Source of the DNA: Octopus sinensis
Lineage: Eukaryota
Direction: 5' to 3'
Assembly (NCBI RefSeq): GCF_006345805.1
Contig: NC_043006.1
Location: 40,920,001-40,984,000, forward strand
Length of the DNA: 64,000 bases
In this document: piece after piece, positions 1-64,000 of the stretch
How the letters are laid out: the number at the start of each line of letters is the position of its first letter
Position numbering within the stretch: position 1 is the first letter of the stretch
Notes under the pieces: model-generated
Seen by the model: the letters and a program-made list of their open reading frames with translations, nothing else
What the model was told of the DNA's origin: nothing
Databases searched by the model: none
Made by a program: the position numbers and the translations under genes

Positions 1-172
1 AGCTCCAGAACTCCAGAGTTTTATGTTACCGGAATAAACAAACTTGTAACTCGGCAAAAATGTGTTGATTGTAATGATACTTACTTTGATCAATAAAATT
101 TCCACATTGTTGGAATATATTGTGATGAATTTCATGTCTCAAAATGTTGCTTACTTTTTACTCAGCCTGATA
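1..172 (+). mobile_element. 3' end of a mariner transposon (transposase C-terminus plus right TIR), degenerate
   Basis: Translates (with one frameshift) to SSRTPEFYVTGINKLVTR-QKCVDCNDTYFDQ*, the typical mariner C-terminal pattern. It is followed by the TIR-like AAAATGTTGCTTACTTTTTACTCAGCCTGA and TA. Confidence 0.8.
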
Positions 173-229
173 TATTCTAAATCTATGAGAAGGATCAGAG
201 ATCCATTTTAAACAACAGCAACTCTTCAT

Positions 230-1390
230 CTGTGGATTTGAAAATCTTTATTCAGTTGAAATACCACAACACATAGAAAAGGAGTCAATCATGGAAGGAC
301 TAAAATTTGTCTTAGAGAATAACTATTTTATGTCGAATGACAACTTTTTCCAACAAAAATCTGAGGCCATAATGGGAACAAAAACGGCTCCCTCCTTTGC
401 AAATTTAGTTATAGGATATCTAGAAATGACTATACCAAAAAGTTTTACAAAAATATGAGAACTCATTCTTTAAATATATACAAGAAAATTGGAAAAGTTA
501 CCTCAATGACTACTTCATTCTCTGTTATTAAAGCATAAAGCATAGATAAATTTTAAATACTAGTCAATGGAATCAACAAAAATATTCAATTTGCTATGGA
601 ATATAGTCATAACCAACTCCAGTTTTTAGATTTAGGAAAAATGTCATCAATGAAACAGAGGTAAACATATACTTTAAAGCTATGTATACTAAAACTATTT
701 ACCTTTCAATTCATGCTGTCCGAGAAACATGCAAGTAAATCCCCCACATAACCTTATCAAAAGGATCTACAAAACTATCTGATGAAAACATCTGTGACCC
801 ATTACTTAAAGGCGTTAAGGATTTCACTTCTGGACAGGAATTTTCCACCATCCTTAATTGAATACAACAAACCAAGAAATTAAGTATTCAGGAACTAAGG
901 CAAGCAATCTTAACAATGAGGCTTATAACATCATATTTCAAAACATACCGATACTGACTGAAAAAGGACCCTCAGGCTGAACCAAATCCTCCAAATACTT
1001 ATCATAAAAAGCAAAAGACAGTTGAAAATCACTGAAAAATTAACAAAGGCCAAACTTTATACAATAATAACAATCAGCATTAAAAAAAATGTGGAAGATC
1101 CAACTTTGGCATATGTTTAAATCTGTCAAAAGAATTGAAGATTCATTTGAAAGAAGGACAGCGTTCCATAGTAAAAAATAATTTGTAACCTGTGCATCTG
1201 AAAATCTAATCTGTACAATTATGTTATATACTCAGGATGTGGGGAGAACTACATGAGGCAAACTGGCGTGTCCTGAAGACAGTGCATGACTGTATAGATA
1301 AAAAATTATAATACCAGAATACAAATCGAACTTGGTAAACATATAGACACATGTAGAGATAAGGAATAACACAAATTTCATGACCTCCCT
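230..1390 (+). mobile_element. Degenerate Penelope-like element (RT plus GIY-YIG endonuclease remnants)
   Basis: In-frame pieces EGLKFVLENNYFMSNDNFFQQKSEAIMGTKTAPSFANLVIGYLE (PLE RT motif B), WKSYLNDYFIL (decayed YxDD region), IQFAMEYSHNQLQFLD, and CASENLI..SGCGENY..QTG (GIY-YIG-like); many stops and frameshifts. Confidence 0.85.
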
Positions 1391-1774
1391 CAACTATTAG
1401 TGAGGATTGCATAATAGTAATCCATCAACAAAAAAAAACAACAACTCTCATAATCGGATACTGTGGGAAAGAAAGGATGATAACTAAAAAAACAACAATT
1501 CCTACTGATTTTGTTACTACTACAACAACAGACTGATACAGCCACTGTAATGATGGCTGCTACCATTATTGGGACTGATACAGCCTCTACTGTTATGGCT
1601 AATACCATTGTTGCTGCTACTAATAGACTGTCACAGATACTATTACTACTGTGTCACTACCATTGCTACCACTAATAGCCACTACTTCATAACATCCCAA
1701 GTAAGAAGCGAAGGATACTTTCCACTGCCTGAAACTACTACTACTACTCAGCAGCCATAATACGTGTTGTGTGT

Positions 1775-1811
<37 letters not shown>

Positions 1812-2124
1812 TAAATGAGGGTGAAAAATTAGATATTAATTTAATAATACCGTCAGTTTAACACCAAGTGGCCTAGCACATAGAAACCAGGGAGTACAAA
1901 TTTATATATAAATATAAGAGAGTTAACGATAAGTGGCTAACTCTAGTGCTAGAAATAGCTCCATCTTCGGTGGCTATACCAGAATATATATATATATTTC
2001 TATATGCGTGTGTATATGTATTCATGTGTCTTTGTATAAATGCATGTGTATATATACACATACTAACTCATACGTCTGTGTATGTGTGTATTAATCAAGG
2101 CTCTTTCTAAAATTAATATTAATT

Positions 2125-2211
2125 TTATCGCTGACGAAGCTACAGGAGTACAGGGCAGCATTCAATTCTTTGCACTGTGAAGTTCTTTTAGCTGAAACAA
2201 ATGTATGTTAA
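2125..2211 (+). ncRNA. Degenerate type I hammerhead ribozyme motif with long stem II
   Basis: TTATCG-CTGACGA-AGCTA...TAGCT-GAAA-C-AAAT-G-TA-TGTTAA. Core intact; stem II closes AGCTA/TAGCT; stem I imperfect. Confidence 0.65.
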
Positions 2212-2399
2212 TGAATGTAAAATTACGTAATTCTTGATTTCATGTAATTTATTATTTAATATTTTGTGTTTTATGCTACTGTCACCGTATGTATCTGGAA
2301 GGAAAACTGCGAAGTTTTCCTGTTAACGATTGCAGTTTAACGTTACCAGTAAATGCAAATATATTTCTCTTCGTCGGTCTGTGGTAAAAAAAGACTCAT

Positions 2400-2436
<37 letters not shown>

Positions 2437-3141
2437 ACATGCGCAATAGCAATTTAGTCACTTATAAAATACCATATCGCTGGATAGGCTTATTGCACTA
2501 TCTTTAAGATAGCGTGTACACTGTAGTGTATGTGTGTCTATGAACACATTCCCACGCGTCCGTCAACACTTATTTCCGTTGACGTCACTGGTTTTTGTTG
2601 GCCGCAGTTTTCTCTACATCTGGCCAAATCTAGCCAAGTGATGATATTGGCTTCTTTTGTGTTGGATATGAATGCTCGGCGTCTTATAGTTTTCGCTCTT
2701 CCTTGCTTTCCCCTTTCTGGTTGTGTCCATTTGAAAGCTGTTTGACAATGTCATTGTTCTGATGCCTATCGATAATACTTACTAGTTTTAGTCATCATTG
2801 TTCTCTGTCTACACTACTTAAATGACACACCCACGAATTCGTGAAGATCGGGTTACGAAAATTAGTATAAAATATATCTCCATTTCGTGCTCCTTTGTTT
2901 ACAAACAGTAACATCTTACTACGTGTCTGTATTTTATATCTGCTCGATTTCCTAACATTTATTTCGTTCCACTGTTTCGCTTTTTCCTTCATTTTCATCT
3001 TTTCTTTATAACATCTTCAAACTTTCTAGTTTTTAAATTCTTTCAATCTTAAAAACCAAAAACGTGAAGCTGGTGTTTCTGATGAATCGATAGGAATCCA
3101 ACAATGAAATAAAGGACTCTTTTCCTAGCCTTAGTTTATGA

Positions 3142-3369
3142 CAGGGATCCCCGACTACCCGGCTGTGAATCATTGGTACGGGCCCGCAGAGAAAGAATAA
3201 ATCTTCTTTCTCTTCTATTGAATGTCGCAGTCTGCAGGGTGTTTTTGCATTATATATGTATTATATATATATATATTAATTAAATCATATACCCTTTATT
3301 GTGTTTTTGTTATGCGCACGGTCGTTGAAAAACTTGTAGTCAGTCCATGTTAAAGCTTTGTAATCGCTG
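3142..3369. mobile_element. Possible old hAT/Charlie-type MITE
   Basis: Starts CAGGGATCCCCGAC (cf. Charlie-type CAGGGGTCCCCAAC) and ends ...CGCTG; TIR highly decayed, no clear TSD. Confidence 0.3.
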
Positions 3370-4032
3370 CTCTGTTTTATGAAAAATCACGCGTAATATC
3401 TATGCATACTTTTAATATAAATGCGCACATAGAGGAGCGGTCCCAACCGTTGACCTTTCAACGGTGTATAGAAACTACATTATCCAGTCTTATTCTTTTT
3501 ACTTAAAGACTGTGGTGTGATTTAAGGAATATTTGCTGCTATTTCTAACAGACCGAGTCCCATTTAGAAAAAAAACTTCTTCTTCCCAAGTTATCTTCCC
3601 TTAATGCAATCCGACGAGGACCATCACTACTTCTTTTCCTTTTACTAATTTTAATTTTATTGTTTATGAGTATGTTTTTTTTAAATTTTTATGGTGGTTG
3701 TTTAAAAAGTTCGATATTTGTATTTTAGGAATGTTTATGAATTCCTTTCAAAAGCCGCCTGAAGTTGATTTTACATTGCAGCAACACATTTTAAAAGCTT
3801 CTACGTCAGTCATGGGGCAACATGTGGTCCTCGGTACTTTCTGAATGGTACACCCAACGAAAAATTACCATAAAATTATTTAGTCGTGCTGCCAACCTGA
3901 TGGTGAGGTGTATCTCATGCGGCCGGCTGCTCGAAAAAGATTGCTTTTGCCTGCTCTATGTTGTCACTCGAACATGCTAGAAATTCAAATCTCTCAAATC
4001 ACATACCATATGAAAAAAAAAAAGAGAAAGAC

Positions 4033-4435
4033 CGGATTTTTTCGGTTTAAACGGCAGTTTTTTCTAGCGGTGTCATATGAAATTGTCACCCATAATTATG
4101 ACCCTATTATCGATCTATTGCATTTCAATCTATTTTAGATTTAGGGTTAGGGGTGGGAGGAAGGGTATTTTTTTTCTTCACAAATGTAAATAAACCCAAT
4201 CTGTTTCTTAAACGAGGGACATACAGCACAGAATGTTTTCACCTCAATAGACGGTCATTGATTGGTTAAAATTACCGAAATTAAAGACCAAATATCTTAC
4301 AAACTACAGAATTTTCTCAATAAAGCCAAGAGAAAAAGATGTTTTATAAGCACATTCTACCAGTATACGAAGTTTAAACTTTTTTAGTTACCTAGAAATT
4401 ATGTTAAAAACTGCCGTTCAAACCGAAAAGATCCG
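4033..4435. mobile_element. MITE with ~30-bp TIRs and an internal TTAGGG doublet
   Basis: CGGATTTTTTCGGTTTAAACGGCAGTTTT at left; AAAACTGCCGTTCAAACCGAAAAGATCCG at right; TTAGGGTTAGGG near 4141; no TSD seen. Confidence 0.75.
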
Positions 4436-4988
4436 AATTTAATATTTAGTTGGGTTAACTTTCGCTATATGTTGGGATAAATAAAGTCGTGGGGGTCTGA
4501 TGGAAATTTAGCTGCTATTTCTGGTAGCTCAAGCGACCACATCGAAATTCCTCCGCATGCCTTTGCGGTTATTATTGTAGTTTATAAAAAAAAGCTCCTT
4601 TTTTACTGAACAGGGAACAGAAAGAAATTAACTACAGGGAAGATAATAGAAATTAACATGCTTAGGATAAGTTGAACGTGTTTTGTCTAACGAAGAAAAG
4701 ACCTCACTCGTATGTATGTGACAAATAAACAAACTAAATTACTTCCCATGTGGGTTGGTTTATTATGCCAAAAGAAAAAAAAAAGAATCAGCCCTGGTCG
4801 CGCTGCCTGCTGACTTTTATATTTCTCTGTTGTCGCTAATGTTTCTTTCTCACTCTGTCTCCCTTCTCTTTGGCCAAACACAAATACACACGTGTGTGTT
4901 GGTGGGTGTGTTGCTATGAAAAAAGAGTGTGTAAAATGTAGAAGGAAGCAAATAGAAAATACCCAGAATCCTTCCTGGCGTCTAGCCT

Positions 4989-5155
4989 TCCTCTCTCTCT
5001 CTCTCTCTCTCTCTCTTCCTCACTCATATTTCATCCGCCTTTCTTCTCTCTCTCTCTCTCTCTCTTTTCCTCACTCATATTTCATCCGCCTTTCCTTCTC
5101 TCTCTCTCTCTTTTCCTCACTTATATTTCATCCGCCTTTCCTTCTCTCTCTTTCT
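4989..5155. repeat. Pyrimidine-rich ~40-bp minisatellite (3 copies) built on (CT)n
   Basis: (CT)n-TTCCTCACTCATATTTCATCCGCCTTT repeated three times. Confidence 0.85.
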
Positions 5156-6094
5156 CAAATTCTTTTGCCTCATTATTTTATCTTCTTTGCTTCGTTTTCT
5201 ATTTGCGTTTTTTGTTAATTAAAAGCAACATTTATTTCGACGAAGACCATCACTATTTTTTTTCCTCTTTTTTTACAGATTCCAATCATTATTTATCCCG
5301 CCTCTTGTCAACCTTTTCACATCCTTTCCGCTCCCCCACTTTTTGTCCGTCACACTCATAGCTATTCTCACTTCCTGTTTCTCTCCTCGACCCCACGTTG
5401 GTTTTTCCATTTGAACGTTACCGCATATCTCTCTATCTATCACTCACTCTCTCTCTTTTTCTGTCTTTTTTTATTTGTCTTTCTTTCTTCTGTAAACTAG
5501 GCTCTGAATCAGAAACGTTCACCCTGTAGATCAAATCTATTCATCACATACATACATTCACACACACACACACACATATATATATACATACATATATATA
5601 TGTACAATTTATAGCAAAGCATATTTCATGGATGATTATAAAACTTGCTTGCGGTAGACATTTCGGTAAGATTTTCAGTAAATTTATATTACTTTTTTGC
5701 TTCTTCTCACTTCGATTTTCTACTAAATTTATTTTCTATTGTCAAATTTGACCTGTAATGTTTAAGGGCGAGGGAAAAGAGAAATAAAAAGTAAAAAAAC
5801 ATACACCTCTCATTTTTATTTTGTAAGTTTAATACACATCAAAGTGGATAGAAACTTCACGCATCGCTTTCTACTTATACTACAAACACGAAGCTATCTT
5901 TTCTCTGTGTATTGATGTTATCCGTCTGAATATTTACGCATTTTTTATTTCGATCAAAGTATTCTTTAAAACCCACTATTATTATTCTGGAGTGTCCATA
6001 CTAAAAAAATATTTGTCTATTTAAGGTGGTTTTTCTGTGTACATATTCTTCGCTTGATGATAAGGTGAGGTTCGCAGGAGGCATTTACCTGTAG

Positions 6095-6370
6095 ACAAAT
6101 ACCTTTTATATTTTACTTGTTGGACTTTAACCATTCTGGAGCTGTGCCTTCAAGGGTCACAGTCAAACAAAATCGATCCGTATTTTTTAAAGCCATGTGT
6201 TCTCATCGGTCTTGTCGGACAGTTAGGTTATGGGGATGTAAACAAACCAACACCAGTTGTCAAGCGGTATCTTTTAGTTTCCGTCTCCCAAATCCACCCC
6301 CAAGGTGTCACGCAGTGGCACTTAATTGGAAACCGTAGTTGGAAAGCAAGTTTCTTACTACACCTGCGCC
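6095..6370 (-). mobile_element. SINE family A (tRNA head, CORE-like segment, CR1-type tail), degenerate
   Basis: Collinear similarity to the better-preserved copies at 17650-17970 and 28105-28467. Confidence 0.65.
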
Positions 6371-7083
6371 TATCAGTATTGTAATATATTAATAATAATT
6401 ACTAACTAAATTAGATAATTACATTGTGGAAGAACCGTTTGTGACATTTAAGAGTGCGTAAATAATATTCAGTTTTCGTTTGTATTTTAATAACCGAAGT
6501 GTTAGGAATTTCCCCCGTCGTTGCTGGTACATTTTAATATCTATCTAAAACACCAGGATTTCTTTCGGTTCTATTTTTCATGCTTTTATTTAAGCATGGC
6601 AGTAGCTATGTTTTATATGTTAAGATTAGACGTATTATAAATATTTTCACCAACGCTCGAACATATTCTATTACTGATTTTCTCTTCTCATTGGATTGGA
6701 TCTATGCTTGTACCAACACGAACACTTCGATCTTCACCTTGCGGCCGTCGGCATGGCGTTCGTACGCTTTCTTACCCAGAAGGGAGGTTACTCTTCAAAT
6801 AGACAAGGGGGCGCCACATTTTTTTTTATTGCCCGAGATACAGATTAATTTACTAAATGGAAAATAGACCAATTTGTACGTGCGTCTGCAAAGCGTTCCA
6901 GTCGTAAGCCATCATCAGGTCATTAAAGAGCGTTCCAAAAGTTGACCATATTGTTCTTTTACCAAAATCTTTGTTTTGGTATACTTTTTATTAAAAAGAC
7001 GCACAATTCGGTTTTTGAAACAACCCATTACTGTCCTCTCGGATAATGTTGTGACCTGTTGTAAAAATATAGGAAAAGGGTAA

Positions 7084-7374
7084 TACTAGCGAACAGTGGT
7101 CCCGGTGCGCGCAGTCGTGCATCCGCGCTAGCTAGTTTGTAAGTAGTCGATCCTATAACGACTACCTAACAAAGTAAATAAAACACAAAATTAATTTTTT
7201 TTTTTTACACAAAGCAAATAATTTTTGTTAAAGTAAATAAAACACAAAAACACAAAGTGAATAATTTTTTAAACAAAGTAAATGAAACACAAGAACACAA
7301 AGTAAGGATCGACGAGTCATGACAAGCTAGCGCGAGTACGCGTGTGCGCGCACCGGGACCACTGTTCGCTAGTG
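7084..7374. mobile_element. GC-rich MITE with CACTAG-type termini (CACTA/CMC-like)
   Basis: Perfect ~29-bp IR ACTAGCGAACAGTGGTCCCGGTGCGCGCA, extending imperfectly to ~70 bp; internal AAAGTAAATAAAACACAAAA repeats. Confidence 0.75.
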
Positions 7375-7379
7375 GTACC

Positions 7380-7509
7380 ATACGTGTACAATAGCACAAA
7401 CAGGATAGGCAGTAATAATACATACACACACACTTAAAAATTAAATTGCATCATGAATAACCTATTTTCAAAACTGCCTATTCCTGTGTTTGTGCTATTG
7501 TACTCGTAT
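7380..7509. repeat. Short inverted repeat (~35-bp arms), possible tiny MITE
   Basis: ATACGTGTACAATAGCACAAACAGGATAGGCAGT versus ACTGCCTATTCCTGTGTTTGTGCTATTGTACTCGTAT. Confidence 0.7.
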
Positions 7510-7679
7510 CATCAGTTGGTTGTTATCTCTTCATTGGCTGTCACTGAAGATTTCACATGTTGATTATGTAACTTATAGTCGTTTTTTGTCAATGAAACGT
7601 ACGTAAGTTGATGTAACAAAACAAAAACAATCGTTTTTGTTTTATTTTACATACACACACTCTCTCATACACACACGTC

Positions 7680-7890
7680 CTTTATCTTTTGCTTGTTTCA
7701 GTCATTTGACTGTGGCCATACTGGGGCACCACCTTGAAGAATTTTAGCCAAATGAATTGACATCAGTACTTATTCTTTTTCAACTTGGTATTTACTCGTC
7801 TTTTTTGCCCTACTGCTAAGTTTCGGGGACATAAACACACTGACACTGGTTGTCAAGTGATGTGGTGGGGGAACAAGCACACATACACAC
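7680..7890 (-). mobile_element. SINE family A, 3' half
   Basis: TTGTTTCAGTCATTTGACTGTGGCCATACTGGGGCACCACC tail and body match the other family A copies. Confidence 0.75.
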
Positions 7891-7933
7891 ACATATATTT
7901 ATATATATATGTGTGTGTGTATATATATTTTTG

Positions 7934-9711
7934 GGTTAATATAGGGCGTAACAAATATCAGAAAATCAAAAAAAAAATGTGTGTAATAGGTGTAAAACAA
8001 CTTCCTATGAACGAATATGAAAAAAAAAATTCGCGCACGCGAAAGGGGGGTGGGGGAGAGGCCTCGGAAAATTCACATCGGGAAGTTCCGAAAGCGTCTG
8101 AGGAGCTAACCCGGGCACCAAAACAAAAAAAAAATAGTGTAATATGTGTAAAACAACTTGCTCTAAACGAATATGACAAAAAAAAATGCGCTCTCGCGAA
8201 AGAGGGGTGGGGGAGAGGCCTCGGAATATTTATATCGGGAATTTCCGAAAGCGTCTGAACCGGGCACAAAAACAAAAACAAAAACAGCGTAATAGGTGTA
8301 AAACAACTTGCTCTAAACGACTATCATGAAAAAAATGCGCGCTCGCGAAAGGGGGGTGGGGGAGAGGCTTCGGAAATTTCACATCTTCAGTCCACGGCCT
8401 TTAAACTAAGAAAAAATAGTGTAATTGGTGTAAAACTACTTGTTCTAAACGAGTATCAAGAACACACACTCACACATGAATCATAAACTCCGTATTTCGC
8501 AAAAAAAAAAAATAAAGAGAAAATTCTGGAAAAAGTGAAGAAATGTTGGATCTCATTCCTTGGTTAAAGCTATTTTAAACATTAAATTTATGCTTTTCTT
8601 TGAAATAGTTCAGATATATGCAATTCTTCTCACTTATTAAGATGCATTTATCAGAAAAAAAGAGACAGAAAAAAAATTATTTTGTGTCAATCCTTCCCTA
8701 ATTATCCTTTATTAATTAGTTTTGGCGTGTATTTTTTTCCCAATTTATTTTTTCACCTTTACAACACTGTTTAGTAAAGCAATTAATTATCTTTTAATTT
8801 GCATATTTGACTTATTAATCAAAATTCTCTAGATGTAATATATACTAAGTAATGCATCCTTCATTTATGTGTTCCGTTCTGTATTATGCATGCGTGACTG
8901 TTTGTATGAAAGTGTGTTTAACTGTGCACATGAATGTGAATATTAAAGAACATATTTATTTACTATGATTGTTATTTTCAGAACAAATAAATCTTTTGGC
9001 TGTTATGTTATTGATGTTATTATTATTGCTAGTTAAAGGGTGGTGACTTGGCTGAATATTTTGAGTCTTGTAGTATGTAGTTGTGTTAGTCAATATTCTG
9101 AGTTCAAATCCAACTCATTTCTTTATCATCATTATCGATGGACCACTCAAAGAGGTATGTATACATTATCATTTTCGTAACATAATTTCTGTAGTATTTC
9201 AAGATGTTTCTGACACGTATTTTGATTCACATGGCGGAGATCCAACATTTCTTCACTTTTTCCAGAATTTCTTCTCTTTATTTTTTTTTTTTTGCGAAAT
9301 ACGGAGTTTATGATTCATGTGTGAGTGTGTGTTCTTGATACTCGTTTAGAACAAGTAGTTTTACATCAATACACTATTTTTTCTTAGTTTAAAGGCCGGT
9401 GGACTGAAGATGTGAAATTTCCGAGGCCTCTCCCCCACCCCTCTTTCTCGAGAGCGCATTTTTTTTTTCATATTCGTTTAGAGCAAGTTGTTTTACACAT
9501 ATTACACACTATTTTTTTTTGTTTTGGTGCCCGGGTCAGCCCCTCAGACGCTTTCGGAACTTCCCGATGTGAATTTTCCGAGGCCTCCCCCCCACCCCCC
9601 TTTCGCGTGCGCGAATTTTTTTTTTCATATTCGTTCATAGGAAGTTGTTTTACACCTATTACACACATTTTTCTTTTGATTTTCTGATATTTGTTACGCC
9701 CTATATTAACC
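7934..9711. mobile_element. Non-autonomous foldback DNA transposon with very long modular TIRs and 8-bp TSD (Merlin- or Mutator-like)
   Basis: Termini GGTTAATATAGGGCGTAAC / GTTACGCCCTATATTAACC; TSD TATTTTTG at 7926-7933 and 9712-9719; arms ~7934-8555 and ~9237-9711 are made of ~150-bp subrepeats; no transposase ORF. Confidence 0.9.
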
Positions 9712-9832
9712 TATTTTTGCCATTCTGCTAGGTGACGGAGACATAAATACACCACCGGTTGTCAGGTGATGTGGTGGGAGAACAAACATTAGTACAAATT
9801 CATGCACACACACACGCACATATATACATATA

Positions 9833-10068
9833 TTGGGTTGGTGCATAATTATTGCGGCTTTTTTTCAACGAATTTTATTCAACAATAGCAACATGTAACA
9901 AAAACATCCTTAATGATTTTTCCGGAGTATATTCACCATCTATTTCAATTACTGCTTCCCATTTTGTTTCACAGACGGTCAGACCGTCATTTAAAGATGT
10001 TTTTGTTGAATATTGTTATTGTTTTTGTTTGGGGGAAAAAAAGCTGCAATAATTATGCACCAACCCAA
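9833..10068 (-). mobile_element. Mariner deletion derivative (MITE)
   Basis: TIR TTGGGTTGGTGCATAATTATTGC flanked by TA on both sides; the minus strand retains KWEAVIEIDGEYTPE (mariner C-terminus). Confidence 0.9.
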
Positions 10069-11029
10069 TATATAGGGGACTGCAAGCAAGTAAACGAACA
10101 ACAGTTTTTAAGAATGGTGATGTTTTCCTTTATTTATTAAACACATGTGTGTGTGTGTGTATTGGCAATGACATGAACTGATGTACCGATGCCAGGACAT
10201 TAACCATCACTGAGTAAATGACAAAAGGCTGAGGTGATTGGCAATATTTAGTACTTGAGAAGACCTGCCTACCTTTGTAAAACAGGTTCTGGAAGTACAA
10301 TCAGTGCGGTTTTCTGTAAATATATCTCTCAGAGTGTAGTATTCTGCTGATCTAGTTAAATGTGACCAGAACCGCATAATTCACCTGCTTTTCCCTAATA
10401 CCAATTATCTTCCTTATTACTGGAAACCACTTTATTTGTTATCCTTTCTCTGTTCTTAATAATTCCATCCACTTTCTACATTGATTACCTTCAATCGCCT
10501 CTCTCTTTCTCTCATCCTCTCATCTTTCTCCTGTCTACTGCCTTTATTACTAAGCTGCTACTCTTCACCCCCTCCTTTTTCTACATGTTCAGTCATTTCT
10601 ACCTCCCCCTAATTCCTGTATCTTTAGTCACTCTCAACTAAATTTCTACAGTTGTGACCTATTCTCCTACTTTCCTTCTACTCCTGTTTGTCATTATATT
10701 CACCCTCTACCCCATTCCATATCTCTAACCATATCTCCCTTTCTTTTTCTCTCTTATAACCTCTATCCACCCAATTCGCTTCTACTCACCTTGTTCCTGA
10801 CACTTGTTAGGTGATGAAAGGTTAGTGTGACAATGAAACAGAAACAGGTGTCTTGCTGTAGAAGAGATACATGGTTACTCAGTCAGGGAGAAAGAGAGAG
10901 AGTGGTCAAGACTAGCCCTCAGGTTTTTCTGTTGGATCGTCCAATTGTCCTCCAAGTTATATTTCTCCAATTCCTCTCTTGTCAGATGTTTTCATTTGAA
11001 TATTTCTAAATTTCTGTCAGTTTGCTGGG

Positions 11030-11400
11030 TCGTTGAGCTTCCATAGCCTTCTTTTCCAGAATGGTTCATTTCTCTGAGTCCTTCTAGCACTCTAAATTCT
11101 GAAGAACTACCAGTAACCTATGTTGGGCTGCACATTCTTCACCTGAGGAAGATTTTACATTTGTGAGCGTCTGTTTATCTCATTGCCTGGTGAGGATGTA
11201 GTCAATCTAGTTCATGTGCTCACCAGACTGATTGGTGATCATATGGCTGATCAAATCATTTGCATCACAGAATTCCAGCATCCTTGTTCCCTCATTCCTT
11301 TAGCCAAAGCCATAACCTCCATGCATACCATGGAATCTATGTGAGTGCTGCTCAACATGTCCATTGAAGTCACCAGCCACAATAACTAAGTCTCATTCAT
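11030..11400 (-). mobile_element. RTE-like LINE APE-endonuclease fragment
   Basis: Minus strand reads VAGDFNGHV...HGGYGFG.RNEGTRMLEFCDANDL...DYIL. Confidence 0.8.
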
Positions 11401-12599
11401 TTGCCATTGAGGTGGCCCTCAAGAAGACAGCATAAAATTGGTCCTTCTGATCATCAGCCAGCCCAGGCTGTGGAGCATAAGCTGAAAATAGAGAAATTGT
11501 TACACTTATCTCTGCCTAACTACCCTATCACATACTTTGACTACCTCAATTACCTTATCTACCCATTTTCCCTCCAAAGTATGTTCTCACCACCCACCCC
11601 ATCATACTTGCCTACTCAGGGGTATTTAAACTTGTTTCTTACCCGTGAGGACATCATCAGAGGCTCCCTTCCATCTTACTTCTCTCACACCACACACACA
11701 CATCTACAAGTCATCACTCCAGCATTTCAATAATCTCACCAGTCCTTCCTTTCATTGGGTTGATAGTGATGGTGGTGGCCCTGAAATTGTGGACTTGGGA
11801 GGATGAGTGGGAAGACAGTTGTTGTGGAACTTTTGTCAGCACATAAAAGGAAGACTTGGCAGAGGGCTTTGGTACATGGTTAATTCACTCAAAGAATTAC
11901 AGTTTCCTCAATCCTGTACAGCACCTTGAGCAAACATCAAGGAAAGTGGAGTAGGAAATGGTTCTAGGGCTTCAGGTTGACTAGGAGAGAGGATAGCATG
12001 GCTACATAGCAAAGTTTATATATGTAGTCTACATATATTACCCCCTCCCATATATATGTGTGTAATGATGATATATATATATGTATATTTAGTTGTGGCC
12101 AAAAGTTTGGAAAAAAATTTAATTAGCAATATATTATTACTCCTTACAATAATATGGTGGATATAAGAATTTTGATTTAAAAAAAAATGTTCCAGAGTTT
12201 TGGCCTGCATGCATTCTTGTCCCATTTTTGTATTTTTTATATATAAAAATACAACGGCGGCATACGTACACTTTGGTCTCTTATATGTAAGTATATATAT
12301 ATCTAAATTTTGTAGGACTCTATTATTCTTTCTATTCGTTCATTCCACTCTTCTTTCTTTCTCTCCCCCTCTCTCACATTTCCTGGCCTTCTCTTCATGT
12401 TCACCTCTCTTTTTTTTTCACGACCAGCCATAATTCTTCTATTCCTCTGCCTCTACCTCTCTCTCTTCTCCCCATATGACCAGTGTTCGGCCAAGCCTGA
12501 CCTTTCTTGGTTCCACTACCATCCATGCAACATCTATATTCCTCCCTGTGCCTGTCAAATCTTATGTCCCTGCTATAAAGCTTTACTTTACTTCCACAC

Positions 12600-12906
12600 T
12601 TTAATTCGTCCTTATTTGAAAGACACTTGTTGTTCATATCCTGTTATTTGTATTTGTGTACCATTTCTCTGTCCTTTTTCTGTTGTTTTCCTATACATTC
12701 ACTGCTTTCTTTCAAGGAATCTAGTGCTCTTAGCTTAGTTTTTCTTTGGGGCTGGCCAGATTGGAGCAATCTCAAGTATAACCAGCTGAAATTGCAAAGA
12801 TAATCTGGAACTCGACTTAGGAAAGAAAACTCCGAATGACTCGTTCTTATTTTCTTTCTTTCTTTCATCTGACTGGATGTTTTGCATTCTTGTCTCATTT
12901 TTGTAT
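12600..12906 (+). repeat. Interspersed ~310-bp repeat, copy 1 (abuts (TA)n)
   Basis: Collinear with 25005-25345 (shared CAAGGAATCTA...GGGGCTGGCCAG...GGAGCAATCTCAAG...GAAATTGC). Confidence 0.8.
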
Positions 12907-13399
12907 TTATATATATATATATATATATATATAGGCTTGGCCAAAAGTCACCTGACAGTAAATCAAAACCATTTAATTCCAAGATTTATTCATGTTTAAC
13001 AACTGAATGACTTTAATAAAAACATCTAAATATGAAACATCATGAAAATTGTTCAAACTGAAGTCCTTGAGTGGCATATTTTTCCATTCAAGTCAGTACA
13101 GAATTACAGATGGTATTTATGGAATCTTGATTTACTGTCCAATCTTGATTTACTGGCCAACCCTCTTTATACACACACATACACAAACACACAGTGGCTT
13201 ATGCTTATATGTATACAGTTTGTATAGGTGCATGCACACAAGTATATGGTAGCAGGAGAAATGACACCAAAATATATTCAGACATAGGATGGATGGAGTG
13301 TATAGTGAGTTGTCAATGAAGGAATTTATTTATGTTTAAATGAAAATGGTGGTGGGGTTCAGGGAGGCAGGAGATGGTGGCTATGAGAATCTGTAGTTT

Positions 13400-13830
13400 C
13401 CTTTAATTTTATATATACTTCTCTTGACCCTAGACCTAAGTATTTCTGTGGAACACTTGTATTTAAGTAGGCTGAATATGGAATTGCTGCATTACATTGT
13501 CATAAATTGAGTGTAATATTTCTATTTCTATGATGTTGGTTGTGGTTTGATTTGAGTTGTGATATTAGGCACCTGTAGCTAATCTTAGCATTGTCCTCAT
13601 TGAAGATTTTATATTGTGTGCTGTGGTGAAAGTCCTACTTATTTAACTAAAGTCGTTATCAGCTGTTAGACCCTCTGTTTATGATATATGAAGTTGAACC
13701 TGATGATCATTTCCCCATTGCTTTGTTGAGGCATTATCATTATTTTCTAGTTTTTGTCGGTATCCACTTCTTGCTAATGCATCTTTATAGTAGGGTGTAG
13801 ATTGGCTAAATATTTAGATTCTGTCAAGCT
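13400..13830 (-). mobile_element. Degenerate Penelope-like fragment
   Basis: Minus strand QYKIFNEDNAKISYR resembles the PLE linker motif KIFNxxxxKISYSC that precedes GIY-YIG. Confidence 0.5.
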
Positions 13831-14509
13831 CATGTTGCTTGCTTCTTTTACTCCTCATCTTTCAGACATGCTGGAACACTGCTTTGAAAGGTTTTAGTCA
13901 AATAAATTGACCCCTTTACTTAGGTTTTTATGTTTTTGGGGTCTAATATTTACCTCTTTTGGTCTCTTTTGCCAAGCAGTGGCAGATGGTCACACCTACA
14001 CACACACAACAGGCTCCTGTACATTTTCCAACTACCAATTTGAAATCCTCTCCGGATGTAGAATGATTTCACCAATTCTTAAAAAATTATTCTTGTATAC
14101 ATATATAGAATATGCTTTGCATCATTCAAGTATTCCAGGCCAGTTCTGTTTAAGTACATCTATAGCATTCTTATCAAAATTATTAACAAATGGTGTGAGC
14201 ATCACCTTGAGGCTGTCATTAGAATTCTTTGGGACTTTCCTGTACACACAGACAGAACCAACAAAGCTAATTAACTGGACATTATTGTGGAAGACCAAAA
14301 TGATAAGTTTATTGACTGGATTGATATGAGTTTCTGTTCTGCTTCTAATGTCAGCCTTGATGTCTTAGAATTTTGTTCATAAACATCTTACCCATTTTAA
14401 AATGTGGATTAAAGCATTTTGATGAAGTGGTATTTAATTGCTATATTAAACTAACCTTGAAACTCAGATTGTTATATGTTAAGTCAATATTTATATAGGT
14501 AATGGTTGT

Positions 14510-14533
14510 ATTTTTTTTTCTTAATTTTTGCAG
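14510..14533 (+). promoter_or_regulatory. 3' splice acceptor of the zinc-finger coding exon
   Basis: TTTTTTTTTCTTAATTTTTGCAG|GT, 220 nt upstream of the ATG. Confidence 0.7.
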
Positions 14534-14753
14534 GTTTCTGGTATCAATTTCTTCCAATGCAAGTTACATGGTAATATATGACAGAGGAAGCAACAAAATA
14601 CCAATGAACGGTTTTTCAATGAGAATAGTTTAAAATCTTGCAAGATGTTGTGAGATCTATTCATTGAACCATTTTGTCATGAGGAACAGTAAATATTGTT
14701 GAAAAAATCTTTTTGGAAAATCTTGTAAATAACTTGGTCAAGCACCCTACAAG

Positions 14754-17381
14754 ATGGAAGTCACTGAAAACTCGCAGCAGAAATCTTATGGTATTAGTGC
14801 TTCTGTCACAATATTAAGACCAAAATCACCCACTAAATCAATATGTGACAAAAATTTTATAACATTTATGGAAACGAATCTCAATGAGTCCTTCAGTAAT
14901 GAAGAATCGGGGAACTCGTGGGAAGAGATATTGTGTGCTTTCTCTGCTCCTTTTCTCTTTCGTTCACCAAATGGCTCATTTCTTCCCAATGTTAACATGC
15001 AGATGTACTGGTGTAACTTCTGTCGATTTAAATGCCAAGAAAAACAGAAGATGATTGAACATTCTCAAACCCATCGCTTCAAGTGCAACTACTGTGATAA
15101 GGAGAGTTATCTACGTAAAGACATCATCAAACACTCGATGAAGGTTCATAATGAGTACAACCAAATTAGACAAGCCCTTAAGTCATGTGCCCTTTTGGAT
15201 GACTACCTAGCACAAAAAGAGATGACCTTGAAGGAACAAAGTGATGACTTTGACAAAATAACTACAAATGAGCATAATTATTTTGCAACTTACAATATCA
15301 GCAAAGTAACATCGACAGAGCCTTGTCAGTCATCGGTAGATGGTGACAATTCAACTAAAGAATGTGAAGATATTGATAATATAACTCCGAGTATTTTGGA
15401 AATGCCCAGTAATTCTCTGATTTCAGAAACAACTGAGCAAAAATCACTTTCTTATGATCCTACAAAGGAACAAAATCTTACTTTAGAATTAAATTCTGGT
15501 GCTAGTCAGTCAGTGTCTGTAGTTGTGGATAGCTATATAAATTCCACTATGAATCTTGTGAAAGCTGATGATGCAAACAACACTGCTTCTAAATCACAAC
15601 CCAGCTCGGCCAGTGACTTAAAAGCATCTGATACATATTCAGGGCCCCTAATTGTGTCAGTTCAGAGTTTGCATCCTGATAGTGCAGATAAATCCAACAG
15701 TAGTATATCTCATACGGAGGTTAGTACAACAGACTTAAACACCCCAACAAAGCGAAAAAGAGAAGGTCCATCGGACAGTGATAGTTATCCAGAGGATGAG
15801 GATATTGATCCTGATTATGATCCTGAAGAATATAAACCAAATCGCAGAATAAGTAAAAGAAGGTTATCAGAAAGATTGAAAACCTCAGGTAAATCCAAAT
15901 ATTCAGGTACTCCTGTCACTAACCTTCCTCCTGGTACAAAGTTTTGGCGTTGTAGATACTGTAAGTGTAGATCAAGTAAAATTGAAAAGATTGTTATGCA
16001 TTTGAAAGCTAAACATAGCAACAAACCCTTACGTTTTATATCCCATATTGTTGGGAAAAATGGTCAAATAACTGAACTTCCAGAAAAGTCTCTGAATGAA
16101 TCTACAACACCTACAACACCTAAAACCGAACCCACACCAGTAGAGAATAAGGTAAAACCAAGCATCTCTGAGACTAAAACTATAGACCTTGATGACAAGA
16201 AGGAGGACAAACAATATTTATGCTTTTTCTGTGACACACTGTTTAGCAATATGAATGAGGTCCGACAACACATGTTTAAAGTACACCCCAGCCGAAAGTT
16301 TTACTGCATAGATACTGCTCTAAAGGAGCAAAACAAAGAATACCATACTTTCTTCTGTTGTCGCCACAAATGCAACTTTGTAAATGTCGATCCTGAAGAG
16401 TATGTGAGTCATGTAGAGAAATGCACTCCCATTCCTTCAGTTGAAGTAGATCCGGGGACAAAACCCACCGGTTTGCAACAAACGGTTTTATTTGCCAAGA
16501 AACTGATTAGTCAAAAAGATTCTAAATCTAATCATTCAAAAAAAAAACACAGTCATTCCAAAGACAAAGACACTGGTTCAAAAAAGACAGATAACAGTAA
16601 GTTGACGACTAAAGACACACTCTATAGTTGTCATAGTTGTGATTTCTCGGCATTAGGTAATACATCGATAAAATCACATATATTATCTAAACACCCAGAT
16701 CTCGCATTGAGTGCTTTGGTGAAGAAAGAGAACAACTCATTAGAATTTTACTTCTTTTGTTCTAAATTAGATTGTGATTTTGTAGCTCAGCAAAAAAGTG
16801 AGCTGATAAAACACAGTAAGGAAAAGCATGGTGAAGAAATGCTAGCTGTTGATAGTAAAGATATTGATGTAAAACCAAAGATAACGGCCATCAAAACTGA
16901 AGATTCCATTAAAAAGAGCAATGTAACATATATGCCAGCTTACGAGTGCCTATACTGCGAGTCTTCCTGTATCTCTACTTCATTAACTAACATGAAACGT
17001 CATGTGCAGGAGGCTCACCCTTCAGAAACAATTGTAGTGCGTGATTGTATCGCATATAAATGCAAACGTCCTTCCCGCATATATGTCTGTGACAACACTG
17101 GATGCATTTTCAATGATCTGGACTATAAGCAATATCTGATCCACGTTTCAGCACACAAGGACGGTGTGTTGTATGAGTGTTTGTCATGTCCAACTTGGGC
17201 CAGCCAAGACAAAGATGCTTTTGTAAAGCATGTTAAGAAAGAATCGAATAAAAAACACAGCCTAGCTGAACTGCAGACTTCTATGAAGCCTGATGGCTCT
17301 ATCGTATTGAAAAAAGCAGATGGTACTACTATTGAACAGTCTGTGAGAATTACAGAAGCTTCTAAACCATCTGCAAATTAA
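14754..17381 (+). CDS. Multi-C2H2 zinc-finger protein (about 10 dispersed fingers, no TGEKP linkers), single coding exon
   Basis: Uninterrupted 875-aa ORF. Fingers include YWCNFC..HSQTH, FKCNYC..HSMKVH, WRCRYC..HLKAKH, YLCFFC..HMFKVH, YSCHSC..HILSKH, FFCSKLDC..HSKEKH, YECLYC..HVQEAH and YVCDNTGC..HVSAH. Also an acidic DPDYDPEEY patch and basic NLS-like KRKR / RRISKRR. Confidence 0.93.
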   Translation: MEVTENSQQKSYGISASVTILRPKSPTKSICDKNFITFMETNLNESFSNEESGNSWEEILCAFSAPFLFRSPNGSFLPNVNMQMYWCNFCRFKCQEKQKMIEHSQTHRFKCNYCDKESYLRKDIIKHSMKVHNEYNQIRQALKSCALLDDYLAQKEMTLKEQSDDFDKITTNEHNYFATYNISKVTSTEPCQSSVDGDNSTKECEDIDNITPSILEMPSNSLISETTEQKSLSYDPTKEQNLTLELNSGASQSVSVVVDSYINSTMNLVKADDANNTASKSQPSSASDLKASDTYSGPLIVSVQSLHPDSADKSNSSISHTEVSTTDLNTPTKRKREGPSDSDSYPEDEDIDPDYDPEEYKPNRRISKRRLSERLKTSGKSKYSGTPVTNLPPGTKFWRCRYCKCRSSKIEKIVMHLKAKHSNKPLRFISHIVGKNGQITELPEKSLNESTTPTTPKTEPTPVENKVKPSISETKTIDLDDKKEDKQYLCFFCDTLFSNMNEVRQHMFKVHPSRKFYCIDTALKEQNKEYHTFFCCRHKCNFVNVDPEEYVSHVEKCTPIPSVEVDPGTKPTGLQQTVLFAKKLISQKDSKSNHSKKKHSHSKDKDTGSKKTDNSKLTTKDTLYSCHSCDFSALGNTSIKSHILSKHPDLALSALVKKENNSLEFYFFCSKLDCDFVAQQKSELIKHSKEKHGEEMLAVDSKDIDVKPKITAIKTEDSIKKSNVTYMPAYECLYCESSCISTSLTNMKRHVQEAHPSETIVVRDCIAYKCKRPSRIYVCDNTGCIFNDLDYKQYLIHVSAHKDGVLYECLSCPTWASQDKDAFVKHVKKESNKKHSLAELQTSMKPDGSIVLKKADGTTIEQSVRITEASKPSAN

Positions 17382-17508
17382 AAAACAAAAGCATAGAAAC
17401 AAACATTTTTTCTAAATCACATTAACTCTTTGAAATAGTAAATCTTTAACTTCATTCTTCATAATATTTAGTATGTGGTTCTACATACTGTTTCTCTTAT
17501 ATTTGTAC

Positions 17509-17514
17509 AATAAA
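17509..17514 (+). promoter_or_regulatory. Candidate polyadenylation signal
   Basis: AATAAA 128 nt after the stop codon, followed by GT/T-rich sequence. Confidence 0.45.
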
Positions 17515-17649
17515 CTTACTTGGTATTCATTCAGTTGCCAAACAATACATTTGGTTTTACCGTGTTGTCTTTTTCATTTGTGTGTGTCTATGTCTAGCTT
17601 GGCTCTTTGTAATGTAGACCTGTTTTTGTTAATTGTTTGTATATTCTTT

Positions 17650-17970
17650 TACTTGTTTCAGTCATCTGGCTGCGGCCATGCTGGAGCACTGACTTTAGTC
17701 GAGCAAATCAACACCAGGACTTATTCTTTGTAAGCCTAGTACTTTATCGGCTGTCAAGCGATGTGGAAGGAACAAACACACACACGCACACATATATATA
17801 TATTAACGATGGGCTTCGTTCAGTTTCCGTCTACCAAATCCTCTAACAAGGCTTTGGTCAACCCGAGAGTATAGTAGAAGACGCTTGCCCAAGGTGTCAC
17901 GCATTGGGACTGAACCCGGAACTGTGTGGTTGGTAAGCAAGCTACTTACCACACAGCCACTCCTGCGCCT
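17650..17970 (-). mobile_element. SINE family A
   Basis: Minus strand starts GGCGCAGGAGTGGCTGTGTGG (A box) ... GGTTCAGTCCC (B box) ... TGACACCTTGGGCAAG (CORE-like) and ends CCAGCATGGCCGCAGCCAGATGACTGAAAC. Confidence 0.85.
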
Positions 17971-18446
17971 ATATTTATATATACAGGACTTGCCCTCAAT
18001 CCCTATTGAATTGTTCTGTCAATTGCTTATATTCATTTATTCATACATACGCATAAATATACATGATTTGACCTCAATGCGAGACAATGTCCAATCTTGT
18101 GATTGTCCAAAGCCGGACTTGGTAGTCATACAACATCTCATGATACCCTAACAATAACAGGCACTTCCTCAATAACCTTCTGGTATTTCCTTTCACTTTC
18201 ATGACAAAAGCATGAAGGTTTGCAGCGGGTCTGAACAAGACATGCAAATGTGAAGTGGGCCTGAAGAGCCACTTACATAAAAGAGATGGCTGCCTTCTGT
18301 AAAGAAGTGGCAACCAGTAACTATATTTATAGGTGAGGGACTATATATATATATATATATATATACAATTGCAGCGTGGAAGGTGTTTGTAAGCCATTTA
18401 AGAAACACACAAAAGCCGTTCGATTCACTTCAACATTTAAGTTTAA

Positions 18447-18496
18447 TTTGTCAAAATATTTTCGTCGCTAAAATCCGCGACCTTTTCACTGACAAA
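18447..18496 (-). ncRNA. Hammerhead-like motif with variant core (GUGAAAA)
   Basis: Minus strand TTTGTCA-GTGAAAA-G-GTCGC-GGATTTTA-GCGAC-GAAAATATTT-TGACAAA: perfect 7-bp stem I, 5-bp stem II, palindromic minimal stem III. Confidence 0.6.
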
Positions 18497-18539
18497 AATC
18501 CGTGCTGCATCTGAGAAAGTAACAGTTAGTTCGTCACAG

Positions 18540-19200
18540 GTACGTATGTATGTGTGTATGTATACACGCATGTATGTATGTACGTACATACGCCTGTGTA
18601 TGTATGTATACATGTATATGTGTGTATATGCACGCACATACACACTATAAACATAAAGCTATTAACCTGTAGTGATGGATAGATGTAGACTGATCACTCA
18701 TCACAATAATATCAAATTTCAACCTCCCCCCCCCCCCCCGCCGAAACTGGGAAGTAATTTACGACCCTCACCCCACCGAAAACAAAACCCTAAAAACCTA
18801 TTATCAGACATTTATCTCTATATCACAGAACTTTTGTTTTACTGTTACTTGTATTTTTTTTCCCTCCTTACATCTAGTTAGTTCAGGTCAAATATATATA
18901 CGTATGTATGTATGTATGTACGTATGTATGTATGTACATACGTACACATGTGCGTATGTATGTATACGCGCACGTATGCATGTGCCCGTGTGTGTGTGCG
19001 TACATGTACGTGTGTATGCCCATACGTAGGTATGTATGTATGTTTGTACTCATGTGCTATGTATGTATGTGAGTGTCTAGGAGAATGGGCAGACGCGTCT
19101 GTGAGAGTGTGTACATGTGTATGTGAACGTATGTCCGTCCAAGTTGTGTACATGACTGTTACTTTGTTGAAGGTTGTATATATACTCACATATATGTTTG
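18540..19200. repeat. Degenerate (TATG)n/(TG)n microsatellite blocks
   Basis: Direct inspection. Confidence 0.85.
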
Positions 19201-19384
19201 TATTTTCAGTGAAAATGTGTGTTTATGTCCCTACAACATCGCTTGACAACCGATGTTGGTGTGTTTATGTCCCAGTAACGTAGCGGTTCGGCAAAAAAGG
19301 CCGATAGGATAATTACTAGGTTTACAAAGAATAAGTCCTGGGGTCAGTTTGATCGTCTAAAGGTGCTCCATCATGGCCGCAATC

Positions 19385-20880
19385 AAATCATCATCATTTA
19401 ACGTCTGCTTTCCATGCTGGCATTGTTTAGACGGTTTGATTGGGACCGGTAAGCTGGAGAGCTGCACCAGATTACCGTCAAGGTTTCTACGGCTGGATGG
19501 CCTTCCTTATGCTAACCACTCCAAAAGTGTAATGGGTGCATTTTACGTGCCACCGGCACAGGTAACATTTGCACAACTCTGCCAACGATCACGATTATGA
19601 TTCCTCTTGGCTTGACGAGTCTTCTCGAGCACAGAATATCGCCAAAGGTCTCGGTTACTTGTCTCCGTGAGGCCCAACGTTCAAAGATCATGCTTTTCCA
19701 CGTCGTCCCACGCCTCTGTGGAGCCCAACATTCGAAGATCCTGCTCCTAGCAACGATTATAATTTTACGGTTGCCATTTACATGACACCAACAACCACAA
19801 CTAATATTTCTCTTAGCTTGATGAGTCTCCTCGAGCACAGCATATCGCCAAAGGTCTCAGTCACTTGTCATCCTTTCCGTGAGGCCCAACATTCGAAGAT
19901 CATGCTACTGGCAACGACCACAATTTCGATTTCACGGTTGCCATTTACAGGACACCAACAACAACAACCACAACTAATATTTCTCTTGGCTTGACGAATC
20001 TCCTCGAGCACAGCATATCACCAAAGGTCTCAGTCACTTGTCATCCTTTCCGTAAGGCCCAACATTCGAAGGTCATGCTTCATCACCTTGTCCCATATCT
20101 TCATGGGTCTACATCTTCCACTGGTTCCCTCCACAGTTAGAGATTGGCGCTTCTTTACACAGCTGCCCTCGTCCATATGCACCACGTGACCATACCAGCG
20201 CATTAGTCTCTCTTGCACACCACATCTGAAGTCTCTTAGTCCTAGTTTTTCTCTCAAGACACGTTCTGTTGCTCATGCACACTGACATTGCCTATCCAGT
20301 AAAGCATATTAACTTCATTTCTTTGAAGCCTTCGCATGTCCTCTGCGTGCTGTCACAGCCCACGTTTCACTGTCGTGGATCACGGCTGTTCCCACACAGG
20401 CATCAATGTAGTTTGCCTTTCATTCTGAGAAACAGGCCCTTTGTTACCAACAGAGGTAGAAGCTCTCTGAACTTTGTCCATCCTATTATTCTAGTAGCGA
20501 CGCTCTCGGAGCATCCACCCCCACTACTGGCTTGGTTACCTAGATAACAGAAGCTATCACCTACTTCTAGATATCCCTGCTAGAATTTGATGGAGTTTAT
20601 TTTCTGTACATTTTTAGTGTTTATTGTATCTGTGCATCTGCTACACACAAAGGTTATTTTTACTGTTAACCATCCTCTGATATTGCTCCACCTCTTATGT
20701 GTCCATAGCTTGACCCGGTAACTCTTATGGAGTTTCTACCTATGCCTTTTCTACATATGGAACAGCGTCATCTACCTGAAGGGATTTATGATTTATCCCC
20801 TTTCCTACTTAGTAAGGCTTAGGATTTTGCTAAATTAACTCTAAGGCCCTTTAATTCTAGATCTTGTTTCCACATCTGAA
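19385..20880 (-). mobile_element. RTE-clade LINE 3' end with an internal triplicated segment
   Basis: ORF 20030-20257 (RWYGHVVHMDEGSCVKK...EGTSGRCRPMKIW) is the RTE ORF C-terminus; (TGA)n tail near 19390; a ~190-bp segment recurs at 19604, 19811 and 19984. Confidence 0.85.
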
Positions 20881-20884
20881 ATTA

Positions 20885-21575
20885 ACGAGGATTGGTGAAA
20901 CACTGAATGAACAGTTCAAAAGTGTCTTCACCCCGCCCCTACGCCACGTGCAAGTTAACAGACCTGTAGAATTCTTTGCTGCTACAGAAGCTGAACGGGA
21001 TGCAGTAACAATTAATTACACCAACATCGAAGAAAAGGATGTAATGCTGACTGGTCAGCAAACTGTAAAATTAACGACGGAATTCGAGTCTTTCCAGCGA
21101 AGCTATACGAAGCAGATCGACACAATGCGACATTTTAGCTACTGGAGTGAAAGCAGGAAAGATAGGCAGTAATATACATCTGGAAAATCCTAGAAAAACT
21201 TGTGCCAAACTTTGGCATTGTTAGCTGCGTAAACTGCAGGACGGGTCACCACTGCATAGTACCAAAACCCCTAACATTGCCATAAGGATACAGAACCAGA
21301 TACTGCAACAGCTTGGGCTGCAAAGGCCCACAGCTCTTCAATATCCTCCCACAAAGCCTGAGATCTGCATGGCGTGAATGTAGGCTTTTTCAAAACAAAA
21401 CTAGATCTCCTGTCAAGAGTTCCGGATGAGCGTACCGCAAGGTAAGAAACACAGATGAGGGCAGCAACGCCAAACTCCCTCATCCACCAAATATCAAACA
21501 TCAGAGAAAGTTCAGTGAAAGTGTAGCAAAGTAAACAGTGGCCGCAGTCCTTGGACTGAAACTAAAAGAAACAGA
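20885..21575 (+). mobile_element. CR1-like LINE fragment with internal deletion
   Basis: LNEQFKSVFT and ESFQRSYTKQI motifs; collinear with the minus-strand copy at 44720-45570. Confidence 0.8.
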
Positions 21576-21820
21576 ATATATATTGGTAGTGGGGACAATT
21601 AGGCCACTTACCCCTTCCCACTCGATAACAACCCAACTAATCCCTATATATTTCTGAAATCCCTTCCCCCTGAACAGATTAAATGTACATTGTTTTGGTA
21701 AACTCATTCTGCGACTGAATTGGTAAAAGAATCATTGCGCATTCATGTTGCCGTAGATTTTAAATTATCTTTATAAATCATTTTGAATGTCCTTGATTGT
21801 AAGATTCATGTATTCATGTA

Positions 21821-21905
21821 TTCAGCTGAGGAAAACGGTTTCTTTATACTAATATAGTGTACTCATTAATCAATTAAAATATTCTTTAGAAACGGCCGTA
21901 ATGGA
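21821..21905 (+). ncRNA. Degenerate hammerhead motif
   Basis: TTCAG-CTGAGGA...GAAA-C-GGCC-G-TA-ATGGA: intact core and palindromic stem III loop; stems I and II decayed. Confidence 0.5.
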
Positions 21906-23029
21906 CTAACACCTAACCATCAATTGTTATTTATTTTTAATTCACCTATCTCAAAACATGGATTTGTATATTTGATAAAATATATATCTCTGAACAGCTC
22001 AAGAGTGGAATATATACTCAAATTGAATGCATACGTTACCCGAATATCATTCTACTAGTACTTCTGTGCCAAGGTTGGTATTCATATAAAAATTGTTGTG
22101 TGTGCCTTTTATTCCGACCTAACTAGATGTCTCAACTTTAAGTACCTTATTCAACTGAATCTTGTTTACACAAAATACACACACACACACACAAATGAAA
22201 AATGGATTGTAAATACACAAATAAAAGAAAATGTATTGCAAATACACAAACAAGTAAAAAATGTATAAGTGCAGAAACGGACGGAAGACAGACGCAGAAG
22301 ATCCCTAATTCTTCATCAGTTATCAACCAGATAGTATTACTCAGTTTTGCACCATTAATGATAAGACTAATGGGCTTCTCATGCTGGAGGGGCCCGCGAA
22401 AGTTGCGGAGAATATAGGACCGAGAGCAAACAATACATGGATAACAAGTGACAGAAATGGAGATACGAAAGTGAATAAACGTAATTTAAGACGATGGACG
22501 AAGAACAAAGATGAAATAAATTAGAGACGAGCAAAATATAGCCCCAGGGCCAAAAAGACACGATTAGAAAAACAACAAATAGCATAGCGTGTCAGTGGGA
22601 CAGAGAATTTAGGACAAGTCAGCTATGCAACCAGTGTAAAAGAAGAGAAAAAGAAAGGCTGGCCATGGGTCACGTATCAGCAGCAGGCAGAGGAGAAAGA
22701 GGGCAAGAGAGAGAGAGCGACAGATAGAAAACAAGGGAAGTGAGAAACCTGGCCACGGGTCATGTGTCAGCAGCAGGCAGAGGAGAAAGAGACAGAGAAA
22801 ACAAGGGATAGTGGGGGAGGAAAAGGAGACAGAAGAAAGGCTAGAAATAGAGTCGCACGGGTATATAAATAACTTACTAAAATAAAAGCCGGGGTTGCGT
22901 TCCGGTACTTAAATGAAAAAAAATATATATATTGTAAGAAACTGAGTAATACCACCTGGCTGATAAATTATTAAGAATTAGGGATCTTTTCTACCTGTCT
23001 TTCGTTCGTTCGTGTACTCAATATACCTT

Positions 23030-23185
23030 ACACGTTTTGCTTGGTTTGCAGTCGTGTATGCTTGTCAAAGGCAGCGCTCATTAGCCATCAACGGAGCCGC
23101 AAATGCAAAATATTAGTCCTAGTGCGCACAATGTTCCTGAAGGTCAGCAATGGCCTTTCTCGGTCACAAGTGGACGGCCATCACA
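23030..23185 (+). mobile_element. 3' remnant of an RTE-like LINE (terminal CCHH knuckle)
   Basis: FCLVCSRVCLSKAALISHQRS followed by a short UTR-like stretch. Confidence 0.55.
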
Positions 23186-23207
23186 CACACACACGATCAG
23201 AAAGTTG

Positions 23208-23625
23208 GGCGATCTTTCGTCTCTAGTAGACCTTTCCGTCGATTTCCGTAAAAAAATTTTTTTTTTTTACATATGGCCTTGCGGGAACTTTTGAAGTAAT
23301 ATACATACATATACACATACACCGAGTAAAAAATTTCAGTTATCTCTTTCTTTCACACATTACTCTGTCTCTTCACTCACACTAACAGAAGCACTTCACT
23401 TACACAACATACTGTCTGTCTCCCACACCCATCAAACACACACACACATGTACATCAATGCTTCCCATGCACGGTAACTTCAAAAGAATTTCCCTCGTCA
23501 TACAATCGCTTTCTCTTAGTCTCTTTTGCTCTCATTACTTCAAAAGTTCCCGCAAGCCCATATGTAAAAAAAAAAAAAAAATTACGGAAATCAACGGAAA
23601 GGTCTACTAGAGACGAAAGATTGCC
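23208..23625. mobile_element. Merlin-like MITE with ~90-bp TIRs and 8-bp TSD
   Basis: TIR GGC(G/A)ATCTTTCGTCTCTAGTAGACCTTTCCG...; TSD GAAAGTTG at 23200-23207 and 23626-23633. Confidence 0.9.
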
Positions 23626-23934
23626 GAAAGTTGTTTTATTCCACATGGGTAGAAATATAGGAAAAACAGTTGAAAATGCAATGGGAATAGTTAAAATACT
23701 TTTTATTAATATATCTGAAGCTTTAACAGGTTTCACAGTTTACACTGATTTTCAAAAGGTTCAAATAGAAAGACGTGGCTTATGTCGCAGCTGCCTTGCT
23801 TCTTAGTGTTTGAAGCTTGCTCTTATTTTTATAGGGAGTTCATGGCTCAAATTAGTATGTGAGTTTGTTTTGAATTGGATTTGATTGGCAGAGGATAGTC
23901 ACATGCACTTATATATATATATATATATATATAT

Positions 23935-24603
23935 AAATTGAGATAGGGGTTGTAAATGCAACCCTCCATGGGATAATATATATCCAATATACTGCTAGTG
24001 AAGTACCCAACAAAGTTAATACATAAATGTTAAGGATTGCGATGCAATCAATTCATTTACTGTATTATATGGGCAAAGGTAAAATGATTTACCACAAATT
24101 ACTAATACAAGATAAGAAAATGGAGAAATACATCTAAATCAAATATCAATTACCAGATAATACTCAATCACATACTTTATTAAACCACCATATAAGAGAC
24201 TGTAGGGTTAAACATAAAAAAAAGCAGAACAAATCTGTGTACATAAAGGAATGTACATAAAAAAGTGTACATAAAAGAGTAATGTTGTATAATAAGTAGA
24301 ATATATATAAAAAAGAGAATATAAATAAAAGTAAATATAAATATAAGTATAGATTACATCTTACAGCTATACTTATATTTATATTTATACTTACTTTTAT
24401 TTATATTCTCTTTTTTATATATATTCTACTTATTATACAACATTACTCTTTTATGTATACTTTTTTATGTACACAGATTTGTTCTGCTTTTTTATGTTTA
24501 GCCCTACAGTCTCTTATATGGTGGTTTAATAAAGTATGTGATTGAGTATTATCTGGTAATTGATATTTGATTTAGATGTATTTCTCCATTTTCTTATCTT
24601 GTA
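23935..24603. mobile_element. (TA)n-anchored fold-back insertion (palindrome arms ~24106-24352 and ~24367-24603)
   Basis: Near-perfect ~240-bp inverted repeat with 14-nt spacer ATTACATCTTACAG; TA runs on both sides. Confidence 0.85.
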
Positions 24604-24607
24604 TATA

Positions 24608-24980
24608 TCTCTCTCTATATAAACGGCAGTTAGTCTGTGTGTCTGTTAGGTTGTACCCTCACCCTGACCACGGCTTTCAACCGATTCTGATGAAACTTGA
24701 CACACACATAGCCCAATGTCATAATTCAAAACTAACGCAGCGAAAATTTTGAAAAGTTCCCCCAGTTCTGAAAAAGATCGATAAATTCGACATGGGGTCG
24801 ACAATCAGAAACACAAACCACAGATGGTCTAGGGGACGCAACTCGACCTTTTTAACTCTCAAAAAAAATTTACCATAATTTTTTCCCCATTTTTTTGCTA
24901 TTTTTTGGCTATAACTCTCTAAAAATGCTTTATAGTTATTTCCCTTACAAACCCGAGCAACGCCGGGCGATACTGCTAGT
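24608..24980 (+). mobile_element. Non-autonomous Helitron
   Basis: 5' TC-TATATAAA start with a GTCTGT simple repeat; 3' GC-rich hairpin CCCGAGCAACGCCGGG followed by terminal CTAGT. Confidence 0.8.
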
Positions 24981-25004
24981 ATATATATATATCGCCAGCT
25001 CAAA

Positions 25005-25345
25005 ACTTTACTCGTCCTGTCGAAAAGACGCTTGTCTGTGACGTCCTGTTTTTGTTGTTATTATTATCATTTTGTTTTTACGTATTTTTGTATTCTTATT
25101 CGTGTAACATCGTCCGTTTTCCGTCCTTGTTTTGTATACATTCGAGGCTTTCTTCCAAGGAATCTAATGCGCTTGGCTTAGATTTTCCTTTGGGGCTGGC
25201 CAGGTCGGAGCAATCTCAAGATTAATCAGCCGAAATTGCGAAGATGATCCAGTTCTTGACTGAAGATTGAAGGCTTCGAATGTCCTGTCCGTGTTTTTTT
25301 TGTGTCGTCTTCTAAATGTTTCACGTTCTTGTCCCAGTTTGTATT
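25005..25345 (+). repeat. Interspersed ~310-bp repeat, copy 2
   Basis: Collinear with 12600-12906. Confidence 0.8.
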
Positions 25346-25399
25346 TTTTTACTTTTACATATGTACATAAGCGGCGACCTACCCCTTTTTGATCCTATA

Positions 25400-25415
25400 C
25401 GTAAGTATATATATG

Positions 25416-25455
<40 letters not shown>

Positions 25456-26053
25456 ACACACACGCACATATATATGTATATATATACACAAATTCACATA
25501 CACATCGATACATATACATACACAATATATGCTTACACGCGCACTCACACATACACATACGTATACACATATAGACACAGACACACACGCACACGAAAAC
25601 ATGCGTACACATACGCACGCACACGAATGCACACACCCAAAGCTCACAACCCCACGGATACACGTATATACACCCATATACGCTTACACACGCACACATA
25701 CAAACGCACACGTAGACGCACACACAACTACACGCATATACATACACACACAAATGAACCCACACATACATCCCATACGCACGCACAAGCACACACGCAC
25801 ACATACACTAAGTAAAGCAACAGTTATTTGCCACACACCCAAACTCTATGCATACACACACATACACACACTACAAACAAAACACACACACGATACATAT
25901 ACATACACGCACACATACTTCAAACTAGCAGTACCTACTACTGACCTGTGGTAGAGACAAAAGGAGCCACTCCCAATTCCTTCTGCCTTGACCTTAAACA
26001 CTACTAGCCCTACAACACGCAAAGATTAACAGCCACAACCACACACACATACA

Positions 26054-26084
<31 letters not shown>

Positions 26085-26170
26085 CGTGTTATCATTGTAC
26101 ACATACACACATACACACACACGCACACGCAGACCTCCGCGCACGCACATATTCCACACTTACACACACA
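25400..26170. repeat. Degenerate (CA)n/(TACA)n low-complexity region
   Basis: Direct inspection. Confidence 0.9.
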
Positions 26171-26315
26171 TTCCTCCTCCTTTACCACTCTCCTGTCTTT
26201 GAAAGAACTTTTCTTCACCCATTTCCTTCCGGTCATTCAAAATGTGACCGCGTGTGTACCGTCGGCGATTTTTTTCCCCTCTGTCTTCCCTTCTCTGGAT
26301 CTTTCCTTCTCCTAT

Positions 26316-26350
26316 GTTTCCGACGAAGAGCTCCGCTCGAAACGTTAAAC
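26316..26350 (+). ncRNA. Ultra-minimal hammerhead motif (CCGACGA core variant)
   Basis: GTTT-CCGACGA-A-GAGC-TCC-GCTC-GAAACGTT-AAAC: stems I and II perfect; stem III reduced to palindromic ACGT. Confidence 0.7.
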
Positions 26351-26443
26351 CCTCCTTCTTTCCTATTTTCCTGAGCGTCCAATAATACTATATTTGTTCC
26401 ACGTCCTTGCGTTGTTGTGTATTTTGTGCTTTCTTGTTTGGAT

Positions 26444-26493
<50 letters not shown>

Positions 26494-26537
26494 ATATACA
26501 TACATACATACACACATATGCATACATATACGGAGCA

Positions 26538-27520
26538 AATAATTCACGAGAAAATATTTGTGAAGATATCATTGACTCTATTATTATCTAGTATAACAAT
26601 TTAAAAACGATAATAGCAGATTCAATAATATAGGCGATTGCAGACCCCCCCCGCCCACCAAAGCATCAAATAGTTGAAAGATTAAAATTAATCAAATGAC
26701 ATACCAAGTATGTCTACCTGCTGGAAATAACAGTCAAAACTCTTATTTAAATCGCCAAAATACACTGATAATAATTACAGAAATCAACCGTCCGAAGGCA
26801 AACGGGCTAAGATAATCTCTCAACATACATTCAAGTATTTGGACTCATGTGGACTGGTTCCTGGACTGACATAATAGTCTCAGCTTCCTCAGCATTCGTT
26901 ACTATGATGGAGATCCCCAGCCCGTCGCTAGTATGCCAGTCAAGAAACAGGTCCACGTAAGTCCAAATACTTGAATATTTGCTGAGAGATTGTCTTAGCT
27001 CGTGTGCCTTCGGACGGTTGATTTCTGTAGTTATTATCAGTGTATTTTAGTGATTTAAATAAGAGTTTTGACTGTTATTTACAGCAGGTAGACATACTTA
27101 GTATCTCCTTCAATTAATTTTAATCTTTCAGTTATTTAATGCTTTTTTGTTGTGTCTGCAATTGCCTATATTATTGATTCTGTTATTATAATTTTTAAAT
27201 TGTTACACTAGATAATAATAGAGTCAATGATATCTTCACAAATATTTTTTCGTGAATTATTGGAATCAGTTGCAGCGTAGACTTCAACGCGACGGGTTGG
27301 GGATCTCCATCACGTTAACGCCTGCTGAGGAAGCTGCGGCTATTATACCAGTTCAGAAATCAGTCCATGTGAGTCCAAACACTTGAATGTATGCAGAGAT
27401 ATTGTCTTCGGACGGTTGATTCCTGTAGTTATTATCAGTGTGTTTTGGCGATTTAAATAAGAGTCTTGACTGTTATTTCCAGCAGGTAGACATACTTAGT
27501 CTCTCATTTGATTAATTTTA
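26538..27520. mobile_element. Old three-part pLTR-like insertion (one inverted plus two direct copies) with hammerhead-like remnants
   Basis: 26538-~26870 is inverted relative to ~26930-27261, and 27290-27520 repeats part of the unit. CTGAGGA...GAAA(T/C)CAGTC at 27323-27367 (+) and 26850-26894 (-). Flanked by (TA)n. Confidence 0.75.
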
Positions 27521-27626
<106 letters not shown>

Positions 27627-27636
27627 TGTATGTATG

Positions 27637-27697
<61 letters not shown>

Positions 27698-27714
27698 ATG
27701 TTCTTTTATTCTTT

Positions 27715-28022
27715 TACTCTTTTATTTGTTTCAGTCATTTAGCACCGCCTTTAGTCGAGTAAATCGACCCTAGGACTTATTCTTTGTAAGCCTAGTACTT
27801 ATTCTATCGCTAAGTGACGGGGACGTAAACACACCAGCATCGGTTGTTGGTGGGGCAAACACAGACACACAAAAATATACATATACATATATTCGACGGG
27901 CTTCTTTCAGTTTCCGTCTACCAAATCCACTCACAAGGCTTTGGTCGGCCTGAGGCTATAGTAGAAGACACTTGCCCAAGGTGCCACACAGTGTGACTAA
28001 ACCCGGAACCATGTGGTTGGTG
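27715..28022 (-). mobile_element. SINE family A
   Basis: B box, CORE-like segment and tail recognisable. Confidence 0.85.
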
Positions 28023-28104
28023 AGCTATATATATATATATAATGTAACACACACACAAATATATCAATAAGCATATATATTTCCATAAAATTATATACAT
28101 ATAA

Positions 28105-28467
28105 GCGTAGGAGTGGCTGTGTGGTAAGTAGCTTTTCTCGTGAATTATTTGCTCTGTATTGAAATTCACTCACAAGGCCGATCAAAGTCTTGTGAGTGGA
28201 TTTGGTAGACGGAAACTGAAAGAAGCCCGTCGTGTGTTTCTGTGTGTGTGTGTGTTGTGTATGTTTGTGTGTCTGTGTTTGTCCTCACAACATCGCTTGA
28301 CAACCGATGCTAGTGTGTTTACGTCCCTGTAACTTAGCGGTTCGGCAAAAGAGACCGATAGAATAAGTACTAGGCTTACAAAGAATAAGTCCTGGGGTCG
28401 ATTTGCCCGACTAAAGGCGGTGCTCCAGCATGGCCACAGTCAAATGACTGAAACAAGTAAAAGAGTA
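28105..28467 (+). mobile_element. SINE family A with a rearranged 5' part
   Basis: GCGTAGGAGTGGCTGTGTGG head; intact tail GGCGGTGCTCCAGCATGGCCACAGTCAAATGACTGAAACAAG. Confidence 0.85.
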
Positions 28468-28774
28468 TATTAGTCTTGTCCTTTAAAATCTGTGTCTCCT
28501 TCTGCTTGTAGTATTGAACGTCAGTGTGCGAAACAGCATTTCGTCATTAGTCTTGACGGTCCAAAACCATGTTCAATGTCAGTTTGACCATCTGATGAGC
28601 TATCTTGCTATATGAGCTATTTGAAAATTTGTTGATCAATTTAAAGTCGAACTGAGAAACGTGTTCATTAAACATAGGCCTAGTCTATTGTCTCTTAGCT
28701 GTATATTTACATTTCTCTTATTCTCTCCCGCGTACAATGTCTATATTGTTCGTGTTGGCTCTAACATCATCATT

Positions 28775-28975
28775 ATCATCATTTATCATCATCATCTTTA
28801 TTTAACGTCCGTCTTCCATGTAAGCATAGGTTGGACGATTTTACAGGAATCGGCAAGCTAGAGAACTGCACCAAGCTTTTTGTCTGCTTTGACATGGTTT
28901 CTCTGGCTGGATGCCCTTCCTAACGCTGTCTACTTCACCGAGTGTACTGGGTGGCTTTTTTATGTGGCACCCGCC
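28775..28975 (-). mobile_element. Short RTE-type 3' end
   Basis: Matches 19385-19560 (TTTAACGTC...CCATG...GGCTGGATGCCCTTCC). Confidence 0.7.
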
Positions 28976-29044
28976 TATAAAACTAGTTTATAAGCATCAA
29001 ATGGCTTTGGGGGTCCACCTGAATAAATAGTATTATTTATTTAT

Positions 29045-29335
29045 TTATGCGCCCTTTTCAAGGCTCATGGGCCCGGTTTCTGTGGCGTATGTGCCCCCCC
29101 CCCCAGCTGGACGGGACGCCAGTCCATCGCAGCGTTACTCAAGAAACAGAAAGAGAGAGAGAGAGAGAGTGAGAGAAAGTTGGGGCGAAAGAGTACAACA
29201 GTGTCACCCCGCCCCTGCTGGCACCGCGTGGAGCTTTAAGTGTTTTCGTTCAATAAACACACACAACGCCCGGTCTGGGAATCGAAACCGCGATCCTCCG
29301 ACCGCGAGTCCGCTGCCTAACCACTGGGCCTCCAC
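29045..29335 (-). mobile_element. SINE family B variant (same tRNA head, different 3' part)
   Basis: Head identical in type to 40030-40416 and 52244-52616; diverges after the (GA)n segment. Confidence 0.75.
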
Positions 29336-30099
29336 GAATAAATAGTATATTGGTTCTATATTTAACCCTCTTCGTAACCATGTCTCTCTTCACCGATCAG
29401 TGTCCTCGAAACAGTCTTTCCACACATGACCTATTCTTTCTACGAACCTCTCTTTATCCAACGTATTGCTTGCAGCGATTTTTCAACAACTTATTGTCTT
29501 TTATTATCCAAACTCTTAATAACAGCATTTCTTTTTCTCAATGTTTCTCTTTCTCTGAATGGATCCAGTTATCCATAACTAAACACTCTATCAGGGTACA
29601 TGTGTTTTTGTATATCTTTGTGCATATTTTATCACTACAGATAAGATAACGTATATACAACTTTATTGTGATACGAATACATTTACGTTAAAAAAAATGC
29701 CACATCACTCTCTCCTTTTTCCTCAGACTTACTATATATGAGCCTCTCTTAATGTGTCATCCTAAATTTCTCTGAAAAAGAACTAAGGGATGTTGAGAGG
29801 GAAATTTGGTTGCTATTTCTAGCAGGTCAGGTGATTGAATAGAAGAATGATGTGGACAGATTTCTGTACATGGGAACATTGCCATATGGCGCAGTTAGCC
29901 ATCCATCGAAAACTATACTTTCACCAAAAGACTGATAACAATGTATTATTATTATCATTATTTATTTAACTTTTTTGGCTTTAGAATTTTATTTCTTTTA
30001 CTCCAATAAACCATCACTTCATAACAGTTTTATAGATCTTATGCTTTTAGCTTTTACTGAAACTTACGTCATTTTGGTACACGCAACCGTTAGTTAGCC

Positions 30100-30102
30100 T
30101 GA

Positions 30103-30157
<55 letters not shown>

Positions 30158-30338
30158 GCAACAACAATTTCTATTTGTCACCGGGGTGACGGATGTGGAG
30201 GACGACACAACGACAGACAAAATGTGGGCATTTACATGCAATGAAATGAAATTATAAATTATAAAAGGAATTGAAAATTAAAGAGATTGTAGAAAGCATA
30301 CGTTGTAAATAGAAAATGTATACAGTATACATCAATGA

Positions 30339-30372
<34 letters not shown>

Positions 30373-30466
30373 TCGGTAGTGAAGTGAAAGCACGTTATAT
30401 AAAATAAAACTACTGACTGATAATGATAATAATAATAATAAAATAATAATAATAATAATAATAATA

Positions 30467-30531
<65 letters not shown>

Positions 30532-30550
30532 AATAACAATAATAATAATT
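30100..30550. repeat. (TAA)n/(TGA)n trinucleotide microsatellites
   Basis: Direct inspection. Confidence 0.95.
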
Positions 30551-30609
30551 GCAGTACCAGGCAGTGTTATCATGTACATTGTTTTGTCTTGATAAAAAAA
30601 AAAAAAAAA

Positions 30610-31075
30610 ATGGGCGACAGCAAATATTCTGCGCAATACCACAGATTTGCTTGTCAGTTGTTTGACCTCAACCAGTTGAGCATGTTGCTTAGTGGCTGAT
30701 GATATGTGCATCTCTGATCACGAGCAGAAGTAGTGGGGGAACATCATAACCATGTGTTGAGAGGAATTCTTTGTGGGGTTTGAATAATTCACCTCTGGAA
30801 ATATGGGTGTTTCATTCAACATCCTTAAACAACCCTTATTCAGGGACCTTTTGAGCGGGATGGGCTACTCGACCAGAAGAAAATTCTAACTGGGCCCCAC
30901 CTGCAAGGTCATGCACTGTTTATCCTGATATGAGATCACTATGTCGCGCACATATGGTTGTGATGCATGTGCCTAGTGTACCCTTATCAGACGGGTAGTC
31001 ATGATGGGTATACTGGGCTTCGTATATTTTACCCCAGTGTCACTTTGATGGCATGCACTGCTCTCTCACTCAATA
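30610..31075 (+). mobile_element. 3' end (last codons plus 3' UTR) of an R4/Dong-like non-LTR element
   Basis: Starts with the TANILR remnant of the terminal LGTAxILR motif and ends in (TAA)n. Confidence 0.55.
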
Positions 31076-31081
31076 ATAATC

Positions 31082-31127
<46 letters not shown>

Positions 31128-31134
31128 TAATAAT

Positions 31135-31810
31135 CCTTTCGACTGAAGGCACAAAACCATGAAATTTTAGGGGGTGGGGAGTAGTCGATTACATCGACCC
31201 AGTGTTTCACTGGTACTTAATTTGTCGACCCCGAAAGGATGAGAGGTAAAGTCGAACTCGGCAGAAATAAGTACGAGTGAAACACTGGGTCGATGTAATC
31301 GACTAGTCCCCACCCAGAGCGCAAAGACGGACAGACACAAAACGAAAATTTTGAGGGTAGGCTTATATAAACCCGCGTTCTTACTTAGAACTTGATTTTA
31401 TTACCCCTGAAAAATGAAAGGCAGGGTTGAAGTCGAATGGATTTAAATTTAGAAATGAAAGGATTGCAATATCCTTTCTCCTACTGGCACAAGGCCCTGA
31501 AATTTTAGGAGAAGAGGCTAATCGAATACATCGACCCTACTGCACAGCAGGTACTTATTTCATCAACCCCGAAAGAGTGAAAGGTAAAGTCAACACCGGA
31601 GGAATTTGAAATTAGAACTTAAAGACGGACGAAATGTCGCTAAGCATTTTGTCCAGCGTGCTAACAATTCCGCCGACTCACCGCCCTAAAGGATCGTAAC
31701 ACCACCAGGCATTTTGTTCGATGCCCAAATGATTCTGCCAAACCATCGCCCTATGGATGGTTTCTAATTTAGGCAGAAAGCCGACAACTTGTAAATCGGT
31801 ACCATCGGCT
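31135..31810 (-). mobile_element. Cluster of SINE family C copies (Nin-like central domain)
   Basis: Repeated CGACCCCGAAAGGATGAAAGGCAAAGTCGACCTCGGCGGAATTTGAACTCAG-type segments. Confidence 0.75.
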
Positions 31811-31817
31811 CCAGTAC

Positions 31818-32130
31818 TTGATCGAGAGTTTTTTAAAAAATGGTCGGACTAGCGTGAAGCACGAAGCGGGAGCTGGACGGCCATCAACCTCCATCACTGA
31901 CGTGACTATTCAACAAAATGGAGAAATGGTTCTGGCGAACCGACGAGTGACCATCGATGTGGTGGCATGTTCTTTGCAAATCAGCCATGGTTCTGCACGC
32001 GGAATCATCCACGATAAGCTTCCGTAAAGTCTGTGCAAGATGGATATCAAGAGAACTCACCGAAGTGCATAAGCGCAATTGTGTGGTGATTTGTCAACGC
32101 TTACTCGACCGCTACAACAACGAAAAGGAG
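31818..32130 (+). mobile_element. Mariner transposase N-terminal fragment
   Basis: KNGRTSVKHEAGAGRPSTS...NRRVTIDVVA..LQISHGS..IIHDKL / FRKVCARWISRELT (GRP, HTH and WVPREL-like motifs), frameshifted. Confidence 0.9.
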
Positions 32131-32239
32131 TTGCAAAATACGAGGATGTGTGTATAAATTATAAAAGTATTGAGTGATTCTTAAATTGTGTGTCTGACCG
32201 CTTTTGAATAATTTCATATAAAAACAGGCATTATAAAAT

Positions 32240-32720
32240 TACAGGGTGCGAGAGGCATTTGAGGACAAATTTGGTAATTTAATAAAACAAAGTCTAATAT
32301 AGCAAAAAAACAAAAAAAATGTATTTTAATAAAAAAAAATTCTGCACACGTTCACAATAAATTTTGTTATATGATTATTCAATGAATCCACCTTCAGCTT
32401 CGATGACTGCTCAAAATCGGGCCGATATCGATGACATGCCTGCACTAAATATATTCATTTCGTACATCACATGGACAGCGGTGACTTTCATTGAAGTCAT
32501 GGGATTGTGCGAATCTCGATTAGTCTCCCTTTTAACATCGCTCCAAAGCGTGGTAGTCCATGGTATTTAAATCTGATGTGTTTGAAGGCCACAAAATTGG
32601 TGTTACCTGATCGTAAAGATTGTCTGACATCCAGTCTTGGGTTACGTGGATTTTGTAAGAATTGGTGAGACTTGTTGAAATACATACACCCTTCCACTGC
32701 GTACTTCAACCGTCAAGAAA
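32240..32720 (-). mobile_element. Tc1/maT-like transposase C-terminal remnant and TIR
   Basis: Minus strand LWPSNTSDLNTMDY (cf. WPPNSPDLNPLDY) ... AVIEAEGGFIE*; terminal TA-CAGGGTG. Confidence 0.8.
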
Positions 32721-32739
32721 AATATCATGTCTAATTTAG

Positions 32740-33885
32740 GAGGAAGTGTTAATCGACCTTTGTTCTTCAATGGTACTTTACTTCATAGACACCGAAAGGA
32801 TAAAACGCAAAGTTGATCTCGGCGGAATTTCAACTCAGAACGTAAAGAGCCGGAACGTGTCGTAAGGCCCCTTTTTTCGGCGTTCTAATGATTCTACTAT
32901 CCGATCGCTCGAACAAAATAATAATCCTTTCTACTATAGGCACAAGGCCTGAAATTTTGGGAGAGAGTGATAGTCGAGTACACCGCCCCAATGCTCAAAT
33001 GGTACTTATTTTATCGACCCCGAAAGGTTGATAGGTAAACTCGACCTCGATGGTATTTGAACTCAGAACGGAGCGAACAGGAAGAAATACCGCAAAGCAG
33101 TTTTCTGACCATTTAACGATTCTGCCAGCTTGCCGTCTTCAAATGTATATTTCTTTGATTTTAGGCACAATTTTGAAGTAAGGGAGTGAATCAATTACAT
33201 AGACCCCAGTACTTAACGAACTTAACTAGTACTATATTTTGTGCACCTCGTAAAGATGAAAAGAAAAGTCGACATCTGTGGAATTTGAATTTACAACGAA
33301 AAGATCTGGAATAAACTCCATTAAGCACTCTTTCCGACGCTCTAACGATTTTGCCAACGCTCCGAACGTAGCAGTTCATGGTATTTAAATTTGATGTGTT
33401 TGGAGGCCAACGGTTAACCCAACGCTGCCTCTCTAACCACCCTTTCTTCTATAAGCACAATACTTGAAATTCGGGAAGAGACTACTCGATTACATCGACT
33501 CCAGTGTTCAACTGATACTTATTTTATCGACCCTGAAAGGTAAAAGGCAAGGCCGACTTCGGTGGAAATTGAACTCAGGACGTAAAATGGACGAAATACT
33601 GCTAAGCATCTTTCCTAGTGTGATAACGATTCTGTCAGCTCACCGCATTGAAAAGCGATTAACAATGGTTTCAAATTTTGGTACAAGGCCAGCAATTTCA
33701 GAGCAGGGGAGAAGTCGATTGCATCGACCCCAGTGATCAACGGGGGACTTATTTTATCGACCTCGGAAGCATGAAATGCAAAGTCAGCCTCGGTGGAATT
33801 TGAACCTAGAACATATAGCCGGAAGAAATGTCGCGAATAATTTTGTCCGGCGAGCTAACAATTCGGTCAGATCGCCGCCTCTTCA
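32740..33885 (-). mobile_element. Tandem cluster of about 5 SINE family C copies
   Basis: Head-to-tail ~220-bp diverged copies starting near 32740, 32925, 33160, 33440 and 33665. Confidence 0.8.
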
Positions 33886-34904
33886 TTAGCAATAACTACA
33901 ACGAAAACAACAGCAAGAACAATAGGAAGAACAATGATCCAGCATCAACATTAAGAATAACATCGATAGCAGTTACAAAGGCACAGACAGCAACAATAAC
34001 AACAACGATAGCAACAATAACGAACAGACCAACATCAACAACGAGAGGAGGAGGGAGTGTCTTTGTGTAGTTGCTCGACTCACAAGAAGTAGTCAGATGT
34101 CACAATGACATTGTATCAGAATGAATAACGAGGGCGCATGAATATAATATAAGCTTCACTCATGAATATAATATAAGCTTAACTCATGGGGGTTAAAATA
34201 CGGTACTGTCAGGACGCTCATTGAACTAGTATGATTGAGGATTGATCTGGTGATTAAGCAGCAGCAGCAACAACAACAACAATAACGATATTACAAATAG
34301 CAGCAGCCAACATGAAAATTTCAATATTGTCTCTCTACATGCTAGAAATAGCAGTCAAGATCACACCACATCATTTGAAGTAAGAACCATTTAAAAAAAT
34401 GTAGTCCGAAAAAATCTTTGGGGAAAAGATAGAATGATCACAGTTGGAAAGTAGCGAATGGTAAAGACTTTAGTGTATCGAATAAACTGCTTCGCAATAA
34501 TTGATCCAATTGTGTGAGCTCTGAATTCAAATCTCACCGTGGTCAACGTTGCCTGTCACCATTTCGGGGTCGACAATAAAAATGTTACCAATTCAAGGCG
34601 ATGGATTAGCGGAATTGTAAGAACATCTAACTGAATGTTGTGCAATGTCTTGTCTTGCATCTTTGCGTTTTGAGTTCAAATCCCGCGAAGACCTACTTGC
34701 GTGATATTCGAGTAGACTTAACCCCTCATCCCGTTGTATACCACCACCCCGCATCTTGGGTGTCTTTAGAAAAGTTTCCTCTCTATTGTAAGCCTTCGGG
34801 TTCGGTGTTCAGTTTCACGATATCACCCTCATTATCACCTTCCAATCAATTATAGAAGCACACTGCAAAGGGGCACAGGCTCTGCCTTTCTTCCTTTTTT
34901 GTAT

Positions 34905-35295
34905 TTTCTTTTATTTGTTTCCGTCATTAGACTGTGGCCATGCTGGGGCATCGCCTTGAAGAATTTTAGTCCAATGAATCGACTCCAGTGCCTATTATAT
35001 CTTAAAACTTGGTACTTATTCTGTCGGTTTCTTTTGTCGAACCGCTAAGTTATGGGAATACAAACACATCAGTACAAGTTTTCAAGCAGCGTGGGAGGAC
35101 AAACACACACACACACACACACATCTATGTACGACGGGGTTCTTTCATTTCCCGCTTACCAAATGCTCTCACAAGGCTTTGGTCGGGCCGAGGCTACAGT
35201 AGAAGACACTTGCCCCAGGTACCACGCAATGAGGCTGAGCTCGAGACAGTGTGGTTGGGAAGCATATTTCTTACCGCACTGCCACACCTGCGCTT
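34905..35295 (-). mobile_element. SINE family A, full length
   Basis: Head, CORE-like segment and tail all present. Confidence 0.8.
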
Positions 35296-35747
35296 TGGCT
35301 AAGATAAAATTAACAAAAAAAAAGTATTTGCTCCTTCATAGTAACCTATGCACCAAACAACAGCGACATAATTTAACAATAGCAACATAATCAGCAACAA
35401 GAAGATCAATGCAACATCAAACATGTAAAACAACAACAGCAACAACAACAACAATTAGAAGAATACGAAGGAGGAAAGGTGGACATCAATGAAAAATGTA
35501 GAATTGCATTGGATTTACCTACGATATCGGTGCTTTTCAATATTATAGATAAACACAATCTATGACAAAACCACATCAGGCTGCTGGCTGACAAGTTCCT
35601 TATATTTAACTTACAACAGGAAGCATAGCATTTAGTGTAGGATGTATGCAGCGTAAGGGCTGTGAGATCTAGAATGAAAAGAAAATACAGAAAAGTTTAA
35701 CAGGCATGGCGCTGTGTGCGTGATTTAGAAGTTTGTTTTATTTAATG

Positions 35748-35778
<31 letters not shown>

Positions 35779-35869
35779 TGTGTGTGTGTGTGTGTGCGTG
35801 TATGTGTGTGCGTGTTTTCTTTTATGTCGAGTTATATTTAATTGAAGGATTACTCAACACTATTTATTA

Positions 35870-36660
35870 TACTTTTTCAAGAAGGGTGGAGACAGGGACT
35901 TCGAAGTTTTGGCCTTCTAGCCTTCATTGGTTTGTAACACATTTGAGTTCATCTTGACTTTATATAGTTTCTAGTAAGTTTGTTTATTTTCTGGGGTAGG
36001 TAGAGTTATGTTGCATGATAATTAGGAAGTAGGGCAAATAAAGCTTTATAACCAATTGTGTCTATTTAAGTGTGTCAGCTTCAGGTCACGGAGTTGGTTT
36101 TTTAGGGTTCACAAACGAATATTAATTGCTGGTAAAGTTGGTTAGTCGGTAGATTTCTAACTAGGGTTTAATTATTATTGATGTTATTTGATTACTATTT
36201 CAATAATTTTATCCTGTGTGCTTTAAGAAGGTACAGTTTGTGGACTAAGTTATAAATATTCCTTTTGTTCGGTTTCAAGCGTGGATTTTTGTTGCAGTAA
36301 ACCTTATATATGTGAATGTATTACGTAGTATGGCGTTTGTGGCTATAGTTGTGCTATCGACAATATGACCTGTGAGACAGTTTCGTTTAGAGGGAAGGGC
36401 AAATATCTGAACTTGCAATTGTTGTTGTGTGTGTCTCGTTTTTTTTTTTACATTTAGAAAGTTTTAAGTGGTTCGAAGTTGTTAATTGCAGAATATAATA
36501 TTTTCATGTTGTGTATGTTTATTAGTTTGTGGTAATTGTGGTTTTTGTGGGAAAGTGTTTTTGGACTATTCCAAAAAATAGTTGTGGAGACTTGTATACA
36601 GAGGAGGTTGAACGAGATAATTTTCCCTTTTGTTCTTTTATTGATTTTTTAAATTGTAGA
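35870..36660 (-). mobile_element. Degenerate Penelope-like GIY-YIG region
   Basis: Minus-strand pieces FFGIVQKHFP, NMKILYS, PL..NCLT.HIV and TFTYI.FT resemble the PLE linker and GIY-YIG region. Confidence 0.55.
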
Positions 36661-36671
36661 TGTGTTGTCTC

Positions 36672-36830
36672 ATTTCTTTCTCTTGCTTTCTTTCTTTCTT
36701 TTTCTTTCTTTCTTTTTCTTTCTTTCTTTTTCTTTCTTTCTTTTTCTTTCTTTCTTTTTCTTTCTTTCTTTCTTTCTTTCTTTGTTTCTTTCTTTCTTTC
36801 TTCTTTCTAGTACTTCTTCCTGTCTTTCCC

Positions 36831-36870
<40 letters not shown>

Positions 36871-36900
36871 GTACTTCTTCCTGTCTTTCCCTCTTTCTCT
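36672..36900. repeat. (CTTT)n microsatellite
   Basis: Direct inspection. Confidence 0.95.
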
Positions 36901-36903
36901 CTG

Positions 36904-37469
36904 TATAATTATAATAAGGGCTTAGAAAAGAAATTTTCTAGCCTGTATGCTATGAAATAGACTCTAAATCGTCTCACCACTCAAAGACACATTTCAAAGA
37001 CATATTTCTCAGCATATACCCTAGAAAATGTCTTTTGTAAGCCCTTATTATAATTGTTATAATTATACATATAATTAAGTTTTATCCTCTATTATTGTAA
37101 TTGAAAAATGTCTTCACTTCGGGACAACATAGCTACCTAACTGCTATGCTGACCAAATACATATGTTGAGGCAAGTTACGAAATTTGTTTCGGAAGTATC
37201 TGGGTATTTATATGTATTTATGGCTTTGCGTTTTGCTTTCCTGTGAGTATGTATAAATATTTCATTTATTTTCTTAAGTATTCCCTGCTGATGACGGAAG
37301 AGCCTTTGAGCAGATCTAAAACTTAGCTAATACAGGAATATCTATTTTATTAATAATTTCCGTTGGTTTGTTGCGTCGAATTCAGCACATGTGTTTTTGA
37401 GTGGTGAGACGATTTAGCGTTTATTTCTCAGCATATAGGCTAGAAAATTTCTTTTCTAAGCCCTTATTA

Positions 37470-37477
<8 letters not shown>
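36904..37477. mobile_element. Fold-back element with ~90-bp inverted ends abutting (TA)n
   Basis: ATTATAATAAGGGCTTAGAAAAGAAATTTTCTAGCC... is inverted at 37385-37477, with a third partial copy at 37000-37055. Confidence 0.75.
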
Positions 37478-37526
<49 letters not shown>

Positions 37527-38219
37527 TATATATATGTGTGTGGTGTGTGTGTGTGTGTGTGTGTATATATCTTTGTATGTATGTAGAGTTTGTTTCTCAC
37601 ACATATGACAATAGGTGTTAGTTTGTTTACGTCTCTGTAATATAGCGGTTTGGTACAGAGAGACTGATAGGATAAGCACCAATCTTAAAAATAATTTTTG
37701 ATCTGCTAAACTCTTCAAGACGGTTCCTCACGGTGGTCGCAGTCTAATGACCGAAACATGTAAAGGAATAAAAATATATACGGCGCATGTATACCAGTAG
37801 GCCTCAAACAGTACCCTGCAAAAGAGTATTGAAGTACAGAGTATTGAATGCACGTCGTGGATTTTGAAATATGTAATTTAAGGTTCAAGAGACGGCAAAA
37901 TTAAAACCCGTTATATGCAACAGAAGCAGTATTAGATTGGTCGCCACTTGCAGCACCGATTCTTTTTCACTGTTTTTGTATATATCTGTATTGACAGCAT
38001 TCTTGTAACTATGCTGGCTGCGATATTACGCTATTGATTATGCCTATCAATGGAGAAATTCATCTAACGTACTGGGCAGCCCTGTATGCACTCATACAGG
38101 ACGACCCTGTTTGAAATTGTGTAAATTCTAATGAAAATGAAAGTCTTGTTTAGACCAGTTCTTTCATTTTCATTGGAATTTATTCAACATTGGTGAGAAA
38201 TTGGAAAAATAAAACCGAG

Positions 38220-38640
38220 AACAAACATATACATACATACATTCATACATGCATATATACAAACATACATGCATGCATACATACATGCATGCAATTATAT
38301 ATACAAAGATACATAAATGCATATATATATACATACATGTAGCCATACAAATAAAAGTATGCAAACATACACACATGCAAGCATAAATGCAAAGTACTTA
38401 CATGCACATATGCATAGATACAAACATACATATGCCTAGAAAGATGATGCGTGCATACATTCAAGCATACATACATACATAGACGTATGCATACATACAT
38501 ACATGCATACATACATACATGCATGCGTACATACATACATACATACATACATACATACATACATACATACATACATGCATACATACTTACACACATATTT
38601 ACATAGTAAAACCAACATTAATACATATATACATTTATGA
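38220..38640. repeat. (TACA)n degenerate microsatellite
   Basis: Direct inspection. Confidence 0.9.
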
Positions 38641-39234
38641 AAACGCACACAAACATTTGTCATATTTGCACCTGTCTCATATATATTACATGGAGATTAA
38701 GTAAAGGGCCCAAGACAGGCTTATTAGAAGCACATCACTACACACTCGAAGGACCAAAATCTTTGCTGGATTTAACTACAATTACAAGCAATGACTGTAA
38801 TCTTAAACAACAAATGCATACCTTGTCGTTCTGACGCCAAAACCATGGTGAAGAATAAAATCAAAACACAGAATGTTGATCTTAATTTGGAATTCATGTT
38901 TATCAGAGAAACAAAGCAATATTTCTTTAATACGAAGTTGCAATCTTGAGAAGTTACTATTACAAAGATGAAGATTCAGCCGTTGTCGTACGTCGAATGG
39001 ATGTCTAGTGTAAAGAAATTTTAGTTTGAGATTTAAACCACCTGTTTTTTTCTGGTATTAATTAATTTATTTATTTAATGTTTTCATTTTATGTTTCGTT
39101 TGTTTGTTTTTTTTTGTTGTTGTTGTTGTGTTGTTTTTGTTTAGTGATTGCTGGATTCATAGATTAAGCTTGTTTTTTTTTTACCTGTTTGTTCCTTTTA
39201 ATGTTATCTTTGTTGATTTCTGATAATGATAGTT

Positions 39235-39324
39235 ACGATAATGATGATGATGATGATGATGATGATGGTGATAAGAACAAGGGCAAATGCTGCAGCTACT
39301 ACTACCACCACCACCACCACCACC

Positions 39325-39383
<59 letters not shown>

Positions 39384-39509
39384 AATTATCAATGATAATA
39401 ATTACTGAAGAACATAAATGAAACAACGTATTCTGCTAAATTTCATCTCTACAACCTAACCAAAATGTCCTGCATACATGTGTTTTGTCTCTCACATCAA
39501 CACACACAT

Positions 39510-39605
<96 letters not shown>
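39235..39605. repeat. Compound (TGA)n/(CAC)n/(TAC)n and (CA)n microsatellites
   Basis: Direct inspection. Confidence 0.9.
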
Positions 39606-40029
39606 CACGTATGTATGTAAGCTTTTGTTTGTATATACATACAAATGAGGAGTAAATATTCAGAAGTGAACATTTATATAGATATTATTATTGTTATTAT
39701 TATCTGCTATAAATATAAATAGTTGATATATTTCTTCATTGCTCACAAGGGGCTACACATAGAGGGAACAGACAAAGGGATTAAGTCGATTACTTTCTTT
39801 TCTAGTCAGCACCGTGCATTCCTTTATCCAAATACGACAACTTTAACACGAAATAACTTCTAAAATACGAAATTTTGTCAAAGTTCAGAGTAAACCGTGT
39901 TCCACGTGAGAAATTCTACCAGTATTCCAAGTTTCAAACTGTTTAATTAAAAAAAAACGAATAATTAAAAAATCTGTGATTTAGATACCGCTATTAGTAT
40001 TTTAATGACTTCTACGTCTGTAGTGTTGT

Positions 40030-40416
40030 GGATGGAAGCACTCCGTCGGTTACGACGACGAGGGTTCCGGTTGATCCGAATCAACGGAACAGCCTGCTCG
40101 TGAAATTAACGTGTAAGTGGCTGAGCACTCCACAGACACGTGTACCCTTAACGTAGTTCTCGGGGATATTCAGCGTGACACAGAGAGTGACAAGGCCGGC
40201 CCTTTGAAATACAGGTACAACAGAAACAGGAAGTAAGAGTGAGAGAAAGTTGTGGTAAAAGAGTACAGCAGGGATCACCACCATCCCCCGCCGGAGCCTC
40301 GTGGAGCTTTAGGTGTTTTCGCTCAATAAACACTCACAACGCCCGGTCTGGGAATCGAAACCGCGTTCCTATGACCGCGAGTCCACTGCCCTAACCACAG
40401 GGCCATTGCGCCTCCA
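40030..40416 (-). mobile_element. SINE family B, full length with 12-bp TSD
   Basis: Minus-strand tRNA-like head GGAGGCGCAATGGCCCTGTGGTTAGGGCAG...GGTTTCGATTCCC; TSD CTGTAGTGTTGT at 40018-40029 and 40417-40428. Confidence 0.92.
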
Positions 40417-40754
40417 CTGTAGTGTTGTATAGTAGATGTGAAAAACTATTTCCTCTTGAACGACAATAACGACAAAGACGGCACCATTAAAAAATAAGTT
40501 TTTGTTTTGACAAATATTCTTTTGTGTTCTGTTTTTGTGCCGTAGAATGAGTGAAAAAAAAAAAGATTTTGATCAGACCGTTATGATTCCGGTTAGCTAA
40601 GAAACAAGGCAGAGCAATAAAATAATAATAATAATAGAAAAAAAAAACAGACTTCTAAAATGGGAAACAAAGTATAAACCCACGGAGTTTTGAAAACAAA
40701 AATAACAACAGCAGCAACGACACCATCACCACCAGCAACACTATCACTGTCCCC

Positions 40755-40761
40755 ACTACTA

Positions 40762-40794
<33 letters not shown>

Positions 40795-40932
40795 AAACCA
40801 CACAACAACTACTACCACTACTATACTACTACTACTACTACTACTAATACTATACTATACTACCCACCACCACCAACCACCACCACCACCCCACCACCAC
40901 CACCACCAGCACTACTACTACTACTACTACTA

Positions 40933-40970
<38 letters not shown>
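40755..40970. repeat. (TAC)n/(CAC)n microsatellite
   Basis: Direct inspection. Confidence 0.9.
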
Positions 40971-41713
40971 TGTTTCTGTGATTATTTTTACCTCAAGAGG
41001 ATATCTCTAACTGGTTAACGAAGCACAATTAATTACAAAATAAAATAAATTACAAGGGAAATAACTTGAAATGTAAAAGTCGTAAGAGTAATTGCCCTTG
41101 TCCCATTATTTGGAAAATGTGTTCGTAACGCGTTCGTTTTATATATAAGAACGTTGTAATTTTAACAAACCTAACAGGAACGAGGATTGTATTGCAATAA
41201 ACATTATACACATGTTCCTTAAATTATACTGTTCTGTTATGGAAAAGAGAGATACACTAAACAGTGAGTAAAGTTCAAGAGATAAAAAGAATAGATCTCA
41301 GCTGAATGCTTTTCACTATACGTCTGCTCGGTCAAGGTAAACAAAAAGTGAAAATCGGGGCTTGAATTAGCAAAATTGCTTATTTAACGTCAGGTCAGCT
41401 TGATCGAGGCTGACCTGGGGCTGAATAACAGCAAAAAAAAAAAAACGCTATATCACTCGAGCTAATGAGATAGATTGTATGTGGTCGCTTCCCTTGCTAG
41501 AAATAGTATCCAAAATTTCCTTGGATCAAACGCTGTGGTTTCATGTAAGGTTGATACCAAAATTCAAGGCACTTATATATAGATGCAGACATGACTATAC
41601 CATTAAGAAATTCGCGCATTGCAAACAGGTGGTTTCAAGTTCAGTCCTACACCGCGGCATCTTGGTGCCTTCAACGCAAGCTCTGAGATGGAAACTGTAT
41701 GGAAGCCCGCCAT

Positions 41714-41747
<34 letters not shown>

Positions 41748-41769
41748 TATAATATATATATATATATAA

Positions 41770-42101
41770 ACATATTACAATAAGGTAATAATAAATTATT
41801 ATTACCAGTGACCTACCACAAAAAACGAATTAGTCATTAGACTATATATTATTCATATAGAAATACAATAAGAGGCTTCCAAATAGGAAAGCGTTGTGCT
41901 AGAAAGAGCAGTAGAAATCTCAAAACCACGAAAAAGGATAAAATTCACGAAAGGAATGAAAATTAAAAACGTTTAGCCAGTTGAGATGGTAAACGTTTTT
42001 TAATTTTCATTCCTTTCGTGAATTTATCCTTTTTTGTGGTTTTGAGATTTATACTGCTCTTTCTAGCACAACGCTTTCCTATTTGGAAGCCTCTTATTGT
42101 A
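41770..42101. mobile_element. (TA)n-anchored fold-back insertion (arms ~41864-41976 and ~41990-42101)
   Basis: ~112-bp inverted repeat with a short spacer; TA runs on both sides. Confidence 0.85.
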
Positions 42102-42217
42102 TATATATATATATATACTTCGCTCAGAGATTTATTATTGCTTGTTTACACTTTTTCGATATCAGTAATTTTTTGCAAGGGGAACCCACTTTTCATCGGC
42201 AATCGGTGATTGTCACA

Positions 42218-42254
42218 CGCTGATGACGGGTCAATACCCAGAAACATGAGTCCG
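42218..42254 (+). ncRNA. Hammerhead motif at the tip of a long imperfect hairpin
   Basis: CG-CTGATGA-C-GGGT-CAAT-ACCC-A-GAAA-C-ATGA-G-TC-CG; flanks ~42135-42217 and ~42255-42340 are mutually complementary. Confidence 0.7.
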
Positions 42255-42500
42255 CTTGTATCATGTCAGATTGAAGATGGAAAGGATGGCTTCCCTTTGC
42301 AAATACTCATAGGGCACAGAAAGTGTGTCAATAGCCAGCTGGAGGAGGTGTCCTCCTGGGGATACAAGCTACAGTCGCATCTACCCTTAAGGGTTAGCCA
42401 CATTTAAGTGGCAAATATACTTCACGGTATATATATGTAAATATATATATTGAGAAAAAAGTCGTCAGAATTTTGGAAGAAATTTTTTATTTCTTCACTA

Positions 42501-42540
42501 TTATCAGCGCTTTCGTTCGTTTCTCGAACTTGTCAAATAG
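42501..42540 (-). ncRNA. Hammerhead-like motif with U3-A8 core variant
   Basis: Minus strand CTAT-TTGACAA-GTTCG-AGAAA-CGAAC-GAAA-GCGC-TG-ATAA; G at the cleavage position. Confidence 0.55.
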
Positions 42541-42657
42541 AATTTTGTGAATGTACAAACAGCTTGTTCATTTATATAAAACAGATGCTCTTTTGGGGTT
42601 TTGTGTGGAAGAAGAGAACATTGTTATTATTTTTTGGGGTGAGGTTCCATTGACAAT

Positions 42658-42705
42658 GGAGATAGATAGATAGAAATATAGATAGGTAGATAGATAGATG
42701 GATAG

Positions 42706-42764
<59 letters not shown>

Positions 42765-42765
42765 T
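42658..42765. repeat. (GATA)n microsatellite
   Basis: Direct inspection. Confidence 0.95.
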
Positions 42766-42954
42766 GTTTCTTTATTGCCACACAGGGCTGAACACAGGAG
42801 CCAAAATACAAAATAGAGCATTTCTTTTGGGGAAGAAGAGAAAAAAAGGTGGTGGTGGTGGAGGTAGAAATTCGATCAAAAGGGATCGTGGAAAAAAAGC
42901 CGATCAATAGGGACCATGTATCACAGAAATGTCATAATGTAAAAGGAGAAACAG

Positions 42955-43054
42955 NNNNNNNNNNNNNNNNNNNNNNNNNNNNNNNNNNNNNNNNNNNNNN
43001 NNNNNNNNNNNNNNNNNNNNNNNNNNNNNNNNNNNNNNNNNNNNNNNNNNNNNN
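42955..43054. other. Assembly gap (100 N)
   Basis: Run of exactly 100 N. Confidence 1.
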
Positions 43055-43595
43055 ACTGAAAATGTTTTTGCTTCCTCTTTCCTTCTTTTTTCCTCTTTCT
43101 TTCTTTTCTCCTCTTTTGAGTTATATTTTGAATACAAAATGTACATCACGCCTAACACTATACATACATACATACATACATACATACATACATACGTACG
43201 TACGTACATACATACATACATACATACGTACGTACGTACATACATACATATATATAATGTAGACGAGTAGTATATTCTTGGTCAAGACATATAACCGGTC
43301 AGAAAGTTGGTATTGGTTTCACGTACGTCTACTTTTACACTTGGCAACATGTAGACGATTAAGCAGACCTGCTCTGCTGGTGTGTGTGTTTGTTTCCGCC
43401 AATGTTTGACAACCGATATTCGTTTGTTACATCCTCGTATCATTAGCGGTTCGCCAAAAAAGAACGAGAGAATAAATTATCAGACGTGATAAAAAGAAGT
43501 ACCATCGTTGATTGTTCGAGGAAGCCTTTCAGCGTTGCCGTAGTAAAATGATTGGAACAAGTACAGACAACGATAAAAGATATTTCACAAACACA

Positions 43596-43822
43596 AAGGT
43601 CATAGAGCAGGCGGGGTCCTATATAAACGGGAGTGGACAATGCAAGCTTTCAATAGCAGTGCGAGCAAGGATCCTTATAGCTTCGTTGGTCTGGATCTCT
43701 CTTAAACTCAAGACACGAGATCTATATTACCTGCCTTTATTTCAATCGCCACCTGCTGCAGTTGAGGGATTCCCCGTTCATCGATTAAGAGCATAAAAAA
43801 TATACTTGCTGACCGGAACCAG
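43596..43822. repeat. Unclassified interspersed repeat, copy 1
   Basis: Collinear with 50896-51120 (AAGGTCATAGAGCAGGCGGGG..CTATATAAACGGG...). Confidence 0.85.
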
Positions 43823-44514
43823 AATCATTAGTGCGTCGAAAAAATTTTTTAAATGCTTTGCAGTATTTCTTTGTTCTGAGCTCTTCCAGCTCTTTACGCT
43901 CTGAGTTCAAATCCCGTTGAGGTCAACTTTACCGTTCATGCTTTCGGGTGTCGATGAAATAAATTACCAGAAAGCACAGAGGTTGTTGTAATCGACTTGC
44001 CTCCTTCCATCAAAATTGCCAAAATTATAAAGAATTTCTTCATAAATACATTTATGTCAGAAAATACATTTATGTCAGAAAAATGTGTCTTGCAATTGAA
44101 CTGGTTGGCTTTATTCTAATTTTAGCAACGTATTGTTGTTATTTCGATTGTTGTTGTTTAGTTCTAGGTCAGTCTGATCCAGTTTGTTTGTGTGAACCAT
44201 ATTCGAAAGAATTAGCACCATATTAACTTTTAGCCTTGTTACTTAAGTAATTCACAGGAATGGTCTAGTCCTGATGACGATTTGGTTGAGTCAACAAGAA
44301 AGACGCTATCAGTTCTTGAAAGATATATATCGAGGTGTGTGTATATGCATGGCTGTTCGTGCGTATTTGTTTGATTGTGTGAAACTGTGCGTGTACACAC
44401 ACACACTCACACACATACACACACACATGCACACACACATACACACACGTATATATTTAATGTACATATGTATATATTATGCATGGTTGTTTGTATTTGG
44501 GTATATACGTGTAT

Positions 44515-44676
44515 ATATACAGGTGTGGCTGTGTGGTAAAAAACTTACTCTTCAACCACATAGTTCCAGGTTCAGTCCCACTGCATGGCACATTGGGAAA
44601 GTGTCTTCTACTATAGCCTCGGGCCGATCAAAGCCTTGCGAGTGGATTTGGTAGACACAACTGAAAGAACTGTCGT

Positions 44677-44680
<4 letters not shown>
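44515..44680 (+). mobile_element. SINE family A, 5' half
   Basis: TGGCTGTGTGG A box and GGTTCAGTCCC B box. Confidence 0.8.
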
Positions 44681-44718
<38 letters not shown>

Positions 44719-44719
44719 T

Positions 44720-45570
44720 GATTGATTGATTGATTCTAGTTTCAGCTTATGAGCTGTGGCCATGCTGGGGCACCGCCATTTGATGTTGCTACTTGGTTTC
44801 ACTTCACGAAAGCTTTCTAGCAACTGCCATTTGGTGCATGAGAGAGTTCGATGCAGCTGCCCTCATCTGCCCCTCCTGCCGTGAAGTTGGTTCATCTGGG
44901 ACACCTGACAGGAAGAGATCCAGCTTCATTTTAAAGACATCTGCATCCACCCTATGCAGGTCTCTCAGGTTCTTCGGGAGGATATTGAAGAGCTGTGGGC
45001 CTCGGAAGCCCAGGCTATCACAGAATCTTGTCCTACATCTTGATGGCAAGTTTGGAGTCCTAGGCACCACGCAGTGGCGCCAGTTCTGGCATTTGCGTAA
45101 CTCTCGATGCCAAAGTTCAGGACACGTCCCTCCAGGATCTTCCAGATGTATATTATGGCATATCTTTCCCGCCTACGCTCCAGGGAATATAGTTTTAATC
45201 TCTTGAGTCTTTCCCAGTAGCTTACATTCTGCATAGAGGCTATCCTCTTCGTGTAGCTACGTTGGATCGCCTCGAGCTCTGTGATCACTTGACACTGGAT
45301 GGTGACCATAACTGAGAGCAGTAGTCAAAGTGGCTTAGGACAAGTGTCCTCCAGAGGCCCATCATGGTTTCTTGTTCTCTTGTTCTAAAGGTTCTGAGGA
45401 TCCATCCGGCCAGTCGTCTACATTTCATTGCCAATTTAGCAACATGTACACGAAAGGTCGCGTCATCACTCATGTAAATACCTAGGTCACGCACTGATTG
45501 TGCCTCTGGGATTGCTATTCCTCCGGGTCCAGTGTATTCATCGGGTATTGCATTTAGTTTTGCATGCTGA
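44720..45570 (-). mobile_element. 5'-truncated CR1-like LINE with intact 3' end
   Basis: VRDLGIYMSDDATF..HV..LAGWILRTF..LSHFDYCSQLWSP / LEAIQRSYTKRI..YWERLKRLKLYSLERRRERY; (ATCA)n tail. Confidence 0.92.
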
Positions 45571-45632
45571 TAGTATATAATATATATATTATATATATAC
45601 ATACACACACACACACACACATATATATTATA

Positions 45633-45664
<32 letters not shown>

Positions 45665-45946
45665 ATTTCAACAATTGAGGGTAAAATTAATTAATTAATT
45701 AATCAATTTCACCAAGTATTCAGTATGCAAAGGGACCATTTAAGGCAAATTCAAATTATTACATTATATAAAAGGGCTTAGTAAAATAAATTACTTTGCC
45801 GCATACTGAACTCGTTAGAAATAGCAGCTAAAAAAACTATTTCTAACACTTAAAGAAAACCTCTCTCATATAGTGTTTGCTCAATTCAACTCAAGAAAGT
45901 ATGAGGGTAGAGATTAAAAAAAAAAAAAATCAAATGCAAAGTTATT

Positions 45947-45999
45947 TGAGTACGTACGTTTCAAGATTAGCCAAAATCGACCCTTCTCTCATCAGCTCA
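45947..45999 (-). ncRNA. Type I hammerhead ribozyme, copy 1
   Basis: Minus strand TGAG-CTGATGA-GAGA...TCTT-GAAA-C-GTAC-G-TA-CTCA. Confidence 0.9.
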
Positions 46000-46494
46000 G
46001 ATGCCCTTGTTTGAATTTGAAAACACTGAAAATGGGAGCATACCCTTTCGGCTTGTTATCGCTTCTGAAGATCTGCTCCAAACTAACAGTGCCAACAAAC
46101 TCAAATATGCAAGAGAAAAATTTCTTCTGCTCTCCCCTTTCCACCAGCGTGGGTTAAAATCAGCAAACACTATGCTTTTTTCGGTAAAATCCGAGACAAT
46201 TAAAGAGAGAGATGAATTATAATTTCAACAATTGAGGGTAAAATTAATTAATTAATTAATCAATTTCACCAAGTATTCAGTATGCAAAGGGACCATTTAA
46301 GGCAAATTCAAATTATTACATTATATAAAAGGGCTTAGTAAAATAAATTACTTTGCCGCATACTGAACTCGTTAGAAATAGCAGCTAAAAAAACTATTTC
46401 TAACACTTAAAGAAAACCTCTCATATAGTGTTTGCTCATTCAACTCAAGAAGTATGAGGGTAGAGACATTAAAAAATCAAATGCAAAGGTTATT

Positions 46495-46546
46495 TGAGTA
46501 CGTACGTTTCAAGATAGCCAAAATCGACCCTTCTCTCATCAGCTCA
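46495..46546 (-). ncRNA. Type I hammerhead ribozyme, copy 2
   Basis: Same motif with a 1-nt deletion inside the stem II region. Confidence 0.9.
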
Positions 46547-47046
46547 GAATGCCCTTGTTTGAATTTGAAAACACTGAAAATGGGAGCATACCCTTTCGGC
46601 TTGTTATCGCTTCTGAAGATCTGCTCCAAACTAACAGTGCCAACAAACTCAAATATGCAAGAGAAAAATTTCTGCTCTCCCCCCCCCTTCCACCAGCGTG
46701 GGTTAAAATCAGCAAACACTATGCTTTTTTCGGTAAAATCCGAGACAATTAAGTAGAGAGATGAATTATAATTTCAACAATTGAGGGTAAAATTAATTAA
46801 TTAATTAATCAATTTCACCAAGTATTCAGTATGCAAAGGGACCATTTAAGGCAAATTCAAATTATTACATTATATAAAAGGGCTTAGTAAAATAAATTAC
46901 TTTGCCGCATACTGAACTCGTTAGAAATAGCAGCTAAAAAAACTATTTCTAACACTTAAAGAAAACCTCTCTCATATAGTGTTTGCTCAATTCAACTCAA
47001 GAAAGTATGAGGGTAGAGACATTAAAAAATCAAATGCAAGGTTATT

Positions 47047-47099
47047 TGAGTACGTACGTTTCAAGATTAGCCAAAATCGACCCTTCTCTCATCAGCTCA
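47047..47099 (-). ncRNA. Type I hammerhead ribozyme, copy 3
   Basis: Same motif. Confidence 0.9.
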
Positions 47100-47595
47100 G
47101 AATGCCCTTGTTTGAATTTGAAAACACTGAAAATGGGAGCATACCCTTTCGGCTTGTTATCGCTTCTGAAGATCTGCTCCAAACTAACAGTGCCAACAAA
47201 CTCAAATATGCAAGAGAAAAATTTCTGCTCTCCCCTTTCCACCAGCGTGGGTTAAAATCAGCAAACACTATGCTTTTTTCGGTAAAATCCGAGACAATTA
47301 AGTAGAGAGAGATGAATTATAATTTCAACAATTGAGGGTAAAATTAATTAATTAATTAATCAATTTCACCAAGTATTCAGTATGCAAAGGGACCATTTAA
47401 GGCAAATTCAAATTATTACATTATATAAAAGGGCTTAGTAAAATTTACTTTGCCGCATACTGAACTCGTTAGAAATAGCAGCTAAAAAAACTATTTCTAA
47501 CACTTAAAGAAAACCTCTCTCATATAGTGTTTGCTCAATTCAACTCAAGAAAGTATGAGGGTAGAGACATTAAAAAATCAAATGCAAAGGTTATT

Positions 47596-47648
47596 TGAGT
47601 ACGTACGTTTCAAGATTAGCCAAAATCGACCCTTCTCTCATCAGCTCA
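47596..47648 (-). ncRNA. Type I hammerhead ribozyme, copy 4
   Basis: Same motif. Confidence 0.9.
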
Positions 47649-48145
47649 GAATGCCCTTGTTTGAATTTGAAAACACTGAAAATGGGAGCATACCCTTTCG
47701 GCTTGTTATCGCTTCTGAAGATCTGTTCCAAACTAACAGTGCCACAAACTCAAATATGCAAGAAAAAATTTCTGCTCTCCCCTTTCCACCAGCGTGGGTT
47801 AAAATCAGCAAACACTATGCTTTTTTCGGTAAAATCCGAGACAATTAAGTAGAGAGAGATGAATTATAATTTCAACAATTGAGGGTAAAATTAATTAATT
47901 AATTAATCAATTTCACCAAGTATTCAGTATGCAAAGGGACCATTTAAGGCAAATTCAAATTATTACATTATATAAAAGGGCTTAGTAAAATAAATTACTT
48001 TGCCGCATACTGAACTCGTTAGAAATAGCAGCTAAAAAAACTATTTCTAACACTTAAAGAAAACCTCTCTCATATAGTGTTTGCTCAATTCAACTCAAGA
48101 AAGTATGAGGGTAGAGACATTAAAAAATCAAATGCAAAGGTTATT

Positions 48146-48198
48146 TGAGTACGTACGTTTCAAGATTAGCCAAAATCGACCCTTCTCTCATCAGCTCA
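48146..48198 (-). ncRNA. Type I hammerhead ribozyme, copy 5
   Basis: Same motif. Confidence 0.9.
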
Positions 48199-48695
48199 GA
48201 ATGCCCTTGTTTGAATTTGAAAACACTGAAAATGGGAGCATACCCTTTCGGCTTGTTATCGCTTCTGAAGATCTGTTCCAAACTAACAGTGCCAACAAAC
48301 TCAAATATGCAAGAGAAAATTTCTGCTCTCCCCTTTCCACCAGCGTGGGTTAAAATCAGCAAACACTATGCTTTTTTCGGTAAAATCCGAGACAATTAAG
48401 TAGAGAGAGATGAATTATAATTTCAACAATTGAGGGTAAAATTAATTAATTAATTAATCAATTTCACCAAGTATTCAGTATGCAAAGGGACCATTTAAGG
48501 CAAATTCAAATTATTACATTATATAAAAGGGCTTAGTAAAATAAATTACTTTGCCGCATACTGAACTCGTTAGAAATAGCAGCTAAAAAAACTATTTCTA
48601 ACACTTAAAGAAAACCTCTCTCATATAGTTTTGCTCAATTCAACTCAAGAAAGTATGAGGGTAGAGACATTAAAAAATCAAATGCAAAGGTTATT

Positions 48696-48748
48696 TGAGT
48701 ACGTACGTTTCAAGATTAGCCAAAATCGACCCTTCTCTCATCAGCTCA
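48696..48748 (-). ncRNA. Type I hammerhead ribozyme, copy 6
   Basis: Same motif. Confidence 0.9.
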
Positions 48749-49069
48749 GAATGCCCTTGTTTGAATTTGAAAACACTGAAAATGGGAGCATACCCTTTCG
48801 GCTTGTTATCGCTTCTGAAGATCTGCTCCAAACTAACATGCCAACAAACTCAAATATGCAAGAGAAAAATTTCTGCTCTCTCTCCTTTCCACCAGCGTGG
48901 GTTAAAATCAGCAAACACTATGCTTTTTTCGGTAAAATCCGAGACATTAAGTAGAGAGAATGTTGAGTTTGTTGGCACTGTTAGTTTGGAGCAGATCTTC
49001 AGAAGCGATAACAAGCCGAAGGGTATGCTCTCCCATTTTCAGTGTTTTCAAATTCAAACAAGGGCATTC

Positions 49070-49122
49070 TGAGCTGATGAGAGAAGGGTCGATTTTGGCT
49101 AATCTTGAAACGTACGTACTCA
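49070..49122 (+). ncRNA. Type I hammerhead ribozyme, copy 7 (predicted cleavage after 49118)
   Basis: TGAG CTGATGA GAGA AGGGTCGATTTTGGCTAA TCTT GAAA C GTAC G TA CTCA. Confidence 0.9.
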
Positions 49123-49617
49123 AATAACCTTTGCATTTGATTTTTTAATGTCTCTACCCTCATACTTTCTTGAGTTGAATTGAGCAAACACTATATGAGA
49201 GAGGTTTTCTTTAAGTGTTAGAAATAGTTTTTTAGCTGCTTTTCTAACGAGTTCAGTATGCGGCAAAGTAATTTATTTTACTAAGCCCTTTTATATAATG
49301 TAATAATTTGAATTTGCCTTAAATGGTCCCTTTGCATACTGAATACTTGGTGAAATTGATTAATTAATTAATTAATTTTACCCTCAATTGTTGAAATTAT
49401 AATTCATCTCTCTCTACTTAATTGTCTCGGATTTTACCGAAAAAAGCATAGTGTTTGCTGATTTTAACCCACGCTGGTGGAAAGGGGAGAGCAGAAATTT
49501 TCTCTTGCATATTTGAGTTTGTTGGCACTGTTAGTTTGGAGCAGATCTTCAGAAGCGATAACAAGCCGAAAGGGTATGCTCCCATTTTCAGTGTTTTCAA
49601 ATTCAAACAAGGCATTC

Positions 49618-49670
49618 TGAGCTGATGAGAGAAGGGTCGATTTTGGCTAATCTTGAAACGTACGTACTCA
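49618..49670 (+). ncRNA. Type I hammerhead ribozyme, copy 8
   Basis: Same motif. Confidence 0.9.
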
Positions 49671-50165
49671 AATAACCTTTGCATTTGATTTTTTAATGTC
49701 TCTACCCTCATACTTTCTTGAGTTGAATTGAGCAAACACTATATGAGAGAGGTTTTCTTTAAGTGTTAGAAATAGTTTTTTAGCTGCTATTTCTAACGAG
49801 TTCAGTATGCGGCAAAGTAATTTATTTTACTAAGCCCTTTTATATAATGTAATAATTTGAATTTGCCTTAAATGGTCCCTTTGCATACTGAATACTTGGT
49901 GAAATTGATTAATTAATTAATAATTTTACCCTCAATTGTTGAAATTATAATTCATCTCTCTCTACTTAATGTCTCGGATTTTACCGAAAAAAGCATAGTG
50001 TTTGCTGATTTTAACCCACGCTGGTGGAAAGGGGAGAGCAGAAATTTTCTCTTGCATATTTGAGTTTGTTGGCACTGTTAGTTTGGAGCAGATCTTCAGA
50101 AGCGATAACAAGCCGAAAGGGTATGCTCCCATTTTCAGTGTTTTCAAATTCAAACAAGGGCATTC

Positions 50166-50218
50166 TGAGCTGATGAGAGAAGGGTCGATTTTGGCTAATC
50201 TTGAAACGTACGTACTCA
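50166..50218 (+). ncRNA. Type I hammerhead ribozyme, copy 9
   Basis: Same motif. Confidence 0.9.
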
Positions 50219-50469
50219 AATAACCTTTGCATTTGATTTTTTAATGTCTCTACCCTCATACTTTCTTGAGTTGAATTGAGCAAACACTATATGAGAGAGG
50301 TTTTCTTTAAGTGTTAGAAATAGTTTTTTAGCTGCTATTTCTAACGAGTTCAGTATGCGGCAAAGTAATTTATTTTCTAAGCCCTTTTATATAATATTAT
50401 ATATATATATATAATATATATATATTATTATATGTGTGTGTGTGTGTGTGTGTGTGGTGTGCGTGTGTG

Positions 50470-50695
50470 TGTGTGTATTTGTGTGTGTGCCTTTGTGTCT
50501 GTGCTTGTCTCCCCTACTATTGCTTAACAACTGGTGTTGGTTCCCACACCTTAACGGTTCGGTAAAAGAGACCTATAAAATAAGTGCTAGGCTTACAAGG
50601 AATAAGTTCTGGGGTCGATTTCTTCGCCTAAAAAAAATTTAAGATGGTGCTCCAGCATGGCCGCAGTCAACCGACTGAAACAAGTAAAAAAAGAA
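50470..50695 (+). mobile_element. SINE family A, 3' half
   Basis: Tail GGTGCTCCAGCATGGCCGCAGTCAACCGACTGAAACAAG. Confidence 0.8.
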
Positions 50696-50895
50696 TACAC
50701 ACACCCGCGCGTTTGTATATACACGTATGCAAACACACTCCTGTACGTAATTACCAATCTAGCTAGTTCCCGACCCACCTACATACCTATCTACATTTAT
50801 ACATACACAGAGGCACTGAAAGACGTTACGTCGCGTCTCTGGGCAGCTACGAGTGGCACTTAAAGATGAAAGAACTCCATAGGAAATTAAATAGA

Positions 50896-51120
50896 AGGTC
50901 ATAGAGCAGGCGGGGCCCTATATAAACGGGGCCGACGATGCAAGCTTTGAATAGCAGTGCGAGCAAGGATCCTCATAGACTCGCTGATCCGGGATCTCTC
51001 TTAAACTCAAGACACGAGATCTATATTCCCTGCCTCCATTTCAAACGTCACTTGCTGCAGGTGTGGGATTCCTCGTTCATCGATTAGAAGCATTAAAACA
51101 TTCTTGCTGACCGGAATCAG
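50896..51120. repeat. Unclassified interspersed repeat, copy 2 (may extend to ~51420)
   Basis: Collinear with 43596-43822. Confidence 0.85.
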
Positions 51121-52243
51121 CCTAAAGGTGGAGACTCCCTGTTCGCCCCTTAGGTCCATAAGACTTGCCAATCAGGCCAGTATGAAGGTCATAACTCTTC
51201 CCATTTAAAGCTCAGACAGTGTGAATTATTCTTTTATTTACAAATTAACAGAACGTAACGGTGTTCTACCTCCAGTCTGAAGAGAGGTTATATGCCTGCA
51301 GCCGTTGGAGCCTTACAAATCATCTATAAAGCTTTATGGATGCGAAACCATTCGTCGCTCTAAGATCGGACATATATTTAGCTTCATGTAAATACATTAC
51401 TACTCTGCTCTTCAGAGTATCTTCTTCTTTTTTGGATATTTGACCCACTGATATGTGTGTGTGGTGTGTGTGTGTGTGTATGTGTATCTGTATCTATATA
51501 TCTATGTGTCTTTGTATTTGTTCACCCCACACCTCTTGACAACCGGTATTAGCTTGTTTACGTCCCTGTAACCCAGCAGTTCAACAAAAGATATCGACAG
51601 AATACGCAGCAGGCTTAAAAAATAAGTACTGGAGTCGATAGTCGAAGAAATTGACCAAACCCTTCAAGGCAGTGCCCCAGTAAGGCTGCAGTGTAGTAAC
51701 TGTGTCAAGTAAAGATTAAAAAATATATTTTCAATTATATCAGAATTTTAAAAACATACTCGACGTTTACTGGGTTGTTTGATTATTTATATTATGACTA
51801 AATAATAAATTATTTTAACTTATCTTGCTAGTTACCTTTTAGTTATATTTTCAAATAAATGTTTAATTAAATTTGAGCCTAAATAATTATATAATTATTA
51901 GTTTCTAGATTCATATGATTAGATATAATGAATATATTTCATTTTAAGCAATATATTCGTTAACTCTTTGCCTCTCCTGTGTATGACATTCGATGCATAT
52001 GATGTATTCCTCGGGCATCCATATACGATACACATTCTCAATCTTTTTTCAACCATCTGAGTAACTTGGAACTTATGAAAGGAGAGCTTTATATTGCTCA
52101 GAACATATGAAGAAAGGGCTGACTAAACATCCGAGAAAAACATGGACATTTTGGACAAACTTACTAAAGTGTTTCGGACAGGCTAAGGGCTAAGATCCTT
52201 TCTTATGAAATCTGCGTTATATGGAAATGTGTTGGTTATTTGT

Positions 52244-52616
52244 GGAGGTGCAATGGCCCAGTGGTTAGGGCAACGAACTCGCGGTCGTAGGATCGCGGTT
52301 TCGATTCCCAGACCGGGCGTGGTGAGCGTTTATTGAGCGAAGACATCTAAAGCTCCACGAGGCTCCGGCAGGAGTGGTGCGAACCCTGCTGTACTCTTTC
52401 ACCACAACTTTCTCTCACTCTTTGTTACAGTTTCTGTTGTAGCTGTATTTCAAAGGGACAGCCTTGTCACACTCTGTGTCACGCTGAATCTCACCGAGAA
52501 CTACGTCAAGGGCACTCGTGTCTGTGGAGTGCTCAGCCACTAGCACGTTAATTTCACGAGCAGGCTGTTCCGTTGATCAGATCAACTGGAACCCTCGTCG
52601 TCATAAACAACGGGGC
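52244..52616 (+). mobile_element. SINE family B, near full length
   Basis: GGAGGTGCAATGGCCCAGTGGTTAGGGC...GGTTTCGATTCCC head; collinear with 40030-40416; possible TSD TGGTTAT. Confidence 0.9.
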
Positions 52617-53029
52617 TGGTTATCCCATGGCAAAGTTCTAAAACAATGAGGCTACAGATGTCGGTAGCACATTACAATTAATGAGAATTTTTTTCAAGTT
52701 TTCTGGCGCAATTGGGCCAGAAGTGCCATTTCTAGACTTCAACTGAGACCTCATAGAAGTGATGTCTTTAATGATGCTGGCGCATATTTCTAATTTCCAA
52801 GTATTGATTTGAAGTCTGTTGAGTGTATTATAAACTGCATTGCTATCTCTATTGCTGGAGGTCCTGCTCTGTTAGGATATGACAGTAGTTTTAGGATTTT
52901 GGCAAAAAAGTAAAAACTGAAATTTAAGTCACACACTGTATGATCTAACGGTAGGCTTTGGCTATGAAACAGTTGAAACATGAAAGAGAGGTCGTAATGA
53001 ATTATGTGATGAAGATTGTTAATGCTACC

Positions 53030-53370
53030 AGAAAGCATCACTAAACACATTGCTGTTTCGTGATTTATGTGAGGACATGGAGACTGAATATTCAGGCTGC
53101 TCTTTTCGCAATGAATTGCATTTGCTTTCACGTGGAAATATTCTCAATAAAATTTGGACCATTACAAGTGAACTCAAATCCCCTGTGGTAGGAACCCCCC
53201 CCCCAAAAAAAAAAAACCCCAAACCAAAACAAGTTCTTGCAGTTAAGTTCACTAACTGATTTGGCCGATATTCTGGAAGATTTAACAGAATTTTGACCCA
53301 ACACTTAAGCACTCATGGAATTTCAGAACAAGGCATCTCTTTCATGGTTTTGAATGTCAAAGGGTAAAAA
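53030..53370 (+). mobile_element. hAT (Charlie/Buster-type) transposase remnant
   Basis: LFRDLCEDMETEYSG..F.NE...LSRGNIL resembles the hAT HTEVRWLSRGKVL region; followed by LADI. Confidence 0.7.
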
Positions 53371-54402
53371 ACTCTGAAAACTATACACGTGGCAGCGACA
53401 AAAATATTTGCGATAATGTTCATATGTGAAATTGGAAACAAACTAGGGAACCAGTTATAACCAGAAGACAGTATTCAAGTTGCTCGGACATTAAAAAGCC
53501 TGGCCTAGTAGTTGCGGTTAAGATGTCGGGTTAATGATCATAAAATCGTGGATTTTATTTCTGGATCAGGTGGCATATTGTGCCCTAGAGTAAGTTACTC
53601 AATTGCACCTTATTTCAGTCTAATCTGCTGAAAGGAATGCCGACTGTGTGCTTATTCAGGTTTCCTTCAAGCTGTCACATTTTGGATGTTCAACTGGGTC
53701 AAAGGTGAAAGTACCAATAGGGTGTGTATGATTGCAAGCAACCATGAGAAAGTATGGTGCATGTATATCATACTCGCTTGCAAGTGATGGCCAAGAAATA
53801 TTTATTAAAAAAAATGGAAACGGTATCAGTTTCCAAACCTCAAGTGGGTTTGAACCCATTTGGTACCAACCCGCTTGAGACATCCCCTGGCTCTTTAACA
53901 CAAATTTCTTGTTTTAAGGAGTTCTAAATTAAAATCTTTCATCAAAATTTCTTGTTAATTTATTCCAAACACCAACTTCACAATGACAGAGTTGTTTTAC
54001 TAAATTCTTCATTATTTCGAAAAAGCAGCATATTTCAACAGAAATAAAGTAATAAAACGATGAATGTATGTCAACATGTAAGGCGATTTTTTCTTATATC
54101 TTCAAATTAATGCTTATGAACTTGAAAACTGATTCTTAGTAATCTTGTGAACTTGGAAATTGATTCATAATAGTTCCTATCAATTTATTCTTTTATGATT
54201 CCATATAATCCTTTTAAGCCTAAAATACTAACGTATGGAAATTACTCGGTCTCTGAAGGCAGCATCCAGATTCCCTGAGATCAAAGATTTCTATTTTGTT
54301 GGTTTTATAAAATACCCCTACCTACCCAATAACACGAAACGGAATTGTTTTTCATGAATCTAGAGTGTAGATGTTTCCAATCGAATTCTTAAGTTTTCAA
54401 TC

Positions 54403-54469
<67 letters not shown>

Positions 54470-54475
<6 letters not shown>

Positions 54476-55351
54476 TAGTTTTATTTTTATTTTTATAGCG
54501 TGCTTTCACTTCACTACCGAGCGCAGCTCTGTGTGCCTTGGGTATGTGCTGTGATTGTTGTGATGCTCTGATGGTTATTGTATGGAAAGTGTTCTGCGTA
54601 GGATGTGTGCAGTGCCTAGTAGTGCAATTTTTGTATGTTATATGTGTTTGTAAGTCCTGGTGTTTTTGTTATGTATTTGTCTGAATATTTTTTTATCATG
54701 CCATGCACCTACTATGATAGGAATTGTTTTGTTTTCAGATTCCACATTCTAGTTACCTCTATTTCCAGGTCTTTGTATTTTGAGAGTTTCTCCATTTCTT
54801 TTAGAGACACGTTGTCATCTGCCGTGACTGATACATCAATTAGAAAGCATTTTTTTTCTTCATGGTCTCTGACAACTATATCTGGTCTGTTGGCCTTAAT
54901 TTCTCTATCTGTGTGTATCGGCATATCCCAGAGTATGGTTGCTTTCTCGTTTTTCTGTGACCTTTTCTGGGTGTGCCTATACCATCTTTTTTCTGTTGTT
55001 ATTCCATAATGTTGGCATGCTTCCAATGTATGTAAGTTCCAACTCTGTCATGTCTGTGAATATATTCCTTCTTAGCCAGGACTGGGCAGCTAGAGATAAT
55101 ATGATTTATTGTTTCTTGTCCATCTCCATATTCTGCAGTTACTTGTTATTTCTTTTCATTACATGTTTTGGTAATTTTGTGGGGAGGCTTTGGTCTTGTG
55201 CTGCAATTAAAAATCCCTCTGTTTCTGCTTTGAGTCCTGAGCTTCTCAACCATTGCTGGGATTTTTTCTTTGCTATTTCTTTTGCGTTTAGTTTAGTCTA
55301 GTATTTACCATGAAGGGCTTTTCTTGCCATCGTTTTATCATGGTTCGTTGC

Positions 55352-55352
<1 letters not shown>
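54470..55352 (-). mobile_element. R4/Dong-like non-LTR retrotransposon 3' end (RLE domain) inserted in (TAA)n
   Basis: ILWDMPIHTDREIKANRPDIVVRD..KKCFLIDVSV..EKLSKYKDL (PD-D/ExK restriction-like endonuclease) and terminal IALLGTAHILR. Confidence 0.92.
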
Positions 55353-55409
<57 letters not shown>

Positions 55410-55411
<2 letters not shown>

Positions 55412-55990
55412 GCTTTCTTAATGACAATCCAAGCCATATATATGTTTGTAATATGTTTTTTACAACGCCTCATAACTGTTTTATCGATGACCAGGTGATC
55501 CTTGGTACCCAGAGAACTCTTTCTACATCTTTTTTGTTCTCTTGGTAGTGTTTCTTCCTGTGCCAGGAAAGTATATGTCTTTGCTGCACATATTCCAGTG
55601 AGTATCTTCCAGATTATGTTTAGGCATGCTATGGGACGGTAGTTTCCCCACGATATTTCCCCCTTTCTTCTACCTTTCATTACAAGTGTTGTCTTCACAG
55701 TCACCATTCACGCGGGGACTGTACCTTTCTGGACACACTCATTCAATTGGGCTGCTAGTCTTTCATGCACCACGTAGCATCTCTTCAGCCAGAAGCCATG
55801 GATGCTATCTAGTCCAGGGGCTTTCCAGTTAGGCACTTTGCCCACTTGTTCTTTCACATCATCCGTGCTTATGACAATATTCCTTTGTTTCTTTCCTCCT
55901 TGTGATTCTGTCTTGATAGTTCCTATTCATATTGCATCCCTTTTATGCACCACATTGTTTCCCCATAATCCGCTCCAGAACACCTTGGCT
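55410..55990 (-). mobile_element. R4/Dong-like RT N-terminal fragment
   Basis: NYRPIACLNIIWKILTG..LPREQKRCRK.SLGTKDHLVID; bounded by trinucleotide repeats. Confidence 0.85.
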
Positions 55991-55991
55991 T

Positions 55992-56012
55992 GATCATCAT
56001 CATCATCATTAT

Positions 56013-56065
<53 letters not shown>

Positions 56066-56094
56066 TACTACTACTACTACTACTACTATTATTA

Positions 56095-56158
<64 letters not shown>

Positions 56159-56407
56159 CAATCAGTTTTCATTTAAACTATTCCATGTTGTTATTGGTGT
56201 GGTGGTCTTCGTGGATGGTATTGTTATTTGGCCGTGGCCGTCGTTGGTGTGGTTATTGTCTGTCTTATCTCCATCTTCTCTTTTTCTTCTCTTCTTCTTC
56301 TTCTTCTTCTCTTCTTCTTCTTCTTCTTCTTCTTCTTCTTCTTCTTCTTCTTCTTCTTCTTCTTCTTCTTCTTCTTCTTCTTCTTCTTCTTCTTCTTCTT
56401 CTTCTTC
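55992..56407. repeat. Compound (CAT)n/(TAC)n/(TAT)n/(TTC)n microsatellites
   Basis: Direct inspection. Confidence 0.95.
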
Positions 56408-56408
56408 C

Positions 56409-56626
56409 TAAGGCAACGAGCTGGCAGAATAGTTAGCACGCCGGGTGAAATGCTTAGCGATATTTCGCCCGACGCTACATTCTGAGTTCAAATTCCGCCG
56501 AGGTCGACTGTGCCTTTCATCCTTTCGGGGGGTCGATAAATTAATTACCAGTGAAACACAGAAGTCGATATTATCGACTAGTCCCCACCCAACAAATTTG
56601 AGGCCTTGTCCCTCCGGTAGAAAGGA
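56409..56626 (+). mobile_element. SINE family C, best-preserved copy
   Basis: GAGCTGGCAGAATAG A-box-like, GAGTTCAAATTCC B box, GCCTTTCATCCTTTCGGGGGGTCGATAAA Nin-like core, (TTA)n tail. Confidence 0.85.
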
Positions 56627-56673
56627 TTATTATTATTGTTATTATTATTATTATTGTTGTATTATTATTATTA

Positions 56674-56711
<38 letters not shown>

Positions 56712-57384
56712 TAATTTTTTTTTATTCATGTTACTTGATCCCATAAATATTCTTGATATAAATTTCTCTGAGCCGTACGAAAGAATTTTAAGAGCAACCG
56801 ACATGTTTTTTGTTCACTTTGAAGCTGACAGTGATTTACCGATATTCGGTAAATATCTAAAAATAATCTCCAACACTAGCCCTGTATTAAAGGCATCAAA
56901 CAAAACACACAACTCGTACAACATATATTCTACACGACGAACGCCCACTAAAATAAAACAACGTACGCTTACATTACTGAAATACATTAATATAGCACCA
57001 ACGTGTTACACAACTCAATATCTAGAGAGCCTTAAACCTTTAAACGCTACAAAAACTCATTGACGCTACAAAAATCTACCCATCGCATACTTTACGCAAT
57101 CACCACCCAACGCTGAAACACGTAATGCTAAGAATACAGGGCATACGAAACACAATGACCACACAACAACATTAGGTAATTCACACGGCACATATACTAC
57201 ACAACGGGAAGAAACACGAAAATAACAGCAGAAACAATAGACTTCATAGCAAAGCACAATTGCTGTTGCATACAAACAGGATTCTCTCTACCCATAGGAT
57301 AATGCTGCGCATTGATTGCACATGAGCAAGACGGAAAGACTGTGCTGTATTTGGGGTTCATTTTCCTCGGCTCCCTAATGACGC

Positions 57385-57602
57385 TCTTTGCTATAGGGCT
57401 CAAGGCCTGGAATTTTCTAGGGAGCGGGTAAGTTGATTACATCAACTCCAGTGCTCTTCTGGAACTTATTTTCCTGACCACCGAAATGATAAAAGGCAAA
57501 GTCGACCTCGGCGGCATTTGAACTCAGAACATAAGGAGTCGGAAGAAGTGCCGATAAGCAATTTGTCTGGCGAGGTAACGATTCTACCAGGTTGCCGCCT
57601 TA
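57385..57602 (-). mobile_element. SINE family C
   Basis: Reverse-complement match to 56409-56626. Confidence 0.75.
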
Positions 57603-57769
57603 AGTGATCAAAGAGCAACGTAAAATAGAATGTTTTGCTCAAGAACACAACGGATTTCCCGGTCCGAGAATCGAAACTGCGATCGTGGAATCGGAGAGTG
57701 CAACACTGTAACCAATAGACCACGAGCCTTTTACACACTCGAGCGATTAATGAAATGTAACTCAATACA

Positions 57770-58195
57770 TAAAACATATAACACACTATAATATGTTAAC
57801 ATACGATTATACCATATGTTACATATAACACAATAAGATATAATACTGTACAATATGATGCCTTATATGATATAATAACAACACGATATAACTTAATATA
57901 ATTTTGATATAATTTAATACAATATAACACATTATAACCTTTGTATAATACAATATGATATAAAACAATATAATGTTATATTATACAATATACTATGATA
58001 TAAAATATTATAATATGATATAACGCAATATAATATATAATTTAATAACACAATATAGTATGATATAATTTAATATAACACAATATAACGTGATATATAA
58101 TACAATATAGTATGTAATAACACAGTGTAACATGATATAATACAATATGTTATAGTACATTATAATACAGAATAATATGATATAACACAATAAAA
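57770..58195. repeat. Degenerate AT-rich pentanucleotide (ATATA-type) satellite
   Basis: Direct inspection. Confidence 0.85.
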
Positions 58196-58334
58196 GAGAA
58201 AGTACATTATCACGTGTAATGTTGGTGAGTACAATATATAATGCTCTTTAACGTAGGCACAAAGCGTAGAGGTTTTAAGGCAGAAAGAGCCGGGAATAAA
58301 TCAACCCGGCAGTACTTTACTGGTTGGTATTTTG

Positions 58335-58870
<536 letters not shown>

Positions 58871-59496
58871 AAAAAAAAAAAAAAAAAAGAACGAAAGCTC
58901 TATTCCCGAAGGATGAAATAAAAAAATAAAGTCAACGGTAGTAGGATTCGAACTCAAGTTTTAAAAAGGATGTAACGAAATACGGTAAGATATCTTGTCT
59001 CCCGCCACCTTCCTACCATCTAGCCTGCCGGAGAACCTTAAAATTAGCGCTATTGTTTTATGGCAACTCTGGTATGTGTGTGTGTGTATGTGCGGTTTGG
59101 TACGTATATATATATATATATATATATAAAACACAATCGAACGGAAACATGAAGACGATGGTGTCACAAAACTTAATCAAGGTTACGATAATTTTAAATG
59201 GTTAAAGGAAACGTCTAATCGCTATGCGTTGCTTTGTACGTATTGTTAATTAATTAATTAATTATATGTTTATGGCACAATAATGTTGAACTAACGTTTT
59301 GGAATCATTTTTCATAAAATTACCCTCGTATATTTTCTCGTTATTCTTCCATCAGCGTGGTTTTGGGTTTAGTCCTACTGCGCGACACCTTCGTCAGGTG
59401 TCCTGCACTATAGTCTCGGGAAGACCATTGCATTGTGAGGGAATTTGGTAGACAGAGACTGTGAGTGTATATATATATTTATCTGCACACACAAAT

Positions 59497-60070
59497 ATGT
59501 CCAGGTATCAATACATTACGGCCGTCTCGAGCGGCTACATTTAATCGATCAATGAAAACATTACATCAGTTTGAAAGAGACCGCTCTCCTTAGACGTAGA
59601 TGGCTATATAGATTTGCAACATAAAAGGATAAACCATTTTTAGCAAATTTATATCAGTACTAGAAACCAAAATAATTACATTATTTAGCTTATGTTATAT
59701 TTGGGGCAGAATGAATTTAAAGAATAATGCTTATCTTATTAAGCCTATTATAATTTAGAGAGCAGCAGAGAAAAATAGTGAAGGTGAATGTATAGGAGTG
59801 GCGAGATGGTTATTTATATTTATTTTTATCTTTCGTTATAAGGTTTTATGCAGCATATAGTGTACAACCATTTAGAATTAAATCAATTGGGTGTTGTCAG
59901 CTATATTCCAGTTGATGGTGATAATTAAATGGAGCCGCTTGAAACGGCCGTAATGCATTGATACCTGGACATCCTTGTTACTTATTTGAATTATGTTCAC
60001 CTAACTTCGAGCTGCGAAGACTCTACCGAACTGCCTTGGTGCCTAAGTACCTAATTTAACTGAATCTTAA
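59497..60070. mobile_element. Old fold-back pLTR-like element with a hammerhead 3' half
   Basis: 59497-~59555 is inverted relative to ~59910-59972; GAAACGGCCGTA at 59941; related to 21821-21950; ends at (TA)n. Confidence 0.6.
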
Positions 60071-60393
<323 letters not shown>

Positions 60394-61339
60394 GTCTATA
60401 TGTATGTGTGTGCGCGTGTGTCCTTGCACCTGTGTTTATCCCCCTTCTCTACGCCAACGCTGGACAACCGGCGCTGGTTTGTTTACGTTTCCGTAACTTT
60501 GAGGTTGGCAAAATGAATCGATAGAATAAGTACCACACTAAAAAAAAAAGAACGAAACAAAACGAAAAAGACCATAAGTACTAACGCTGATTCGTCCGAT
60601 TAACGACCTTCAAGGCGGTGCTGCAGCCTGGCCGCAGTCCAATGACTGAAGCAAGTAAGAGATTAAAGATAATTGAGTACGGATGTTCTTAAAATTGCGA
60701 TTTATTTATTCAAAAAACCATGTTCTTCTCGTATTTAAATGAGTTCTTTAATTCAGATCTGACAGTTAAGAGCATGCTCGTCTGTGATAAATTTAATTTG
60801 GAACCATAAATCAATCTAAAATGCCTTCGTTTTAAAATAAATAACAGCTGGTGTATGTATGTTTATATATATATGTATGTATGTCATTATTCAGTTTATT
60901 TCAAGATTTCTTGTCAATAGAGAAAGAGCCGGTTTCTAACGTATATCCAAAGGCTCCTTCATTAGAATCTCAACATCAACAACAAGGCATTTTGGTTTGT
61001 ATGCGTGTGTATATATGCAGATTTGTATGTTTTATTTTATGTATGTATTCTCATGCATATACTCGCATATCTAGACATTCTTAAATGATAAACTTCTGAA
61101 AAGTTTTTCAGATTTTTATAGTTCCAGTCTTCGAATTATCTTTCTGCTGTCTGGTTTTGAGAAACCTAATATGTACGTATGTATGTATGTATGTATGTAT
61201 GTATGTATGTATGTATGTATGTATGTATGTATGTATGTATGTATGTATGTATGTATGTATGCATACTTGCATATATGTATATATGTATGTATGTATGTAA
61301 CTATGTATATATGTATGCATGCATGTATGTATTCATTTT

Positions 61340-61728
61340 AGACACAAGGCCTAAAATTGTATGGGGAGGGGACTAGTCTGTTTCTTCGACCTCAATACTT
61401 AAATGATACTTATTCTTATCTACCCCGAAAGGATTAAAGGCAAAGTAGACCACAGCGGAATTTGAACGCGGATCGAGAAAAAGCTAGAAGAAATGTCGCT
61501 AAGCATTATGTCCGAATACTTTTTACTATAGGGACAAGGTTTGGATTTTGTGGGGAGGGGGAAGTTGATCACATCGACCCCAGTACTCAACTGGTACTTA
61601 AATTATCAACCCTGAAAGGATGAAAGGCAGAGTCGACCTCAGCCGAAATTGAACTCAGTACGCAGTGGCAGACGAAATACCGCTAAGCATTTCGCCCGGC
61701 GTGCTAACGATTCTGCCAGCTCGCCGCC

Positions 61729-61767
<39 letters not shown>

Positions 61768-62105
61768 TAATAATAATAATAAAATAATAATAATAATAAT
61801 AATAAAAATAATAATAATAATATAATATAATAATATAATAATAATAATAATATAATAATAATAATAACAACAACCATTAATAATAATGATAATAATGGTT
61901 TCAAATTTTTCCACAAGGGCAGCCATTGTGGAGGAGGGGTTGAGTCGAATACATTGACTGCAGTGTTTCACTAGTACTTAATTTATCGATCCCAAAAGCA
62001 TGAAAGCCAAAGTGGACCTCAGTGGAAATTGAACCCAGAACGTGAAAACAGACCTATAAGTATTTCGTCCGACGTGGTAACGACTCTGCTAGCTCGCCAC
62101 CTTAA
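61340..62105 (-). mobile_element. Three SINE family C copies interleaved with (TAA)n
   Basis: Copies near 61340-61515, 61520-61730 and 61895-62105. Confidence 0.8.
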
Positions 62106-62134
62106 ATAATAATAATAATAATAATAATAATAAT

Positions 62135-62570
62135 CATAATCCACTGTGATTCTGTGATTGATGCTCTGATACCTGACATTGTTGTAGTTGGCAAAATGAA
62201 GGAAACCAAGATCATAGACATTACCATACCTGGGGATATACGAATAGATGCTGAGAGGACTGGATAAAGAGTGAAAAATATAAACCATTAAAAGATGGCA
62301 CTACACGAATGTGGGCAATGAAGACAGCAACTGTCATCTTAGTAGTAGTTGGGGCAGCGAGAGCATTAAGAGCCAGGTTTGAGAAATTTGCTTGAGAAAT
62401 TGTGATTTACACGAGGGTAGACCATGATCAGAAGACTGCTTTATTGAGGAAAGCGAGGATTTTTGAGGTTGGTGCTTGAGTGCTAAGTATTGTGGAAGAA
62501 AACCCTGTGAGATCTTTGGCAACATCTTGTTGTCCGCTCTTACAGAATTAACCAAAGCAAGTTAAATGGA

Positions 62571-62572
<2 letters not shown>
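62135..62572 (+). mobile_element. R4/Dong-like RLE fragment
   Basis: PDIVVV...ETKIIDITIPGD.RI...KTALL; flanked by (TAA)n. Confidence 0.75.
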
Positions 62573-62632
<60 letters not shown>

Positions 62633-62639
62633 TAATAAA

Positions 62640-62882
62640 TAAGTGCTCATGGGAACTGCTCATATCCTAAGCAAAATACTTTCTATGTAATCTCAAGTTT
62701 TAAAACAAACATAATTTTCGTATGGTTTTTTAGGCATTCATTAGTATAACACTAAGTACGAAACCAAATATATGGCACCCTAGGCATAACACCAACATGA
62801 ACTTCCAACTTGTTGTCTCTTGAGGTCTCTGGGTGAGACTTGGAGCCAGCTTGTACAAATGTAAAGCAAAAGTCAAACATAA
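62640..62882 (+). mobile_element. R4/Dong-like 3' end
   Basis: VLMGTAHILSKILSM* plus 3' UTR, between (TAA)n tracts. Confidence 0.75.
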
Positions 62883-62910
62883 AATAATAATAATAATGAT
62901 AATAATAATA

Positions 62911-62952
<42 letters not shown>

Positions 62953-62972
62953 GGATGATGATGATGATGATG

Positions 62973-63014
<42 letters not shown>

Positions 63015-63017
<3 letters not shown>

Positions 63018-63228
63018 TCTACTATAGGCACAAGGCCTGAAATTTTTGGGGAGGGGTCCAGTCAGTTAGATCAACCCCAGTACTCAACTGGTACTTATTG
63101 TATTGACTTCGAAAATATGAAAGGCAAAATCTAGCTCTGCGGAATTTGAACTCAGAACGGAAGGACGTATGAAATGTTGCAAAGCATTTTGCTCGACGTG
63201 CTAACGATTCTGCCAGCCTACCGACTGA

Positions 63229-63230
<2 letters not shown>
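63015..63230 (-). mobile_element. SINE family C
   Basis: Reverse-complement match to 56409-56626; another copy at ~63670-63880. Confidence 0.8.
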
Positions 63231-63269
<39 letters not shown>

Positions 63270-63270
63270 C

Positions 63271-63314
<44 letters not shown>

Positions 63315-63315
<1 letters not shown>

Positions 63316-63590
63316 GTATGAGATAAGGAAGAAAGAAAAGTCGATAGATATGACAGGTTAAGCAGTTGTGGCCGATAAAAAAGGTGGTAGTAGTACCAAT
63401 AATTGTCGGAGCCCTGGGAAAAAATAGGGGCTGCAATAAGGGTGGAGCACTTGCAGAAAACAGCACTGCTTGGAACCGCTCGAATACTCCGGAAGGCGCT
63501 CGAAAAATAAGAGGTGTTACCTTAGTTCACTGGTAGTGAACAGCTGACACCGTAGTACATCTCCAGCGTTAGAAGCTGTGCAAATGCAAT
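63315..63590 (+). mobile_element. R4/Dong-like 3' end
   Basis: KVVVVPIIVGALG / LQKTALLGTARILRKALEK* plus short UTR, between (TAA)n tracts. Confidence 0.85.
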
Positions 63591-63612
63591 AATAATAATG
63601 ATGATGATGATG

Positions 63613-63654
<42 letters not shown>

Positions 63655-64000
63655 TAATAATAATATTTGTAAATTTTGGTAAAAGGACCAATAATTTCGG
63701 GGAAGGAGTCAAGTCGATCACATCATCCTCAGTACTTGACTGGCACTTATTTTAATCGACCCCGATAGGATGAAAGTCAGAGTTACACCCGATGGAATTT
63801 GAACCTACAATGTAAAGAGCTGGAAAAAATGCCGCTTTGCATTTTGTCCTGTATGCTAACGAATGTTCTAGGTCGCCACCTAATATGGCGTAACAAATAT
63901 TTTGACTATTTGCCCACCAAACTCATTTTGCTCTTTTATTTTCTTTTGCATCACCGGTCCAACTTTGCTATAAATTAGGTGTTTTTTAAAAAAAAATTGT

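What the first reader, a model, noticed from the sequence alone, without database searches (positions are those of the whole stretch)
46825..47311. Unit has nested long-range complementarity, including a helix that competes with the ribozyme
Seen in unit 3, nested inverted pairs: CTCTCTC (46967) / GAGAGAG (~47305), ATAGTGTTTGCT (46976-46987) / AGCAAACACTAT (47260-47271), and ATTTGAGT (47044-47051) / ACTCAAAT (47200-47207). Local stems: TTCAGTATGC (46825) / GCATACTGAA (46907) and TTAGAAATAG (46921) / CTATTTCTAA (46943). The 8-bp ATTTGAGT pairing covers the cleavage-site A and the 3' strand of stem I. Inference: the monomer folds into a compact viroid-like structure in which the hammerhead is switched off, as expected for a stable circular RNA.
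Basis: partly seen in the sequence, partly recalled or inferred. Interest (0 to 1): 0.72.

Follow-up and report, generated by a model that had tools for sequence, protein, structure and literature searches.

The report
Hammerhead repeat folded for twin priming
This is one copy of a 550-base non-coding jumping repeat with a predicted self-cutting RNA motif; its predicted fold is stabler than chance and kept across related copies, the proposed off-switch is not kept, and the best-kept stems instead surround two fixed points where a Penelope-type enzyme likely starts copying a likely circular RNA into the genome as two back-to-back arrays.

Summary
All ten motifs sit at the stated coordinates. 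The ribozyme-sense unit folds as a circle far better than shuffles (z about -6), and inherited substitutions keep the pairs (33 of 51 against 42% expected; private ones 20 of 53). The fold is branched, no more paired than shuffles.

The off-switch fails. The 8-bp helix has probability 0.00-0.07 because its strand pairs locally, stem I forms, helices that long arise in 98% of shuffles, and its pair on the cleavage nucleotide is broken in 17 of 19 relatives. A weak two-pair stem III, favouring dimeric cleavage, is the likelier brake.

The element is a non-LTR retrozyme (3,608 exact ribozyme motifs). Copies sit in (TA)n as head-to-head arms; in 66 of 69 one arm ends at site A, the other at site B. 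A resident Penelope-like element shows the same rule (16 of 17). Cleavage, circles and expression are untested.

The parts
45661..48959 (-). Left arm of the insertion: six ~550-nt units, ribozyme sense on the minus strand; outer (3') end at site B
48963..50395 (+). Right arm: 2.6 units, ribozyme sense on the plus strand; outer (3') end at site A
48957..48965 (.). Head-to-head junction of the two 5'-truncated arms (monomer positions 290 and 399, 3 extra bases)
45574..45664 (.). (TA)n target microsatellite, left flank
50388..50433 (.). (TA)n target microsatellite, right flank
47035..47110 (-). Type I hammerhead motif of unit 3: stem I 5' strand 47099-47096, CUGAUGA 47095-47089, stem II, GAAA 47062-47059, two-pair stem III with palindromic GUAC loop, predicted cut between 47051 and 47050, stem I 3' strand 47050-47047
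   Evidence: no Rfam hit
47200..47207 (-).
47111..47206 (-). Local rod-like hairpin upstream of the ribozyme, closed by the 10-bp helix that sequesters the blocker
   Evidence: helix 5: 90% of cells paired, 3 pairs changed on both sides
46976..47271 (-). 12-bp long-range helix (47271-47260 with 46987-46976); inner 9 pairs conserved, outer 3 variable
46965..47313 (-). 9-bp long-range helix (GAGAGAG/CTCTCTC plus 2 pairs); with the 12-bp helix it forms the waist between the ribozyme lobe and the priming lobe of the circle
   Evidence: C-G, U-G and U-A seen at one pair
46920..46953 (-). TTAGAAATAG hairpin, 11 pairs, 100% of cells paired, one G-C/A-U exchange
46824..46917 (-). TTCAGTATGC stem, 11 pairs, 99.5% of cells paired, C-G/U-A exchange in 8 of 19; encloses site A
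46861..46876 (-). Site A (monomer position ~182-190): fixed 3' end point of one arm; mostly unpaired in the predicted circle
46786..46819 (-). AU-rich hairpin between sites A and B
46767..46771 (-). Site B (monomer position ~280-284): fixed 3' end point of the other arm; loop of a small hairpin

Best explanation
The unit is a non-coding, hammerhead-bearing tandem repeat (a non-LTR retrozyme) whose RNA is predicted to fold into two lobes, one holding an unblocked ribozyme and one holding two exposed AU-rich sites at which a Penelope-type reverse transcriptase likely starts copying it into (TA)n DNA. Steps: (1) inferred: an array is transcribed into multimers. (2) predicted: neighbouring ribozymes cut as a double hammerhead, pairing their palindromic stem III loops; monomers are then ligated to circles (by analogy to PMC7229834). 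(3) predicted: the lone ribozyme in the circle is mostly idle because stem III has only two pairs and the core mispairs with its own palindrome, not because of the long-range 8-bp helix. (4) inferred: a Penelope-like RT-endonuclease nicks both strands of a (TA)n tract and primes one DNA end at site A and the other at site B of one RNA. (5) inferred: each cDNA runs round the circle for a random length (up to about 24 turns) and the two 5' ends are joined, often by microhomology. Shown directly: the head-to-head layout, the two fixed end points used one each, the (TA)n flanks, read-through of cut sites, and selection on the pairs.
For: Fold: z about -6; z -3.5 to -6.1 in 5 other subfamilies, 0 of 25 shuffles each. 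Selection: on shared branches away from the window copy 33 of 51 changes keep the pair against 0.416 expected (p 7e-4), on private branches 20 of 53 (p 0.76); Fisher p 0.007; covariation score 0 of 500 shuffles (this control ignores relatedness). The stretch holding A and B changes at 0.13 per site on shared branches, the catalytic core at 0.16, the rest at 0.52. Layout: head-to-head in 35 of 40 best-match insertions and 34 of 51 in a positional sample; A+B ends in 33 of 35 and 33 of 34; (TA)n on both sides in 34 of 35 and 32 of 34. The two truncation points are unrelated (offsets uniform, KS p 0.78), the A arm is longer in 26 of 66, and 33 of 66 junctions overlap by 1-24 bases. No other arm is closer than the partner arm in 18 of 23 resolvable positional-sample insertions. 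114 of 138 arms cross a cut site, 58 cross two or more; one arm has about 24.5 units. Units within an array are closer (0.2-1.0%) than units between loci (1.2-2.3%). A young resident RT + GIY-YIG element (781 aa) follows the same rule: of 28 loci picked for a tail-ending arm, 17 have a head-to-head partner arm, ending at the other site in 16 of 17 (counted by hand from the rows). A purified Penelope-like protein cuts AT-rich DNA, extends both strands, starts at two internal RNA sites and is predicted to be a dimer (PMC11167929). Double hammerhead costs 6.4 kcal/mol against 15.8 for two single cores.
Against: No cleavage, circle or expression evidence was obtained. All structures are nearest-neighbour predictions without tertiary contacts or pseudoknots. 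Rfam gives no hammerhead hit. The one Penelope-like family tested shares no sequence with the unit (local score matched by 147 and 138 of 200 shuffles) and its two sites lie about 45, not 100, bases apart, so the actual partner is unidentified. Arm lengths are weakly correlated (rho 0.33, p 0.007, two samples pooled). In 5 of 23 and 9 of 28 insertions another locus's arm is closer than the partner arm (assembly errors blur the young set). Only 11 of 138 pairs show a change on both sides, not more than shuffles give (160 of 500). Stem I is predicted open in 7 of 18 units and in one of two sets of nascent transcripts until 100 bases past the cut. An uncleaved multimeric transcript would also give read-through arms.
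Confidence: 0.65

Rival explanations
1. One reading: in the circle the 8-9-bp long-range helix covers the cut site and stem I and switches the ribozyme off, as in viroids and plant retrozymes.
For: The match is real and placed on the cut site. It reaches p 0.33-0.40 in 3 of 18 units and 0.07 in one window copy. Folding kinetics after ligation are not modelled.
Against: p 0.00-0.07 in the window's copies, at most 0.03 in 15 of 18 units, 0.0 in 12 of 12 nascent transcripts; chance-level length; 0 compensatory changes and key pairs broken in 17 and 10 of 19; absent from the RNAalifold consensus, which keeps stems I and II. The G-to-A change that breaks it turns a G-U into A-U in the competing local helix.
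Confidence: 0.1
2. The same two-site priming acts on long uncleaved linear transcripts of existing arrays; ribozyme activity and circles are minor, and the fold serves only RT recognition.
For: In the lizard element, ribozyme mutants insert normally and unprocessed RNA is the main substrate in vitro (PMC11167929). Eight of nine frog retrozyme dimers did not cleave in vitro (bioRxiv 10.64898/2026.07.22.740005). No RNA evidence here.
Against: Arrays are internally uniform yet differ between loci, which points to a monomer bottleneck; 5'-truncating copies of linear arrays should shrink over time, but a 24-unit arm exists; the catalytic core is conserved except at the free position 7 and the NUH base.
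Confidence: 0.2
3. The inverted arm arises by self-priming (snap-back) on one cDNA or antisense RNA, as proposed for Penelope elements, or by later DNA-level inversion and unequal crossing-over; the repeat is then essentially a satellite.
For: PMC3846280 (passages) proposes self-priming from palindromes at inverted junctions; 11 of 66 junction offsets are within 30 bases, 2 are zero. Li et al. favour local satellite-like expansion.
Against: 7.3 of 66 such offsets are expected by chance and the offsets are uniform; either arm can be the longer; both arms exceed one unit in 27 of 66. DNA-level events would not fix one end at A and the other at B in 66 of 69 cases nor keep RNA pairs on shared branches only. 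Long-read fold-back artefacts are unlikely: the flanks differ, and contigs of other runs show loose (TA)n ends at about A and B (table 7).
Confidence: 0.05

Closest known systems
Metazoan non-LTR retrozymes (Cervera and de la Pena 2020, PMC7229834, parts 2-4 of 6 read, supplement not seen; Li, Clavereau and Pollet 2026, bioRxiv 10.64898/2026.07.22.740005, parts 1-3 of 5 read, supplements closed)
   Same: Low-GC (34%) tandem units, one type I hammerhead each, thousands of dispersed copies, several coexisting subfamilies, stable predicted circle that leaves the ribozyme unblocked.
   Different: Unit of 541-566 nt is above the 150-450 bp of the 2020 paper but inside the 51-972 bp of the 2026 preprint. 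Neither text, as read, describes head-to-head arms, two fixed end points, (TA)n targeting or a conserved priming lobe.
Insertions of endonuclease-bearing Penelope-like elements (PMC8557442 and PMC3846280, passages; PMC11167929, main text)
   Same: Inverted 5'-truncated copy head-to-head with the main copy, a 'tail' at one end only, microsatellite targets, two internal start sites.
   Different: No ORF; tail about 100 nt instead of 30-40; arms run to many units; no sequence likeness to the one resident family tested.
Dimer-dependent type I hammerheads of newt, axolotl and other animals (PMC4209133 passages; PMC7229834)
   Same: Helix III of 1-2 pairs capped by a palindromic loop, weak as a monomer, rescued in tandem.
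   Different: Activity untested here; the cut triplet is GUA in the young subfamily and GUU in the larger ones.
Avsunviroidae viroids and plant LTR retrozymes (blocked ribozyme; as summarised in PMC7229834)
   Same: Small, structured, predicted circular RNA with a hammerhead.
   Different: Here there is a DNA copy, a ribozyme motif was found on one strand only, the fold is no more paired than shuffles, and no conserved blocking helix exists.
L1 twin priming (recalled; listed, not read)
   Same: Two primed ends joined 5' to 5' with microhomology.
   Different: Here both start points are fixed internal sites, there is no poly(A), and both arms can be multimeric.

Membership tests
Non-LTR retrozyme | Tandem units with a type I hammerhead in each | tested here: met
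   9 cores in the array at ~550-nt spacing
Non-LTR retrozyme | Non-coding, low GC, no LTRs | tested here: met
   GC 0.34; longest stop-free stretch 124 and 98 aa in two units; no terminal direct repeats; PBS and PPT not searched
Non-LTR retrozyme | Many dispersed genomic copies | tested here: met
   608 + 3000 exact motif matches, reversed-pattern control 0
Non-LTR retrozyme | Stable predicted circle, ribozyme usually unblocked | tested here: met
   stem I open in 7 of 18 units of all subfamilies
Non-LTR retrozyme | Self-cleavage of the transcript | not testable with these tools
   bench assay needed
Non-LTR retrozyme | Expression as linear and circular monomers | tested here: inconclusive
   only contigs of runs guessed to be RNA were available
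Non-LTR retrozyme | Target-site duplication, when present, longer than 4 bp | tested here: inconclusive
   cannot be read inside (TA)n flanks
Type I hammerhead ribozyme | CUGANGA, GAAA and NUH in order with three helices | tested here: met
   core kept across 19 units, position 7 varies U/C/A, H is A or U; one copy has a core change; stems
Type I hammerhead ribozyme | Match to an Rfam hammerhead model | tested here: not met
   0 hits at gathering score; none at E up to 10
Type I hammerhead ribozyme | Loop 1 - loop 2 tertiary contact | not tested
   stem I has an internal loop and a distal helix; contacts not modelled
Viroid or plant-retrozyme type blocked circle | Ribozyme covered by a complementary strand in the stable fold | tested here: not met
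Viroid | No DNA form; RNA-to-RNA replication | tested here: not met
   thousands of genomic DNA copies; RNA replication not testable
Penelope-like element (autonomous) | RT plus GIY-YIG ORF | tested here: not met
   no ORF in the unit
Penelope-mobilised insertion | Head-to-head inverted 5'-truncated copy | tested here: met
   35 of 40 and 34 of 51; one tail-to-tail and one three-part case
Penelope-mobilised insertion | Tail extension at one end only | tested here: met
   A+B in 66 of 69 two-arm insertions
Penelope-mobilised insertion | Microsatellite target | tested here: met
   (TA)n at 74 of 75 and 81 of 84 outer 3' ends
Penelope-mobilised insertion | Homology to the pLTR of a resident element | tested here: inconclusive
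   none to the one family tested in depth or in 46 GIY-YIG stretches, apart from 2 separate inserted fragments; only 150 of 5029 candidates were scored

The most novel reading that the evidence does not exclude
The conserved lobe is a bipartite start platform: a dimeric Penelope-type enzyme grips one RNA circle, primes both ends of a cut (TA)n at two structure-defined loops 100 nt apart, and runs two rolling-circle reverse transcriptions at once. This would explain the 'tail at one end' and the inverted copies of all endonuclease-bearing Penelope elements, replace the self-priming model, and give the first genomic footprint that animal retrozyme circles are the templates, in a 550-nt substrate ready for reconstitution.
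Probability: 0.45. Interest if true: 0.72.

Novelty: new member of a known kind. Interest (0 to 1): 0.5.

Why it matters
How Penelope-like elements make their tandem and inverted insertions is called undefined in PMC8557442, and how animal retrozymes are mobilised is left open in PMC7229834 and the 2026 preprint. This family offers thousands of insertions with a one-of-each end rule, unrelated truncation points and a selected RNA domain around the two start sites, so twin priming and rolling-circle copying become directly testable. My paper searches listed no paper that describes the two-arm rule for retrozymes, but the library omits most subscription journals, I did not see the supplements, and other agents of this scan have noted the same layout.

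Tried and rejected
Rfam: no family at gathering score in the window, nothing relevant at E up to 10 around one ribozyme. Expression: no RNA holder on record among 22 listed runs; contigs of runs guessed to be RNA cover the unit but also cover neighbouring repeats, and contigs cannot show level, strand or ends, so nothing is concluded. Covariation inside the window's array: useless, units are 97-99% alike and differ mostly by homopolymer indels; diverged subfamilies were fetched instead. Partner search: one GIY-YIG search and one follow-up gave a young element with the same insertion rule but no sequence likeness and no hammerhead found by my pattern in its 3' region; the automatic tally came out empty and the rows were counted by hand; tandem-type loci and one likely duplicate were left out before that count. 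A pile-up of 5' truncations at the cut site (8 of 132) was not claimed, since several are artefacts of splitting hits at the query end. The bacterial promoter scan is irrelevant to this host and gave chance level. Look-ups by place and by sequence in earlier findings were empty. Rows dropped: one insertion at a contig edge; the 18 short insertions were kept out of the main counts because the query selects for their shape; the tree used 48 of 73 locus groups (14 of 39 young ones); arm comparison used 51 of 69 insertions with at least 150 shared positions.

Full report
Setting. The finding lies in unit 3 of an array at 45661-50395: six ~550-nt units in one orientation, then 2.6 inverted, between two (TA)n tracts. 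Each unit has CUGAUGA ... GAAAC GUAC GUA then CUCA, a type I hammerhead motif, on the minus strand in the left arm and the plus strand in the right arm. Rfam does not detect it; the call rests on the motif, its helices and its conservation pattern. The genome is a 2.72-Gb microsatellite-rich animal assembly; I did not determine the host.

Observation. Folded as circles, two ribozyme-sense monomers give z -5.96 and -6.14 against 100 dinucleotide shuffles each; the antisense gives -4.4 and -5.1. The paired fraction (0.61-0.63) equals that of shuffles, so the fold is stable and branched, not unusually compact. Four perfect stems of 10 bp or more occur against 0.3 expected (0 of 1000), while a stem of 8 bp or more occurs in 97.6% of shuffles. 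The 7-bp, 12-bp and both 10-bp pairings have probabilities of 0.98-1.0.

The off-switch. The ATTTGAGT/ACTCAAAT helix has probability 0.00-0.07 in five monomers at 37 and 20 C. Its 5' strand pairs with CAAATTCAAA (0.89-0.98), closing a local rod that is transcribed before the ribozyme, and proximal stem I forms (0.72-0.98 at 37 C; 0.49 in one copy at 20 C). Forcing the helix costs 1.7-4.4 kcal/mol; it is absent in 12 of 12 nascent transcripts. In 19 natural units down to about 85% identity it is 78% paired, with no compensatory change; the pair on the cut nucleotide is lost in 17 of 19 because most subfamilies have GUU (3000 non-A against 608 A motifs). The alignment consensus keeps stems I and II and the local rod. 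Against my reading, it reaches 0.33-0.40 in 3 of 18 units and stem I is open in 7 of 18. The monomer is still predicted mostly idle: a complete core has about 0.5% because stem III has two pairs and the core mispairs with its palindrome, whereas a double hammerhead in a two-unit transcript is 9.4 kcal/mol cheaper than two single cores. This matches the dimer control described in PMC4209133 (passages) and the statement in PMC7229834 that most animal retrozyme circles are not self-blocked.

Selection on the fold. 211 full units fell into 12 clusters. On a tree of 48 units, changes at paired sites on shared branches kept the pair in 40 of 58 cases, 33 of 51 after removing the path to the window copy (expected 0.416, p 7e-4), while private changes did so in 20 of 53, as chance predicts. 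Both-side exchanges occur in the TTAGAAATAG hairpin, the TTCAGTATGC stem and the GAGAGAG helix, though pairs with such changes (11 of 138) are not above that tool's shuffle. The outer three pairs of the 12-bp helix often break.

What that domain frames. In 39 best-match and 49 positionally sampled stretches, insertions are head-to-head in 35 of 40 and 34 of 51; several 'single' arms show a partner too short for BLAST. Outer 3' ends fall at monomer position 180-197 (site A) or 275-286 (site B) in 73 of 75 and 84 of 84 cases, nearly always against (TA)n, and two-arm insertions use one of each in 33 of 35 and 33 of 34. Site A lies in the loop region of the TTCAGTATGC stem, site B in a small hairpin loop; both are largely unpaired, and a third TATA, half buried in the 12-bp helix, is never an end. 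The 9-bp and 12-bp helices form the waist between this lobe and the ribozyme lobe. The inner truncation points are unrelated, either arm may be longer, half the junctions overlap by a few bases, and the partner arm is usually the closest relative. Arms read through cut sites (114 of 138) for up to about 24 units.

Mechanism. These are the marks of endonuclease-bearing Penelope-like elements: inverted 5'-truncated copy, tail at one end, microsatellite target (PMC8557442; PMC3846280), and two internal start sites with both strands cut and extended in vitro (PMC11167929). The genome holds a young RT + GIY-YIG family in (TA)n that obeys the same rule in 16 of 17 two-arm insertions, without sequence likeness to the unit. 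I therefore infer twin priming at A and B on one RNA, likely a circle, since arrays are uniform inside and differ between loci. Uniform junction offsets argue against the published self-priming model for most insertions. Cleavage, circularity, expression and the partner enzyme remain untested (searches were inconclusive).

Standing. The element is a new member of the non-LTR retrozymes on sequence features; two defining features need the bench. I formed the two-arm reading before seeing earlier notes (stated); one search then showed the same layout noted by other agents in this genome and others, which is not independent support. Interest 0.5.

Noticed in passing
window 47120-47111 with 46861-46852: A second perfect 10-bp partner for the strand that sequesters the blocker lies just past site A. 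It is perfect only in the young subfamily (two mismatches in the others) and would cross the blocker helix as a pseudoknot; predicted share is at most about 5%.
   Followed up: partly
window 47051; genome-wide: The larger subfamilies have GUU at the cut site, which lengthens the stem III palindrome to 10 bases and could pair the cut nucleotide with the core A; the young subfamily has GUA.
   Followed up: partly
L129-L144, L215-L264 (e.g. G000:C19:35.62 Mb): Young Penelope-like family, 98-100% alike, 781-aa RT + GIY-YIG ORF with a Cx4Cx2C linker (Neptune-like by the motif described), repeated TGACGTC and GATTGG motifs and a TATA-like box in its 3' repeat, no hammerhead found by my pattern; two-arm insertions with a ~45-nt tail.
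   Followed up: partly
L245-L246 (G000:C2:27922037-27935966): Single insertion with a 24.5-unit arm ending at B and a 0.7-unit arm ending at A.
   Followed up: yes
L069-L098: Many ~400-bp two-arm insertions that hold only the A-B lobe and no ribozyme; they look like microsatellite-associated inverted-repeat elements.
   Followed up: partly
L184-L185 (G000:C1:29141-29150 kb): An A-ending arm and a B-ending arm lie about 5 kb apart, perhaps one insertion split by another element.
   Followed up: no
window 44760-45570: Broken LINE-like reverse-transcriptase 3' fragment on the minus strand, directly left of the (TA)n flank; family not determined.
   Followed up: partly
window 7544-7605, 21826-21900, 42220-42252: Isolated CTGANGA...GAAA strings, two with palindromes before GTA; none folds as a clear hammerhead.
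   Followed up: partly
window 47242-47230: CCCACGCTGGTGG block is nearly invariant across subfamilies though outside the ribozyme and the A-B lobe; role unknown, possibly a promoter element.
   Followed up: no
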